In this document: piece by piece, positions 1 through 64,000 of the stretch
Numbering within the stretch: position 1 is the first letter of the stretch
Layout: every line of letters begins with the position of its first letter
From: Heterodontus francisci
Lineage: Eukaryota
Assembly (NCBI RefSeq): GCF_036365525.1
Contig: NC_090373.1
Coordinates: 13,383,935 to 13,447,934, forward strand
Reading direction: 5' to 3'
Length of the DNA: 64,000 nt
Program-made: the position numbers and the translations under genes
Notes under the pieces: model-generated
Databases searched by the model: none
The model's input: the letters and a program-made list of their open reading frames with translations, nothing else
What the model was told of the DNA's origin: nothing

Positions 1-322
1 CGCGACATGAAATCGTGTGACATTGATCACAAGTCATGGGAGTCAGTTGCCAGCATTCGCCAGAGCTGGCGGGCAGCCATAAAGACAGGGCTAAATTGTG
101 GCGAGTCGAAGAGACTTAGTAGTTGGCAGGAAAAAAGGCAGAGGCACAAGGGGAGAGCCAACTGTGCAACAGCCCCGACAAACAAATTTCTCTGCAGCAC
201 CTGTGGAAGAGCCTGTCACTCCAGAATTGGCCTTTATAGCCACTCCAGGCGCTGCTTCACAAACCACTGACCACCTCCAGGCGCGTATCCATTGTCTCTC
301 GAGATAAGGAGGCCCAAAAGAA
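1..322 (+). mobile_element. RTE-clade LINE 3' end (ORF C-terminus and 3' UTR)
   Basis: ORF 7..270 ends in the RTE C-terminal zinc-finger-like motif CSTCGRACHSRIGLYSHSRRC, followed by a short 3' UTR; truncated by the window start. Confidence 0.85.
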
Positions 323-1881
323 CAAAAGATATAAGCACACAAAGGAGAAAGGAACAGCAGGATATATTGATGGGGTGAGATGAAGAAGGGTGGGAGGTGG
401 CTTGTGTGGAGCATATGCACTGGCATAGACCTGTTGGGCCAAATGGTCTGTTCCTGTGCTGTAATACTTTGTCATACTTTACAATACAAGAGATCAGCAT
501 TCTGGCTCAGCACTGCATTTGTGGCCTGAATGTTTCCCTAGGTGACATGAACTGAGCATAATACTCAAGGTGCACTGTGTCCAAGGCATGGTAGAAACAT
601 CATTTTGATGTATACATACCAGCTCAGGTTTTCTACATCTGCGATCGGCAGGCCCTGATTTTCTACCCATTTACTTTAGTCATACTGTGCAGAAGGCCAT
701 TCAGCCCATCATGCCTGTGCTAGTTCTCCAAAAGAGCTACCAATTATTCCATCTAATGTTATCTCCAGATCCCCCTTTTTCCCTTCCACTGTGTAATCTT
801 TTACATTTTTCGGTATTAAATTTCACCTATCAACATTGCTTTATTTACTGATATACCTAAATCTTTTTGTTGGTACCTCTCCAATTTCCATTAGTCCCTG
901 TCCCATTTCTGTCTCAGTTGCCCCCCTTTAATTTAGCATTATATGTACATTTGACCATTTTGCACTGGCTTTCTATCTCCAAGTCATGAATGCAGATTAG
1001 GATGAATGGGGCCCCACCACTGTACCCTCCAGCACTCAACTTGGTAGCACTGCCAAATCTCACATTGTTCCCCTAACAAGTACCCTCTGTTTTCTCTCCA
1101 TCAGCAATTCCTTACCTGCTACAGGTTTTAAACTTAAATTCCCACTGACTTAAGTTTCAGCACACATATCAAATGCTTTTTTCGGAAATCACAGTATACT
1201 ATTGCACATTGAATTCTACTGTCAACCTGGGGCATCTCAGAAAAGTCAAACTGTTCACTATGCGATTATTATAACTGATAATCCTCATTTGCAACTGATA
1301 ACAAACTTCATTAAATTACCAGTTATTGATCTAAGAGTGGTGGATCCAAGGTTTCCAAATTAGATAGCTCCCCTTTGTGACGACTGGTACTGCATTAACT
1401 TGGTCCCAATTTTATGAGCCTGCACAGTGACTCCCTAATGTTGATTGTCAGCACTTCATAAACATCATTCCTAGAGTCCTTTAAAAGCACTGAATTACTT
1501 TGAAACACAGCAACTGTTGTTATGTAGCTAAATGGTGTAAAGTCGTAACCTTTCTACATAAAAGGCTGTGGAACAAATTACCACGGGAGACCATTGGAGC
1601 AGAAGTGGGTTCATGAGGCAACTAAAGAAGGTGCACTCTGAGATCCATAAAATAGATTTTGTTGATGCTAATTTGGAGAGATTCCAGGATCTGGTGATCC
1701 TGTTGGTGAGTACATCTCAGGAAATCATAGCTACGCAACTAGCCTCTGCTTTCTGTTAAGAGACAGCTTGGTCATCAAGTTCAAATGTAGGCTTTATTTT
1801 AAAGCTGAGTAATTAATAGAAGCAAACAGGATTGTAGCTGACTCGAGGATATCTGATTATTGCTGAAAAAAAGAAACATGC

Positions 1882-1913
1882 TATCAAAGCTTTTCGTCGT
1901 GCACTCATCAGGA
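1882..1913 (-). ncRNA. minimal type I hammerhead ribozyme motif (truncated stem I)
   Basis: Minus strand reads uc-CUGAUGA-gugcacgac-GAAA-agcu-UU-ga: both core boxes, a short stem II and a palindromic stem III. Confidence 0.55.
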
Positions 1914-2060
1914 ATTAAACAAAAGCGTGGGGACAATAGTTCCCTGGTGCATTCTCCACAGCAATGCCTCAACCAATCACAGTTGACTTGCCAACCAATC
2001 AGCACCCTTTTCTCATGCAGTATAAATTGCTGCTCCCTTTGAAATTTGGCATTCTTGCAT

Positions 2061-2096
2061 CTGCCTTGAAGAGTGCAGGATGAAAAGCTTTGACAG
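2061..2096 (+). ncRNA. degenerate minimal hammerhead ribozyme motif
   Basis: cugcc-UUGAAGA-gugcaggau-GAAA-agcu-UU-gacag; stem I pairs at 4 of 5 positions, and core C3 is mutated to U. Confidence 0.45.
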
Positions 2097-4705
2097 CATG
2101 TCTTTTTTTTCAGGATATGTGATTATTGATTCACTGGAATGAAATCTTTTCTGATTCCCTAACCTTGACTAAATCCCTTCCTTTTTAAGTGTGTACAAGA
2201 TGTCCTTGCAGGAGTCACTTTAAAAAAAAATCACATGAAACATGAATGGTTATTGGACAAATGATTCGCAGGCAACGTTTGAAATAGGCATGGGAACAAA
2301 ATGAAGCAACATCATGTTGAAAGTGGCCAAGTAAAAGAAAAGGGCGAATGCCAGAAACCAGGAAGGAAATGGAATGGTGGAAATAACCCAAACTGTGAAT
2401 TTATCTTTTCACTTACAGATGCTGACCAAGCTGCTGCTCCTTTCCAGCAACTTTTTTAAAAATTGCACGTTGAAGCCAGGGTGTTGAAAATCTGCAGCCC
2501 CAGAATGTACCTGGCCATATCCTCTGGTATTGACCTTGCCCGAAGTTTGCACAGTCGAGGAGTCATCACCCAAGGTAAATCTCACAGCATCTCGGACACC
2601 CGCCAGTTCCAAGAGGCTGCAGAGTATGCCAGGTTCAGACATTGTCAGAACTTACACCAGGCAAGATCTTCACCTTGTTTGTAAAATCCAATGCTGACGG
2701 TCCAAACCTGGAACCCCATGTGGGTCCCACATCTAGATCTCCAGTGACGCCTGCTTCAGATCTGCATACCGACCACTAATGCTTTGTCCAATGTATTGCA
2801 AGCCAGGGCTGGCAGAATTCAGCCTGGGAGTACCCACCTTGGCCACATTGCTCCCCCTGACCCTTCACTGCCAGTCTTGATTGAGGCTGGCGCAGTCTCT
2901 GCCCTTGCACGACCCTGTATAAACTGCCTGGTAAGGCTAAGACCTGGTATAGCTTAGTCTCAGCCTAACCTAAGGCCCCGAAGACAGATTTACAGCAGGG
3001 TTGTGTTAGAAGGGCTGTGGATTTTGGACCCAGACAGCCTTGGTTACCAGCTTAAGTAGGTGAGCCTCTGGCCATCATCAGCTTGACTGGAAAGTTAACG
3101 GGAATAAGGGAGGGAACAAGAAGAAAAATAGGAAAGCAAAGAAGGGGAGGACACGATTATCCAAAAGGTGCTAATATACCAGTGACAGTGATTATAATAA
3201 CTTTATATGCAACCCCAACTCACTGCTCTAAAGGAATTTAGGTACTCAGCTGAATAAAGCTTTTACATCACAGGGTATGCTTCAGCCAGGCCCTAAGCTG
3301 CTGGTGGGGATCCAATTTGCAGGTGGAAGTGGTCAAAATACAGTGATGTTTCAATCCTGGTTGTCTCAGTGGTGGAGAAAATATTTCAATTGCAGTGAAG
3401 CCATGGGTGAGAAATCTTCATTTATGTTCAATGGTTGACTGGGGCTCAAGCCCAAGATAGCTAGGAGCCTCTTTAAATTATAATCACAAGGTTATATACA
3501 TAAATGAGGTTTCGCTTCACCTCTGGGGAAGTTACGGCAGTGGAAAGCGAACAGCTCTGGGGAAATCACTGGTCATTTACAACGTGCTCTTGATAGTTTG
3601 CAGTCTTTTGCATGAAAAAAAAATCAAATTATCCAGTAATTCAAATCACCCAATGCAATTAAAATGTCAGAGCTAAAAGTAAGTGCAAAATATGAACTAC
3701 CTTGTCATACAAATGAATCAACTGTGAATCAAAAGGAGTACAGCATAATAGCAGTTCAAACTCAGTTAAGCTGTGTGCTTCAATCACCTTCAGTAGTAAC
3801 TTATTCCACAGCACTTATTATCCTTATTATAGGTGAACTATAAGTTCAAATAGGTATATACCAGTTGTAGGTGAAATAACCATCCATTTTCCCCCTCACT
3901 TTAACTTGCATCCCTTGTACTCTAACCCTTTGAAATGACTCTTGCAGCCCTACCAACATCCTATTTAATTATACAGCATAGTAGTTTCCATATCCTGATG
4001 GTCATAGCCATCTGGGTGGGCAGTAGCTAATTTGGGGCGGAAACTAGTAATGCCAAATCCCCACCCTTTTATGTCCATCAGAATTTCTGGCCAATGATAG
4101 GAGGGGGCATATAATGACAGCATGCAAATGAGGGAAATATGTCACACAATGTGTGTTCCTTCAGTTGCACACTCACACTACTTGCTACAAGGGACACATC
4201 CTTGGTATAGAGTTGCTAAGGGCCATCATAGATGGGAGTGGATGGGGGCGGGGAGTGGAAATAAGATAATAGACTTAAAATTTGATGGGATAGTTTTACT
4301 AGTACAATCAATCATGGAATTACTGATTGCTGCACAGAAACCACCATATCTTAAAAAAAAAAGTTCTTATTTAAAAAATGCCTTTGTAAATATTGGAGCC
4401 AAGCCACTTACGCTGTGGCAAGTGTCAAAGTAACTTTCCACTCCATCCCAGGCAGGCTTACCCAGTTGTGCGATGAACAGCCCTAAATATGCAAATCCTC
4501 TTGACTTCACAAAGTGGGGCAGAGTTGGGGAGCTTCGATGGGAGGGGCAGAAGTTACACATGGCCCACTCCCAACCCCAGATCCATCCCCCAAAAGCCTT
4601 CTCTCCAGTGAGATTTCTGGCCTGATAATTTGTTACACAGTTGACACTGTAGATATTGTTAACTATAAGCTTTAGAGTAAACCAAAGCTCTTCAAAGTGA
4701 CTTAC

Positions 4706-4775
4706 TAGTTTGATGTACCATATCCTTTAGCCTTTGTAAATCCCATAGATATTGCCACCACCAATGCTGGTAACC
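4706..4775 (-). CDS. ADGRB3: Adhesion GPCR B3 (BAI3) internal coding exon, 70 bp (TM4-ECL2)
   Basis: Acceptor tttatttcttcag and donor gtaagt (4705-4700). Phase 1 start matches the preceding exon. Translates (G)LPALVVAISMGFTKAKGYGTSN(Y), the ADGRB-family sequence that follows LCLGWG. Confidence 0.93.
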
Positions 4776-5013
4776 CTGAAGAAATAAATTGGATTTAATT
4801 AGAAAATTGTATTCGAATACAAATACGACGTTTTTTGTGCTGAAGGACAAAAATGCATTAATTATGCATCAGAACATTTATGAGATATTAACTTCAGTTT
4901 GAAATATATTTAATAAGGGGGAAGGAAAGCAATTTTTTTTTTCAATATGTTTCTTATGGACTAGACAAAGTTAATTTACTGTAATGCAAAATTTATACAT
5001 TTATTACACTTAC

Positions 5014-5164
5014 CCCAGCCAAGACATAGAAAGCGTTTGCGGATGAGCCTTGTTCTAATCTTCCCTGTAACAGCCATGTAAGACTGCCAAGCTTCAGTCA
5101 AAACCCAGCAGAAAGAAGCCAGAAAGAAGAAATGGAGAAAGGCGGTAGTCATTGTACAAACACC
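5014..5164 (-). CDS. ADGRB3: Adhesion GPCR B3 (BAI3) internal coding exon, 151 bp (TM3-ICL2-TM4 start)
   Basis: Acceptor catttctatttgttctgtgtgcacag and donor gtaagt (5013-5008). Open frame [50 protein letters not shown](G). LASFCW and [13 protein letters not shown] match ADGRB3 as I recall it rather than ADGRB1/2. Absent from the ORF track because it is a short internal exon. Confidence 0.95.
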
Positions 5165-6736
5165 CTGTGCACACAGAACAAATAGAAATGTCTTAGTTTG
5201 GATGACTTACATCAAGCTGGAAATATTGTGAAGAAAAACCCACCATGGTTTAAAGAGCTCACCAATACTGTCTAGAGTCATATATGTCCAAATGGATCTT
5301 GATCAAGGTACCACAGGGTTGCTGGTCCCCATGGAACATTAACCAAGGCAAGTCATCATCTTCAGTAAAAGAGGGGAGAATGGAAGAGTGGAAAATTATA
5401 TTTTAATCTAAACTTTCCAATGCATAGGCTAAGGTATGTAGGACACTATGGTATCAGGTCCCCAGACAGGAAGTATTTCAATCCAGCACATCACCTATTC
5501 CCAAAGATCATCACCTAACATGACTGCCACAATCTTTCTCTTCATTGCTACAAACTGTAGGCAAGGACTCTTTTACATTCACGACGTTGCCTACGTACAT
5601 CCTTCTCGGGCAGGTGACAGATGCCATTTATTTCCAAGTAGCTCCTTCCAATAAATATGACAATACTAACAGAATGAACAAAATGGAAAATTAATAGAAT
5701 GGAAAGCCACTGCACGTCAAGGCAATAAATAAAGGGCAAGCTTTCCATTACACATCAGATCACTGATGTTATTTTAGGGATGATCAGTACTTTGTCAGTA
5801 TAATACATTAATGCTGTATGGTAAATTAGGGAAGCAAACCTTTGCTCCTTCTTCATACTGATTAAGAAGATTAATGTACGCATTTAAAAGGTTCTTACTT
5901 TATGTTTCATGGATCAATTTGACGAAATAGGCCAATGTAAATAGCTGGAAGGCTACATTTTGTGAAGCCATTAAACGCGATGACTTGGCATGCATGCTCT
6001 TAATGTTTAAACACAATGCAGTACTTTTATAACCTTATGAAACTCTTGTATTCTAAATCCACTGAGGTCGGAATTCAATTGCTAGTTTTGCTGAGACTGG
6101 CTACTTTCAGAGATATTAATCAATAGTTTTGTGCTTTCTGGAACAACAATGTAAAATATATGGCAACTTTGAAAACTTTCATCTTCAAAAATAGTCTTTA
6201 AAATTGATGATATGCAATGTGATTGTAGTTTCTCATGAGCCAACTAACCAATGCGTTAGGCTGTCAAGAAACAAATAATAAAATACAAGTCATGGATGAA
6301 AGCAAACTAGATTGGTAATTTCACTATACTATTTCTTCCTTAGCTTAATCATTTGATCGCTGTACATTTAAGCAGTCTGTAGTTGTGTGGTTTTACTGCT
6401 GCATCAAAGTAATCATTCTAAATGCAAACTCACACATATAAACTAACACATTGTTCATTTTTAGCCAAATACTGATTCTCTTCTGAGCCTAATGTGTGAA
6501 CCCTTCATTTCAGCTGTTTGACCCCTGCTTTCTGGAGCGCTCTTCTTTAAACCCGGTGCTTTGCTTCATCTCTTGCCACTTCTAAAAACCTCCTCAAAGC
6601 CTATCTTAAGCTCTTCTTTAGTTATACTCCCTAACTATTTTCTCAACTCCTGCTCAGTGGCTGAATCCCCTCCATTATGAAATGCCTTGGGATGTTTTGC
6701 TATGTGAATGGTGTTAGATAATACAAAGACTTTACA

Positions 6737-7094
6737 TTTAGTTTAGTTTAGTTTAGATACAGCACTGAAACAGGCCCTTCGGCCCACCGAGTCTGTGCCG
6801 ACCATCAACCACCCATTTATACTAATCCTACACTAATCCCATATTCCTACCACATCCCCACCTGCCCCCCCTATATTTCCCTACCACCTACCTATACTAG
6901 GGGCAATTTATAATGGCCAATTAACCTATCAACTAGCAAGTCTTTGGCATGTGGGAGGAAACTGGAGCACCCGGAGGAAACCCACACAGACACAGGGAGA
7001 ACTTGCAAACTCCACACAGGCAGTACCCAGAATTGAACCCGGGTCAATGGAGCTGTGAGGCTGCGGTGCTAACCACTGCACCACTGTGCCGCCC
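6737..7094 (-). mobile_element. HE1-type tRNA-derived V-SINE, full length
   Basis: tRNA-like head (ggcggcacagtggtgcagtggttagc...gggttcaattc), V-domain gggtttcctccgggtgctccagtttcctcccac, CR1-like tail and (TAAAC)n end. Confidence 0.9.
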
Positions 7095-7099
7095 AAATA

Positions 7100-7710
7100 T
7101 ATTTACTATAGCACCTTGTCCTGTCATCAGAATGCCCCAAAGGCTTCAAATGCAATGAACTATTTTTCTGGTGTTGTCTTTCATGTTATGCAGGCAGCCA
7201 TATTGTGCACACATAGCAAAAGAAACAAACTACTAGTTAATCCATTTTTTGACGGTGTTGGTTAAGAGATGCATGTTGGTCAGAACTCCCTCTTCTTGCA
7301 GCATCTGTGGAGAGAGAAACAGAGTTAACTTTTCAGGTCTGCAAACTTTCATCAGAACTAGAGTTCCAGTTAACTCTAGTTCCTCTCTCCACACATGCTG
7401 CCAGACCTGCTCTGTATTTCCAGCACTTTCTGTTTTTATTTCAGATTTCCAGCGGCTGCAGTATTTTGTTTTTATTAACTCCCTCGTCTTTTTCAAAGAG
7501 TGCCAATAGGATCTTTTTAAACAACCTGAATATACCTTGGTATGGTATTTCATCTGAAAGAAGAGGTCTTTGACAGTGCAGCACTCCCTCAGCACTTCAA
7601 CGTACTGGATCATCTGCCTAGATTACTTGCTCAACAAGTTCTTGAGTGGGGTTTGAACCCACGACCTTTAAACTCAGGCAACAGTTCTGCCAGTGGAGCC
7701 AAACTAATTC
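7100..7710 (-). mobile_element. DeuSINE (SacSINE1-like) remnant interrupted by a Penelope pLTR stub
   Basis: Family-typical segments catctgaaag...gacagtgcagcactccctcag and gagtggggtttgaacccacgacc; the inserted stub spans ~7298-7477. Confidence 0.6.
7298..7477. mobile_element. Inverted Penelope-like pLTR stub
   Basis: Inverted repeat gcagcatctgtggagagagaaacagagttaac (7298-7329) / gttaactctagttcctctctccacacatgctgc (7369-7401), homologous to the Penelope-like element end at 8983-9081. Confidence 0.7.
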
Positions 7711-8239
7711 TCATAAATGTGCATGTAATTGTTGAATTAATCTGCAAAAATCATCAAACTTTACTTTTGACATGCTTGCGCTTAACAAAAAAATAAATCC
7801 AGCAAGATGTCAGTAAGAATAAACCTAGAAAGAACTTCACTGATTGACAATTCGGAAATGTGATCTCAAAAGCTCGCGATGTAGGAATAATGCCAAAAGG
7901 AACTTCCTAACCAGAAATTCTAACTTCCCAATGTACGGGTTCCAGTTTTGCAAATTATAAAATTGAGATAAAATATAGATGTTTTATTCTGTAAATGATA
8001 CATAAGAAACACAAGAACTATTAGAAGGAAACTAAGGACTTCAGAAAAGAGGCACAAAGTATGCCCTCCAGTAAAAGAAATGTCATAGTTGGATACTTAC
8101 TGAAGGAAGAAAAGTGTGAAGAATTGCCATTTTAGTTTCTCATTAAGGCTTATCAATGGAAATTGCTAAATAAGAAGTAAAAAAGGAGCTTGTCTGAAAT
8201 GTTTCTGCAATGTAATGAAGTATGTACATTTATGTAATT

Positions 8240-8620
8240 TGGTATCATGTCCTTAGGGCTTCTCAAAGCACTTCATAAGCAGCAGAGCACTGTAGGCAAA
8301 CATGGCAGCTAATTTGTGCACAGCATGGTCCCACAAACAGCAAGTGAATGAATGACCAGATGATCTGTTTTTAGCGGTGCTGCTTGAGGGAGGAATTTGC
8401 TCTTTCAACTAAGCATTTGGAACTTTTATATTCAATGAAAAGACAAGTGGGTCCTTGATTTAACTTTTCGTCTGAAAGAAGCTCCACCAACAATGCAGCA
8501 CTTTCTCAGTACAGTACTGAAGTGTCAGTCCAGATTATGTGTTCCACTCTTAGAATGGGGCTTAGTACCCACAACCTTCTGAGGCACTCTGAGTGCTACT
8601 GACTGAGACAAACTGACACA
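8240..8620 (-). mobile_element. DeuSINE (SacSINE1-like) remnant
   Basis: caatgcagcactttctcagtacagtactgaagtgtcagtccagattatgtg...ggggcttagtacccacaaccttctga; same family as 7100-7710. Confidence 0.6.
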
Positions 8621-9044
8621 ATGCTGTATATGCATTTTCCCTGCATGATTTAATTGTTTGGGGTGGGACAGGGGAGCAGAAGGAAGCTCCCGATCGCTAC
8701 GTTTTATGACTGGGGCAATAACTTTATTTATTTATACAAGTGTGGTATTAGAATGGTACTTGTGATGAGAGGCATCAGTCACTTGTACTGACTAGAGAAG
8801 CTGGGACTGTTCTCCGTAGAGCAGAGAGGGATAGGAGAGATTTAATGGATGCATTCAACATCTTAAGTAGCTCTGATAGACATTAAATGAGGAGAAACTG
8901 TTTCTACTGGTAGAAGGATCGGTAACCAGAAGACACAGATTTAAGGTAAGTGGCAAAAGTGGCCAAAAGTAAGATGAGGAGATAAAAACAAAAAGTGCTG
9001 GAAATACTCAGCAGGTCTGGCAGCATCTGTGGAGAGAGAAGCAA

Positions 9045-9081
9045 AGTTAACGTTTCAGGTCAGAGACCATTCATCAGAACT
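9045..9081 (-). ncRNA. minimal type I hammerhead ribozyme motif in the Penelope pLTR
   Basis: aguu-CUGAUGA-augguc-ucu-gaccu-GAAAC-GUU-aacu: 4-bp stem I, stem II gguc/gacc, loop-less palindromic ACGU stem III, GUU cleavage triplet. Confidence 0.65.
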
Positions 9082-9411
9082 GGCAAAGGTTAGAAATGCA
9101 ATAGGTTTTAAGCAAAAAAAGTGGGGGTGGGGAAGACAAAGAACAAAAGGGAAGGTGTTGATAGGACACAGGGTCACAGAGAATAACTGACAAGGAGATC
9201 ATGGGGCAAAGGCAAAGACAAAGGGTGTGTTAATGGTGTGGTGAAAGACAAAGTGTTAGTGCAGAGAGGGCATTAAATGACAGAATAATGAAAGCCCTAG
9301 CCACAAGCAAAAGATGAAAAAAAAAAGTAGGCAGGCACATGACAAAAAAAAATTGAATGATTAAACAAACTGAAATAAAATGAAATAAAAATAAAAAATA
9401 AAAATAAAAAG

Positions 9412-9434
9412 GGCGGGGGGGGGGGGGGGGGGGG
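9412..9434. repeat. poly-G tract within the Penelope 3' region
   Basis: Run of ~20 G. Confidence 0.9.
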
Positions 9435-11282
9435 CGGTGCCAGTCATGCTCTGAAATTACTGAATCAATGTTCAGTCCGGCAGGCTGTAGTGTGCCTAAT
9501 CAGTAAATGAGGTGCTGATCCTTGAGCTGGCTTTGATGTTCACTGGAACACTGCAGCAATCCCAGGACTATGTTGTGGGCATGAGAGCAGGGGGGGGGTT
9601 GAAATGGCAAGCGACAGGAAGTTCGGGGTAATGTTTACGGACTGAGCAGAGCTGTTCCGCAAAGTGGTCACCCAATCTGTGTTTGGTCTCCCCAGTGTAG
9701 AGAAAACTGCATTGTGAGCAGCGAGTACAGTATACTACATTGAAAGTAGTAAATCACTGCTTCACCTGAAAGGACTGTTTGGGGCCTGGGATAGTGAGGA
9801 GAGAGGAGGTAAATGGGCAGGTATTACACCTCCTGCAATTGCACGGGAAGGTGCCATGGGAAGGGGATGAGGTGGTGGGGGTAATGGCATCACACTGGAC
9901 ATGGCGGAGAATGATCCTTTGAATGTGGAGGCTGGTGGGGTGGCAAGTGAGGACAAGGGGAACCCTGTCGCGGTTCTGAGAGGAAGGGGAAGGGGTAAGG
10001 ACAGAGGTGCGGGAAATGGGCTGGACACAGTTGAGGGCCCTGTCAACCACAGTGTGGGGGGGGGGGGGAAATCCTCGGTTAAGGAAAAAGGAAGACATCA
10101 GAAGTGCTGTTGTGGAAGGTTGTATCATCAGAACAAATGTATCGGAGACAGAGAAACTGGGAGAATGGAATCGAGTCCTTACAGGAGGGAGGGTGAAGAA
10201 GTGTAGTCGAGGTAGCCGTGGGAGTCGGTGGGCTTATAATGACTATTAGTGGACAGCCTATGCCCAGAGATGGAGGCAGAGAAGTCGAGGAAGGGAAGGG
10301 AGGTGTCAGAGATGGACCATGAGAGAAGGGTGGAAATTGGAAGCAAAGTTGATAAAGTTTACCAGTTTGGGGCAGGAGCAAGAAATGGCATTGATACAGT
10401 CATCAATGTACTTGAAAAAGAGCTGGGGAAGTGGGCCTGAGTAGGACTGGAACAAGGAATGTTCGACATATCCCAAAAAAGACAGGCATAACCAGGACCC
10501 ATGAGGGTACCCATAGCAACACCTTTTACTTGAAGTAAGTAAGATGAGGAGACTTCTGTTAACATTTTGAGTTATGATGATCTGGAATGCATTGCCTGGA
10601 AGCAGATTCAATAGTAACTTTCAAAAGGGAATTGGATATTTACTTGAAGGGCAGAAAGTTGCAGGGTTACAGGGAAAGAGCAGGGAGTGGGACAAATTGG
10701 ATAGCTCTCTCAAAGAGCCAGCACAGGCACATTGGGTTAAGTGTCCCTCCTGCTGTGCCGTAAACAAACAATGTGGAGTGTTCTATCAGAATCCAGAACC
10801 TGGATTATTGTTTCACCTTCCTGTCTTCTAAATGCAGTCTCTCATTTTGAGGTTGGGTTAGCATCTCATTTTGCATCAATGAATGATCACAGAACTGTAA
10901 ATGAAAACAAGTTCAGCAGTCCCATGGACTGCTCTCCTCACACACACTGTAAGTACATTTTTGCTGTTAGGTTTTTCAATCAGAGTGTAGAGGCAGCAGG
11001 AACACCGTGGTGTGAGAACTGCACCAGGCTAAAATATGCACAGCTGACCACCAACAGTCTTCCAAGGCCAGGTCCTATTGCACATTCAGAGTGAGCTCCT
11101 GCCATGAGATTGGGAGCTTACTCACTAAAGGCAGTACATTGAACCCTTCCTCAAACATTCAAAGAGGAATGTCTTTTTGGCCTGACACTACACAGTGTGA
11201 GAAAGGAACACCAAGGTTTGCTGATGCTCCAAGAAATGGGGCATAAAAACAGAAGAAATAAGAGCAAGAGGAGGCCATACCA

Positions 11283-12500
11283 AAAACAACTTGTATTTAT
11301 ATAGTGCCTTTAACATAATAAAATGTCTCAAGGTGCTTCATAGAAGTGTTCTTAAGCAAAATTTGACACTGATTCACATAAGGCGATATTAGGGCAGATG
11401 GCTGAAAGCTTGGTCAAAGAGGTACATTTTAAGGAGTGCCTTAAAGGAGGAGAGCGAGGTAGAGAGGCGGTGTGGTTTAGGGAGGGAATTCCAGAGCTTA
11501 GGACCCAGGCAGTTGAAGACACAGCCGCCAATGTGGAGTGATTAAAATCAGAACTAGAGGAGCGCAGCTATCTCGAGTGTTGTGAGGTTGGAGGAGATTA
11601 CAGAGATAGGAAGGGGCGAGGTCATGCAGGAATTTGAAAACTATGATGAGAATTTTAAACCTGAGGCATTGCTTACCTGGGAGTCACTGTAGGTCAGCAA
11701 GCATTTGGGTGATGGGCAAACTAGCCACGGTGCAAGTTCGGACTCAGACAGCAGTGTTTTGGATGACCTCAGGTTAACAGGGTAGGTCAGCCTGGAGTAC
11801 ATTGGAATAGCCAAGTCTAGAGGTAACAGAGGCATGGATGAGGGCTTCAGCAGAAGGTATGCTGAGGCAGGGTCAGAGTCGGGCAATGTTACAGAGGTGG
11901 CAAACCTCTGGGGCGGCATAGTGGTTAGCACCGCAGCCTCACAGCTCCAGTGACCCGGGTTCAATTCTGGGTACTGCCTGTGTGGAGTTTGCATGTTCTA
12001 CCTGTGTCTGCGTGGGTTTCCTCCGGGTGCTCCGGTTTCCTCCCACATGCCAAAGACTTGCAGGTTGATAGGTTAATTGGCCATTATAAATTGCCCCTAG
12101 TATAGGTAGGTGGTAGGGAAATATAGGGACAGGTGGGGATGTGGTAGGAATATGGGATTAGTGTAGGATTAGTATCAATGGGTGGTTGATGGTCGGCACA
12201 GACTCGGTGGGCCGAAGGGCCTGTTTCAGTGCTGTATCTCTAAACTAAACTAAAGGTGGAAATAGGCAGTCTTAGTGGTGATGCAGATATGTGTTGGAAG
12301 GTCACGTCAGGGTCAAATATGACACCAAGATTGCAAACAGTTTGGTTCAGCCTATGCCAGGCAGAGAGATGGAGTCCGAGGTGAGGGAGCAGAGTTTGTG
12401 GTGGGAATTGAAGACAATGGCTTTGGTCTTCCCAATATTTTATTTTGAAGAAATATCTGCTCATTCAGCACTGGATGCTGGACAAGCAGTCTGACAATTC
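11283..12500 (-). mobile_element. L2 LINE 3' portion with nested SINE
   Basis: L2 ORF2 motif NLGVIFDP on the minus strand and L2 tail taaaggcactatataaatacaagttgtt; interrupted by the SINE at 11910-12253. Confidence 0.8.
11910..12253 (+). mobile_element. HE1-type V-SINE, full length
   Basis: Near-identical reverse complement of 6737-7094, with (TAAAC)n tail. Confidence 0.9.
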
Positions 12501-12955
12501 AGTGTTGAAAATACTCAACTGAGCACTCACATTGCACTGGGGTGGAGAATTCCCAGAATTCATTACCCTTTGAGTGAAGACATTTTTCATCTCAGTCTGA
12601 AATGGTTAGCCCCTTATCCTGCTGCTATGACTCTAGGTCTATACTCTCCAGCCAGGGAAAACAGCATCTACCCTGTCAAGCCCTCTAAGAATTTTATATA
12701 TTTCAGTGAGATCACATGTAAACATCAGAGAATTCACACCCATTCTACTAAACCTCTCCTCATAGGATAGCCCTCTTATCCCAGGAACCAATCTAGTGAA
12801 CCTTGGTTGCACTCTCTCTAAAGCAACTCTATCCTTCCTTAGGTAAGGAGACCAAAACTGTACTCAGTACTCCAGGTGTGGTCTCACCGAAGCTCAAAGG
12901 ACGACTTCCTTATGCTTATACTCCAATCCCCTTTAAAAAAAGGCCAATAAACCAC
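12500..12955 (-). mobile_element. CR1 3' fragment
   Basis: Minus strand carries RPHLEY and SYEER-type CR1 ORF2 C-terminal motifs. Confidence 0.7.
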
Positions 12956-13256
12956 TTACACAGGAAGAATGTCCTGTTTGGTATTCTGCGGCATCATCCC
13001 CACTGGAAAGAAGTCCATAGTGCCTGGGAAGTCATGGTCCCCTGTCTGTGATGAGGTCACCCTCCAAAGAATCTAGCTCCAAATACAGAAAAATATTTGC
13101 AGATCTCATAAGATCGCCTTCTATGAAGTAAATGGAGAAAATGTGCATGCCAAAGTGTTTCCCCTCACTCAAATTGCTTTGCTTTCCTTTGGATGCCCAC
13201 CTTGCAGCTGGGCACACAGCCACAACTTTACCTGAAATGCTTGGCACACCCAGATC

Positions 13257-13655
13257 ACAGCACAGAAGGAGGCCATTCGTTCCATCATGCCTGTGCTGGC
13301 TCTTTGGTAGAGCTATCCAATTGGTCCCACACCCCTGCTCTTTCCCCATAGCCCTGCAGTTTATGGCCCTTCAAGTATTTGTCCAGGTTCCATGTGAAAG
13401 TTATCATTGAATCTGCTTCCATTGCCCTTTCAGACAGTGCATTTCTGACCACAACAACTCGCTGTGTAAAAAGATTTCTCCTCATCGCTGGCCCGCTTTT
13501 TTTGCCAATTATTTTAAATCTGTGTTCTCTAGTTATCGACTCTCCTGCCAGTGGAACCAGTTTCTCCCCAATTACACTGTTAAAACCAATCATAATTTTG
13601 AACACTTCTATTAAATTCTCCCTTAAGAATCAGCTTTAAGAAGAACAATCCCAGC
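13257..13655 (-). mobile_element. CR1 3' end
   Basis: ORF 13285..13605 contains ESITREHRFKII...FTQRVVVVRNAL and runs into the CR1 3' UTR. Confidence 0.8.
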
Positions 13656-14424
13656 CCAGAAAGCTTCACCCAAAAAACAATTGCTGTAAAAGTGTAGCTG
13701 CACAATGGAGATACATGTGCTCACACCCGCAATGGGTTGCAGGATGGACGCTTGAAGGTGCTCTTGACACTTTCAACATCTAAGCAGTGTTTTGCTGCTG
13801 GCAAGAAAAGATACTACAGCAGGAAGCAGATATGCACAGCATGAGGCCTGGATAATGCCAATCCTTTGAATACTTTTGAAGAGGTCACACTGAAAGTCAT
13901 TACCACAGCCTGCATAGAGAGTGGGGAAAAACAAAGTCAGAATCTACCATCACCCTCAGAGCAAGTACCATCCTCCTTGTGTTCTTTCTTCCTCACTCAC
14001 TTACTATCCTTTGGACTTATACTCGTGCACAATGCCATGTCACACAGCATATTGCAATATGTCAAAGCTGAGCACATACCATTCAATCAACATTGTATCC
14101 TCCTCATTCTGTAGGCATCCCAGAAGAATGAACCACTTATCTCAGTGCCAGCATCTTACAACAAAGATGTGAACCATGGGCTCCAGTTGCACTGTGGCAA
14201 GACAATGCAGCAATTTTCCTTCCCAATCACCTGAGGTGAGTGCCCCAGAAGTACCATAAATCACCTGACTAAGATATCTAACTGCCTCTAACTCCAGGAA
14301 ATGGGCCAGGATCAGGACCACGGGCTGGGGGTCGGAGGAGAGAGGCTGCGTTAGTGGTCCTCCCAAGCAACAAGTTGCCTCTTGTGAATTCGAACTAACT
14401 TGCAAACAGAACTATTCCTTCCAC

Positions 14425-17057
14425 TCAACAGTTAATGTGAACAGTTCACTCCTTCAGGGGAGGAAATCTGCTGTCCTTACCTGGTCTAGCTAATGTGTGA
14501 CTCCAGACCCACAGCAATGTGATTTGCTCTTAACTGCCCTCTGAAATGGCCTACCAAGCTACTCAGCTGTATCAAACTGCTATGGAAAATTCAAATAAGG
14601 TTAAAACAGACCAGCTGGCATCGACCGAGACACCAGAAAACACAAAGGTTCACTTTGCCCAGTCAATCCCGCAAAGTTCTTCTCACTAACATCTGGACAC
14701 TTGCGACAAAATTGGGAGAGCTGTCCCACAGACTAGTCAAGCAACAGACATAGTTATACTCACCGAATCATACCTTCCAGCCAATGCCCCAGTCCCCTCC
14801 ATCACCATCCCTGGGTATGTCCTGTCCCACCGGGAGAACAGAGGAGGCTGAGGAGAGATTTAATTGAGATGTACAAATTTGTGAGGGGTCTGGATAGAGT
14901 GGATGGGAATGGCCTATTTACCTTAGCAGAGGGGTCAGTGACTAGGGGACATAGATTTAAAGTGATTGGTAAAAGGATTAGAGGAGAGGTGAGGAAAGGT
15001 TTTTTTTTTACCCAGAGGGTGATGCAGGTCTGGAACTCACTGCCTAAAAGGGTAGAAGAAGCAGAAAACCTCATTTCATTTAAAAGGTGCCTGGATGTGC
15101 AGCTGGAGTGCTGTAACCTGCAGGACTACGGACCATAGGCTGGAAAGTGGGATTAGGCTCGGTAGCTCTTTCTTTTTGGCCGGTGCAGATAGGATGGGCT
15201 AAGTGGCCTCTTATTGTGCCATAAACCTCCTATGATTCTATGACAGACCAACCAGAGCTGGCAGCATTGTAGTATACGGTCAAGAGGGAGGGGCCTCGGG
15301 AGTCTTCAACACTAACGCCTGGCCCCATGAAGACTCATGGCATCAGGTCAAACATGGGCAAAGAAATCTCCTGCTGATTACCACCTACCACCCTCCCTCA
15401 ACTCATGAAACAGTACTCCTCCATGTTGAACACCACTTGGAAGAAGCACTGAGGGTAGCATGTGCATACCATGTACTCTGGGTGTGGGAGTAGCTCGGTA
15501 GCACCACTACTGACCAAACCAGCTGAGTCCTGAAGGACAAATCTGCCAGACTGGGCCTGCAGCAGGGGTGAGAGAACTAACAAGAGAGAAAAACCTACTT
15601 GACCTTGTCCTTACCAATCTGCATGACAGTATTGGTAGGGGTGACTGCTGAACAGTCCTTGTGGAAACGAAGTCCCATCTTCGTACTGAGGACATCCTCC
15701 ATAATGTTGTGTGGCACTAGCACTGTGCTAAATGGGATTGATTCAGATCAAATCCAGCAGCTCAAAACTGGGCATCCATGAGGCACTGTGGGCCATCAGC
15801 AGCAGCCGAATTGCATTCACCCACAATCTGTAACCTCATGGCCTGGCATATCCCACACTCTATCATTACTATCAAGACAGGGGACCAATGAAGAGTGCAA
15901 AATGGCATGCCAAGCGCAGCAGCTGACATACCTCAAAATAAGGTGCCAACCTGGTGAAGTTACAACCCAGGACTACATGCATGCGAACCAGAAAAAGCAG
16001 CATGCAATAGACAGAGCTAAGTGATCCCACAGCCAACGGATCAGATTAAAGCTCTGCAGTCCTGTCACATCCAGTTGTGAATGTGGTGGACTAACCAGAG
16101 GAGGAGGCTCCAAAAACATTTCCACCCTCAATGATGGAGGAGCCCAGAATATCAGTGCAAAAGACAAGGCTGAAGCATTTACAACCATCTTCAGCAAGAA
16201 GTGCCGAATGGATGACCCATCTCAGCCTCCTCCTGAGGTCGCCAGCATCACAGATGTCAGTCTTCATCCAATTTAATTCACTCTATGCGATATCAAGAAA
16301 CAACTTAGCATATTGGATACAGCAAAGACTATGGGCCCTGACTACATTCCGGCTGTAGCCCTGAAGACTTGTGCTCCAAAATGAGCCTGGAGATACCATT
16401 GACCAGAAACCTAACTGGCTCAGCCATACAAATACGTTGACTACAAGAGGAGGTCAGAGGCTGGGAATTCTGTGGTGAGTAGCTCACCTCCTGACTCCCC
16501 AAATCCTGTCTGCCATCTGCAAGTTGCAAGTCAGGAGTGTGATGGAATACTCTCCACTTGCCTGGATGGGTGCAGCACCAACAACACACAGGGGCTCGAC
16601 ACCATCCGGGACAAAGCAGCTCGCTTGATCAACTTCCCACTCACCACCTTCAACATTCACTCTCTCCACCATTGTCACACGGTGGCAGCAGTGCATACCA
16701 TCTACAAGATGAATTCCAGCAACTTGCCAAGGCTCCTTCGACAGCACCTTCCAAATCCACAAACTCTTCCACTGAGAAGGACAAGGGCAGCAGTTGCATG
16801 GGAACACCACCGCCTGCAAGTTCCCCTCCAAGCCACACACCATCCTGACTTGGAACTATATCGCCGTTCCTTCACTGTAGCTGGGTCAGAATCCTGGAAC
16901 TCCCTTCCTAACAGCACTGTGGATGAACATACACCCCATGGACTGCAGTGGTTCAAGAAGGCAGCTCACCACCCCCTTCTCAAGGGCAATTTGGGATGGG
17001 CAATAAATGCTGGCCTGGCCAGCGATGCTTACATCCCATGAACGAATAAAAAAAAAA
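14425..17057 (+). mobile_element. CR1/L2-group (Daphne/Crack/Zenon-like) LINE, internally deleted, with nested CR1 fragment
   Basis: APE-like segment (GYVLSHR, ITTYHPP), then a jump near 16380 from KTCAP to the C-terminal LDTIRDKAARLI region. 3' tail gggcaataaatgctggcctggccagcgatg...aataaaaaaaa. Clade assignment is uncertain. Confidence 0.7.
14833..15243 (+). mobile_element. CR1 3' end nested in the LINE above
   Basis: ORF 14869..15138 contains TRGHRFKV...FFTQRVMQVWNSLP; tail ctatgattctatga. Confidence 0.85.
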
Positions 17058-17844
17058 GCACAGTGGTGGCTTTTGAATGCAATTATCAGCTTCTTGATTT
17101 TTACTGGGTTAACTTCCATTAGGCTCCTTTTAGACCAAATGTGTTCGTGATCTAGAGCTTTATAAAGATTAGCAGCCCTCCTGTTTTAAATAATGTTATC
17201 CTTGCTAACATAGTTAGTTGTGCAGCAAGCCAAACATACATTTACCTCATGCAATTCATATTATGACTGGTGCTTCACATCTGAGAAACTTGCAATTATG
17301 GCATCAAATTTATAATAGGCCTTGATCCTAAAGATCCAAATTGAACCACTAAAAACGTTTAGCAGCACATATTCAAAGAGTGAAAATGCACGTTATAATA
17401 TCAAAATAAAAATGCCAAACAGCATCTGAGAGAGGTAGAGGGCCGAACGTGTCAGGTGTGTTCCTGTATCAGGTCTAATGAAATGTCACAACTCTAAATA
17501 TTAAGCCACCTCTCAAGAATGAAAGAAAGAAATGAATTATATTTATAAAGGGCCTTATGATGTGCTCAAGGCATCCACAAGATTTTCGCTCAGTAGATTA
17601 GTTTTGAAGTGTAGTCACAGTTGTGCTGTATTCAAACCCACCAGTTAATTGGTACCCAGAAAAGATCACACTAACAGCAAATGAGATGAATGTTCAGTTA
17701 AAATGTTAGTGATTGTCGAAAGGAAAGTTTTGGCCAAAATGCAGGAGAAACACCCTACTCCTCTTCAAATAATGCCACAGGATCATTATGTCCATCAGAA
17801 TAGACTTATGCAGGCTCTGTTTAACACCTCATCTGACACCAAAG

Positions 17845-18529
17845 GAACATAAGGAACACAAAATGTTAGCATTCAGGTACAGCAAGAATTAAGAAGGTCT
17901 TTATTGCAAGGGGGATTGGAGTACAAGAATAAGGAAATCTTGCTACAATTGTACAGGGCTTTGGTGAGTCCACATCTGGAATACTGTGTGCAATTTTGGT
18001 CTCCATATTTAAGGAAGGATATACTTGCATTGGAGGCAGTATAGCGAAGGTTCACTAGATTGGTCCCTGGGATGAGAGGGCCATCCTATGATGACAGGCT
18101 GAATAAACTGAATCTATACTCTCTGGAGTTTCAAAGAATGCGAGGCGATCTCATTGAAACATATAAGATTCTAAAGGAGCTGGATAGGGTAGACACAGAG
18201 ATTATTTCTGCTGGTCAGGGAATCTAAAACACAGGGGCATAGTCTCAGGATAAGTGGCCAATCAATTAGGACTGAGATGAGGAGAAATTTCTTCACTCAA
18301 AGGATTGTGAATCTTTGGGATTCTCTCCCCCAGAGGGTTGTGGATGCTCCGTCATTGAATATATTTAAGGCTGGGATAGACAGAGTTTTGGTCTCTCAGA
18401 GAATCAAGGGATATGGGGAGTGGGTGAGAAAGTGGAGTTGAGGCAGATCATCAGCCATGATTGCATTGAATGGTAGAGCAGTCTCGATGGCCTGTATGGT
18501 CTACTCCTGCCTCTATTTCTTGTGTTCTT
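17845..18529 (+). mobile_element. CR1 3' portion inserted in a DeuSINE remnant
   Basis: LYRALVSPHLEYCVQFWSPYLRKDI and GDLIETYKIL, then 3' UTR; flanked by DeuSINE-like sequence at 17530-17840 and 18530-18600. Confidence 0.85.
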
Positions 18530-18789
18530 ATAGGATTCATTTGGTGCTGCACCAGGTTATGTACTCAAAGCTGAACAGTAATTGAGAAGCGTCAACTTGA
18601 CAAACAGTTCAGGATTAAATGTTTTCCTTTATTTTTCATCCATGTGCAGACTGTCCTGCTGTGAATTTCTCTTGTTTTCTGTTCTTAATTCAGATTTCTC
18701 CCCTCATTGCAAATCTTTTGCGCAAAATATCTTGACCTTTCATCTTCATCTCCAGGTCACTAAATATTCTTGGATGCAAGGTGCCCAGG

Positions 18790-20055
18790 AAAGATAGGAA
18801 AGGAAAGAAAGGAGAAGGGGTGGCTGTATTGATTAGGGGAAATATAAGATTGTTGGAAACAATGTCCTAGAGAGGTCAAGGACAGAATCTATTCGGTTAG
18901 AACTAAGAAACAATCGATGTATCATTACACTACTGACTGTATTCTATAGGCCAGCAATACACAGAGGAACAAATCTGCAAGAAAATTACAGACAGGTGCA
19001 AAAAGTATAGTTATAATTACCCTAATATAGACAAGGATAGCAATAGTGTAAAGGGCAGAAAGAGGGAAGAGTTTCTGAAGAGTGTTCAGAAGAATTTTCA
19101 AGATCAGAATGTTTCTGACCCAATGAGGAAAGAGGTGTTGGTGGATCTGGTTCTGGGGAATGAGGTGGGTCAAGTGAATCAAGTGTCAGTCAGGGAACAT
19201 TTGGGGGAAGAGTGATCATAGCATCAAAAGGTTTAGGTTGGCTCTGGAAAAGGACAAGGAGCAATCAGAAGTTAAAATTATGAATCGGGAGAGGGCCAAT
19301 TCAATGGGGGTGAGAATGGATCTGGCCCAGGTAAATTGGAATCAAAACTGGCAGACAAAACTGTAACTGAACAATGGGCTGCCTTTGAAGAGGAAATGAT
19401 TCGGGTACAGTCGAGGTACATTCCCATGAACAGGGAAGGTAGGATAAACAAAGCTGGAGCTCGCTGGATGACAAAAGAGATAGAGAGCAAGATGAAGCAG
19501 AAAAAGGGACATATGTCAAATATCAATTTGATAACACAAGTCAGAATGAGGCTGAATACAGAACGTTCAGAGGAGAAGTGAAAAAATAAATGAGGAGCAA
19601 AGAAAGAGTTTGAGAAGAGACTGGCAGCCAACATAAAAGGGAATCCAAACGTCTTCTATAGCAAATAGTAGAAGCGTAATAAAAGAAGGGGTGGGGTAGA
19701 TTAGGGCCCAAAAAGGGGATTTATGCAAGGAGACAGGGGGCGTGACTGAGGTACTAAATAAATACTTGACCAAGGAACAAGATGCCATAATGAAAGAGGA
19801 GGTCATTGAGACACTGGATGGGCTAAAGATTGATAAGGATATATTACAGAGGCTGCCTATACTTAACATTGATAAGCCACCAGGACCGGATAAGATGCAT
19901 CTGAGGATGCTGAGGGAAGTAAGGGCAGAAATTGCACAGGCACTGGCCATATTCTCCTTAGATACAGGGGTGGTGCCAGAGGACTGGAGAATTGCAAATA
20001 TTCCCCCATTGTTCTAAAAAAGTTATAAGGTTAAGCCCAGCAACTACAGACCAAG
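18790..20055 (+). mobile_element. CR1 ORF2 fragment (APE endonuclease to RT start), degenerate
   Basis: GVAVL, KPPGPDKMHLRMLRE, GVVPEDWRIANI and NYRP, with multiple stops and frameshifts. Confidence 0.85.
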
Positions 20056-20150
20056 AACTGGAGTTTGTTTAAAAAATACTACTAAACTGACCAACTGGGA
20101 AGCTTGACCAAACTCGAAAAATGATATGCAGACTGGTGGGCGGGCTACAA

Positions 20151-21640
20151 ATCATAGAATCATAGAAGATTTACGGCACAGAAAGAGGCCACTTGACCCG
20201 TGTCTGTGCCGGCCAAAAAAAGCCACCCAGCCTAATTCTGCTTTCCAGCATATGGTCCGTAGCCCTGCAGATTACGGCACTTCAGGCGCATATCCAGGCA
20301 CCTTTTAAATGAGTTAGGGGTTTCTGCCTCTACTACCCTTACAGGCAGTGAGTTCCAATCCCCGCCACCCTCTGGGTGAAAACATTTTTCCTCATCTTCC
20401 CTCTAATCCTTCTACCAATCACTTTAAATCTATGTCCTCTAGTCACTGACCTCTCTGCTAAGGTTAATAGGTCCTTCATATCCACTCTATCCAGGTCCCT
20501 CACAATTTTGTATATCTTAATCAAATCTCCCCTCAGCTTCCTCTGTTCCAAGGAAAACAACCCCAGCCTATCCAATCTTTCCTCATAACTGCAATTTTCT
20601 GGTCCTGGCAACATCATCGTAAATCTCCTCTGTACCCCTCTCTAGTGCAATTACATCCTTTCTGTAATGAGGTGACTAGAACTGCACACAGTACTCAAGT
20701 TGTGGCCTAACCAATGATTTATACAGTTCCAGCATGACAACCTTAACTCTGCTTCTCCCTTCACAGATGCTGCTAGACCTACTGAGTATTTCCAGCATTT
20801 CTTGTTTTTATTCCAGCATATCCTCCCTGCTCTTATATTCTATACCTCGGCTAATAAAGGAAAGGATTCCAAATGCCTTCTTAACCACCTTTTCGACCTG
20901 TCCTGCTACCTTCAGGGATCTGTGAATATTCATTCCAAGGTTCCTCATTTCTGCTGCACCTCTAGTATTCTCCTATTTATTGTGTATTCCTTTGCCTTGT
21001 TTGACTCCCCAAATGCATCACCTCACACTTCTCCAGGTTGAATTCCATCTGTCACCTTTCTGCCCACCTGACCAGTCCATCAATATTTTCCTGCAGCCGA
21101 CATTTATCCTCCTCGCTATCAACCACACGGCTAATCTTTGTGTTGCCTGCAAACTTCTTGATCATGTCCTCTGCATTTACATCCTAATCATCAACATATA
21201 CCACAAAAAGCAGGGAACCTGGTACTGAGCCCTGCAGAACGCCACTGGAAATAGCCCTCCAGTCACAAAAGCACCCGTCAACAATTACCCTTTGTTTCCT
21301 GCCACTGAACTAATTTTGTATCCACCTTGCTACATTCCCTTGGATCCCACGGGATTTTTTTTTTTTTTAAACCAGTCTGCCATGTGGGACCTTGTTAAAA
21401 GCCTTGCTAAAATCCATGTAGAACACATCAACTGCACTACCCTCATCAATCCTCCTTGCTACTTCCTCAAAAAATACAATCAAGTTAGTCAGCCATGACC
21501 TTCCCTTAACAAATCCATGCTGACTATGCATGATTAATCTAAGTGACAGTTTATCCTATCTATCAGAATTGATTCCAATAATTTGTCCACCACCAAGGTT
21601 AGACCGACTGGCGGCTATTTATTTGGTCTATCCCTTGCTC
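20151..21640 (-). mobile_element. CR1 RT to 3' end, with a small Penelope pLTR stub at ~20737-20812
   Basis: Minus strand VDVFYMDFSKAFNKV, KFAGNTK and YEERLDRLGLFSLE; (ATCATAGA)n tail at 20151. The stub is flanked by a ccagcat repeat. Confidence 0.85.
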
Positions 21641-21689
21641 CCTGTTCAAACCTCCAATCCTCCGGCACAATATCTGTTTCCATTATAAA

Positions 21690-24600
21690 CATCAGGTATT
21701 GTTTGGTAGCAACCGCAGGGAACATAAAGAGGAGGATATTTGCTGCACAAAAACATGGGTAGAGGCAAATTTTCACAAGGTCGGCAAATTAGAGAATTAC
21801 ACATGTGGGTCCAAAAGTGGTGTGGGAAGAAAGGTTTTTGATTCACGGGGCACTGGCAGCATCACTGGGGAAAGTGGGAGCTGTGCCACCGGGATGGGCT
21901 CCACTTAAACCGGGCTGGGATCAGTGTCCTGGCAAATCGTTTAACTATGGCTGTGGATAGGGCTTTAAAACTAACAGGCCTGGGAGAAGGGTCAGGTGAA
22001 GGGCAATTTAGAAATCTAAAAGAGTAAAGTTGAGGCAATAGAACGGTGTATCGATTTGGGTAAAAACAAGCACAGCGGGACAGGAAGGGACAGAGTTTAA
22101 CGGCAACAGTGCATCAGTGAATATGGTCTATGCAAGGAATAGTGATAAAAATATAAAATTAAAGGCTCTTCATCTGAATGCACAAAGTATTTGCAATGAA
22201 AGACAAACTCGTGACACAAATAGATTTAATTTAAATCACCATTAGAGACATGGGGCAGAATTCTCCCAGCCTAGTCGAGGCGGGTACCAGAGTGCGCAGG
22301 GCGGGCAATTCCCAAAATTGACGTCAGGTCAGATTCCCAACATGATCCCATCCTCTTCCAACTTTCCTGGGTGGGTTTTGTGTCCAGAAGGGAACTCCTG
22401 TAGGCCTGGCAGGAAAGCAATACAGGTGATTAAAAAGGCAATTAAGAGCCTTTTAAACCATGATTTCCTTCTTTCCCAGCAGTGCACAGGTTCCATGCTA
22501 CTTCTGCACCTCATCAGGGTCACTGGGTGAGTGCACAGTGGGAAGAGCTTCTTCAGTGAAACTGATAAGCTAGGAAGGCTTTGATCAGTTACAATGAAGA
22601 GCTTCAGGCCTAGCCAGATGAGAGGCTGCTGTTCAAAGCACTTCTTCTCTCAGAGAGTGCTATCATTGCTTGCCAGGTGAGTACCAACTTCTTGGAGGTC
22701 AGTTAACCTGTCCAGCTCTTCTATCATCTTCATCTGCACTTCTTGCTGCCAGCCCTTCACCATGGCATGGGAGCAGCTTATGCAGCTTCACCTCCTACCT
22801 CTGCTGAAGGTCAACAGCAGAAGCCACACCACTGCCAAAGGCTCCAGCAGCAGTAGCAGCAGCAGCAGCAAGGGCAACACAGGCAGCAGCTGTCTTCTCC
22901 TCAACTGCATGTCCCTCCACAGGGCAAAGGAGATGAACACCCAGATGCAGCTGGAAGGATGCAAGATCCCTCACACAGGGTCTGCAGACACTCTCACCAT
23001 GTCTGAGTATCAGTGTCTCAGGAGGCTCATGCTTTCACAGCAGCCTCCTGGAATAAGACCTTCTTCGCAGTGGAGCAGGTGGGCATGCATTGCCTGTGGT
23101 CATTAAGCAACATCCCCTCATCCTGCCGGGTTTCTGCCTCTCCCCGAGGTTGTGTGTGCTCTCTTCTCCCATAAGGAGAGAAAACACGGAGGTATGAATG
23201 TTTGTAATGGCTTGTGTTGAAGGAGGGAAGGACACCATTTGTGGATGGTGACTGTGAGGCATAGGTATCAGAGGGCACGAGGCTGAGGGTGAGTGTTGGC
23301 TGTTCGGATGGGGATGTGAAGAGGTACCTGGAGAGAGAGAAGTGAGTGAAGCTGCAAGGTGTGTTGTTCTGGGAGTGCGAGGCAGGAGAATGCTGGGCAG
23401 GTCAGAGTGTGGGGCTTGGCACCTGGAACTTGGCACTTTCTCGGCCACTTCCATGCACGCCTGCTTGTTGGAGAGGTTGTTTTCTTCCTCCCATCCTTGG
23501 AAGATCTCACTTCTCTGCAGTCCCTCAGATCCCGCAGCAGTACCGCCAGGTAAGAGTGAGACACTCAGGGAGCAGCCTTCCCAGGTCTCCTCTCCATTCC
23601 TGTGGTCGTTGCAGCCTCAAAAATCAAAGTCCTGGTCATCCATTGTAACTGTGCAGTGGCCCCTTTAATTAGAAATCCTTCTTTAGGCAGAATCAACATG
23701 TCATCCCACCAGCCCTCCCTGATTGGCTGGGGAGCCTGGAGATAGGATGCTAATTGGTTTGCTCTGAGAGCAGTGCTGGGGTGTGTAAACCAGTGGGTCA
23801 GATTCCGACCTGACAATTTCTGTCAGGCACAAAGGTGAGAAGATTCCGCCCATGCTTGCAAGGTCACCAAGGTTGGGAAATAAATATTACAGTGTTAATA
23901 ACATTTTGAAAAGACAGTGAGAAAAGGAGGAGGAATAGCCTTGATAATAAAGGATGGCAAAAAGACAATAGAAAGAAAGAATCTTGGCTCAGAAAATCAG
24001 GCAGTCGAATCAGTACCAGTGGAGATTAGGAATAACAAGGGTCAGAAAATCCAGGTTTTAGACCGTTGGACAGAGCATTAAGCAAGAAATAATTGGAGCT
24101 TGTAGCAAAGGCAATGTAATAATCAGACTGGGCCAATCAAATTGGCAAAGGTAGTCTAAAAGATGAGTGTGTCAAATACTTACAAGATAGCTTCCCAAAA
24201 GAATACATTGTGGAACCAACTAGGGACAAAGCTATTTTTAGATCTAGTATTGTGTAATGAAGCGGGGTTAATTAGTAATCTCATTGTAAAAGATCCTCTG
24301 GGGAAAAAGTGATCATAATTCAAAGTTAATATGGAATTCAGTTGTAAGTGACATACTCGAGTCCAAAACAAGAATCTTAACCTTAAAACAAAGCAATTAA
24401 ATAGATATGAGGGGAGAGCTGGCTAAGGTTGATAGTGCGAATAGACTAAATAGTATGGTAAATAAGCAGCAGGAAAAATTTAAAGAAACAATTCCAAATG
24501 TTCAACAAAAATATGTTTGATTAAAAAATAAAAACTGAGTGATAATAATCCAGGGCTTACTGTGGAAGTTAAGGGTAGTATTAAATTAAAAGAAGAAACT

Positions 24601-26020
24601 TATAATGTTTCAAAAATAGTAGTAAGCTTGAGGATTCGGAGAGCTTCGGAAACCAACAAAGAGCCACCAGAAAGTTGATAAAAAGGGAAAAATAGAGAAC
24701 AAGAGTAAACTAGCCAGGAATATAAAAACAAATTGTAAGAGCTTTTACAAGTATCTAAAAGAGCAGCTAAAGTAAACGTTGGCCACTTGGAGACAGAGAC
24801 AGCAGAAACCATCATGGGGAATGAGGAAATGGCAGAGACTTGGAACAAATATCTTGTGTCTGTTTTCACAGCAGAAGACACAAATTACATACCGGAAATA
24901 GAGGGTAGCCAAGGAGCTAATAAGAGTGAGGAACTTAAAGTAATTAATATCAGTAGAGAAAAAGTATTAGAAAAACTAAAGGGACTAAAAGCCAACTAAC
25001 TTCTGGGATGTGATGGCCTATATCCTAGGGTTCTAAAAGAGATAGCTGCAGAAATAGTTGATGTGCAGGTTATAATTTTCCAAAATTCCCTAGATTCTAG
25101 AATAGGGTCCAGCAGATAGGACATTAGCAAATGTACCATCACTATTCAAGAAAGGAGGGAGAGAGAAAACATGGAGCTACAGTTAGACTGACAACAGTCA
25201 TTGGGAAAATGCTGGAATCTATTATGAAGGAAGTCTTAATAATGCACTTTAAAAATCATAGTATGATCAGGTAGAGTCAACATGATTTCACAAAAGTCAA
25301 ATCGTTTTTGACAAATTTATTAGAGTTTTTTGAGGATGTTAATTAATAGGGAAGATAAAGGGGAACCAGTAGACGTAATATACTTAGATTTCACAAAGGC
25401 ATGCAATAACGTATCACATAAAAAGTTGATATGCAAGATAAGGGTTCATGGAGTTGGGGGTAATATATTAGCATGGATGGAAGATTGGTTAATGGACAGG
25501 AGACAGACATTAGGGATAAAGGGACATTTTCAATTGCAAGCTGTAACTCATAGAGTTCCACAAGGATCAGTGCAAAGGCCTCAGCTATTTACCATCTATA
25601 TTATTGATTTAGACAAAGAGACCGAGAGTAATATATCCAAGTTTGCTGATTATATAAAGCTAGGTGGGAATGTAAGCTGAAAGCAGGACACAAAGAGACT
25701 GCAAAGAGATAATGTGGGGAAGCGAGGTGTTATTCACTTTCATAGTTAGAATAAAAAAGCAGAATTTTCTTTTTTTTTATAAAAGGCATGAAACTTTTAA
25801 ATGTTGATGTTGAGAGAGACTTGGGCGTACTCTTACAACGAACACAGAAAGTTAGCATGTAGGTACAGCAAGCAATTAGGATGACAACTGGCCTTTATTA
25901 CAAAGGGGATTGGAGTACAAGAATAAGGAAGTCTTGCTACAATTAAACAAAGTTCTAGTAACACCACGCCTGGAATACTGGGCATAGTCTCCATATTTAA
26001 GGAAAGATATACTTGCATTT
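21690..26020 (+). mobile_element. CR1 LINE (ORF1 esterase end and most of ORF2), interrupted by Harbinger
   Basis: ORF1 SGNH-esterase-like HRDGLHLNRAG near 21890. ORF2 ETW/LQG is split at 22252/23852, followed by VDVIYLDFTKA, VPQGSV and KFADYIKLGG. Confidence 0.85.
22253..23851. mobile_element. PIF/Harbinger DNA transposon, internally deleted
   Basis: TIRs gggcagaatt / agattccgccc and 3-bp TSD ATG (22250-22252, 23852-23854) inside a CR1. Plus-strand HARBI-like N-terminus (MSEYQCLRRLMLSQQ) and minus-strand Myb/SANT-like start (MERRPGKAAP*VSHSYLAVLL...MEVAEKV). Confidence 0.75.
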
Positions 26021-26341
26021 CTGGGTAACCATGGGAAAGAGGCAAAGGAAAATTAATGAGAGGTTATTATTGTCAGCAAGAATGGTATAAAAGAGACAGT
26101 CTACAAGACTGACCAATACTCAGAGCATGAGTTAGACCAAAAGGACCTGACACAGAATCTCGATGGATTATTAACCTCTTAACACAATGGATCCTTCTGG
26201 ATTATTAGTCACTTATTACACAGGATGTCCATGGAGAATTAACCTTTCAGTGTTCGCAATGCAGAAGAATCAACGATTCTGAGTTTCAAAGTGTATTACT
26301 GATTTAAAGGTTGTATGCATCACTATCTATAAACCTGTAAG

Positions 26342-26627
26342 GAGGCTGAAACTGGTCTACTCCACCAGCACAAAATGGGCTCGAAGTCAATCGGCAGCTG
26401 ATTGTTCACTGTCCGAACTGCTTTCCACAGACATTCACAGAACGATCATTCACACTCTTTTTGGAGACTGGTCCCCTACCCTCATTGTCACTTTTACTGG
26501 TTTGAAATTAAAAGTTTTGGAAATATTTTCCAAGTCGATCGAAAATAAAATCTGACATGGAGAAAAATCAACTGCGGATTCACCACGAGCCCATTTCGTG
26601 CTCCTGGCATAGACCAATTTGACCCCT
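26342..26627. mobile_element. MITE with ~40-bp imperfect TIRs (Harbinger-like ends)
   Basis: gaggctgaaactggtctactccaccagcacaaaatgggctcg versus the reverse complement of cgagcccatttcgtgctcctggcatagaccaatttgacccct; no clear TSD. Confidence 0.6.
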
Positions 26628-27689
26628 GTACTGTTTTTAACGTTTTTAAAACCATTGGTTAGCAAAGTTTCAAGAGTTGGTTGATCTCAAGTTTGATTAC
26701 CCTAAAGAGTTAACAGAGTTAAAGAAAAATACATTACATAAAGGACAGTACATCTCAAGTGAGTTTTTTGGAATAATTCTGTAAATAGTATAAGGCCTGA
26801 TGAGATGACCAGGGCTGCTGCCCAGGACGAGTTACTGACAGTGGTTCAGCATGACCATGTTAAATCAGCATTGACTGAAGCTCCCCTTATGTTAGCTTCC
26901 TGACAGCTGGGCTGAACCACTTCTCTGAGCTAATTCTTCCTCACACTTTATGAGCACTCAATAAGCAAAAATATTCACCCAAAGATACCAACAAAAACAG
27001 AAGCATTCTGGATTCATAATAATCTTAACTGCTTTCTTTTGTAATAGTAGCTCTAATGATGACAATAACTCTTTAAGAACAGGAGGAGGCCATTCAGCCT
27101 CTCCAGGCTATTCCATATTCAATCAGATCATGGCTGATCTGTACTTCAAACCCATTTACCTGCCTTTCCTCCATATCCCTTGATATTCTTACCTAACCAA
27201 AATATATCAGTTTCAGTCTTTAAAAGTTGAATTGACCCAACATCTACAGGCTTTTGGGAGAAGGAATTTAACATTTACACTACCCCTTGTATGAAAAAGT
27301 GCTTCCTCATCACATTTCTAACTCTAATGTTAAGGTTACACTCTCTTGTTTTGGATTTTTCCACCAGAGGAAATAGTTTCTCTGTATCGAGTCCAGCGAA
27401 TCATTTTAAACACCTCAATTAGATCACCCCTCAACCTTCTAAACTCAAAGGAATACAAGTCAAGTTTATGCTACCTGCCCTCATACTTTAACCCTTTAAG
27501 TCCTTGGTAGTACTCTGGTGAATCTGAACCGTACATCTTCCTAAGGCAGTTCCCAAAACTACATGTAGTATCCCAAATGTGGCCTAACCAAGGCTCTTTA
27601 CTTCCTTCTCTTTGTATTCCAGCCCCCTTGAGATAAAGACTAACATTCCATTAGCCTTTTTGATTACTTTTTACACCTAAGACGGCATC

Positions 27690-29030
27690 GAGTTCTATGA
27701 TGATGTAACGAGCAGGGTGGATAGAGGGGAACCTGTGGATGTAGGCCTGTGGGCCTCAAATTAGTTACAATCTATATTAACAACTTGGATGAAGGGACTG
27801 AATGTATTGCAGCCAAATTTGCTGACGGTACAAAGATAGGTAGGAAAGCAAGTTGTGAGGAGGGTCTGCAAAGGGACATCGATAGGTTAAGTGAGTGGAC
27901 AAATAGGGCGGCACTGTGGCGCAGTGGTTAGCACCGCAGCCTCACAGCTCCAGTGACCCGGGTTCAATTCTGGGTACTGCCTGTGCGGAGTTTGCAAGTT
28001 CTCCCTGTGTCTGCGTGGGTTTCCACCGGGTGCTCCGGTTTCCTCCCACCTCCAAAAGACTTGCAGGTTGATAGGTAAATTGGCCATTGTAAATTGCCCC
28101 TTAGGTGGGTAAGTAGGTGGTAGGGGAATGGTGGTAGAGAATATGGGGTTAATGTAGGATTAGTATAAATAGGTGGTTGTTGGTCGGCACAGACTCGGTG
28201 GGCCAAAGGGCCTGTTTCAGTGCTGCATCTCTTAAAAAAAAAATTTGGCAGGTGGAGCATAATGTGGGAAAATGTGAGGTTATCCACTTTGGTAGGAAGA
28301 ATAGAAAAGCAAAATATTATTTAAATAGGGAGGGGGACTACAGCACGCTGTGATAAGTTAGCACATAGGCACAGCATGTAATTAGGAAGCTGAATGGAAT
28401 GTTGGCCTTTATTGCAAGGGTGATGGAGTACAAAATTAGGGAAGTTTTGCTATAATTGTACAGGTGGTGAGACCACATCAAGAGTCCTGCATACAGTTTT
28501 GGTCACCTTATTTAAGGAAGGGTATACTTGCATTGGAGGCAGTTCAGAGAAGGTTGATTCCTGGGATGAAGGGGTTGTCTTATGAGAAAAAGCTGAGCAG
28601 GTTGGGTCTATACTCATTGGAATTTAGGAGAATGAGAGGTGATCTTATTGAAACAAATAAGATTCTGAATGGGCTTGACAGGGTAGATGCTGAGAGGATG
28701 TTTCCCCTTGTGGGGGAAATCTAGACAGGGGGCATGGTTTCAAAATAAGGGGTCAGCCAATTAAGACAGAAATGAGGAGGAATTTCTTCTCTCAGAGGGT
28801 CATTAATCTTTGGAATTCTTTACCCCAGAGAACAGTGGAGTTTGGATCATTGAATATATTTCAAGGATGAATTAGACAGATTTTTGACCTACAAGGGAGT
28901 CAAGGGTTATGGGGGGATAGGTATAAAAGTGGAATTAAGGTCACAATCAGATTGGCCACAATTGTACTGAATGGCAGAGCAGACTCGAGGGGGCGTATGG
29001 CCTACTCCTGCTCCTGGTTCTTATGTTCTA
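27690..29030 (+). mobile_element. CR1 RT to 3' end with nested SINE
   Basis: IYINNLDEG, KFADGTK and QFWSPYLRK...RGDLIET; tail ttcttatgttctatg. Confidence 0.85.
27906..28240 (+). mobile_element. HE1-type V-SINE
   Basis: Same tRNA head and V-domain as 11910-12253, with an A-rich tail; interrupts CR1 at gagtggacaaa/aaatttggcag. Confidence 0.9.
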
Positions 29031-29317
29031 TGCACCAGTTTTTAGTGATTTGTGTACATTGCTGCTCACGCTTCCAACTTTCTCACCATTTAGAAAAAAA
29101 AATAACATCTTTCTTTGATCCAAAATAAATGATCTCATACTTACACTGAACTCCGTTTGCCACAATTTTGCCCACTCACTTAATCTGCAAATGTTCCTTT
29201 GTAACTTCCTGCTTCCATTTACACAACTTACAGTGTTTCCCAACTCAGTACCAACCCTCTATTCTTTCCATCCAAGTCATACGGTGAGTTATGTATAGTC
29301 ACGCCAACTTGCTTTGC

Positions 29318-30234
29318 TGAATGATAATTTTCTTTAATCCACTGACTGGAGATCTGAATTTTTTTTGAAGAAATTTAGAGATGAACAGATTTTTAAAAAA
29401 AGATGACTTTGCAAGCAGCTTAGGATTGCAACACCGTATTCTACATTGCAAGGTTTGTGAGGTGGAGACAAAATGGCTGCTCATCCCAGCAAGAACCAAG
29501 ACCCAGGAAGTTTAAGAGAACTACCTGTTCTTTTTAGTACAAAAAGAAACATTGCTACCCTGTTTAAATCACTGGGTGACTGTCAATTGACAATCTCCTC
29601 CCGTCTGTGGTTTTAAGCTTGTGTTTCTCTACAGCAGTGAGGAGAAGCTTCTGGACTCTGACATGTGTAGACCCTAACTGGGGGTCCATCTTGCTCTCTC
29701 TCTTTCTCTCCATTTGAGCTTATAAGTTTCAAACTCTGTCTGTTGACTGACCATCTTTGCATACTCTGGCTACAATCAGAAGCCCCATTGGAGGAAATCA
29801 TCTGCATTGCTGTCTCCAAGAGACCCATCAAACCAGTCATCTACCTCTTCAAACTAAAAGCCTCAGGACCATCGAATTCAGCTAGAACCCAGCTGAATCA
29901 CCAAACCCCACAGACTGTATACTCCTTTTTTCTATGAACTCTAACTCAACCAATCTACCTTTCTCCACTATTTGTGTGTGTGTGTGAATGAAAGTTGGCA
30001 CATAATTTATTATTTTCATTAGTTCGGTTTAGGCACAATAAAGTTAACCTCTTTCTTTGTTAACCCAAGAAAACCTGTCTGATTGATTATTGTGATGATC
30101 ATAGCAAGTAAGTCATCAAACACCTACTGAATTGGTCAGTACATCCACTTTAGTAAAGAATTAAACCTGTTGTGGTCAAACAAGGAGAGGGAGAAGAGAG
30201 AAGCCCTTCCACCCCTCCTCACTTGAATGTAACA
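29318..30234 (+). mobile_element. solo LTR (probable)
   Basis: TG...TGTAACA ends, AATAAA near 30037 after a (TG)n run, layout resembling 47833-48800; no TSD recognised. Confidence 0.55.
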
Positions 30235-31313
30235 ATCATGTATCTTTAAGCAGGTATTTTGCAGCATGGGTAATACAATAAGCTTGAACTCTGCCAGTTT
30301 CCTCTGGGTTTAAATCCACACCATATTATTTAGGTTGAAAATTTCTCAACACTTCTGGCTGATCGATGTTGTCTCCCAGTCCAGCAACACCTCAATTTTA
30401 AAATTCTCATCCTTGTTTCCAAATTCCCCCATGGTCTCGCCCCTCTCTATCTTTGTAACCTCCTCCAACCCTACAGCCCTCTGAGTTCTCTGTGATCCTC
30501 CAATTCTGGCCTCCTGCGTATCTCCAATTCTCTTCAATTGCCTAGCCCTAAGCTCGGGAATTCCCTCTCTAAACGCCTCTGCCTTGCAAAATCTCTCTCC
30601 TCTTTTAAGATGTTCCTTAAAAACGACCGCTTTGACCAAACTTTGGTTCACCTGTCCTAACACGCTCTTATGTCGCTTGATTCAAATTTGGTGATAATCA
30701 TTCCTATGAAACACCTTGGGATGCGTTTGGAGAAATACTTTTGTACACTTTGGCTTGCCGTACACGTGACCTCTGATGTCATGATAAGTAAATAAAGGCT
30801 TTTGGCGGTAGCCATTTTACACATCATGTGGAACAAGGTGTCAGGAGTGAGTAGCTGGGATTTGAGAGGATTTTAATAGTTGTAAGCCAGTCAGCAGATG
30901 TGCAAAACATCAGAATTTAAAACAATTCCTGTCTGCAACTTTGTCAGGACATTGACAGCTGGGTAAGTCATTATGGCTTTGAATTTTCCAGTACCTTCTC
31001 CTATGGACATGAAGGGAGATTTGAGAGGGAATTGGCAATTCTTCCAGTCTCAGTGGCAGAATTATGAGATTGCCACAGAGTTGGACAAGAAACCCAAATA
31101 GATAAGAGTAACAACTCTGTTATCATCAATAGGGAAGGAGTGTTACAAGCTGTATTTCACCCTGGATTTCACTGAGAAGAAAAGCAAAACTTGGGAAATT
31201 TTGGAGGCTTTGAAGAGCCACTTTGAACCCTCTACTAATGTCATTTATAAACACGATGTGTTTAACACTAGAGCGCAGGAAATGAGGGAGAATATTCATC
31301 AGTATATGACTAC

Positions 31314-31924
31314 TGTTACGACCGAGGTTTGAGGAGTGCACCATCTCCCTCTAGTCCCACTACTCCACTGGTCACAACATAGATTTAAAATTATTTTAAC
31401 CAGTTATGAATATGGCCAATTATATACTTACGTCTATCTGTTTCAGAATACAAATCCACCAACCAGGTTTCTTTAATAAATAACAGCATTATTAATACAT
31501 TGTAAAACAAGATATATTCAATAATGATGCAAAGCTTATTAACACACAGATTGAAATATGAAGGTATAAATATACCCCCTTCTAAATAACCCAACACACA
31601 CGCTGGTTAAAGAAAAAATAAAGAAGCTTTCTCTGCAGAGAGCAACTTTACAAAAACAAAAATACTTTGGCCAAATACTTGTTAATTCTGAAGAAAAAAC
31701 CCAGACATGTGACTTCCCTGTAAAGAACTCCAATAGCCAGCAAGGCTCTTGCTGTTTATGTAGCTTAAGACATGTGACTTCCAGTAAGTGTTTTTAAACT
31801 AAATCCCAAGTGGCCTTCTAGTGACCCTTTAAAAAAAAAAGTCCAGCATCTCCTCAGTTATTTTCCACAGTACTTTAAACACAAATCCTCAAAAAATATT
31901 AATAATGGAAGCACCTTCATGACA
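31314..31924. mobile_element. solo LTR nested in Gypsy gag (internally shorter copy)
   Basis: TGTTACGACCGAGG...CATGACA ends with ctac/gtac flanks; both ends are homologous to 51130-52132. Confidence 0.8.
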
Positions 31925-32380
31925 GTACTGAGACATCTAGCTCAATCTTGAGAGTTTGGACAACTGAAGGATGATCTCTTCAGAGATAGGATTGTCTTAG
32001 GAACAAGAGATCCTGCTGTGAGACTATGTCTTCTGAGAGAAGAAAAGCTTATGCTCAAGAAAGCTATTGACATGCAGAGACTCTGAGCTGACTAATCAAC
32101 AGCTGAAGAGTATTGATGGAAGAATCGACGAGACTGTGCCCTAGGCTGAAAGGCAGTTCAAGTCTTTCAAACACAAGTCAATGATGAAAAGGAAGGACAA
32201 CTTTCAGAAAGGCCAGCAGAAAGATCAAGGAAGAGTACTGGATGTAAATATAGTGGAGGACACCACAAGAAGGAAAAGGAAGCAGGTCCAGCGTGGGGAA
32301 AGCAGTGCTCTAACTGCAAGAAGCTGAACCACTCGGCAAGCAGATGTTTTGCCATAAAGAAGAAAAACAAGCCTGTAAAG

Positions 32381-35300
32381 ATGGTTGGTGCAGAGATGTT
32401 GAATGATGATTCTGATGAATTACTCTACACCCGAGAACATGTTGGTGCCGTCAAGTCTCGAGGTAGAAAGTGGTTTGTGACTATTGGCATGATGACTGCA
32501 GAAGGAGAACACCAAGCTGATGTGAGGTGTCAGACAGACACTGGTTCAATGTTTAACATCTTGAGCTTCGCAGACTTGTATGAAATTGCACAAAATGATA
32601 ACCTGAATATGAAGACACTGAAGGTAAAGTTGATGCTCTATGATGGAATGATGCTCACTCCAAGAGGACAAAACAAGCTGAGAGTCCAATGCAACGGGAA
32701 GAAAGAAGAACTTCAGTTCCAGATAGTGGACGTTAAGCAAAATCCACTCATCTCGGTTGAAACAAGTCAAAATCTTGGACTGGTAACCCTCCACGTACCA
32801 GAAGAGACTTGCAGTGATTCACATGACACCAAGCCACTGACTGCTGAACAAATCCTGACAGATTGTAAAGACTTTTTCACAGATCTTGGATGCCTTCCTG
32901 GTGAATATCATCTCAAAGTAGATGAGAGTGTGAGGCCAACTCAACATCTTGCGAGGAGAGTTCCGGCTGCCCTCAAGTCCGGCCTGAAAGATAAGATAGA
33001 AGAGCTTGAAAAGTTGGGAGTAATCAAGAAAGTAACAAATCCTACAGACTGGATTAGTAGCATGGTAGCAGTGAAAGGCCTGGAAAGTTGAGAGCATGTT
33101 TAGATCCAAAGGATCTCAATAAAGCCTATACTAACCATTGAAGAGATTCTGCCTCAACTTGCCAAGGCAAAGATCTTTACTACCCTAGACACTAAGGCTG
33201 GATACTGACAAGTGATATTGGGTGAAAACAGCAGCTTTCTGACTACTTTCTGGACACCACTTGGGAGGTACAGATGGTTGTGCATGCTGTTTGTCATTTG
33301 TACTGCTCTGGAAGTGTACCAACACAGACAGGATGAGACTGTCAATGGTCTACCAGGAGTGGAAGCAATCGTGGATGATCTTCTAGTCAATAGATGGGGA
33401 GATACGGTGGAAGACGCCATCGCAGATCACAATCAGAATCTAGTGAGACTGCAAGAGAGAGCTCACCAGATGAACCTAAAGCTGAACAAGAAGAAGTTGC
33501 AGCTGAAGATGACTGAAGTCAGGTACATAGGGCATTTACTGACAGCTAAAGGACTTTGCCCTGATCCTGATAAGGTGTGAGCTGTAGCCGAGACGCAGAA
33601 ATCAATAAATGTGAAGGCAGTTCAATGATCTGTTGGATTTGTGAACTACCTAGCCAAGTTATTTCCCAATCTGTCTCCAGAATGTGAACCTCTACACAAA
33701 CTCACTGCAAAGGATATTCAGTGGTATCGGGGCACATAAGAAGCTTTCACTTGCGTCAAACAACTCGTGAAGACAAAGCCAGTGCTGAGGTACTATGACG
33801 TCAAAGAGGAAGTCACCCTGCAGTTTGATGCCAGTCAAACAGGACTTGGAGCCACCCCCATGCAACAAGGGCAGCCAGTTGTGTTTGCATCCAGAGCATT
33901 AATGCACTATGCATAGACTGAGAAAGAGGGTCTGGCTATTGGCTTTGCTTGTGAGCATTTCAACCAGTACCTGTTTGGGAGAGAGAAAGTGATGATAGAG
34001 TCTGACCACAAGCCATTTCAAAGCATCTTTCTCAAACCACTTCTATCTACTCCAAAGATTTTGCAAAGGATGTTGCTTTGTTTGCAGAGATATCACTTGG
34101 AGCGAAGTGCAAGCAAGAGAAGCAGATGCACATTGCTGACACGCTGTCAAGAGCTGGGCTCCCTTTGAAGGAAGTTGACGATGCTAGTACAGTGTGCAGA
34201 AACTTCCAGATTCAACAAGAAGCAACAGCACAATGTGCTCTGGAAGTCATCAACCCAGCAGAGACATTGGGCTGGATTTAGTTCTCCCCCAGGCCTCCGG
34301 GAGAGGGCCGTCACGCACCCCGATGCCGGCAGGGCCCGGCCTGACATTGTCAGCAGCAGCAAGACCTCATGTCGGCCCCCCTACTGCTTGGCGAAGGACC
34401 CCATTTGCATATTTAAATAAATTTAAATTAATGAATTAATCATACTTACGTCGCCGTCTGAATTCCCGCTTTGATCTTCAGTCCAATGGCCCGCGCCTTC
34501 GGATCCCTGTCTGGGCAAACGAGGTGCCACAGTGGTGAGGAAAGGGCAGGAGGTAAGTTTCTCAGTGCGGGAGGAGGGGGAACAGGGTCAAAGTAACATC
34601 ATTGGTGTAGGGGATGGTGGGTAGGGTTGGAGGTTAAAGTTTATGCAGTTTGGCGGGGTGGGGGGGGGGTGGGGGAAGGTGGTCAAATTGTGTAGGTAAG
34701 GGTTTTGGAGGGGGGGGGGTAGGAAACTTAATAATTTTATGGTTATTGGGAGGTAGGGTGGCAAAATAAATGTGTTTAATTTACTTAATTCACTTTAGCT
34801 TTAAATATTTAAATCTGCCAGTAGGGGTGATAGCCCTTTAAAAATGGCATCAGCTCCTGCACACAGGGCCGCCGTTTTTTTCGCAAGCCCCCAACATCAG
34901 CACTGAAAATTCAGCCCATCGAATCTGACTGAGAAGTATCTTGCTCAAATCAAGCAAACAATGCAACTCTTCAAGTGCTATAGACAGTTAGTGATGAAAG
35001 GCTGGCCTGTGCAGCCACACAAGCCATCAAGGAATCAAGTCTAGTCTGAGGAAGGCAAGAGAAGTGCTCTACTGTTCAAACAAGAACAATGAGATTCAGG
35101 ACTATATCAGCCAGTGCAGTGCTTGCAACGAGCATTAAGCTGAGCAAGTTAAAGAGACCCTCATGACTCCTGATATCCCAGACAGACCATGGATGAAGCT
35201 TGGAGTAGACCTCTTCATTCTCACTGGAACTCAATACCTCATCACAGTTGACTACAATTTGGATGAGTGGGAGTTCAACCAACTGACGTCAACAACTACC

Positions 35301-35900
35301 AGTGAGATTGTAGAATGCCTGAAAGCACATTTCAGTCATCATGGCATTCCCGACAATGTGAAGAGCAACAATGGCCCTCAGTTCACGAGTGAAGAATTCA
35401 GACACTTAATGAACAATGGGGAAATTCATCACTACACATCATCTCCACACTATCCGCAGTCAAATGGAAAAGCTGAGGCAGTGGTGAAAATTGCCAAAGG
35501 ATCATAAAGTAATCTACTAGATCCAGCACAGATGTGTACAAGGCAATCTTAGAGAGGGGAGAAACACAGCTACTGAAGGTAAGAGAAGTAGTCCAGTCCA
35601 GTGACTAATGTCACGCTGCACCCATACGACTCTTCCAACAGCTAAGAAACCATTGAAGCCAGAAGTAGTAACAGGTGTGAGGGACAAGAAAGTCAAATGT
35701 CACTTTGATAAAACTGACAAATCGGTGCCAGAGCTGAAAGTTGGAGAGCCGGTCAGAGTGCAAACATTCAACACACTCAAATGAGCCCACTTGGCAACTT
35801 GGGACTTGAATGAAGAAGTTGTCACCTCAATCATACTAGGTGAAGGTGAATGACCAGATCTATTGTTGCAACAGTATACATCGACGCTCAACTGGAGAAG
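32381..35900 (+). pseudogene. Gypsy pol (PR-RT-RH-IN) pseudogene
   Basis: ORF fragments 32381..33091, 33212..33580 and 35163..35507 in Gypsy domain order; split by the MITE at 34269-34917. Confidence 0.9.
34269..34917. mobile_element. Harbinger-like MITE nested in Gypsy pol
   Basis: TIRs gggctggattt / aaattcagccc and 3-bp TSD att/atc; removing it restores pol PAETLNLT. Confidence 0.8.
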
Positions 35901-36599
35901 CTGCTCCTGATGAGACAGATCTGAGTTCACCAACGGAACAAGAAACTGAAAGACCATCAGTCCCAGAGGTCAACCGCACTCCAACCAGCTCAACAGATCA
36001 GCAGCAAAAATCACCACAGCAAGAACATTCCCCAGATAAAGGACACCAGCAACATCACCCAAGAAACCAGCTGACACCAGACGAACAGCCAACAACTCGG
36101 CCACGTACCATAAAACAACCCGAACGCTTTAAAGATTGTGGGTAAAACGCGTGCATCAGGACAGACAAATTTGAAAGGACAAGAACAGATTTTTTAAAAA
36201 TGAGAACGGGGAAGTTTGGAGAAATACTTTCGTACACGTTGGCTTGCCATGCACCTCTGATGTCATGATACATAAATAAAAGCTTTTGGCAGTAGCCATT
36301 TTACATATCACATGGAACAGGATTCTTAACTATGTTAATGACACAATATTAATGCAAGTTGTTGTTGTTGTTGTAAGGCTCTTAAATGAAGTAAGAATGG
36401 AAATTTTTAGCCCAGAGTATAAAACTGATCCTCATTTTATACCAAATTGGCACTCTCACTTAGATTACTGATGTGGTTAGAATTTACACTGCTGCAGTAA
36501 GGCATCCTCCTTCTGAGTTCACTCACAGAGTAGAGGGAGCTTTACAGGACATCTAACCACACTATATTGGCCTGAGGGTGGGTGTTTGATACTGACACT

Positions 36600-37322
36600 G
36601 GGAGCTGAAATTTTAGGCCCTGATGGAGGCGGGCATGGAGGTGGCAGCTGCAGAATTTCGTGCTGCCAGCTGGCATGCCTGTTTCCCAGTTCCAACCTGC
36701 CCCAGGGATCATTTTCCCGGAGGCAGAATGCGGGGGAGGGGGGGGCAGGTCGACCCTGCTGCAAGCAGCAGGGAGCTGATACACTTAGTTAACAGCCTAT
36801 TAAGGGCCTATTGTCAGAAGCTAACTGGGGCCTGGAGGCAACAGGGAACAGTCTGGCGGCCTGAAGGTGGCCTCCCGGCGGCAGACCGGGGGCCCAGTCT
36901 CCGGGCAGGCTTAAGAGGCCCACCCTTGCCTGCATGGCTTCAGGTACAGCCGCAGGCCACCCTTCGGAAGAGGTCACCCCACAATGGTGCCCTGGCCACT
37001 GAAGCCATTCTTTATTTTAAATTTAAGATAGTTGGAGAGAGGGTGCCTCCACGTTGTGGCACCCTCTCCCTCACTTGCCTGCAAAGTCATCATGCTGCTG
37101 CTTCCGCACTGGAAGGCCTCCAATTGGCCCTCCAGCTCTGGGAGCCTGCCCGCCAATTCCGTCCCCTGGCCACTAATTGGCTAATTCAGGGAAAATCACA
37201 GATGAGTGACTGCTTCCCACACACTGCGGGCTTCTGACCCCCATTTGAGCCTGAAATGCGCAAGGGAAATCCGACCCCGGATGCCGGAAATATGAGGCAA
37301 TCCCATACCCCAAAACTGGCGC
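36600..37322. mobile_element. Harbinger-like GC-rich MITE (degenerate TIRs)
   Basis: Ends gagctgaaattt / aaaactggcgc; GC-rich interior shares the ttaagggcc motif with 44784-45461 and 52572-53267. Confidence 0.55.
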
Positions 37323-38709
37323 ACTTGGCTTAATGAACACAATCCTTTCAGCAAGTATTAGAAAAATCATGGTCATGTGTCTTTTGTTCTTAGCCATTAA
37401 AAATCGGCAGTCCTGTGACAGTAAATCAATTAAAATGAATTAACTAGCTAATTAGACACTCAAAATAAGGTCATTTATTACAACCAAGTGATGGATTACT
37501 GGGAAAAAAACATTAAATTGTAAATTGATGATTCAAATTATTGTGAGCATTGCCTGGGTAATGAATCCTTTTTTTTTTAACTCTATACTTTCTCACCTTA
37601 CACCTTACACATATAAACCCTTGGATCTTTATATGTTGAAGCTTCTCCTCATTATTAGTGTAAGTTTTTCTGAACCCTTTGTTACACTGAAAATTGACAC
37701 AAGGCAATGCTGCCTTCTGTTATCACTTCAGTGGCTACAATCCATGAACACTTTGAGCTTTCCATTGAAAGGGGCATTTATAAGCTTTCAGCATACATTA
37801 TTAATAATTTACTCAGGTCAAAGGATGCACAACATTCTGCTCCCGGAATGTTAGAAGTGCTGAAAATTTGCATATTACAGAATTCAAACTCAACTTGGGC
37901 AACTTATCAAACCCTCTGTGCAGTACATTGGAAGACATTAGGGTAATGCTAACTGAGCCACAATTATGATGCAATTATTTATTCAGTGCTCACTGGGACT
38001 GCACAGTGAGAAATAATATGCAAGTCCTGGGTTACATGCCTTCTGTTCCCTATAATGCACTACCTGGGAGCACTATTTGGTGCTGGGAGTATGGAAGCAT
38101 TGAATCAGCCCGGAGCACCTGACAAAGGCAGCAAAGAGCTGACAGAAAAAGGAAATATTGAAAACGCTAGAACTGAAGTGAAAAATGACAATGTTGTTCA
38201 ATCGACTTCTGGAAACAACAACTTGTATTTATACAGCACCTGTCATGTCGTAAAACGTCCAGAGGTGCTTCACAGGAACGTTATCAAACAAAATTTGACA
38301 CTGAGCCACATAAAAAGATATGTGGCCTCCTTCTGGGCTGTAACCATTTTTTTCCATTCTATGAAATCTCCGCCAATTTCCGTTTGAAAGTTACTACTGA
38401 ATCTGTTTCCCCCATTCTTTCAGACAGAGCATTCCAGATCATAATAATTCACTTTATAAAAGAGAATGCTCATCTCCCTTCTGACTTTCTTGCCATTCAT
38501 TTTAAATATTTGGTGAAATCTTGGCCAAACACGAGCAAGATGATGGAAAGTTCCTTATTTTGGATTTCCCGCCCTCTCATTCTGGGATTTCAGCCTAAAT
38601 GTAGCCTCAACCAATTGGAGAAAAGTCTGATTTTCCATCTAAGTATGAATTTGGGTGGTCTCATATTCATAGGAAAGGAGACTCCACAGCCTAAAGCTGT
38701 CCATCGCAC

Positions 38710-38965
38710 AAGAACTTACATTTATATTGTACCTTTAACATAGTAAAATATTCCAATTTGCTTCACAGGAGTGTTATAAAGCAAAATTTGACACTAAGCC
38801 ACAGAAGGAAATATTCGGGCAGATGACCAAAATCGTGGTCAAAGAAGTAGGTTTTAAGGAACATTTTAAAGGAGAGAGAGAGAGGTAGAAGGTGCAGAGA
38901 TGTAGAGAGGGAATTCCTGAGCTTACGGTCGAGGCAGCTAAAGGCACAGCTACCAATGGTAAAGT
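38710..38965 (-). mobile_element. L2 3' end (a second short copy at ~38215-38320)
   Basis: aaatttgacactaagccacagaagg...ggtcaaagaagtaggttttaagg is homologous to 11283-11560. Confidence 0.7.
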
Positions 38966-38982
38966 GGCAAAAAAAAGTTATT

Positions 38983-40388
38983 GCAGAAAATAAAAGCTCA
39001 TCGTGTAGGGGGTAACATATTGGCATGGATAGCAAATTGGTTAGCTAACAGGAAACAGAGAGTAGGCATAAATGAGTTATTTTCTGGTTGGCAAGATGTA
39101 ACGAGTGGTGTGCCACAGGCATCTGTGCTGGGGCCTCAACTTTTTACAATTTTTATTCATTCATTCATGGGATGTGGGCGTCGCTGGCCAAGCCAGCATT
39201 TATTGCCCATCCCTAATTGCCCTTGAGAAAGTGGTGGTGAGCTGCCTTCTTGAAACACTGCAGTCCATGTGGGGTAGGTACACCTTCAGTGCTGTTAGGA
39301 AGGGAGTTCCAGGATTTTGACCCAGCGACAGTGAAGGAACGTCGATATAGTTCCAAGTCAGGATGGTGTGTGACTTGGAGACAATTTATATAAATGACTT
39401 AGATGAAGGGACTGAAAGTATGGTTGCTAAATTTGCTGATGACACAAAGATAGGTAGGAAAGTAACTTGTCAAGACGACATAAGGGGGCTACAAAGGGAT
39501 ATAGATAGGTTAAGTGAATGGGCAAAGACCTGGCAGATGGAGTATAATGTGGGAAAGTGGGAAATTGTCCACTTTGTCAGGAAGAATAGAAAAGAAGCAT
39601 ATTATCTAAATGGTGAGAGATTGCAGAGCTCTGAGATGCAGTGGGATCTGGGTGTCCTAGTGCATGAATCACAAAAGGTTATTATGCAGGTACAGCACAG
39701 AATTAGGAAAGCTAATAGAATATTATTGTTTATCGCGAGAGGAATTGAATACAAAAGTAGGGAAGTTATGCTTGAGCTATACAGGGCATTGGTGAGACCA
39801 CATCTGGAGTACTGCGTACAGTACTGGTCTCCTTATTTAAGGACGGATGTAAATATGTTGGGAGGTAGTTCAGAGAAGGTTTACTAGACTAATTTTGCTT
39901 TTATATTACTAGACTAATACCTGAAATGGGAAGGCTGTCTTACAAGGAAAGACTGGACAGGCTAGGCTTGCAACCGCTGGAATTTAGAAGAGTAAGAGGC
40001 GACTTGATTGAAACATATAAGGTCCTTAGGGGTCTTGACAAGGGGAAACATCCTTTCCACATCCACCCTGTGGGAGAATCTAGAACTAGGGGTCACTGCT
40101 TAAAAATAAGTGGTCGCCCATTTAAGACAGAGATGAGGCGAAATTGTTTCTCTCAGAGGGTCATGAGTTTTTGGAATTTTCTTCCTCAAAAGGCAGTGGA
40201 AGCAGAGTCTTTGACTATTTTTAAGGCAGAGGTAGATAGATTCTTGATAAGCAAGGGGGTGGAAGGTTATCGTGGGTAGATTGAAATGTGGAGTAATCAG
40301 TTCACCCATGAACTTATTGAATGGCAGAGCAGGCTCAAAGGGCCGAGTGGCCTACTCCTGCTCCTAATTCCTATGTTCGTATGTATGT
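38983..40388 (+). mobile_element. CR1 RT to 3' end, with a nested minus-strand LINE tail at ~39155-39380
   Basis: SGVPQASVLGP, YINDLDEG, KFADDTK and LYRALVRPHLEYCVQYWSP. The nested piece is the reverse complement of the 16850-17050 tail. Confidence 0.9.
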
Positions 40389-40609
40389 GAAAAGCAATAG
40401 AAATCTGTAATCTCACTCAAAGGTCATAGGATGCTGGATCTGAGGCAAGGATGCTCTTCAGAGCTAACGGCTAAGTCATAGAGTTTGAGACAGAGAGATT
40501 TACTCTGTAGCTAACCTGCAGTACCTGACCCAGGATTACTTGGAGCCTAATATAGGTTGCTACTCACCTTGCACAGCACAAAAACACACAAAACTATTGA
40601 AATGAATAA

Positions 40610-41165
40610 CTTCTTACTTCTTAGGCAGCCCCTTGGGAACAAGGATGACTTTCTTTCATTCCAGGGTTTTGGGTCCTTAGGTGACTGAATAGTCCAATTC
40701 TGGATCTGCACACTCTGCCACAGGTGGGGCAGGTGGTGTTTGGTGAGGTGAGTGAATGGGATGCTCGAATATCCAAACGCTCCTTCCACTGTTTGCACTT
40801 GGTTGCTGCCTGGGCATGTCAACATTGTTCGAACTGGCTGGCACCTTCGCGGATGCTTCTTCTCCATTTTGGATGGTCTTGGGCAAGAGATTCCCACGAA
40901 TCAATGGAGATGTCACATTTTTTCAAGAAGGCTTTAAGGGCATCCTTCTAGTGTTTCCTCTGCTTTCTGTTAGTCACTTGCTGATGGAGCTCGGAGTCGA
41001 AAGCTTGTTTTGGGAGTCTTGTGTCAGGCATGCAGACCATGTGGCCCACCCAGCGTAAATGACTAGCCATGACAAGTGTCTCAATACTGGGGATGTTGGC
41101 CTGAGAGAGGACACTGATATTGGAGTGCCTGTCCTGCCACTGAAGTTGCAGGATCTTACAGGAGC
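40610..41165 (-). mobile_element. RTE-clade LINE 3' end
   Basis: KILQLQWQDRHSNISVLSQANIPSIE...LRWVGHMVCMPDTRLPKQ, followed by a CRSRIGLFSH-like motif. Confidence 0.85.
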
Positions 41166-41469
41166 AAAATGAATAACATACTGGAATTAGCTGCAATAAT
41201 CAGGCACTATAGTTATGTAATTTCAGTAAACCCTAATTTGTGATGTATATTTGCATTTTCCAAAGCGAACAGCATGCATGTGCTTCGAACTGTGAAAATG
41301 GCACAACGTAGTGGCAATTTTGTTTGTGCTAAGTTTGTAAAGAACTTTCACCTGAAATCTGAATGAATGAAGACACCAGTGTTGGGCTATTGCCGCTGTT
41401 AAAATAATGGCATGTTAAAAATTTGTTCACAAGTATCCCGTCATATAATGTTAGGAACACAGTGCCTCT

Positions 41470-41778
41470 TGTTAGAAATAGTAAAACACTAAGTGCCATT
41501 ACACAGCGGGAATGTTTTTAAGTGGTGAGTGTAGGGTCTGAAAGGGTTAATGTTGAGAGTGTGTAAAGAATACCATGATGATGTAAGAGATCACATGTGA
41601 GAGAGACTTGAAGATAGATGTAGTGTGGCTTTAGAGGAGTCACACAGACTGGTGTGAAGCTGTACATGATTATAATGTAATAAAGGTTAATGTTTTAATT
41701 ACTCCAGACTAAGGAATCTCTCTAAGCTAGACTAACTAAGCATATTAAGGCAGCAGTGTATTGAACAAACATACATCA
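41470..41778 (+). mobile_element. possible short solo LTR
   Basis: TG...CA ends and AATAAA near 41680; no TSD seen. Confidence 0.35.
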
Positions 41779-43524
41779 GTGATGCTGAGATCCACGCTCA
41801 CAGGGACGGAGTCTCAGAAAACTGAGGCCTGAGATTGACTGGGAGATCAAATCACACAATCACCCCATTAAAATTTGTATGTCCTTGAATTTGGTAAAAA
41901 TTAACAGGAACAACCATGTTACCCGTATAAATGCATACAAAAGTTGCATGAATGCTGCAGAAAAATATTTCTGACTGCTAATAAATGAAAAAAATTAGTG
42001 TATTCAATTTCATATGCTGCATTATTCAACTAATTGTGAATCTCTAGGCCAGGCTGGTAGCTTGGCATTTTATATTTATCAGCACCTTCATATAAATATT
42101 TAAGGAACTGCATACTTTAATTTTGGCATAACTAATGTCTGATTTCAAAAAAAGATATTGGTGGATTGATAACCCTAGCATTCTCCAACAGTAGGGTCTA
42201 TTTTATGCTCGCAGTATACAGTCATTATTTAAATCTTTCATGACTGGTTACTATGGTGCTGTAATAAATTCATGAAAGGAAAACCTAACTGTGTGCAGGA
42301 CTGATCCAAAAATGGCAGCCCTAGTAGCCTTAGGGTGAGATCAAATCTGTTTTTCTGAAATAGTGAAGACCAGTCTTTTCATTTGAGTATTACACAACGG
42401 GATTCCAGATGGTAAATCTTTGGCATTCACTGACTTCCACTATTTCTTTTAGCTCTATTAAAACAGCTTTATCTGTGATGTTCCATAATTCAACCTCTGA
42501 TTTCCCGTTAAAATGGAATAGAATAACAAACACACAGCATACAACAGAACAAGCACTTCAATCAGAGCATTTCAGAAGTGGCTCAAGCGTATTTCAGAAC
42601 TTGTATCCATCCAAAGACGAAAATCGTTCTCCCCCCCCCAAAATCTGGTAGGAAATTCAAAGACATCGTGCAGTCACGTTGTGTGTCCAAGGGGATGGGA
42701 GCCAGCATCAGGCTGAAGCCTTGAAAACCTTTTCTTTCTAATGAAATAATTCCAGCTACAGCTATTTAATTTCATTCAGCATCATCCTCCCACATTGCGA
42801 CCAGAGGGAGAAAGCCCCCAGCAGCACCAAAAACATGCCCAGTAATAATGAGAGTTGCAATGGTACTGTGATCAACAAAAACAACAATAGAACCAAACCA
42901 ATCCCTTCTGTTGAGAGTTGTGAGCGACTAAAGTTCTGTACTAGTAATCTAGAAAGGTTGAAAACGAAGACATGCAAATACATATCAAGAAAGAAAGACC
43001 TGCATTTATATAGCACCTTTCACAACCCTCAGGACATCCCAAAGCACTTTATAGCCAATGAAATACTTTTTGAAGTGTATTCACTGTTGTGGCAAACATA
43101 GGTTATATAAACCCTCCAACATTTGTAGCGGGCAAATCAGGTTGACACAAACATGCCACTATAAGTGCTGGGGACTGTACTCTTAAAGATTCCATCGCTC
43201 TACTTTGACGAGTTCTAACCAGTGCCTAACCTGCCAGCAGGATCGCTAAACACCTGAGAATACTGACCATACAGAATGCAAAACACCTGCTGAAGTCAGT
43301 TGTAAATGGATTTTGCAAAGAGGGCATCAAATGGAGGAGGCCGCTATTTGCATACGCAAATAAATTAGCGCCTGTTCCAAGTGCATGCCCTTGACAGCTA
43401 TGCAAGAGCTTTTAGCTTTTAGTAGATCAGTGGGAAGTGTTCAAAAAGAATATGATGCAGAACAAGTTTATACCTCAAAGGTGCAAGAGTTCTATTTCCA
43501 AAAAAATGCCATGGATTTTTAAAA

Positions 43525-44675
43525 AATTCAGTCACAGGATATGGACGTTGCTGGCAAGACCAGCGTTTATTACCCATCCCTAATTGCCTTTGAGAAGGTG
43601 GTGGTGAGCCACCTTCTTGAACCACTGCAGCTCTTGTGGTGTAGTTACACCAACAGTGCTGTTAGGAAGAGAGTTCCAGGACTTTGACCCATAAGTAAAG
43701 GAATGGCAATACAGTTCCACGTCAGGATGGTGTGGGGAACTTGCAGGTGATGGTGTTCCCATGCATCTGCTGTCTTTGTCCTTCTAGTTGGTAGAGGTCA
43801 CGGGTTTGGAAAGTGCTGTTGAAGGAGCCTTGGTGAGTTTCTGCAGTGCATCTTGTAGATGGTACACACTGCTGCTGCTGTGTGCCACTGGTGGAGGGAG
43901 TGAATGTATACGATGCTGGATGGGGTGCCAATCAAGCGTGATGCTTTTTCCTGGAAGGTGTCAAGCTCCTCGAGTATTGTTGGAGCTCCGACAATATTGC
44001 AAGCTCCGAGCAAGCAGAGAGTATTCCATCACACTCTTGACTTGTGCCTTTTAGATGGTGGAAAGGCTTTGGGGTGTCAAGAGTTGAGTTACTTGTTGCA
44101 GAATCCCCACCATAGCTCATGTAGCCATAGTGTTTATGTGGCTGGTCAAGTTCAGTTTCTAATTAATGGCATGTCCAAGATGTTGATCGTAGGAGATTCA
44201 GCGATGGTAATGCTGTTGAGCGCCAAGGGGAGATGGTTAGGTTCTCTCTTGCTGGAGAAGGTCATTGCCTGGCACATGTGTGGCATGAATGTTACTTTCA
44301 ACTTATCAATCAAAGCCTGAATGTTGTCCAGGTCTTGCACAGACTTCTTCATTATCTGAGGAATTGTGAATGGAACTGAAGATTGTGCAATCATCAGCCA
44401 AAATTCCCATATCTGACTTTATGATGGAAGGAAGGTCATTGATGAAGCAGCTGAAGACGGTTGGGCCTAGGACACTACCCTGAGGAACTCCTGCAGTGAT
44501 GTCCTGGGGCTGATTGACCTCCAACAACCACAACCATCTTCCTTTGCGCTAGGTATGACACCAGCCTGTAGAGAGTTTTCCCCTGATTCCATTGACTTCA
44601 ATTTAACTGGGGCTCCTTGATGCCATACATGGTTAAATGCTGCCTTGATGTCAAGGACAGTCGCTCTCACCTCAC
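43525..44675 (-). mobile_element. CR1/L2-group LINE RT to 3' end (same family as 14425-17057)
   Basis: LDIKAAFNHVWH, GVPQGSVLGPTVFSCFINDL, ADDC and LDTFQEKASRLI; same 3' tail. Confidence 0.85.
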
Positions 44676-44783
44676 CTAAACTGACTAAAGAGATAACAGA
44701 CAACACAAAACTAAAAGAAAAAGCAGACAAAAATGCAAAAAAGCACAGATGCTATTGAATGGGTAAGATACAAAGAGCAACAA

Positions 44784-45461
44784 AGGCCGGAAGTTTACAA
44801 TGTCAGTAGGTCAATGATGGCATGGGGGCGGCGTAAAACTGAGTGGCAGGCTCCGGGAGGCCTAACCGCCCTGATTCCGCCTCATAACAAGTTTGCAGGG
44901 CGGGGGGGTGGGGTTGTGGGGGTGGTGGTGAGAAGCGGCCCGCCCGCCCAAGGCCAATCAAGACCCTTAAGTGGCCACTTAATGGCCACTTAAGGGCCCT
45001 CGCCCGCCTCCACGGGTATTTTACCCATGGCAAGCGGGTGTGCCGGGGATGTGAAAGGCCGCCCAGCTTAAGTTGCTGGCCTTTCGGCACCCCGGGGGGC
45101 CTGGCAATTGGGCACAGGGTGCCCGATTGAGGGCCACCCCTGCCTCCCAACCCAACCCTGGGATCCAAGATGCCCCCCTCCCCCCAAACGACCATGCTGG
45201 CTTCACCAGGGGATGACCGATTCTCCTGGTGAGGCAACCCAAACTTACCTTCAGTCCCGGCTCCTTGGTATTGTCGGCTGGGCTGCAGTCCCAGCAGTGG
45301 CCACCGCTCCACCTCAAGTGGTGGAAGTCCCGCCTCGGGACAATTGAAGCCTGGGGTTCAGTAAAATATGGGACAGATCCCCAGGCTGGGCGGAAGCGGG
45401 TTCGGCACTGACATTCACGTCGCAGTCCGGCTCCCATCAGCCCACTGTAAAATTCCGGCCC
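44784..45461. mobile_element. Harbinger-like MITE
   Basis: TIRs aggccggaagtttaca / tgtaaaattccggccc; interrupts CR1; internal palindrome at 44962-44998. Confidence 0.75.
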
Positions 45462-46164
45462 AAGGGTAAGAAAATAGACAGTAAGAGCTTCAAAATGGGA
45501 GCGTGAAAGGAAACTTGCAAGGGACATCAAAACCAACACAAACATTTTTTACAATTATATTAGGAGAAAGAGGGTGATCAGGAGCAATGTGGGCCCCTTG
45601 AAAATAGACAACAGCGATAATGTCAATGAAAATGAAGAAATGGTGGACACGCTGAATATTTACTTTGTGTCAGTATTTACAATAGAGGAGGAGGTCAGCA
45701 TGCCAGACATCCCAAGAAAATTTATATTGAATCAGGGCTATGGACTCACACAAATTAATGTAAGCAAATAATAGTAATGAAGAAAATAAAGGCATTGAAA
45801 AGTGACAAATCCCCAGGACTAGACTGTTTCCATCCTAGGACTACAAAGGAAGTAGGTGAGGACTTTGCAGATGCCAAACTACAATCTGATCAAAATTCAC
45901 TCGATTTTGAAACTGTTCCTTTGGTTTGGAAAATTATGCATGTCACTCTGATATTTAAGACAGATTGGAGGGGAAACCAGGGAATTATCGATCAGTCATC
46001 CTAACAGCTGTTATTGGGAAACTACTAAAGTCTAGAATTAAGGATAGAGTAAGTAAGCACTTTGAAAATTTTCAGCTGCTCACAGATAGTCAACATGTAT
46101 TTGTAAAGGGTAGGTCAAGTCTGACAAAACCGAAGGAATTTCTTTTGAAGAGTTGACTCAAGTA

Positions 46165-46478
46165 GGGGCGGCACAGTTTAGCACCGCAGCCTCACAGCTC
46201 CAGGGACCCGGGTTCAATTCTGGGTACTGCCTGTGTGGAATTTGCAAGTTTTCCCTGTGACCGCGTGGGTTTTTGCCAGGTGCTCCGGTTTCCTCTCACC
46301 GCCAAAGACTTGCAGGTGACAGGTAAATTGGCCATTGTAAATTGCCCCTAGTGTAGGTATTTGGTAGGGAATATGGGATTACTGTAGGGTTAGTATAAAT
46401 GGGTGGTTGTTGGTCGGCACAGACTCGGTGGGCCGAAGGGCCTGTTTCAGTGCTGTATCTCTAAATATAAAAAAATAA
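46165..46478 (+). mobile_element. HE1-type V-SINE (shorter variant)
   Basis: tRNA head, V-domain and A-rich tail; aagtag duplicated at 46160-46165 and 46479-46484. Confidence 0.88.
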
Positions 46479-46552
46479 AAGTAGTCGATAGGTGAATATC
46501 TTTGGATATTATTGATGTAGACTTCCAGAAGGCATATGATAAAGTTCCAATT

Positions 46553-46737
46553 AAGATATCTCTAAGCTGTGCAGGTGCACGACTGCGCAGCAGTCCCTAA
46601 CTTACTGCGTAGAGGACAGACAGGCCACACACAAGATGCGATCACTTTACGATGTGCAGACGTGCGACAATCTTAATGGAACCATGCAATGCAATAAATG
46701 GGTCACGTACAGTGAAGGGAAATTAGAGGGAACATTT
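46553..46737. mobile_element. small DNA-transposon MITE (hAT-like ends), degenerate
   Basis: Interrupts CR1 at gataaagttcc...taagagac; right end ttagagggaacatt, degenerate left end tctctaagctg. Confidence 0.45.
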
Positions 46738-47832
46738 TAAGAGACTTAGCTAAAGTTGATGCCCATGGAATTGAGGGCAAATTGTTGACTTGGTTGAGTG
46801 GTAGGAGACAGAAAGTAGGTACTCTAATTGGAAGAACGTGACTAGTAGAGTCCTGTAAGGAACAGTGTTGGGGCCTCAACTATTCCCTGTATTTATTAAC
46901 CACTAAGATGATGGGATAGACAGTTACATATCCAAATTTGTCAACAACACAAATATAGGTGGCATTGCATGCAGTTTAGATTGAAGCATAAAATTACAAA
47001 GAGATATTAACAGACTAAGTGAATTGGCATAACAGTGGCAAATGGTTTTCAATGTAGTCAAATGTGAGATCATTCACTTTGACCTAAAACGGATCGAACA
47101 GGGTGCTCTCTAAATGGTGAAAAGCTAGAAACAGTGGTGGTCGAGTTACATAGATCATTAAAATGTCACAACCAGGTGCAGGAAATAATCAAAAAGGCTA
47201 AAGGGATGTAGACCTTTATATTTAAAGGACAAGAATACAAGGGGGTAAAAGTCATGCTTCAGCTTTACAAATCCCTGGTTAAATCTCACCTGGAGTACAG
47301 GAGGGAAATTAGGAAACACTTCGACACACAAAAGGTGATAGCAGTTTGGAACTCTCTTCCACAAATGGAAATGGATGCTGCATCAATTGTTAATTTGAAA
47401 TCTGAGATTGATACATTTTTGTTAAGCAAAAGTATTTCGGGATATGGGGCAAAGGTGGGTATATGAAGTTAAGTTGCAGATCAGTCATGGTCTCACTGAA
47501 TGGCAGAACAGTCTTGAGAGGCTAAGTGACCACCTCCTGTCCCTATGTTTCCAATATGACAGACTTTGCATGCCCAACGTAAAATGAACATGTTCACGCC
47601 ACGTCAACCACCATTTGGACCCTTGGACCCTTACACCTGTAAAACAGGTGTGCCACAATCAAATTTCTAGGCCAACATGTTTATCCTCTAATGCCTCCAA
47701 GTTCAATCTATAGAAGCAGTTCAATGCCTGCAGCCCCTGTGAAGCTACTCTCTACTCAAACTATAATAGTCCAAACTCAACTTATTTACTTCTTCTAAGC
47801 TTCAAACATGCAGGTGTCATGTGTACAAGAAG

Positions 47833-48800
47833 TGCGACAATGAAAAATTATGATCTAAAACTGAGGAGTTATAAAAACAACTTTGTCTTTTAAAAAATGG
47901 ACCTTTCTTTTAAAAAGTGAACAATGTGCTCCAAAATGGCCACCGAAGGAAAAGGACTTGGCCTTTGTATATTCAAACTGTCTGACAGGGACAAAGAAAA
48001 ATATTCAAAGCTAAGAGGTGTCAATTGCACCCATCCTAAAATATTCCAGAATTGAATGGGTTTATCTGAAACAAAGAAGGTGTGATGTGGAAACATCATA
48101 ACCAAATTATTCTCATCCTGAACCCATCAAGAGACCCTTTCAAATTGAATGGGTTCTTCTGAAACAAAGAATGTGTGAAGCAGTCACATCATCCACCATT
48201 GTGCGATCACCATGAAGGAGAAACCAAAGCATCTCCTACCAGGAGCCGAGATGTAACACATCTTTACCTGAAAAGGCAGCCTAGAGAGAGCATTCAAGAG
48301 GCTTGTTTCCAGAAAACCCAGAAGGAAAGCACCCTACTGTAGAATTCTACATCTACATTTTATGCAACAGTGAACTAGAAGTGATTCACCGTCTTCAACT
48401 AAAATTTCAACCAAGAGAGAAGCCTACAAACACCTCAGGCCTAAAACCAAGAATTTGACTTCCAAGAGAATTCAACAGGTTTAATTTAACCCCCTCCCGC
48501 AACTTATAATCACTTCTCCATTTTTCCTCTATATCTATCTCTTCTTGTGTGTGTGTGAGAGTATGGGTGTGTGAGAGAAAGAAAATGAGTGAATGTGGTT
48601 GCGACAATTTCGGGTTAGGCGTATTGATCAATAAATAATTGATTTTCTGGTTTTAAACCTACAAGAAAACCTGTTGATGTCTGTTTATTTAACAAATAAA
48701 ACACCAAGGGATTAAACCCTAATAACAAAACACACTTGCGGCGGTCAGGAAGGGAGCTGAACAGTGGGAACCACCCAAATCTCACCACATGTCCGTAACA
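47833..48800 (+). mobile_element. solo LTR (probable)
   Basis: Ends in ccgtaaca; (TG)n run then AATAAA near 48630; acaagaaaacctg motif shared with 29318-30234. Confidence 0.55.
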
Positions 48801-49718
48801 CAGTCCTACACAGTCTTCCCGCTGTCTTTAAGCTCACTTTGTTAAAATCACCAGCTGCGAACCTAACTCTATATTCCCAAACTTCTGAACTGTGAAATTT
48901 TATGTTTTCCTCAAACTTCTGTCCCAGCTCTACAATCTTAAGAATTTTATAATGAAGTGTGATGTTATTCAATCATTCCTTCCTATTATATCTAATCTTT
49001 TCTTTTCAACCTCAGTGATGCCCTCCATTGAGACTTGACCTTTCACCTTTGCTTTTTCAATTAAACGTTAGAGATACAGAATCATACTGAGGTAAGGTAT
49101 CCTAATGTTTAGCCAGCATCAGTTCAACACAACATAATAATCTTCCCCAAAGCAGTTAGACAGTATTACTAAAAGCCTCCCCTTAACTCGTGCTCTATTC
49201 TTTTCACGTCATTATGTTTGGAATTAGCAGGTTTGCAGCCTACATCATATACTAAAAAGAAACTAGGATTTTACTGACACATCTTCAGACAGTTCGATTT
49301 TGTTTATTCTACCCCTATTAACTAGGCTCAAAATGCCAACATGCTCTCAGCTTCACAAGCCTATCCTGAGACTTCTCCCTCAGGATTACATTACAGATGC
49401 CAAGCATTTGGCAAAATCAACTGTTCAACCTTGACTCTCAAAAAAAAACAAATGCTTCTAACTGCTCCCCTTGGGTTTTCAGGAATAAAGAGCTAGGATC
49501 AATGCAGTTGCTATGGGAACTCGTGCATAGCACTTGTTGTGAAGACGATTGCAAGAACATTAGCATATCTCCATGGAACTTATCAGCATTATGTCAGGTG
49601 AAGATGCTTCAGTTAAGTCCTTACTCTCAACTGGTAAAATATAGAAATATAGGGAGGAAAAATGTTAATTTGTTGCCTAAATGTATTGGTTATTCTCTTA
49701 CCACAGCTATCAATAATA

Positions 49719-50094
49719 CTGTAAAAGCTATGTTATCCGGCATGTGCCAGACCCGAAGGGTGCCGGACAATCAAAAATTCCAGTTAATCAAGAGTTATAT
49801 ATATTCAAGCAGGTAGAGATCCGACATTTCGTTCTGAAGTTATCGCTGGAAGACTGAAGGGTACCCAGGGCCCGGCATTGAGGAAATTAATTTTCCCTTA
49901 ATCCTTCAGGGTCAGTGCACCATTATACCTGTAGTATGTGCAAGAGACACCCCTTTCTAATGAGCGTCATTAACTAATGCCAAGAACAATTGACTGCACT
50001 CAGGAAAACTCGGCACGGGAGAGCCTAGCGAGATTTTGGAAATCCAAATAGAGCTTGTCAGTTGGTAAAGTGCCGGATAACAAAGCTTTTACTG
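49719..50094. mobile_element. Tc1/mariner-superfamily (Tigger/pogo-like) MITE
   Basis: 24-bp TIR c(a/t)gtaaaagct(t/a)tgttatccggca with 2 mismatches; TA TSD at 49717-49718 and 50095-50096. Confidence 0.88.
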
Positions 50095-50424
50095 TATGTT
50101 AAAGGTCTAGCATATGGCATGCACTTCCTGTAAACATCACACTTTCTTCCTGGCACGTTGTAGCCATCATGCTTCAGATGGACATTTTAGTGTGGTGTCT
50201 GAATCACTGTGAGCATTGCCACAGGAGATCAGTTAAAATTAGTTAAAAGCATAGAAATGTTTATATGGAAAGTGAAAATTATAACTTAGTAAAAAAAAAA
50301 TGACAGCAGGATCAGACCTTCACCATGATAGGGTTTAACTCCGTTTGCTTAACATATTTGCACAGAATTCCTTTGAGTTATTTTATGGAAGCCAGTAACA
50401 CATTTCTAATAAACAGGTTAAGAA

Positions 50425-50812
50425 AATTTTCATCATTGGCTTCAAATCCTTCCTTTGCCTCTCACCTCCCTACCTCTATGACCTCCTCTGGCCTACAACC
50501 CTCCGAAATCTCTGCATTCCTCCAATTCTGGCCTCTTGCGCATCTCCGATTTTAATCACTCCACCATTGGCAGCTGTACCTTCAGCTGTCAAGGTCCTAG
50601 GTCTGGATGTCCCCCCCAAACATCTCCACTTCTATACATCACTCTCCTGCTTTAAAACACTTCTTAAAACTCAGCTCTTTGACCAAGCTTTTGGTCATCT
50701 GTCTCATCATCTCCTCAAGCAGCTCATTGTCAAATATGGTTTGATGATTGCTTGTGTGAAGAGCCTAGAGACATTTTAAAGGCATGAATAGTGATGCAAG
50801 TTGTTGTTATTG
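50425..50812 (+). mobile_element. L2 3' end
   Basis: Homologous to 30390-30723; tail atgcaagttgttgtt. Confidence 0.75.
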
Positions 50813-51129
50813 ATTAGTGATGGAAAGAATGTTACATGGATGTGCTAAGCAGAAACCCTGCCCGAGGAAACGGCGGCTGCTTTTACATTGAGCAAGACCT
50901 GCACTGCTGCCAAATCTGGCTTGTGTCGCTGTCTGCAAGTTGCATGTGAAACTGCCGGAACTCACCAAAACTAGCTGCTATGAAGAGTTATTTTTAGCAG
51001 CTGCTCTGCCTGCTGGATCTTCGTGTGTGCTGCCGTTTTGACATTCGGATACATATATTGATCAGAACTGCGCGGGACAGGCTGGATGGACCAGAGGGTC
51101 TTTTCCTGTCTGTCAATGTTTGTATACAT

Positions 51130-52132
51130 TGTTACAACCGAGGTGGGAGGAGTGCACTGTTCATTCTAGTCACACCTTTCCACAGGTTACAACATATATT
51201 TAAATTTTTCCACTTACCGATACAATCATATACTCTATTTTTCCCAGAATAAAACACGCTAACCAAGTTTCTTTAATAAACAACAAAATTATCAGATTAT
51301 AAAATAAGTCTTAACCAGTAATGAAATAAAGCATAAACACACAGATTGAAATATTCAAGTACCCTCTTTTACCTTAGCCCTCACACTCACACCAGTTAAC
51401 CAGAAAAATAAAAGGGATTGTTGTTTAGAGCTTTGTTACAAAAAAAAAGACAAAAAAACCCACTTAGGATGAATACTTGCTCATTCTTGAAGAAAAAACT
51501 GATGAGATATGCTGTGTTCCAAAACGGGCACACAGTCTAGCCTCCGAGTACACGTAGACTGGTCACTGGGATCTTTTAGAACAATTCTTTTCAGACGGCA
51601 CGAGAATTAATTTAGCAGGCTTTTCTTCAAAGACAGGAGACGAGATGAGTTGACACAGTGGACTTCTCAGGGTCTTTCAGAGAGGGGCTAGAAAGCTGAG
51701 CTGGGTTGTAAGTTTTCTCTCCTTCCTTGGGAATTCTCCTCTCCTTGGAAGTTCTCTTCTTCTTCTGCAAGCTTTTTAAAGAGATGGAACAGGCTGGGCT
51801 GATCTGGGGTTCAATCCTTCAGTTGTTTTTTTAAACCCTAACACCTTTTAAAGAGTTCATTCTGAACTCCAAAGAATTCAAAAGAGAATCTGGAAACAGC
51901 AAGTCCACTTTCTGACCTGTCACTTCTCTGTACACAGCTTCCCTAGTTATCAGGGTTTCTGTTCTATTTTTAACTTGAGTCATGTGACAACCAGTAAGTG
52001 TTGTTGTCAAACAAGTCCTTTCAGTGTCCTCTTGATGACCCTCTTGAAAAAAAAAACTGGTCCAACATTTCTTCAGTTTGACTATGAATCCTCAAAAATA
52101 TATTTGACAGAAACAGAAGCACTTTCATAACA
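51130..52132. mobile_element. solo LTR, ~1.0 kb
   Basis: TGTTACAACCGAGG...CATAACA; both ends homologous to 31314-31924. Confidence 0.8.
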
Positions 52133-52571
52133 ATACGCGTGTTCATATAACCCGATGAAGCTCTACTTTGGATAGTGACTTTGCAAGTTTGCAAATTATT
52201 CATATTATGAAATGTTAAAACTTTAAAATTAAACTAAAAATGGGTTATGTTTTGCATTGAAGTATTGTTTAATTTCTATCCTTTAAATAGACAACATTGA
52301 GATGAATTTGTATAAATTTATGAATAGTGTGTGTATTTTTCAGCTTAATTCAGGGACGATAGCTGTTAAATAATTTGTCTTTTTCCCAGCAACGCAACTA
52401 CTGTTTTCAGTGAAAAATAATCAAATAAAGCTGCACGCTTCCTTCTTCCACACCATGCTGAGGTTAAGGCTCAAAGCACCATTGCCTGCTTTAACTTAAT
52501 TCTTTCTCAGAATCTCAATATTGTAGAAGTCCTTCCCTCTGACTCTTCTGGCTCCTCAAACCCAAACATAA

Positions 52572-53267
52572 AGGGGAATTTTATCCTCGTGGTGGGAATC
52601 TCAACCTCCATAGAAACTGACGCCAAGATCCCCATGTCGTCTCCTTTCCAGAAGGTCTGCCGAGTTTAATGCCAACCAGACACTTAAGTGGACAGTGGCA
52701 GGCCTTCCTTAGGATCTAGATTCCCGTTGCCGGAAGTACCGCCCTTGGAGGAGGTGGCCGCTGCTGGAGATGACCACTTTGGAGGCCGAGGAACTTGGCT
52801 GGAGCCAGGCCTCAGGGAGGTCAGGGCGGGAGGTGTCTCATGTGGGAGGGGGGCAGAGGGTGGTCGGCAGCAATGGCCCTCAGCGGCACCTCCCCCTCCC
52901 CCCCCCCACCCACCCCCAATGCTGGGTCCCTCATTAAGTGCCTTTGAACGAGGAACCCCACCCTGCCCCGGGAGCCAGGAAGCAGCCCATCAGTTTTCTG
53001 TGCCGTGCTTCTCGTGTGGCAACAGAGCCGCTCACTGCACGGGTAACTGCAGCTGCGGTGGAAAGAGGCCCTTAATTTGGGGTTAATTGCCCAATTGAGG
53101 GCCTCAATTGGTGGCCATTTCCAGGCCTTCCCACCCTGGACTAATTTTTGGCGGAAGCGGGATGTTGGCGGGACGCGGGAACCATCCCCCCCCCCCGCCA
53201 CCATCCCACCGATTTTATGCTCTCCCCACCTCCAGACCCGCCGTGGGAGACAGCATAAAATTCCCCT
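52572..53267. mobile_element. Harbinger-like MITE
   Basis: Perfect 13-bp TIR aggggaattttat / ataaaattcccct; GC-rich interior; palindrome at 53067-53103. Confidence 0.75.
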
Positions 53268-55319
53268 CTTCGTGTCACTTCATGACTAGTTCTTGAACTA
53301 TCTTTTTCTCTCCTCAACCTTAGTGTTTGGGGCCTTAGCGTCTCAAATTCAAATAACTAACCCGCATGCATGACTATTTTCACTGCTGGCTCATAATGGA
53401 ACCAGCGATTAGGAGTCACCAAAAGCTTTGTTGAACAGGTAGGGGTGACAAAGATTTGAAAAGCCGAAGAGCAATGGAGATGTTTAGGGAGTGAATTCCA
53501 GAGAGTGGAAACCCAAGCAGCTGATGGTAACTTAATGCCTTAAGTTACTGAGATAGTTAAATGGTTTATTAGACAAGAAAAATGCAAGTTCGGAATACAC
53601 GGGAGGGCTGATTCATTGGTTGGGCACTCCCAGCAAGCAGCAGAACTCATAGGGTAAACAGGTCAGGCTACCTTCGGCCCCCTGCTCCTGATCTTCTGCC
53701 CAATCGTTTTAATAGGTAAAACCAGGACTTGCAGGCCTGTTACTTGCTGGGTGTGCCCACATCCAGAACCAGCCCGGGGATCTCTGTCTTGATCCTGCCA
53801 CTATCTCAAACCGTGCAGCATTCATTGCGAGAGAATTAGATTTCCCCATCACCACAAGCAGTGTTGTTCGCTGCTGCTTCAGCCTCAGACAACTATGCTT
53901 TAATCTCTTATCATGAAATATGAAACTGAATATGAACTGTTGCCATGTCAGACTAAGAAAACATGCACTGTAGAAATAAATGAAAAACAAATCAAAGGTT
54001 TCCCAAAAATACACCTCTTGTGACATAATTCTGTGAGCTCTGCTCCCAAATGTATCTGAATTCTCACAAGATATTCTGTCTCAATCATACATTCTGTTTT
54101 ACATGTTACAAACTGCTTAAACAAGACCAAATACACATGACTCGTGAATTCAGTATATCAACGCATTGCTCCACAAGATGATAAAGTATGGGTTGACCCC
54201 TACAATTTCCTCAATCTCTTGATCTCAGCCTTATGAGCCAAAGGAAGTGGGGAATGGGAGGAGATTCGCTATGCAGTCAATGTGCTTTGACCAGTAGCAG
54301 GAAGGGGAAAGGATGCACTGCAGGCCACTGATGCAGACCGATGAGTGGTGATCTGAGAAGTGGCAAGGGGCAAGTGTTGGAAGTCGCTCATCCATTCCAC
54401 CTCTCAACAGGGGGTGGTGCAGAAAGAACTAAACTGGGAGAATAATTTTAAATGCTGAAATGCAAATGGAGTAAAACTAACACAAAAACAATAAATGCAG
54501 AAAGAAAATAAACATTGTGCAGAAGAAAACAAACTTAGCTAAAACCTTTATTACCAAAAGTCAATGTTAGCAAACTTCTGAGTAATAGCACAAGTGAGTA
54601 CCTCAGAAGTTAAGTGTGGAACAAAAAATAGCCCATTTGGCCCACTCAGCTGCTCTCTCAACAGGTTATAAAACAGCTTGTCCATATGATAACCTCTACA
54701 CAATTTATGCAACCTGTAAAAGGAGACAAATAATCTATTGGTTAAAACTTCTCGGCGAAGTAAACAAGTGTCATTTCTCCCACATACTCCCTCAGAGGTA
54801 ACCAAATGAAACTGCGGAATGTGTAGTAATAAGATTGGAACATCTATCCCATCATTTAAGTCCTTGTTCAACATCCACATAGAATATTTTTTTTCTTCTT
54901 CCAATCTTTAGACTTTCCTTCTATCCTTCTACTTCCTATTGATTTAATAATCTCTCCAATTCCATATTAAATATACCAGCAGAGTACAGATTCACTGCAC
55001 TAGGTACAAGCTGTTCAAAATTCCGTTTGGTGTCTTGCATTGATTATGAACGGGGGCGGGGGAACATCTATCATTCTTCAAAAGTTTCTTATTCAGCTTG
55101 TGCCTTTCTTAGTTGATAATCATCTACCTGCTCTTCTGCTGCAGCTCAGCTAACCCCCCCTACATCAACCAATCAATTCTTTTCATAAATACCTCAACCT
55201 TCAACATCTCCCCACATATGCTGGAGAATTAACTTTAGTGGGAGTTCTCCCAAATTAGGAATGTGCTATTCTGAGTCCAGTGACAGACACTGGTGTGGAA
55301 ATTCACTTGGGCACAATTT

Positions 55320-56065
55320 CAACAACAGCAATTTGTATTTAGAAATCGTCTTTATGTAATAAAACATCCCAAAGTGCTTCACAGAGACATTATAAAAAAA
55401 AATGACACCGTGCCACGTAAGGAGATATTAGGTCAGATGACAAAAAGCTTGGTCAAAAAGTTGCTTTTAAGGAGTGTCTAAAAGGAGAAAAGCAAAGTAA
55501 AGAGGCGGAGAGGTTTAGGGAGGGAATTGCAGAGGTTAGGGCCGAGGCAACTGAAGGCACGGCCACCAATTGTGGAGCAATTAAAATCAGGGTGCTCAAG
55601 AGGCCAGAACTAGAGCAGCGCAGTTACCTCGGAGGGCGTGGGGCTGCAGGAGATTACTAACAGAGGGAGGGCTGAGGCCATGGAGGGACTTGAAAACACA
55701 GATGAGAATTTTAAAAGCTGGTTAACCGAGAACCAATATAGATCAGTGAGCACAGGGGTGATGGGTGAATGGGACTTGGTGCGACTTAGGACACAGGCAG
55801 CAGCGCTTTGGATGACCTCAATTTTATGGAAGGTAGGATGTGAGAGGCTAGCAAGGGGTGTGTTGGAATAGTCAAGTCTAGAGGGAAAGGAAGGCATGAA
55901 TAAGGGTTTCAGCAGCAGAAGACCTGAGGCAGGGGCAGAGATGGGCGATGTTATGGAGCTGGAAATAGGAGGTCTTAGAGATGAAGCAGATATGTGGTCG
56001 GAGGCTCATGCCAGGGTCAAAGATGGCACCAACATTGTGAACAATCTGGTTTAGCCTCAGACAGT
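55320..56065 (-). mobile_element. L2 ORF2 C-terminus and 3' end
   Basis: NVGAIFDP, AAETLIHAF, SRLDYSN, IQSAAACVL and PITPVLTDLYW. Confidence 0.88.
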
Positions 56066-56160
56066 TGCCAAGGAGAGGAATTTCCCAGAATGGGTGCAGT
56101 TCAGACAATTGGTGCCCCAACCAGGGATCTCTGGGCCTCATTTCAATCATTTAAGAGTGC

Positions 56161-56443
56161 TGTTGGATCTTGTTGCTCTTTAGTGTAATGTATTGCAGTG
56201 GTCACTTCACTGTTAAGAAACCATACCTTTAGGAGATCAGGCTACTGATGCAATGATGACATCATCAGACATATGTAAGGAGGAGACACCATTTTGTGAG
56301 GCTCACTCAGCACATGGCTTTACAGAGGGCAGACGCACACCAGTAAGGAAAAGACTATACCTGAAATCATGCAATATCGATAAGTAAAACAAAGCCTGCT
56401 GTTATCACTTAATGAAGACTTAGGAATACAGCAAAACACAACA
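56161..56443 (+). mobile_element. possible short solo LTR
   Basis: TGTTG...CAACA inverted termini; no TSD recognised. Confidence 0.4.
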
Positions 56444-56479
56444 TTTTGCATATATAAAAGGCCTAACACCTGTTACAGA

Positions 56480-57585
56480 TGGGGCCTTACCAAATTCATG
56501 CCTTGAGAAATGCGTCATGGACTGTGAAATCGGCTATTTTGCGAACTTTGCGTGTTTTATTGATTGACACAAGGCTCACCTCACTGACCGCTAGGCATGT
56601 TGCGAACATCACACATTTTAGTGATTGACACAAAGCTTACTTCATTGGTAGATGAGGGAAAGCTTCTGGTGCAGTTTTGAGAGAAGCATTCTCAAGAATT
56701 AGCGGACAAGTGAGAATGCCCAGAATGAGCACATCAAAAACAGCCACAATCATTACTGCAACACATCGAGTGAAAGATTTTGGAAGCCAAATTCTGCATG
56801 CCGATGGTGGAATAATCTTTTGTACAAGCTGCAATTATTTGTTAGATCACACTTGGCGGGCAACGGTTCAGTGCTACTTAGAATCCAAAAGCCATTGCAG
56901 CAGAAAGAGAGCATCCGACACTGCACTGCTGGAAAACAAATAGGCAAAAAAGCAAGCAACAATTTCATCTCTTTTTAAGGAGTCGACAGAGAGCTCAGAA
57001 AATCGTCAGCTGGTTACAATGGAACGTGTGGATGCTTTTGCAAGCGCCAACATGCCATTGGAAAAACCTGCTCACTTGCAAAGTTGCAAGTATTCATTCA
57101 ATGTAATGTGCACAATGTTGGCTGCTTGGGAGGTGTAAATAAACTATGACAGGACTAACTACCGAAGGTTTTTGCTACATGTTGTGAGGAGATGCAAAAT
57201 TCCCCAAGACTAGCACGACACTGTCCGACAATTCCACAAACTCTGTGGACGCGGAGAGAGCTGTGTCTAAACACAAACAGGTGTTCACACAGGCGCAGAG
57301 ACAGGGAACAGGGAAAGAGATGGTTGCAGGTTGCTCCATGCTCGCATTCAACCACTGACTTCGGTGAATAAAGAATGTGACCTGTTTAAAGTCAGCTTTT
57401 TACAATAGTTTTTGCATTTACAATAAACGCTATTTGAAACCAGAAATCTCCTTTGCGTTTTTTTTTTGCTTTAAATAGATCATTTTCATGGTTTGTTGCT
57501 ACCCCATGAAATTTATGAATTAAATGTGAAATCATGAAATTCACCATTCTTAAAATGCCGTGACTGTGAATTTGGTCGAGCCCTA
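56480..57585 (+). mobile_element. hAT DNA transposon of the CGGBP-related type, internally deleted
   Basis: TIRs tggggccttaccaaattcat / gtgaatttggtcgagcccta (15 of 20 match). Degenerate 8-bp TSD gttacaga / gttgtagg with three transitions. Contains a CGGBP1-like N-terminus joined to a hAT dimerisation motif. Confidence 0.85.
56716..57355 (+). pseudogene. CGGBP1-like zf-BED/DNA-binding module fused to hAT C-terminal dimerisation domain (catalytic core deleted)
   Basis: SKTATIITATHRVKDFGSQILHADGGIIFCTSCNYLLDHTWRATVQCYLESKSH, KKQATI, ANMPLEKPAH, VHNVGCL...L*QD*LPKVF, then TNSVDAERAVS. Three in-frame stops and two frameshifts; AATAAA at 57367. Confidence 0.85.
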
Positions 57586-57904
57586 GTTGTAGGCGACCAG
57601 CCCAGACGCCTGAAAATTGTCCACAGTCAATACTGCCACGATGATGACCATTTTCAACCCCATTATTTATGGATTGGATGGCCTATTTTTCCTCCTCAGA
57701 AGGGGAAATAATCTCCTAACTTGCATTTGAAGAAAAACAGAGACATTGTCTCATATATGACAGCAGGACTAAGGATGTGATAGTGCCTTTATTGCAAACA
57801 CATGACTGAACTGGCCCTACTGTTTGCATGGGAAGGATAACACTTTTGTGTTTGCTACTGACCTTTCCTGCTTTCTATGGCAAACTGCAGATGATAAACA
57901 GGAA

Positions 57905-58555
57905 CAGCCATTCGAGCCAGTTACACCATTCCAGTAGATCATGGCTGAATTATACCTCAATCCTATTTACCTATCTTTGTGCCATATCCCTTGATACCGT
58001 CACCGAACAAGAACCTATTAATAGGAACAGAACAGTTTTGGTCTCATGACCTATGGAAGGATATAATTGCCTTAGAGGGGGTGCAAGAAACATTCACTAG
58101 ATTGCTTCCTGCAACGAGAGGTTTGTCCTATGAGAAGAGATCAGATAGAATGGGCCTCTATTCCGCGGAGTTTAGAAGAGAGAGGTGATCTCATTGAAGC
58201 ATATAAAATTCCTAAAAATTCAGGGTATAGGCTGAAAGTTTGTTTCCCCTGGATGGGGAATCTAAAACACAGGGTCACAGTCTCAGTATAAGGGGTTTAG
58301 GACTGAGATGAGGAGAAACTTTTTCACTCCGAGGATTGTGAATCTTTGGAATTCTGTACTCCAGAGCGCTGTGGATGTTCAGTCATTGTGTCTATTCAAG
58401 GTAGCTTTTTGGACTCTTAAGAGAATCAAAGTATACGGGGACATTGCAGGAAGGTGGAGTTGACGCAGAAGATCAGCTAAGATCTGACTGAATGGCAGAG
58501 CACGTTCGAGAGGTCATGTAGCCTACTCCTGCTCTTATTTCTTATGTTCTTATAA
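57905..58555 (+). mobile_element. CR1 3' portion preceded by an inverted CR1 3' UTR piece (57905-58020)
   Basis: QFWSHDLWKDIIALEGVQ...GLSYEKR, then 3' UTR with tail ttcttatgttctta. Confidence 0.8.
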
Positions 58556-59633
58556 GCACAGCAGCAGATTTTCTTTCATTATTAACAGGAAAAGTATCAA
58601 AAATAAAACTTTGCTGAACTGTAATTTGACATAATTTACACACACCGTAATTACCAATTACATTCTGACAGGGCTGTTGCTTTAGGCACAGCTTTATTTT
58701 GAAGTGAAGGGCAGTGCCGCCCTCGCAGTTGGCTGTAATATGACAGAACCACACATTCATCATGCTGCTTGTGGGAAAACATTTGAAAACCTTTTCTGGT
58801 GCAAAGAATGTTAAAACAGCAGCGTTGCCGTGTTGGGAATATTCATGCAAAAAGTTTAATGGGTTGCTAAAAATTGTTTAAGGATGTGTGTCACTACAAG
58901 TTTGCAGCAACATGCTTTGGCTGAAACTGGTTCACCTCAGCAGGCTTTTGTACGTTCAAGTGAACTGAATCGTTACAAATTGAGAATGTTTACAAAATAT
59001 TAACAAATTCCCCTGTGCATGTGCAAGGATGAGAACATGTACAAGTATATATCGGTGACATCTGTAGACTGAGAAGGACTAGTTGATACATGACAACTTT
59101 GACTATGGGAGGGATTCTCATAAATAGAGCACAGTGAGAACAGGAATATATGCATGTGGAGGATTTGAGAAGGATTGTTTGAAATTGATACAACAATTAA
59201 TAGCAAAAACAGCCTCAAATATATACACCCATCTTCTAGTTTATGATTATTAAGTATTTTATTTATTTATTATGCTGTAATAATGTTAGATAATTCAGAT
59301 ATCTGTATCTCTGGCATCTGGGCTATTGGGATTGAAAAGTACATATACAGACACACACACACCCTTGCACACTTTTCCCAGCAAAGTTTGAATAAGGAAA
59401 CATCTAATCACAGGGATTGAGCCAATTGAGTAAATGCGCTAAGGAATATAAGATGGACTTAGATGGAAATAACAGTAAGGTTGACTGGAACAGCTGCTGA
59501 AGTATGCGTACACTGTGAAGGGTTGCTGATGTGGAAAGGCGGAAAACATGAAAGGATTTGAGTCTGATTACTGAGGCTTCACTGAAAATGCTCTGTTATT
59601 ACAAAGCTGTTGTGGTAAGAATATGAGAAAGTA

Positions 59634-60715
59634 CAAGAACATAAGAAACAGAAGCTAGAGTAGGCCATTAGGCCCTTCGAGCCTGCTCCACCATGAAAAC
59701 AAGACAAAGACTGATCTTCTATTTCAACTCCGCCTTCTCACACTATCCCCTTAACTCCGTCAGTATCCAAAAATCTATGAAGCTCTGTCTTGAATAAACT
59801 CAATAATTGAGCATCCACAGCTCTGTGGGGTAGAGAATTCCAAAGATTCACAACCCTTTGAGTGATGAAACTACTCATCATCTCAGTTCTAAATGGACAA
59901 CCCCTTATTCTGAGACTGTGACCCCATGTTCTAGATTCCCCAGCCAGGGGAGACATTTTCTCAGCAGCTACCCTGTCAAGCCCTTTAAGAATGTTATATG
60001 TTTCGATTAGGCCACCGCTCATTCTCCAGGGAATAAAGGCTTAGTCAACTCAATCTATCCTCATAGGACAATCCCCTCATCCCAGGAATCAGTCCAGTGA
60101 ATCTTCGTTGCAATCCCTCTAGGGCAAGTATATCCTTCCTTAGGTAAGGAAACCGAAACTGCACACAGTATTCCAGGTGTGATCTCACCAATGCCCTGTA
60201 TAATTGTAGCAAGACTTCTTTAGTCTTGGACTTCAATCCCTTTGTAACAAAAACAAACATCATTTAACTTTCTAATTGCTTGCTATATCTACATGTTAAC
60301 TTTCTGTGATTCATGTACAAGGACACCCAAGCCCCTCCGAAAGCAAACATTTCCCAGTCTCTCACCACTCATAAAATATTCAGCTTTTTAAAATTTTTCC
60401 TACCAAAGTGGATAACTTCACACTTCGTCCCATTGTATTCCATCTTCCATGCTCTAGTCCACTCACCCAATCTGTCTACATCCCTCTGCAGCCTCTTCGA
60501 ATCATCCTCACTGTTTACTTTCCCAATTAACTTTGTATTGTCAACAAACTCTCAGTCCCCTCATTTAAGTCATTAATAGAGACTGTAAATAGCTGAGGCC
60601 CAAGTAGTAATCCTTGCAGTGCCCTCCTAGTTACAACTTGCCAGCCTGAAAATGTCCTGATTATTCCTACTGTCTGTTTTCTGTCCACTAACTAATCCTC
60701 AATCCATGCTAATAT
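59634..60715 (-). mobile_element. CR1 RT to 3' end
   Basis: LYRALVRSHLEYCVQF and GLIETYNILKGLDRV; tail aagaacataagaa. Confidence 0.88.
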
Positions 60716-61569
60716 GTAAAGTGTGGAAAAGGCCACGCACGTGCTCTATTTCTTAAGAGTCAGTCCGACTATGGAATTTACAAGTAACTGTTCATCGCAA
60801 CTCCTGTTGGGTTCAAATAATGAAACAGGGTAATCAAATGTTTGTCCTTTTGAAAATAAACTGTAATAATTAATTATAACCTTTTGCTAGCTTTTAGGGC
60901 ACATGGCTAAAGGTAAGTGCCACAAGGAACAGAATTCTAGCCAAGAACACTTTGAAAAATTGCTTTGTGGAAGGAACAGGCTTGAAGGGTTGAATGGTTG
61001 CTTCACGTTCCATACCTAGGTGTTTTTTTGTAATTTAGAGGACCCTATGTTAGTATTCGATCATGTTTTGCAGAGTCCTGAATTTCAGAAGAAGCCTGAA
61101 AGTCCAAGTTGTGGACATAATATCAATCACCATAAAAGCATTGATTTTTTTCTGTCTGAACTCTGAGAACCATCTCTCCCACTCTATGCCCACACATGCT
61201 TGGCAATGAGCAGAATGTAGATTACAGGGTAATACAGAGGTAAACAAGGGATGGTGTGGTGGCATTGTGCATTGCAGGTGCCAAGGTGCAACAGCTCAGT
61301 ATAGCAGACGACTGTGGTCATCTGAGCTGCCATGTGAGGAAGCCAAGACGAGTTAGGCACTTTTCCGACAACAAATCAGACTAAACTGGAGGGACAGCTG
61401 CTCACTCCCAGGCTCATCTCACACCGTTTCCCGTGGTGAATTCCAGAGCAGAAGTGACAGAGACCGAGGAGCAGTTTATCCATGCTTCTTCTCTGTCTTG
61501 GAAAGTCTGCTTCAGAGAGAGATTCAAGCAATGGATGGAAAAGGGGAAATAGTTTACAAAGCCAGTGAA

Positions 61570-61855
61570 TCTAAGAAATAGGATCTGGAGTAGGTCATTT
61601 GGCCCTTCAAGCCTGCCACGCCAGTCAAAAAGATCACAGCTGATCTTCCACCTCAACTCCACCTTCTCGCACTATCTCCATATCCCTCAATTCCCTCAGT
61701 ATCCAATAATCTGTCAATCTGTTGAATATGCTCAACAACTGAGCATCCACAGCTCTCTGGGGTAGACAATTCCAAAGATTCACAAGCCTTTGAGTGAAGC
61801 CACTTCTTCACATCTCAGTCCTAAATGGCCGACCCCTCACTCTGACTCTGTTCCA
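61570..61855 (-). mobile_element. CR1 3' end
   Basis: Homologous to 59640-59930. Confidence 0.75.
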
Positions 61856-62548
61856 GATGAATCATTGACAAATGCATTTTCAGGTGAAGAAAACTTATAT
61901 TTCCAAAGATAACACAATGACAGAGTGATTTTTTAAAGCAGTTTTCTCTAACCTTGAGGGGTGTAAAAGCTATTAGGATATTCATTCAAAAATATTTTGT
62001 TCAGCTGAGTATAGACAACAAATGTTAAGAACAGAATATATCAAAAGCAGTGCTGATATGAAAAATATCTCCTCTTGTAAATAATCTGGTCACCCTCACT
62101 GCTGGAGATATTTATCACATCTCCCCACTGACCAGACATATCCCGCAACTTTCATTCACAAATAGCCAGAACCAGCTTAAAAGTATCCAACACAAAGGGA
62201 AGTTTTTGGACAGCATCTAACCCTTTGAAGGCTGAATTTTCATAAAATGTTGGTGCCTGTTGCTTACCAAGTCTATGAAAGATCTGAAGCTTTTTTTTTA
62301 AAAAGTGTTATCTGATTTTAGAAATATCTTCCCCACTCACTCCTACGATGCTGGTTCACACGAAAAGTACTGTTCCACAGATACCCACAGCTCTCTGTAT
62401 CATACCCAGTGACCATTCACCATGTGGGAGCTAGGCAATGAGGTCAGGCTATTTAGACATGATGGGAAACACAAATATGCTTGACTATAAATCTCACCCA
62501 TGTGCACACCACAATAGGGGCAAACTGAGAGAGGTAATGGACACCCTC

Positions 62549-64000
62549 TGTTAATTACATATGAATTTTATTTAAATGTATGCAGGTAATGGGCATTACC
62601 TGGGGATTCACTTGTGCTGCAATAAAAAAGAACAGACTGAATCTGTGGTTGGTCGGGCTTTGGAGAAGCATGTTTGAGAGTGTATCGCTGTAATTAAAAG
62701 CTTATAAAGATAAAGACTGGACTCCACCACCTCACTTCTTGGATTATAACATGGCAGCAGAGGATGATTGCCTAAACGCGAAGGTTAGAAACTAAGAAAA
62801 AAGTTTTAAGACAGAAAACTAAAATCCTAACAGTCATTGTAGAAAATGGCAGAAAGCAAGTGTCAATTGTCAGGGTATGATTACCCTCCAATGCTCTGAG
62901 TCTGAACCATATGGCCAGTGGAAGAATGAAGTGGATAGGTGGACATAGGTTACGTTCCTACCAAAGAGGAAACAAGATATGGCCTTGGCATTGTTGCTTC
63001 CTACAAGAAATAAAATGAGAAGTGAAGAATTTTGTGAGCTGGATGCCCTTCATTTGGATAGTGATGAAGGTTTGCACCTTCTATTAGATATCTTGGATGA
63101 AATCTACAAGAAAGATGATCTGTTAAACGCCTATAAGGCATGGTCAGACTTTGATCAATTATGGAAAAGAGATGGTCATTCCATGGAGGAACATATCATG
63201 GACTTTAACGCATTGTATAAAGATTAATGAAGTTCAATTTGCAGATCCCTGGATTGGTACGAGGGTTTAAATTGCTGGATTGTGCTAAGCTGTCTCATAT
63301 AGACAGGCAACTGGTTTTAACTGGCGTTCGGTTCTTGGGGAGGGAGATTCTGTTGGATCAGATGTCTGCTGTCTTAAAGACAAATTCCTGGGGAAACAGT
63401 CATTTCCTTCAGTCTTCATAGAACAAATGGGATATTCCGCAGTGACCCAAAGAATAGAAGACACAATGATTGACAGATTTCAAAATAGTTCAGATACCAG
63501 ATGCAGGCGTTAATACAACGGAAAGGTTACATACAGGTGGAATGAGAATGAAAGCACCTTTACCTGATCTGGCTTTTACAACAGACGACAAAATTAGAGC
63601 AACAGAGGCCAAATAGATCCCAGGAATGCCCAAGGAACAGTTAATAGTTGCTTCAGGTGTGACTCGAATTATCTTTATGTGGTAAACTGCTCAAAGTGAC
63701 ACATTGCACAGAGAATTCTGAGGAAGAGGATGAAGCTAATGATGAAACCAAACAAATCATAGTGGTCACAATCAGTTTTAGTCCTGTGATGAATGTGTTC
63801 ATCGTAGACTCCTTTAACTGTGCAGTAATAGATATTACTGATACTTCAACGGTATGTGGGAAAGATTGGTTAGAATGTTACCTTGATTCACTAAGCAGCA
63901 AGGATTGACAAAGTTAAGGAATATATAAGGACTACTGCTTTAGGTTTGGTGACAACACACATTGCAGTCACGAAAGAAAGTTATAATTCCATGTAAATTA
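62549..64000 (+). mobile_element. Ty1/Copia LTR retrotransposon, GalEa-like, 5' part (runs off the window)
   Basis: 203-bp LTR TGTTA...TAACA (62549-62751), directly followed by PBS tggcagcagaggatg, complementary to the initiator tRNA-Met 3' end. Degenerate gag from ATG 62846 (YGQWKNEVDRW, KRKQDMALALLLP, FKLLDCAKLS), knuckle CFRCDSNYLYVVNC and protease-like AVIDITDTSTVCGKDWL. Confidence 0.8.

What the first reader, a model, noticed from the sequence alone, without database searches (positions are those of the whole stretch)
56480..57585. 1.1-kb hAT deletion derivative that keeps essentially a CGGBP1-sized DNA-binding protein
Seen: TIRs, a degenerate 8-bp TSD, an ATG at 56716, a CGGBP1-like N-terminal region and an abrupt jump near 57190-57200 to the hAT dimerisation motif (TNSVDAERAVS), then AATAAA. 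From memory, the N-terminal region aligns end to end with human CGGBP1: SKTALYVT..RV.EFG..LH.DGG..FCTSCN..L.H, KKQ, ANIPLEKADH, LRRAYLP. Established: CGGBP1 is a domesticated, catalytically truncated hAT transposase. Inference: this element lost its DDE core at about the point where amniote CGGBP1 ends. That leaves a DNA-binding plus dimerisation 'mini-transposase' that could have acted as a dominant-negative repressor, like P-element KP, and a ready substrate for domestication. This copy is dead (three stops, two frameshifts), but the family consensus may not be.
Basis: partly seen in the sequence, partly recalled or inferred. Interest (0 to 1): 0.72.

Follow-up and report, generated by a model that had tools for sequence, protein, structure and literature searches.

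The report
Decayed shortened CGGBP-type hAT transposon
This is a broken, internally shortened copy of an old cut-and-paste transposon whose remaining front end resembles the human DNA-binding protein CGGBP1; it was likely spread passively by full-length relatives, shows no sign of being a working gene, and is an ordinary kind of transposon relic.

Summary
The element is real: 1,106 bp, hAT terminal repeats, 90% identical to a 2.3-kb family whose consensus encodes a 597-aa Hermes-fold transposase. The family's first ~150 residues are 41% identical to mammalian CGGBP1. The deletion removes two of three catalytic acids and cuts near where CGGBP1 ends. That motif carries the catalytic Glu; the predicted dimer interface is in the retained N-terminus. 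A commoner sister junction (J2) is in frame (216 aa). All deletion groups decay neutrally (dN/dS about 1), and the four junctions counted are outnumbered by undeleted copies (39 versus 123 exact 18-mers). One oddity remains: 17 of 32 internally deleted copies break within 34 bases just after the DNA-binding region. An 11-bp internal inverted repeat or nested descent could explain this; KP-like selection is not excluded (about 12%). The family is a cousin, not the parent, of CGGBP1. The scan reported a similar relic in another genome. Two near-full-length open copies under purifying selection are the better lead.

The parts
56472..56479 (.). left 8-bp target-site copy (degenerate)
   Evidence: GTTACAGA vs GTTGTAGG, 5 of 8; weak alone
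56480..56500 (+). left terminal inverted repeat (family repeat 22 bp)
56536..56647 (+). two 51-nt subterminal direct repeats, period 61; one- and two-unit variants occur in the family
   Evidence: D1, 76%
56725..56900 (+). decayed BED-type zinc-finger coding region (family start codon 56725; C-x2-C kept, first His lost)
   Evidence: BED label from atlas neighbours and PMC8097297
56944..57194 (+). decayed Hermes-type DNA-binding / intertwined dimerisation region (transposase residues about 75-156); +2 frameshift at 57076, stops at 57147 and 57156
57192..57194 (+). deletion junction J1: 3-base ATG microhomology joining consensus 733-736 to 1891-1894; 1,157 bases lost, out of frame
57195..57358 (+). 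C-terminal remnant of the transposase gene with the catalytic Glu codon (57254-57256) and the transposase stop (57356-57358); out of frame in the J1 consensus
57422..57427 (+). AATAAA, also present in the family consensus
57564..57585 (+). right terminal inverted repeat
57586..57593 (.). right 8-bp target-site copy (degenerate)

Best explanation
This is a dead, non-autonomous deletion derivative of a 2.3-kb CGGBP-type hAT transposon, likely formed by microhomology joining during interrupted gap repair, likely copied a few times in trans by full-length transposase, and decaying since with no sign of selection. Shown: parent family, junction, frame, lesions, neutral substitution pattern. Inferred: how the deletion arose, and that spread depended on the intact ends and not on the encoded protein. 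The CGGBP1 size is a by-product of where the cut fell; breakpoints of several sister derivatives cluster there, most likely through a deletion-prone site (an internal inverted repeat) and partly nested descent.
For: Parent: consensus of 40 pieces from 26 loci is 2,310 bp with one 597-aa ORF; a natural open copy (L267) folds like Hermes (pLDDT 89; Foldseek E 1e-10; VIA Z 24.4, rmsd 3.3, 377 aligned). Window is 991/1097 identical to the joined consensus. J1 is shared by L001, L002, L008, L068, L077 (L069 unclear), with a shared C678T in 5 of 5 vs 5 of 87 others: one founder. Natural open J1 copy L008/L058 reads into the shifted frame. dN/dS of the N-terminal region vs consensus: J1 1.29, J2 1.03, J3 0.94, J4 1.33, J6 1.35, J7 1.01, full-length 1.12, window 1.15 (Fisher P=1.0 for the window). 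Most junctions show 2-3-base microhomologies; J3 and J5 are blunt or 1-base. Two-base microhomology is described for P-element deletions from gap repair (PMC5991514 passages). One of the three longest exact non-terminal inverted repeats (11 bp) has arms at 761-771 and 1835-1845, just inside the breakpoint clusters; duplex -13.1 kcal/mol, best partner among 270 overlapping windows, top 1.2% of 3,000 random pairs.
Against: 17 of 32 internally deleted copies in the end-anchored sample break at 730-763, from at least three independent founders (J2 group, J3, J4); scan test P=0.028 over 24 distinct events, but P=0.37 for the 19 from the end-anchored sample alone. The inverted repeat was found after the fact and two such repeats in the ORF are only about three times the shuffled mean (0.69). 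Neutral decay after insertion does not exclude selection while the subfamily was amplifying. Two J1 copies (window, L002) have different private deletions that restore the frame.
Confidence: 0.82

Rival explanations
1. KP-like repressor: derivatives that kept the whole zinc-finger plus dimerisation region (J1-J4, J6) were favoured because their short protein would bind the subterminal repeats or pair with full-length transposase and damp transposition.
For: Breakpoint clustering right after the DNA-binding region (17 of 32 copies); all amplified junctions near there would give 168-220-aa products with the region intact; promoter-side sequence and AATAAA retained. Residues 76-160 of L267 are predicted to self-pair: score 0.62, best of 3 controls 0.32, runs agree in 100% of contacts, pLDDT at least 74; mark reached by 21 of 30 microbial pairs and 0 of 23 single chains, on eukaryotes 17 of 29 but 1 of 7 without an older solved relative, so the pass may be from memory of the Hermes dimer.
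Against: Exact 18-mer counts: undeleted 123, J4 18, J2 16, J3 4 (control 2), J1 1; PMC5991514 cites a need for about 30 repressor copies per full-length P element and found preferential mobilisation instead. Frame of the tail is mixed (J2, J5, L062 in; J1, J3, J4, J6 out). The one clear J1-diagnostic coding change alters a nearly invariant Ala. 13 of 24 events could be nested in one founder. Hotspot alternative.
Confidence: 0.12
2. This locus is, or was, a domesticated CGGBP-like host gene.
For: [quoted passage not shown]
Against: Three stops, three frameshifts and a lost zinc ligand; dN/dS 1.15. About 2% of neutral copies keep 155 codons open by chance, enough to explain the short annotated ORFs.
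Confidence: 0.02
3. J1 did not arise from a full-length parent but is a 14-base slippage product of the in-frame J2 derivative (between two ATGs), so the window copy descends from a true in-frame fusion.
For: J1 lies inside J2 (733/1891 vs 735/1879), with ATG repeats at both ends of the 14 bases.
Against: J1 copies lack the variants carried by about 60-75% of J2 copies (positions 101, 229, 243, 727: 0 of 4-5); the same ATG microhomology exists in the full-length parent. This changes the history, not the verdict.
Confidence: 0.04

Closest known systems
CGGBP-type hAT transposons (mainly hAT-19 subclass; e.g. hAT-13_LCh, hAT-19_Crp) and CGGBP host proteins (Yellan et al. 2021, PMC8097297)
   Same: Bipartite BED finger plus Hermes-type DNA-binding region; family N-terminus 41% to mammalian CGGBP1 (E 2e-34 pairwise), 69% to coelacanth H3A0T3, 60% to a tortoise protein.
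   Different: This is a mobile deletion derivative, not a host gene; the family does not group with amniote CGGBP1. No Repbase library was available, so the subfamily name is untested.
Non-autonomous internal deletion derivatives of DNA transposons (Ds-type, recalled; microhomology-derived MITE families, PMC3814204 abstract)
   Same: Both ends kept, middle lost, short microhomology at the junction, several derivative families from one parent, 8-bp TSDs.
   Different: Longer than a typical MITE, keeps 156 codons, and full-length copies outnumber the derivatives counted.
P-element KP repressor (PMC5427502, PMC5991514 passages)
   Same: Would encode the DNA-binding and dimerisation N-terminus plus a short frameshifted tail (tail of KP recalled).
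   Different: No expression or repression shown, no purifying selection, minority of copies; different superfamily.
Hermes transposase (PDB 4D1Q, 8EDG, 6DWZ; PMC10368747 passages)
   Same: Fold of the parent transposase; BED, intertwined dimerisation domain, RNase-H core order.
   Different: 13-15% identity; the derivative lacks the core.

Membership tests
hAT superfamily | Short terminal inverted repeats | tested here: met
   22-bp perfect repeat in consensus; 224 exact 20-mer hits, control 0
hAT superfamily | 8-bp target-site duplication | tested here: met
   Family: 40 of 51 rows at 6 or more of 8; window copy alone 5 of 8, inconclusive
hAT superfamily | Transposase with hAT C-terminal region and Hermes-like DDE fold (parent) | tested here: met
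   PF05699 above cut-off in L267, L268, L269; Hermes top fold hit; D171, D243, E567 columns conserved
CGGBP-type (hAT-19-like) group | N-terminus homologous to CGGBP1 end to end | tested here: met
   CGGBP1 13-155 vs transposase 2-149; profile hit to the CGGBP1 cluster representative P0021, E 9e-36; atlas first hit 'CGGBP1-like' 0.98
CGGBP-type (hAT-19-like) group | Match to the PANTHER CGGBP1 model or a Repbase hAT-19 consensus | not testable with these tools
   Neither library is held
Domesticated CGGBP host gene | Open reading frame with both Cys and both His zinc ligands | tested here: not met
   Stops, frameshifts, His to Tyr
Domesticated CGGBP host gene | Purifying selection | tested here: not met
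   dN/dS 1.15 over 128 codons
Domesticated CGGBP host gene | Transcription of the locus | tested here: inconclusive
   No RNA holder listed; contig data cannot show absence
KP-like repressor element | Retains DNA-binding and dimerisation coding region, loses catalysis (subfamily consensus) | tested here: met
   J1 out of frame; met only by J2, J5 and L062
KP-like repressor element | Protein represses transposition | not testable with these tools
   Needs a cell assay
KP-like repressor element | High abundance relative to full-length copies | tested here: not met
   39 vs 123 exact 18-mers for the four junctions counted

The most novel reading that the evidence does not exclude
In this genome a CGGBP-type hAT repeatedly and independently threw off mobile derivatives (J1-J4, J6) cut at the very boundary where CGGBP1 ends, and these spread because their 170-220-aa DNA-binding dimer repressed the parent: a vertebrate hAT counterpart of KP and a ready route to the many independently domesticated CGGBP genes.
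Probability: 0.12. Interest if true: 0.6.

Novelty: new member of a known kind. Interest (0 to 1): 0.22.

Why it matters
As found, little: an old non-autonomous hAT copy, and repeated capture of this exact protein region is already in print (PMC8097297). If the breakpoint cluster proved to be selected or built into the element's sequence, it would explain why CGGBP-sized proteins arise again and again from this hAT group, and would give a testable vertebrate example of self-repression by deletion derivatives. The side result, near-full-length copies with open frames, lost catalytic residues and dN/dS of 0.14-0.64, points to candidate host genes worth their own check.

Tried and rejected
Pfam on the window's pieces: nothing relevant. 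PDB sequence searches with L083 and L267: no relevant hit. Fold search with the 162-aa model (pLDDT 73, pTM 0.43): no match at E<=0.001, only weak zinc-finger likeness. Word-based protein searches did not retrieve amniote CGGBP1; the profile search did. RNA: no RNA holder listed for the window; three contig sets of one sample, RNA only by guess, gave only pieces of about 40 nt or less on the element among those shown, which is no evidence either way. Splicing as the source of the junctions rejected: deleted parts lack GT-AG ends and J3/J4 keep the GTGAGT site. The first BLAST-pileup consensus showed two false frameshifts, removed by MAFFT. J3 was first entered with wrong coordinates and corrected to out of frame, 180 aa. 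L069 and L062 were first grouped with J1; L062 is a different, in-frame junction. A 1.1-kb insert at the J2 junction of L271 is an unrelated single insertion. Literature: a search for internally deleted hAT dominant negatives gave one irrelevant paper; hAT-19 with shark gave nothing specific in the 20 listed; six searches in all, so absence from print is not shown. The supplement of PMC8097297 yielded only figure text; its species table may bear on whether this family is catalogued.

Full report
Observation. The window holds a 1,106-bp element at 56480-57585 with inverted ends. Three-frame translation shows a CGGBP-like start in frame 1, a middle stretch in frame 3 and the TNSVDAERAVS motif in frame 2. 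A DNA search of the own genome G000 (6.0 Gb; 40 of 2,120 candidates scored) returned copies at about 80% identity, some collinear over the whole length and many stopping at query base 715. Coordinates prefixed c refer to the family consensus.

The parent. From 26 longer loci I built a consensus, first by pile-up and then by MAFFT of 40 pieces: 2,310 bp, a perfect 22-bp terminal repeat, one ORF of 597 aa from c269. Family TSDs are 8 bp: 40 of 51 rows with both ends match at 6 or more of 8 (one element counted twice), whereas the window's 5 of 8 is reached by 22% of mismatched pairs. A natural open copy, L267 (579 aa), hits PF05699 above cut-off, and its model (pLDDT 89) matches Hermes first (E 1.2e-10; Z 24.4, rmsd 3.3, 377 aligned). 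Integrase cores align from about residue 166 to the end of the model, so the C-terminal motif belongs to the catalytic fold; its Glu is kept in 19 of the 23 rows that reach it. That this Glu is the third catalytic residue is recalled knowledge of hAT enzymes.

CGGBP1 link. A profile of 12 N-terminal sequences found 1,188 proteins at E<=0.001; the cluster of P0021 is mammalian CGGBP1. CGGBP1 13-155 aligns with transposase 2-149 at 41%, the window's first piece at 46% over 63 aa. CGGBP1 has 12 further residues, so it ends near transposase residue 161; the window's deletion cuts after residue 156. In a tree of 35 rows chosen from the hits, amniote CGGBP1 groups with P0037 and P0084 (99/98), while this family sits elsewhere with coelacanth and tortoise proteins (93/75, not starred). 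It is a cousin, not the donor. Yellan et al. (PMC8097297; I read parts 1-2 of 3 of the text and searched the supplement) already report dozens of independent captures of this region, mostly from hAT-19.

The junction. Split alignment maps the window's deletion to c733-736 / c1891-1894 with ATG on both sides. Five loci share it clearly (L001, L002, L008, L068, L077; L069 unclear) and share C678T, 5 of 5 against 5 of 87, so it is not unique to this copy. It removes 1,157 bases, which is out of frame: the product would be 183 aa ending in a nonsense tail, as the naturally open copy L008/L058 reads. L008, L068 and L077 have no further indel there; the window and L002 each have different private deletions that restore the frame. 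The window copy also has three stops, +2 and -1 frameshifts, a private base that brings ATG 56716 into frame, and a lost zinc-ligand His.

Sister derivatives. To avoid bias I sampled by the terminal repeat: 224 exact hits, 100 listed, 90 loci examined (30, 60 fetched; the other 10 listed places were mostly second ends of elements already held). Of 32 loci with a resolved deletion over 500 bases, 6 were J2 (c735/1879, in frame, 216 aa), 8 J4 (c761/2038, out), 2 J6 (c730/1933, out), 1 at c757/2025, and 15 broke elsewhere; none was J1 or J3. Flanks of 1.5-2 kb can hide junctions behind nested insertions. Exact 18-mer counts were 123 undeleted, 18 J4, 16 J2, 4 J3 (control 2) and 1 J1.

Selection. 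Counting changes from the consensus (CpG codons left out, transition weight 3.5), dN/dS in residues 1-154 is 0.94-1.35 for all six deletion groups, 1.12 for 31 full-length-type copies and 1.15 for the window. All groups are 6.5-8.3% diverged at non-CpG sites, so derivatives and parents are of similar age. At 0.025 disruptions per codon, 2% of copies keep 155 codons open by chance, which can account for the short ORFs that NCBI names CGGBP1-like.

The open question. Left breakpoints of the amplified derivatives fall at c730-763, between the end of the DNA-binding region and the first catalytic Asp (c779). Six of 24 distinct events lie in 32 bases (P=0.028), but 4 of 19 in the end-anchored subset (P=0.37), and 13 of 24 could be nested in one founder. 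J2, J3 and J4 need separate origins because each keeps bases the others lack. A mutational account is available: an 11-bp inverted repeat at c761-771 / c1835-1845 sits just inside both clusters, the geometry expected if synthesis skips a hairpin; this was found after the fact and is modest. A selective account is also coherent: residues 76-160 of L267 are predicted to self-pair (0.62 vs best control 0.32; 21 of 30 and 0 of 23 in the microbial calibration, 17 of 29 in eukaryotes and 1 of 7 without an older relative; contacts agree 100%, pLDDT at least 74; alignment not used; possibly memory of the Hermes dimer), in line with the intertwined dimerisation domain that follows the BED finger in Hermes (PMC10368747 passages). 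KP encodes such a truncated repressor (PMC5427502 passages). But PMC5991514 (passages) cites a 30-fold excess as needed for full suppression and found preferential mobilisation instead; here the derivatives counted are the minority.

Verdict. An ordinary, neutrally decaying non-autonomous hAT copy of the CGGBP-type group; new as a family member, not as a kind. The KP-like reading keeps about 12%. The stronger lead lies outside the window: L267 and L268 keep 579- and 666-aa frames open (chance about 4e-7 per copy at 579 codons), have dN/dS 0.14-0.64 (Fisher P 2e-4 and 1e-3) and have each lost a catalytic acid.

Noticed in passing
L267:2841-5125 (G000:C32): Full-length copy with both ends and a 579-aa open frame, dN/dS 0.37-0.40, catalytic Glu replaced; contigs of runs X1-X3 (RNA by guess, one sample) match it exactly in pieces up to about 200 nt, with a shared loose end at 3226. 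Candidate domesticated gene.
   Followed up: partly
L268:2555-4983 (G000:C41): 666-aa open frame with a partial duplication of the DNA-binding region, first catalytic Asp replaced by Asn, dN/dS 0.14 (N-terminus) and 0.64 (core); held by NCBI as an uncharacterised protein (P0014).
   Followed up: partly
L269:568-2136 (G000:C266): 522-aa open core on a small contig, dN/dS 0.44 in the core but 1.04 with a stop in the N-terminus.
   Followed up: partly
P0004, P0011: Coelacanth (69%) and tortoise (60%) proteins are far closer to this family than other hits, which may point to horizontal spread among vertebrates; support for the clade is only 93/75 and no donor test was run.
   Followed up: partly
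P0037: A 634-aa unnamed transposase-like protein groups with amniote CGGBP1 (99/98) and may be nearer its true parent family.
   Followed up: no
L270:1667-2562 (P0002): A different in-frame deletion (c695/2016) gives an open 157-aa protein that NCBI names CGGBP1-like; dN/dS 0.99.
   Followed up: partly
window 56536-56647: The 61-base subterminal unit occurs once or twice within most junction groups, so its number is unstable or copies recombine.
   Followed up: partly
L271:2290-3420: An unrelated 1.1-kb element with its own inverted ends sits at the J2 junction; single occurrence among fetched loci.
   Followed up: partly
window 1-64000: Ten stop-to-stop frames of 150 aa or more, none with a Pfam hit at E<=0.001; no host gene context found.
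   Followed up: partly
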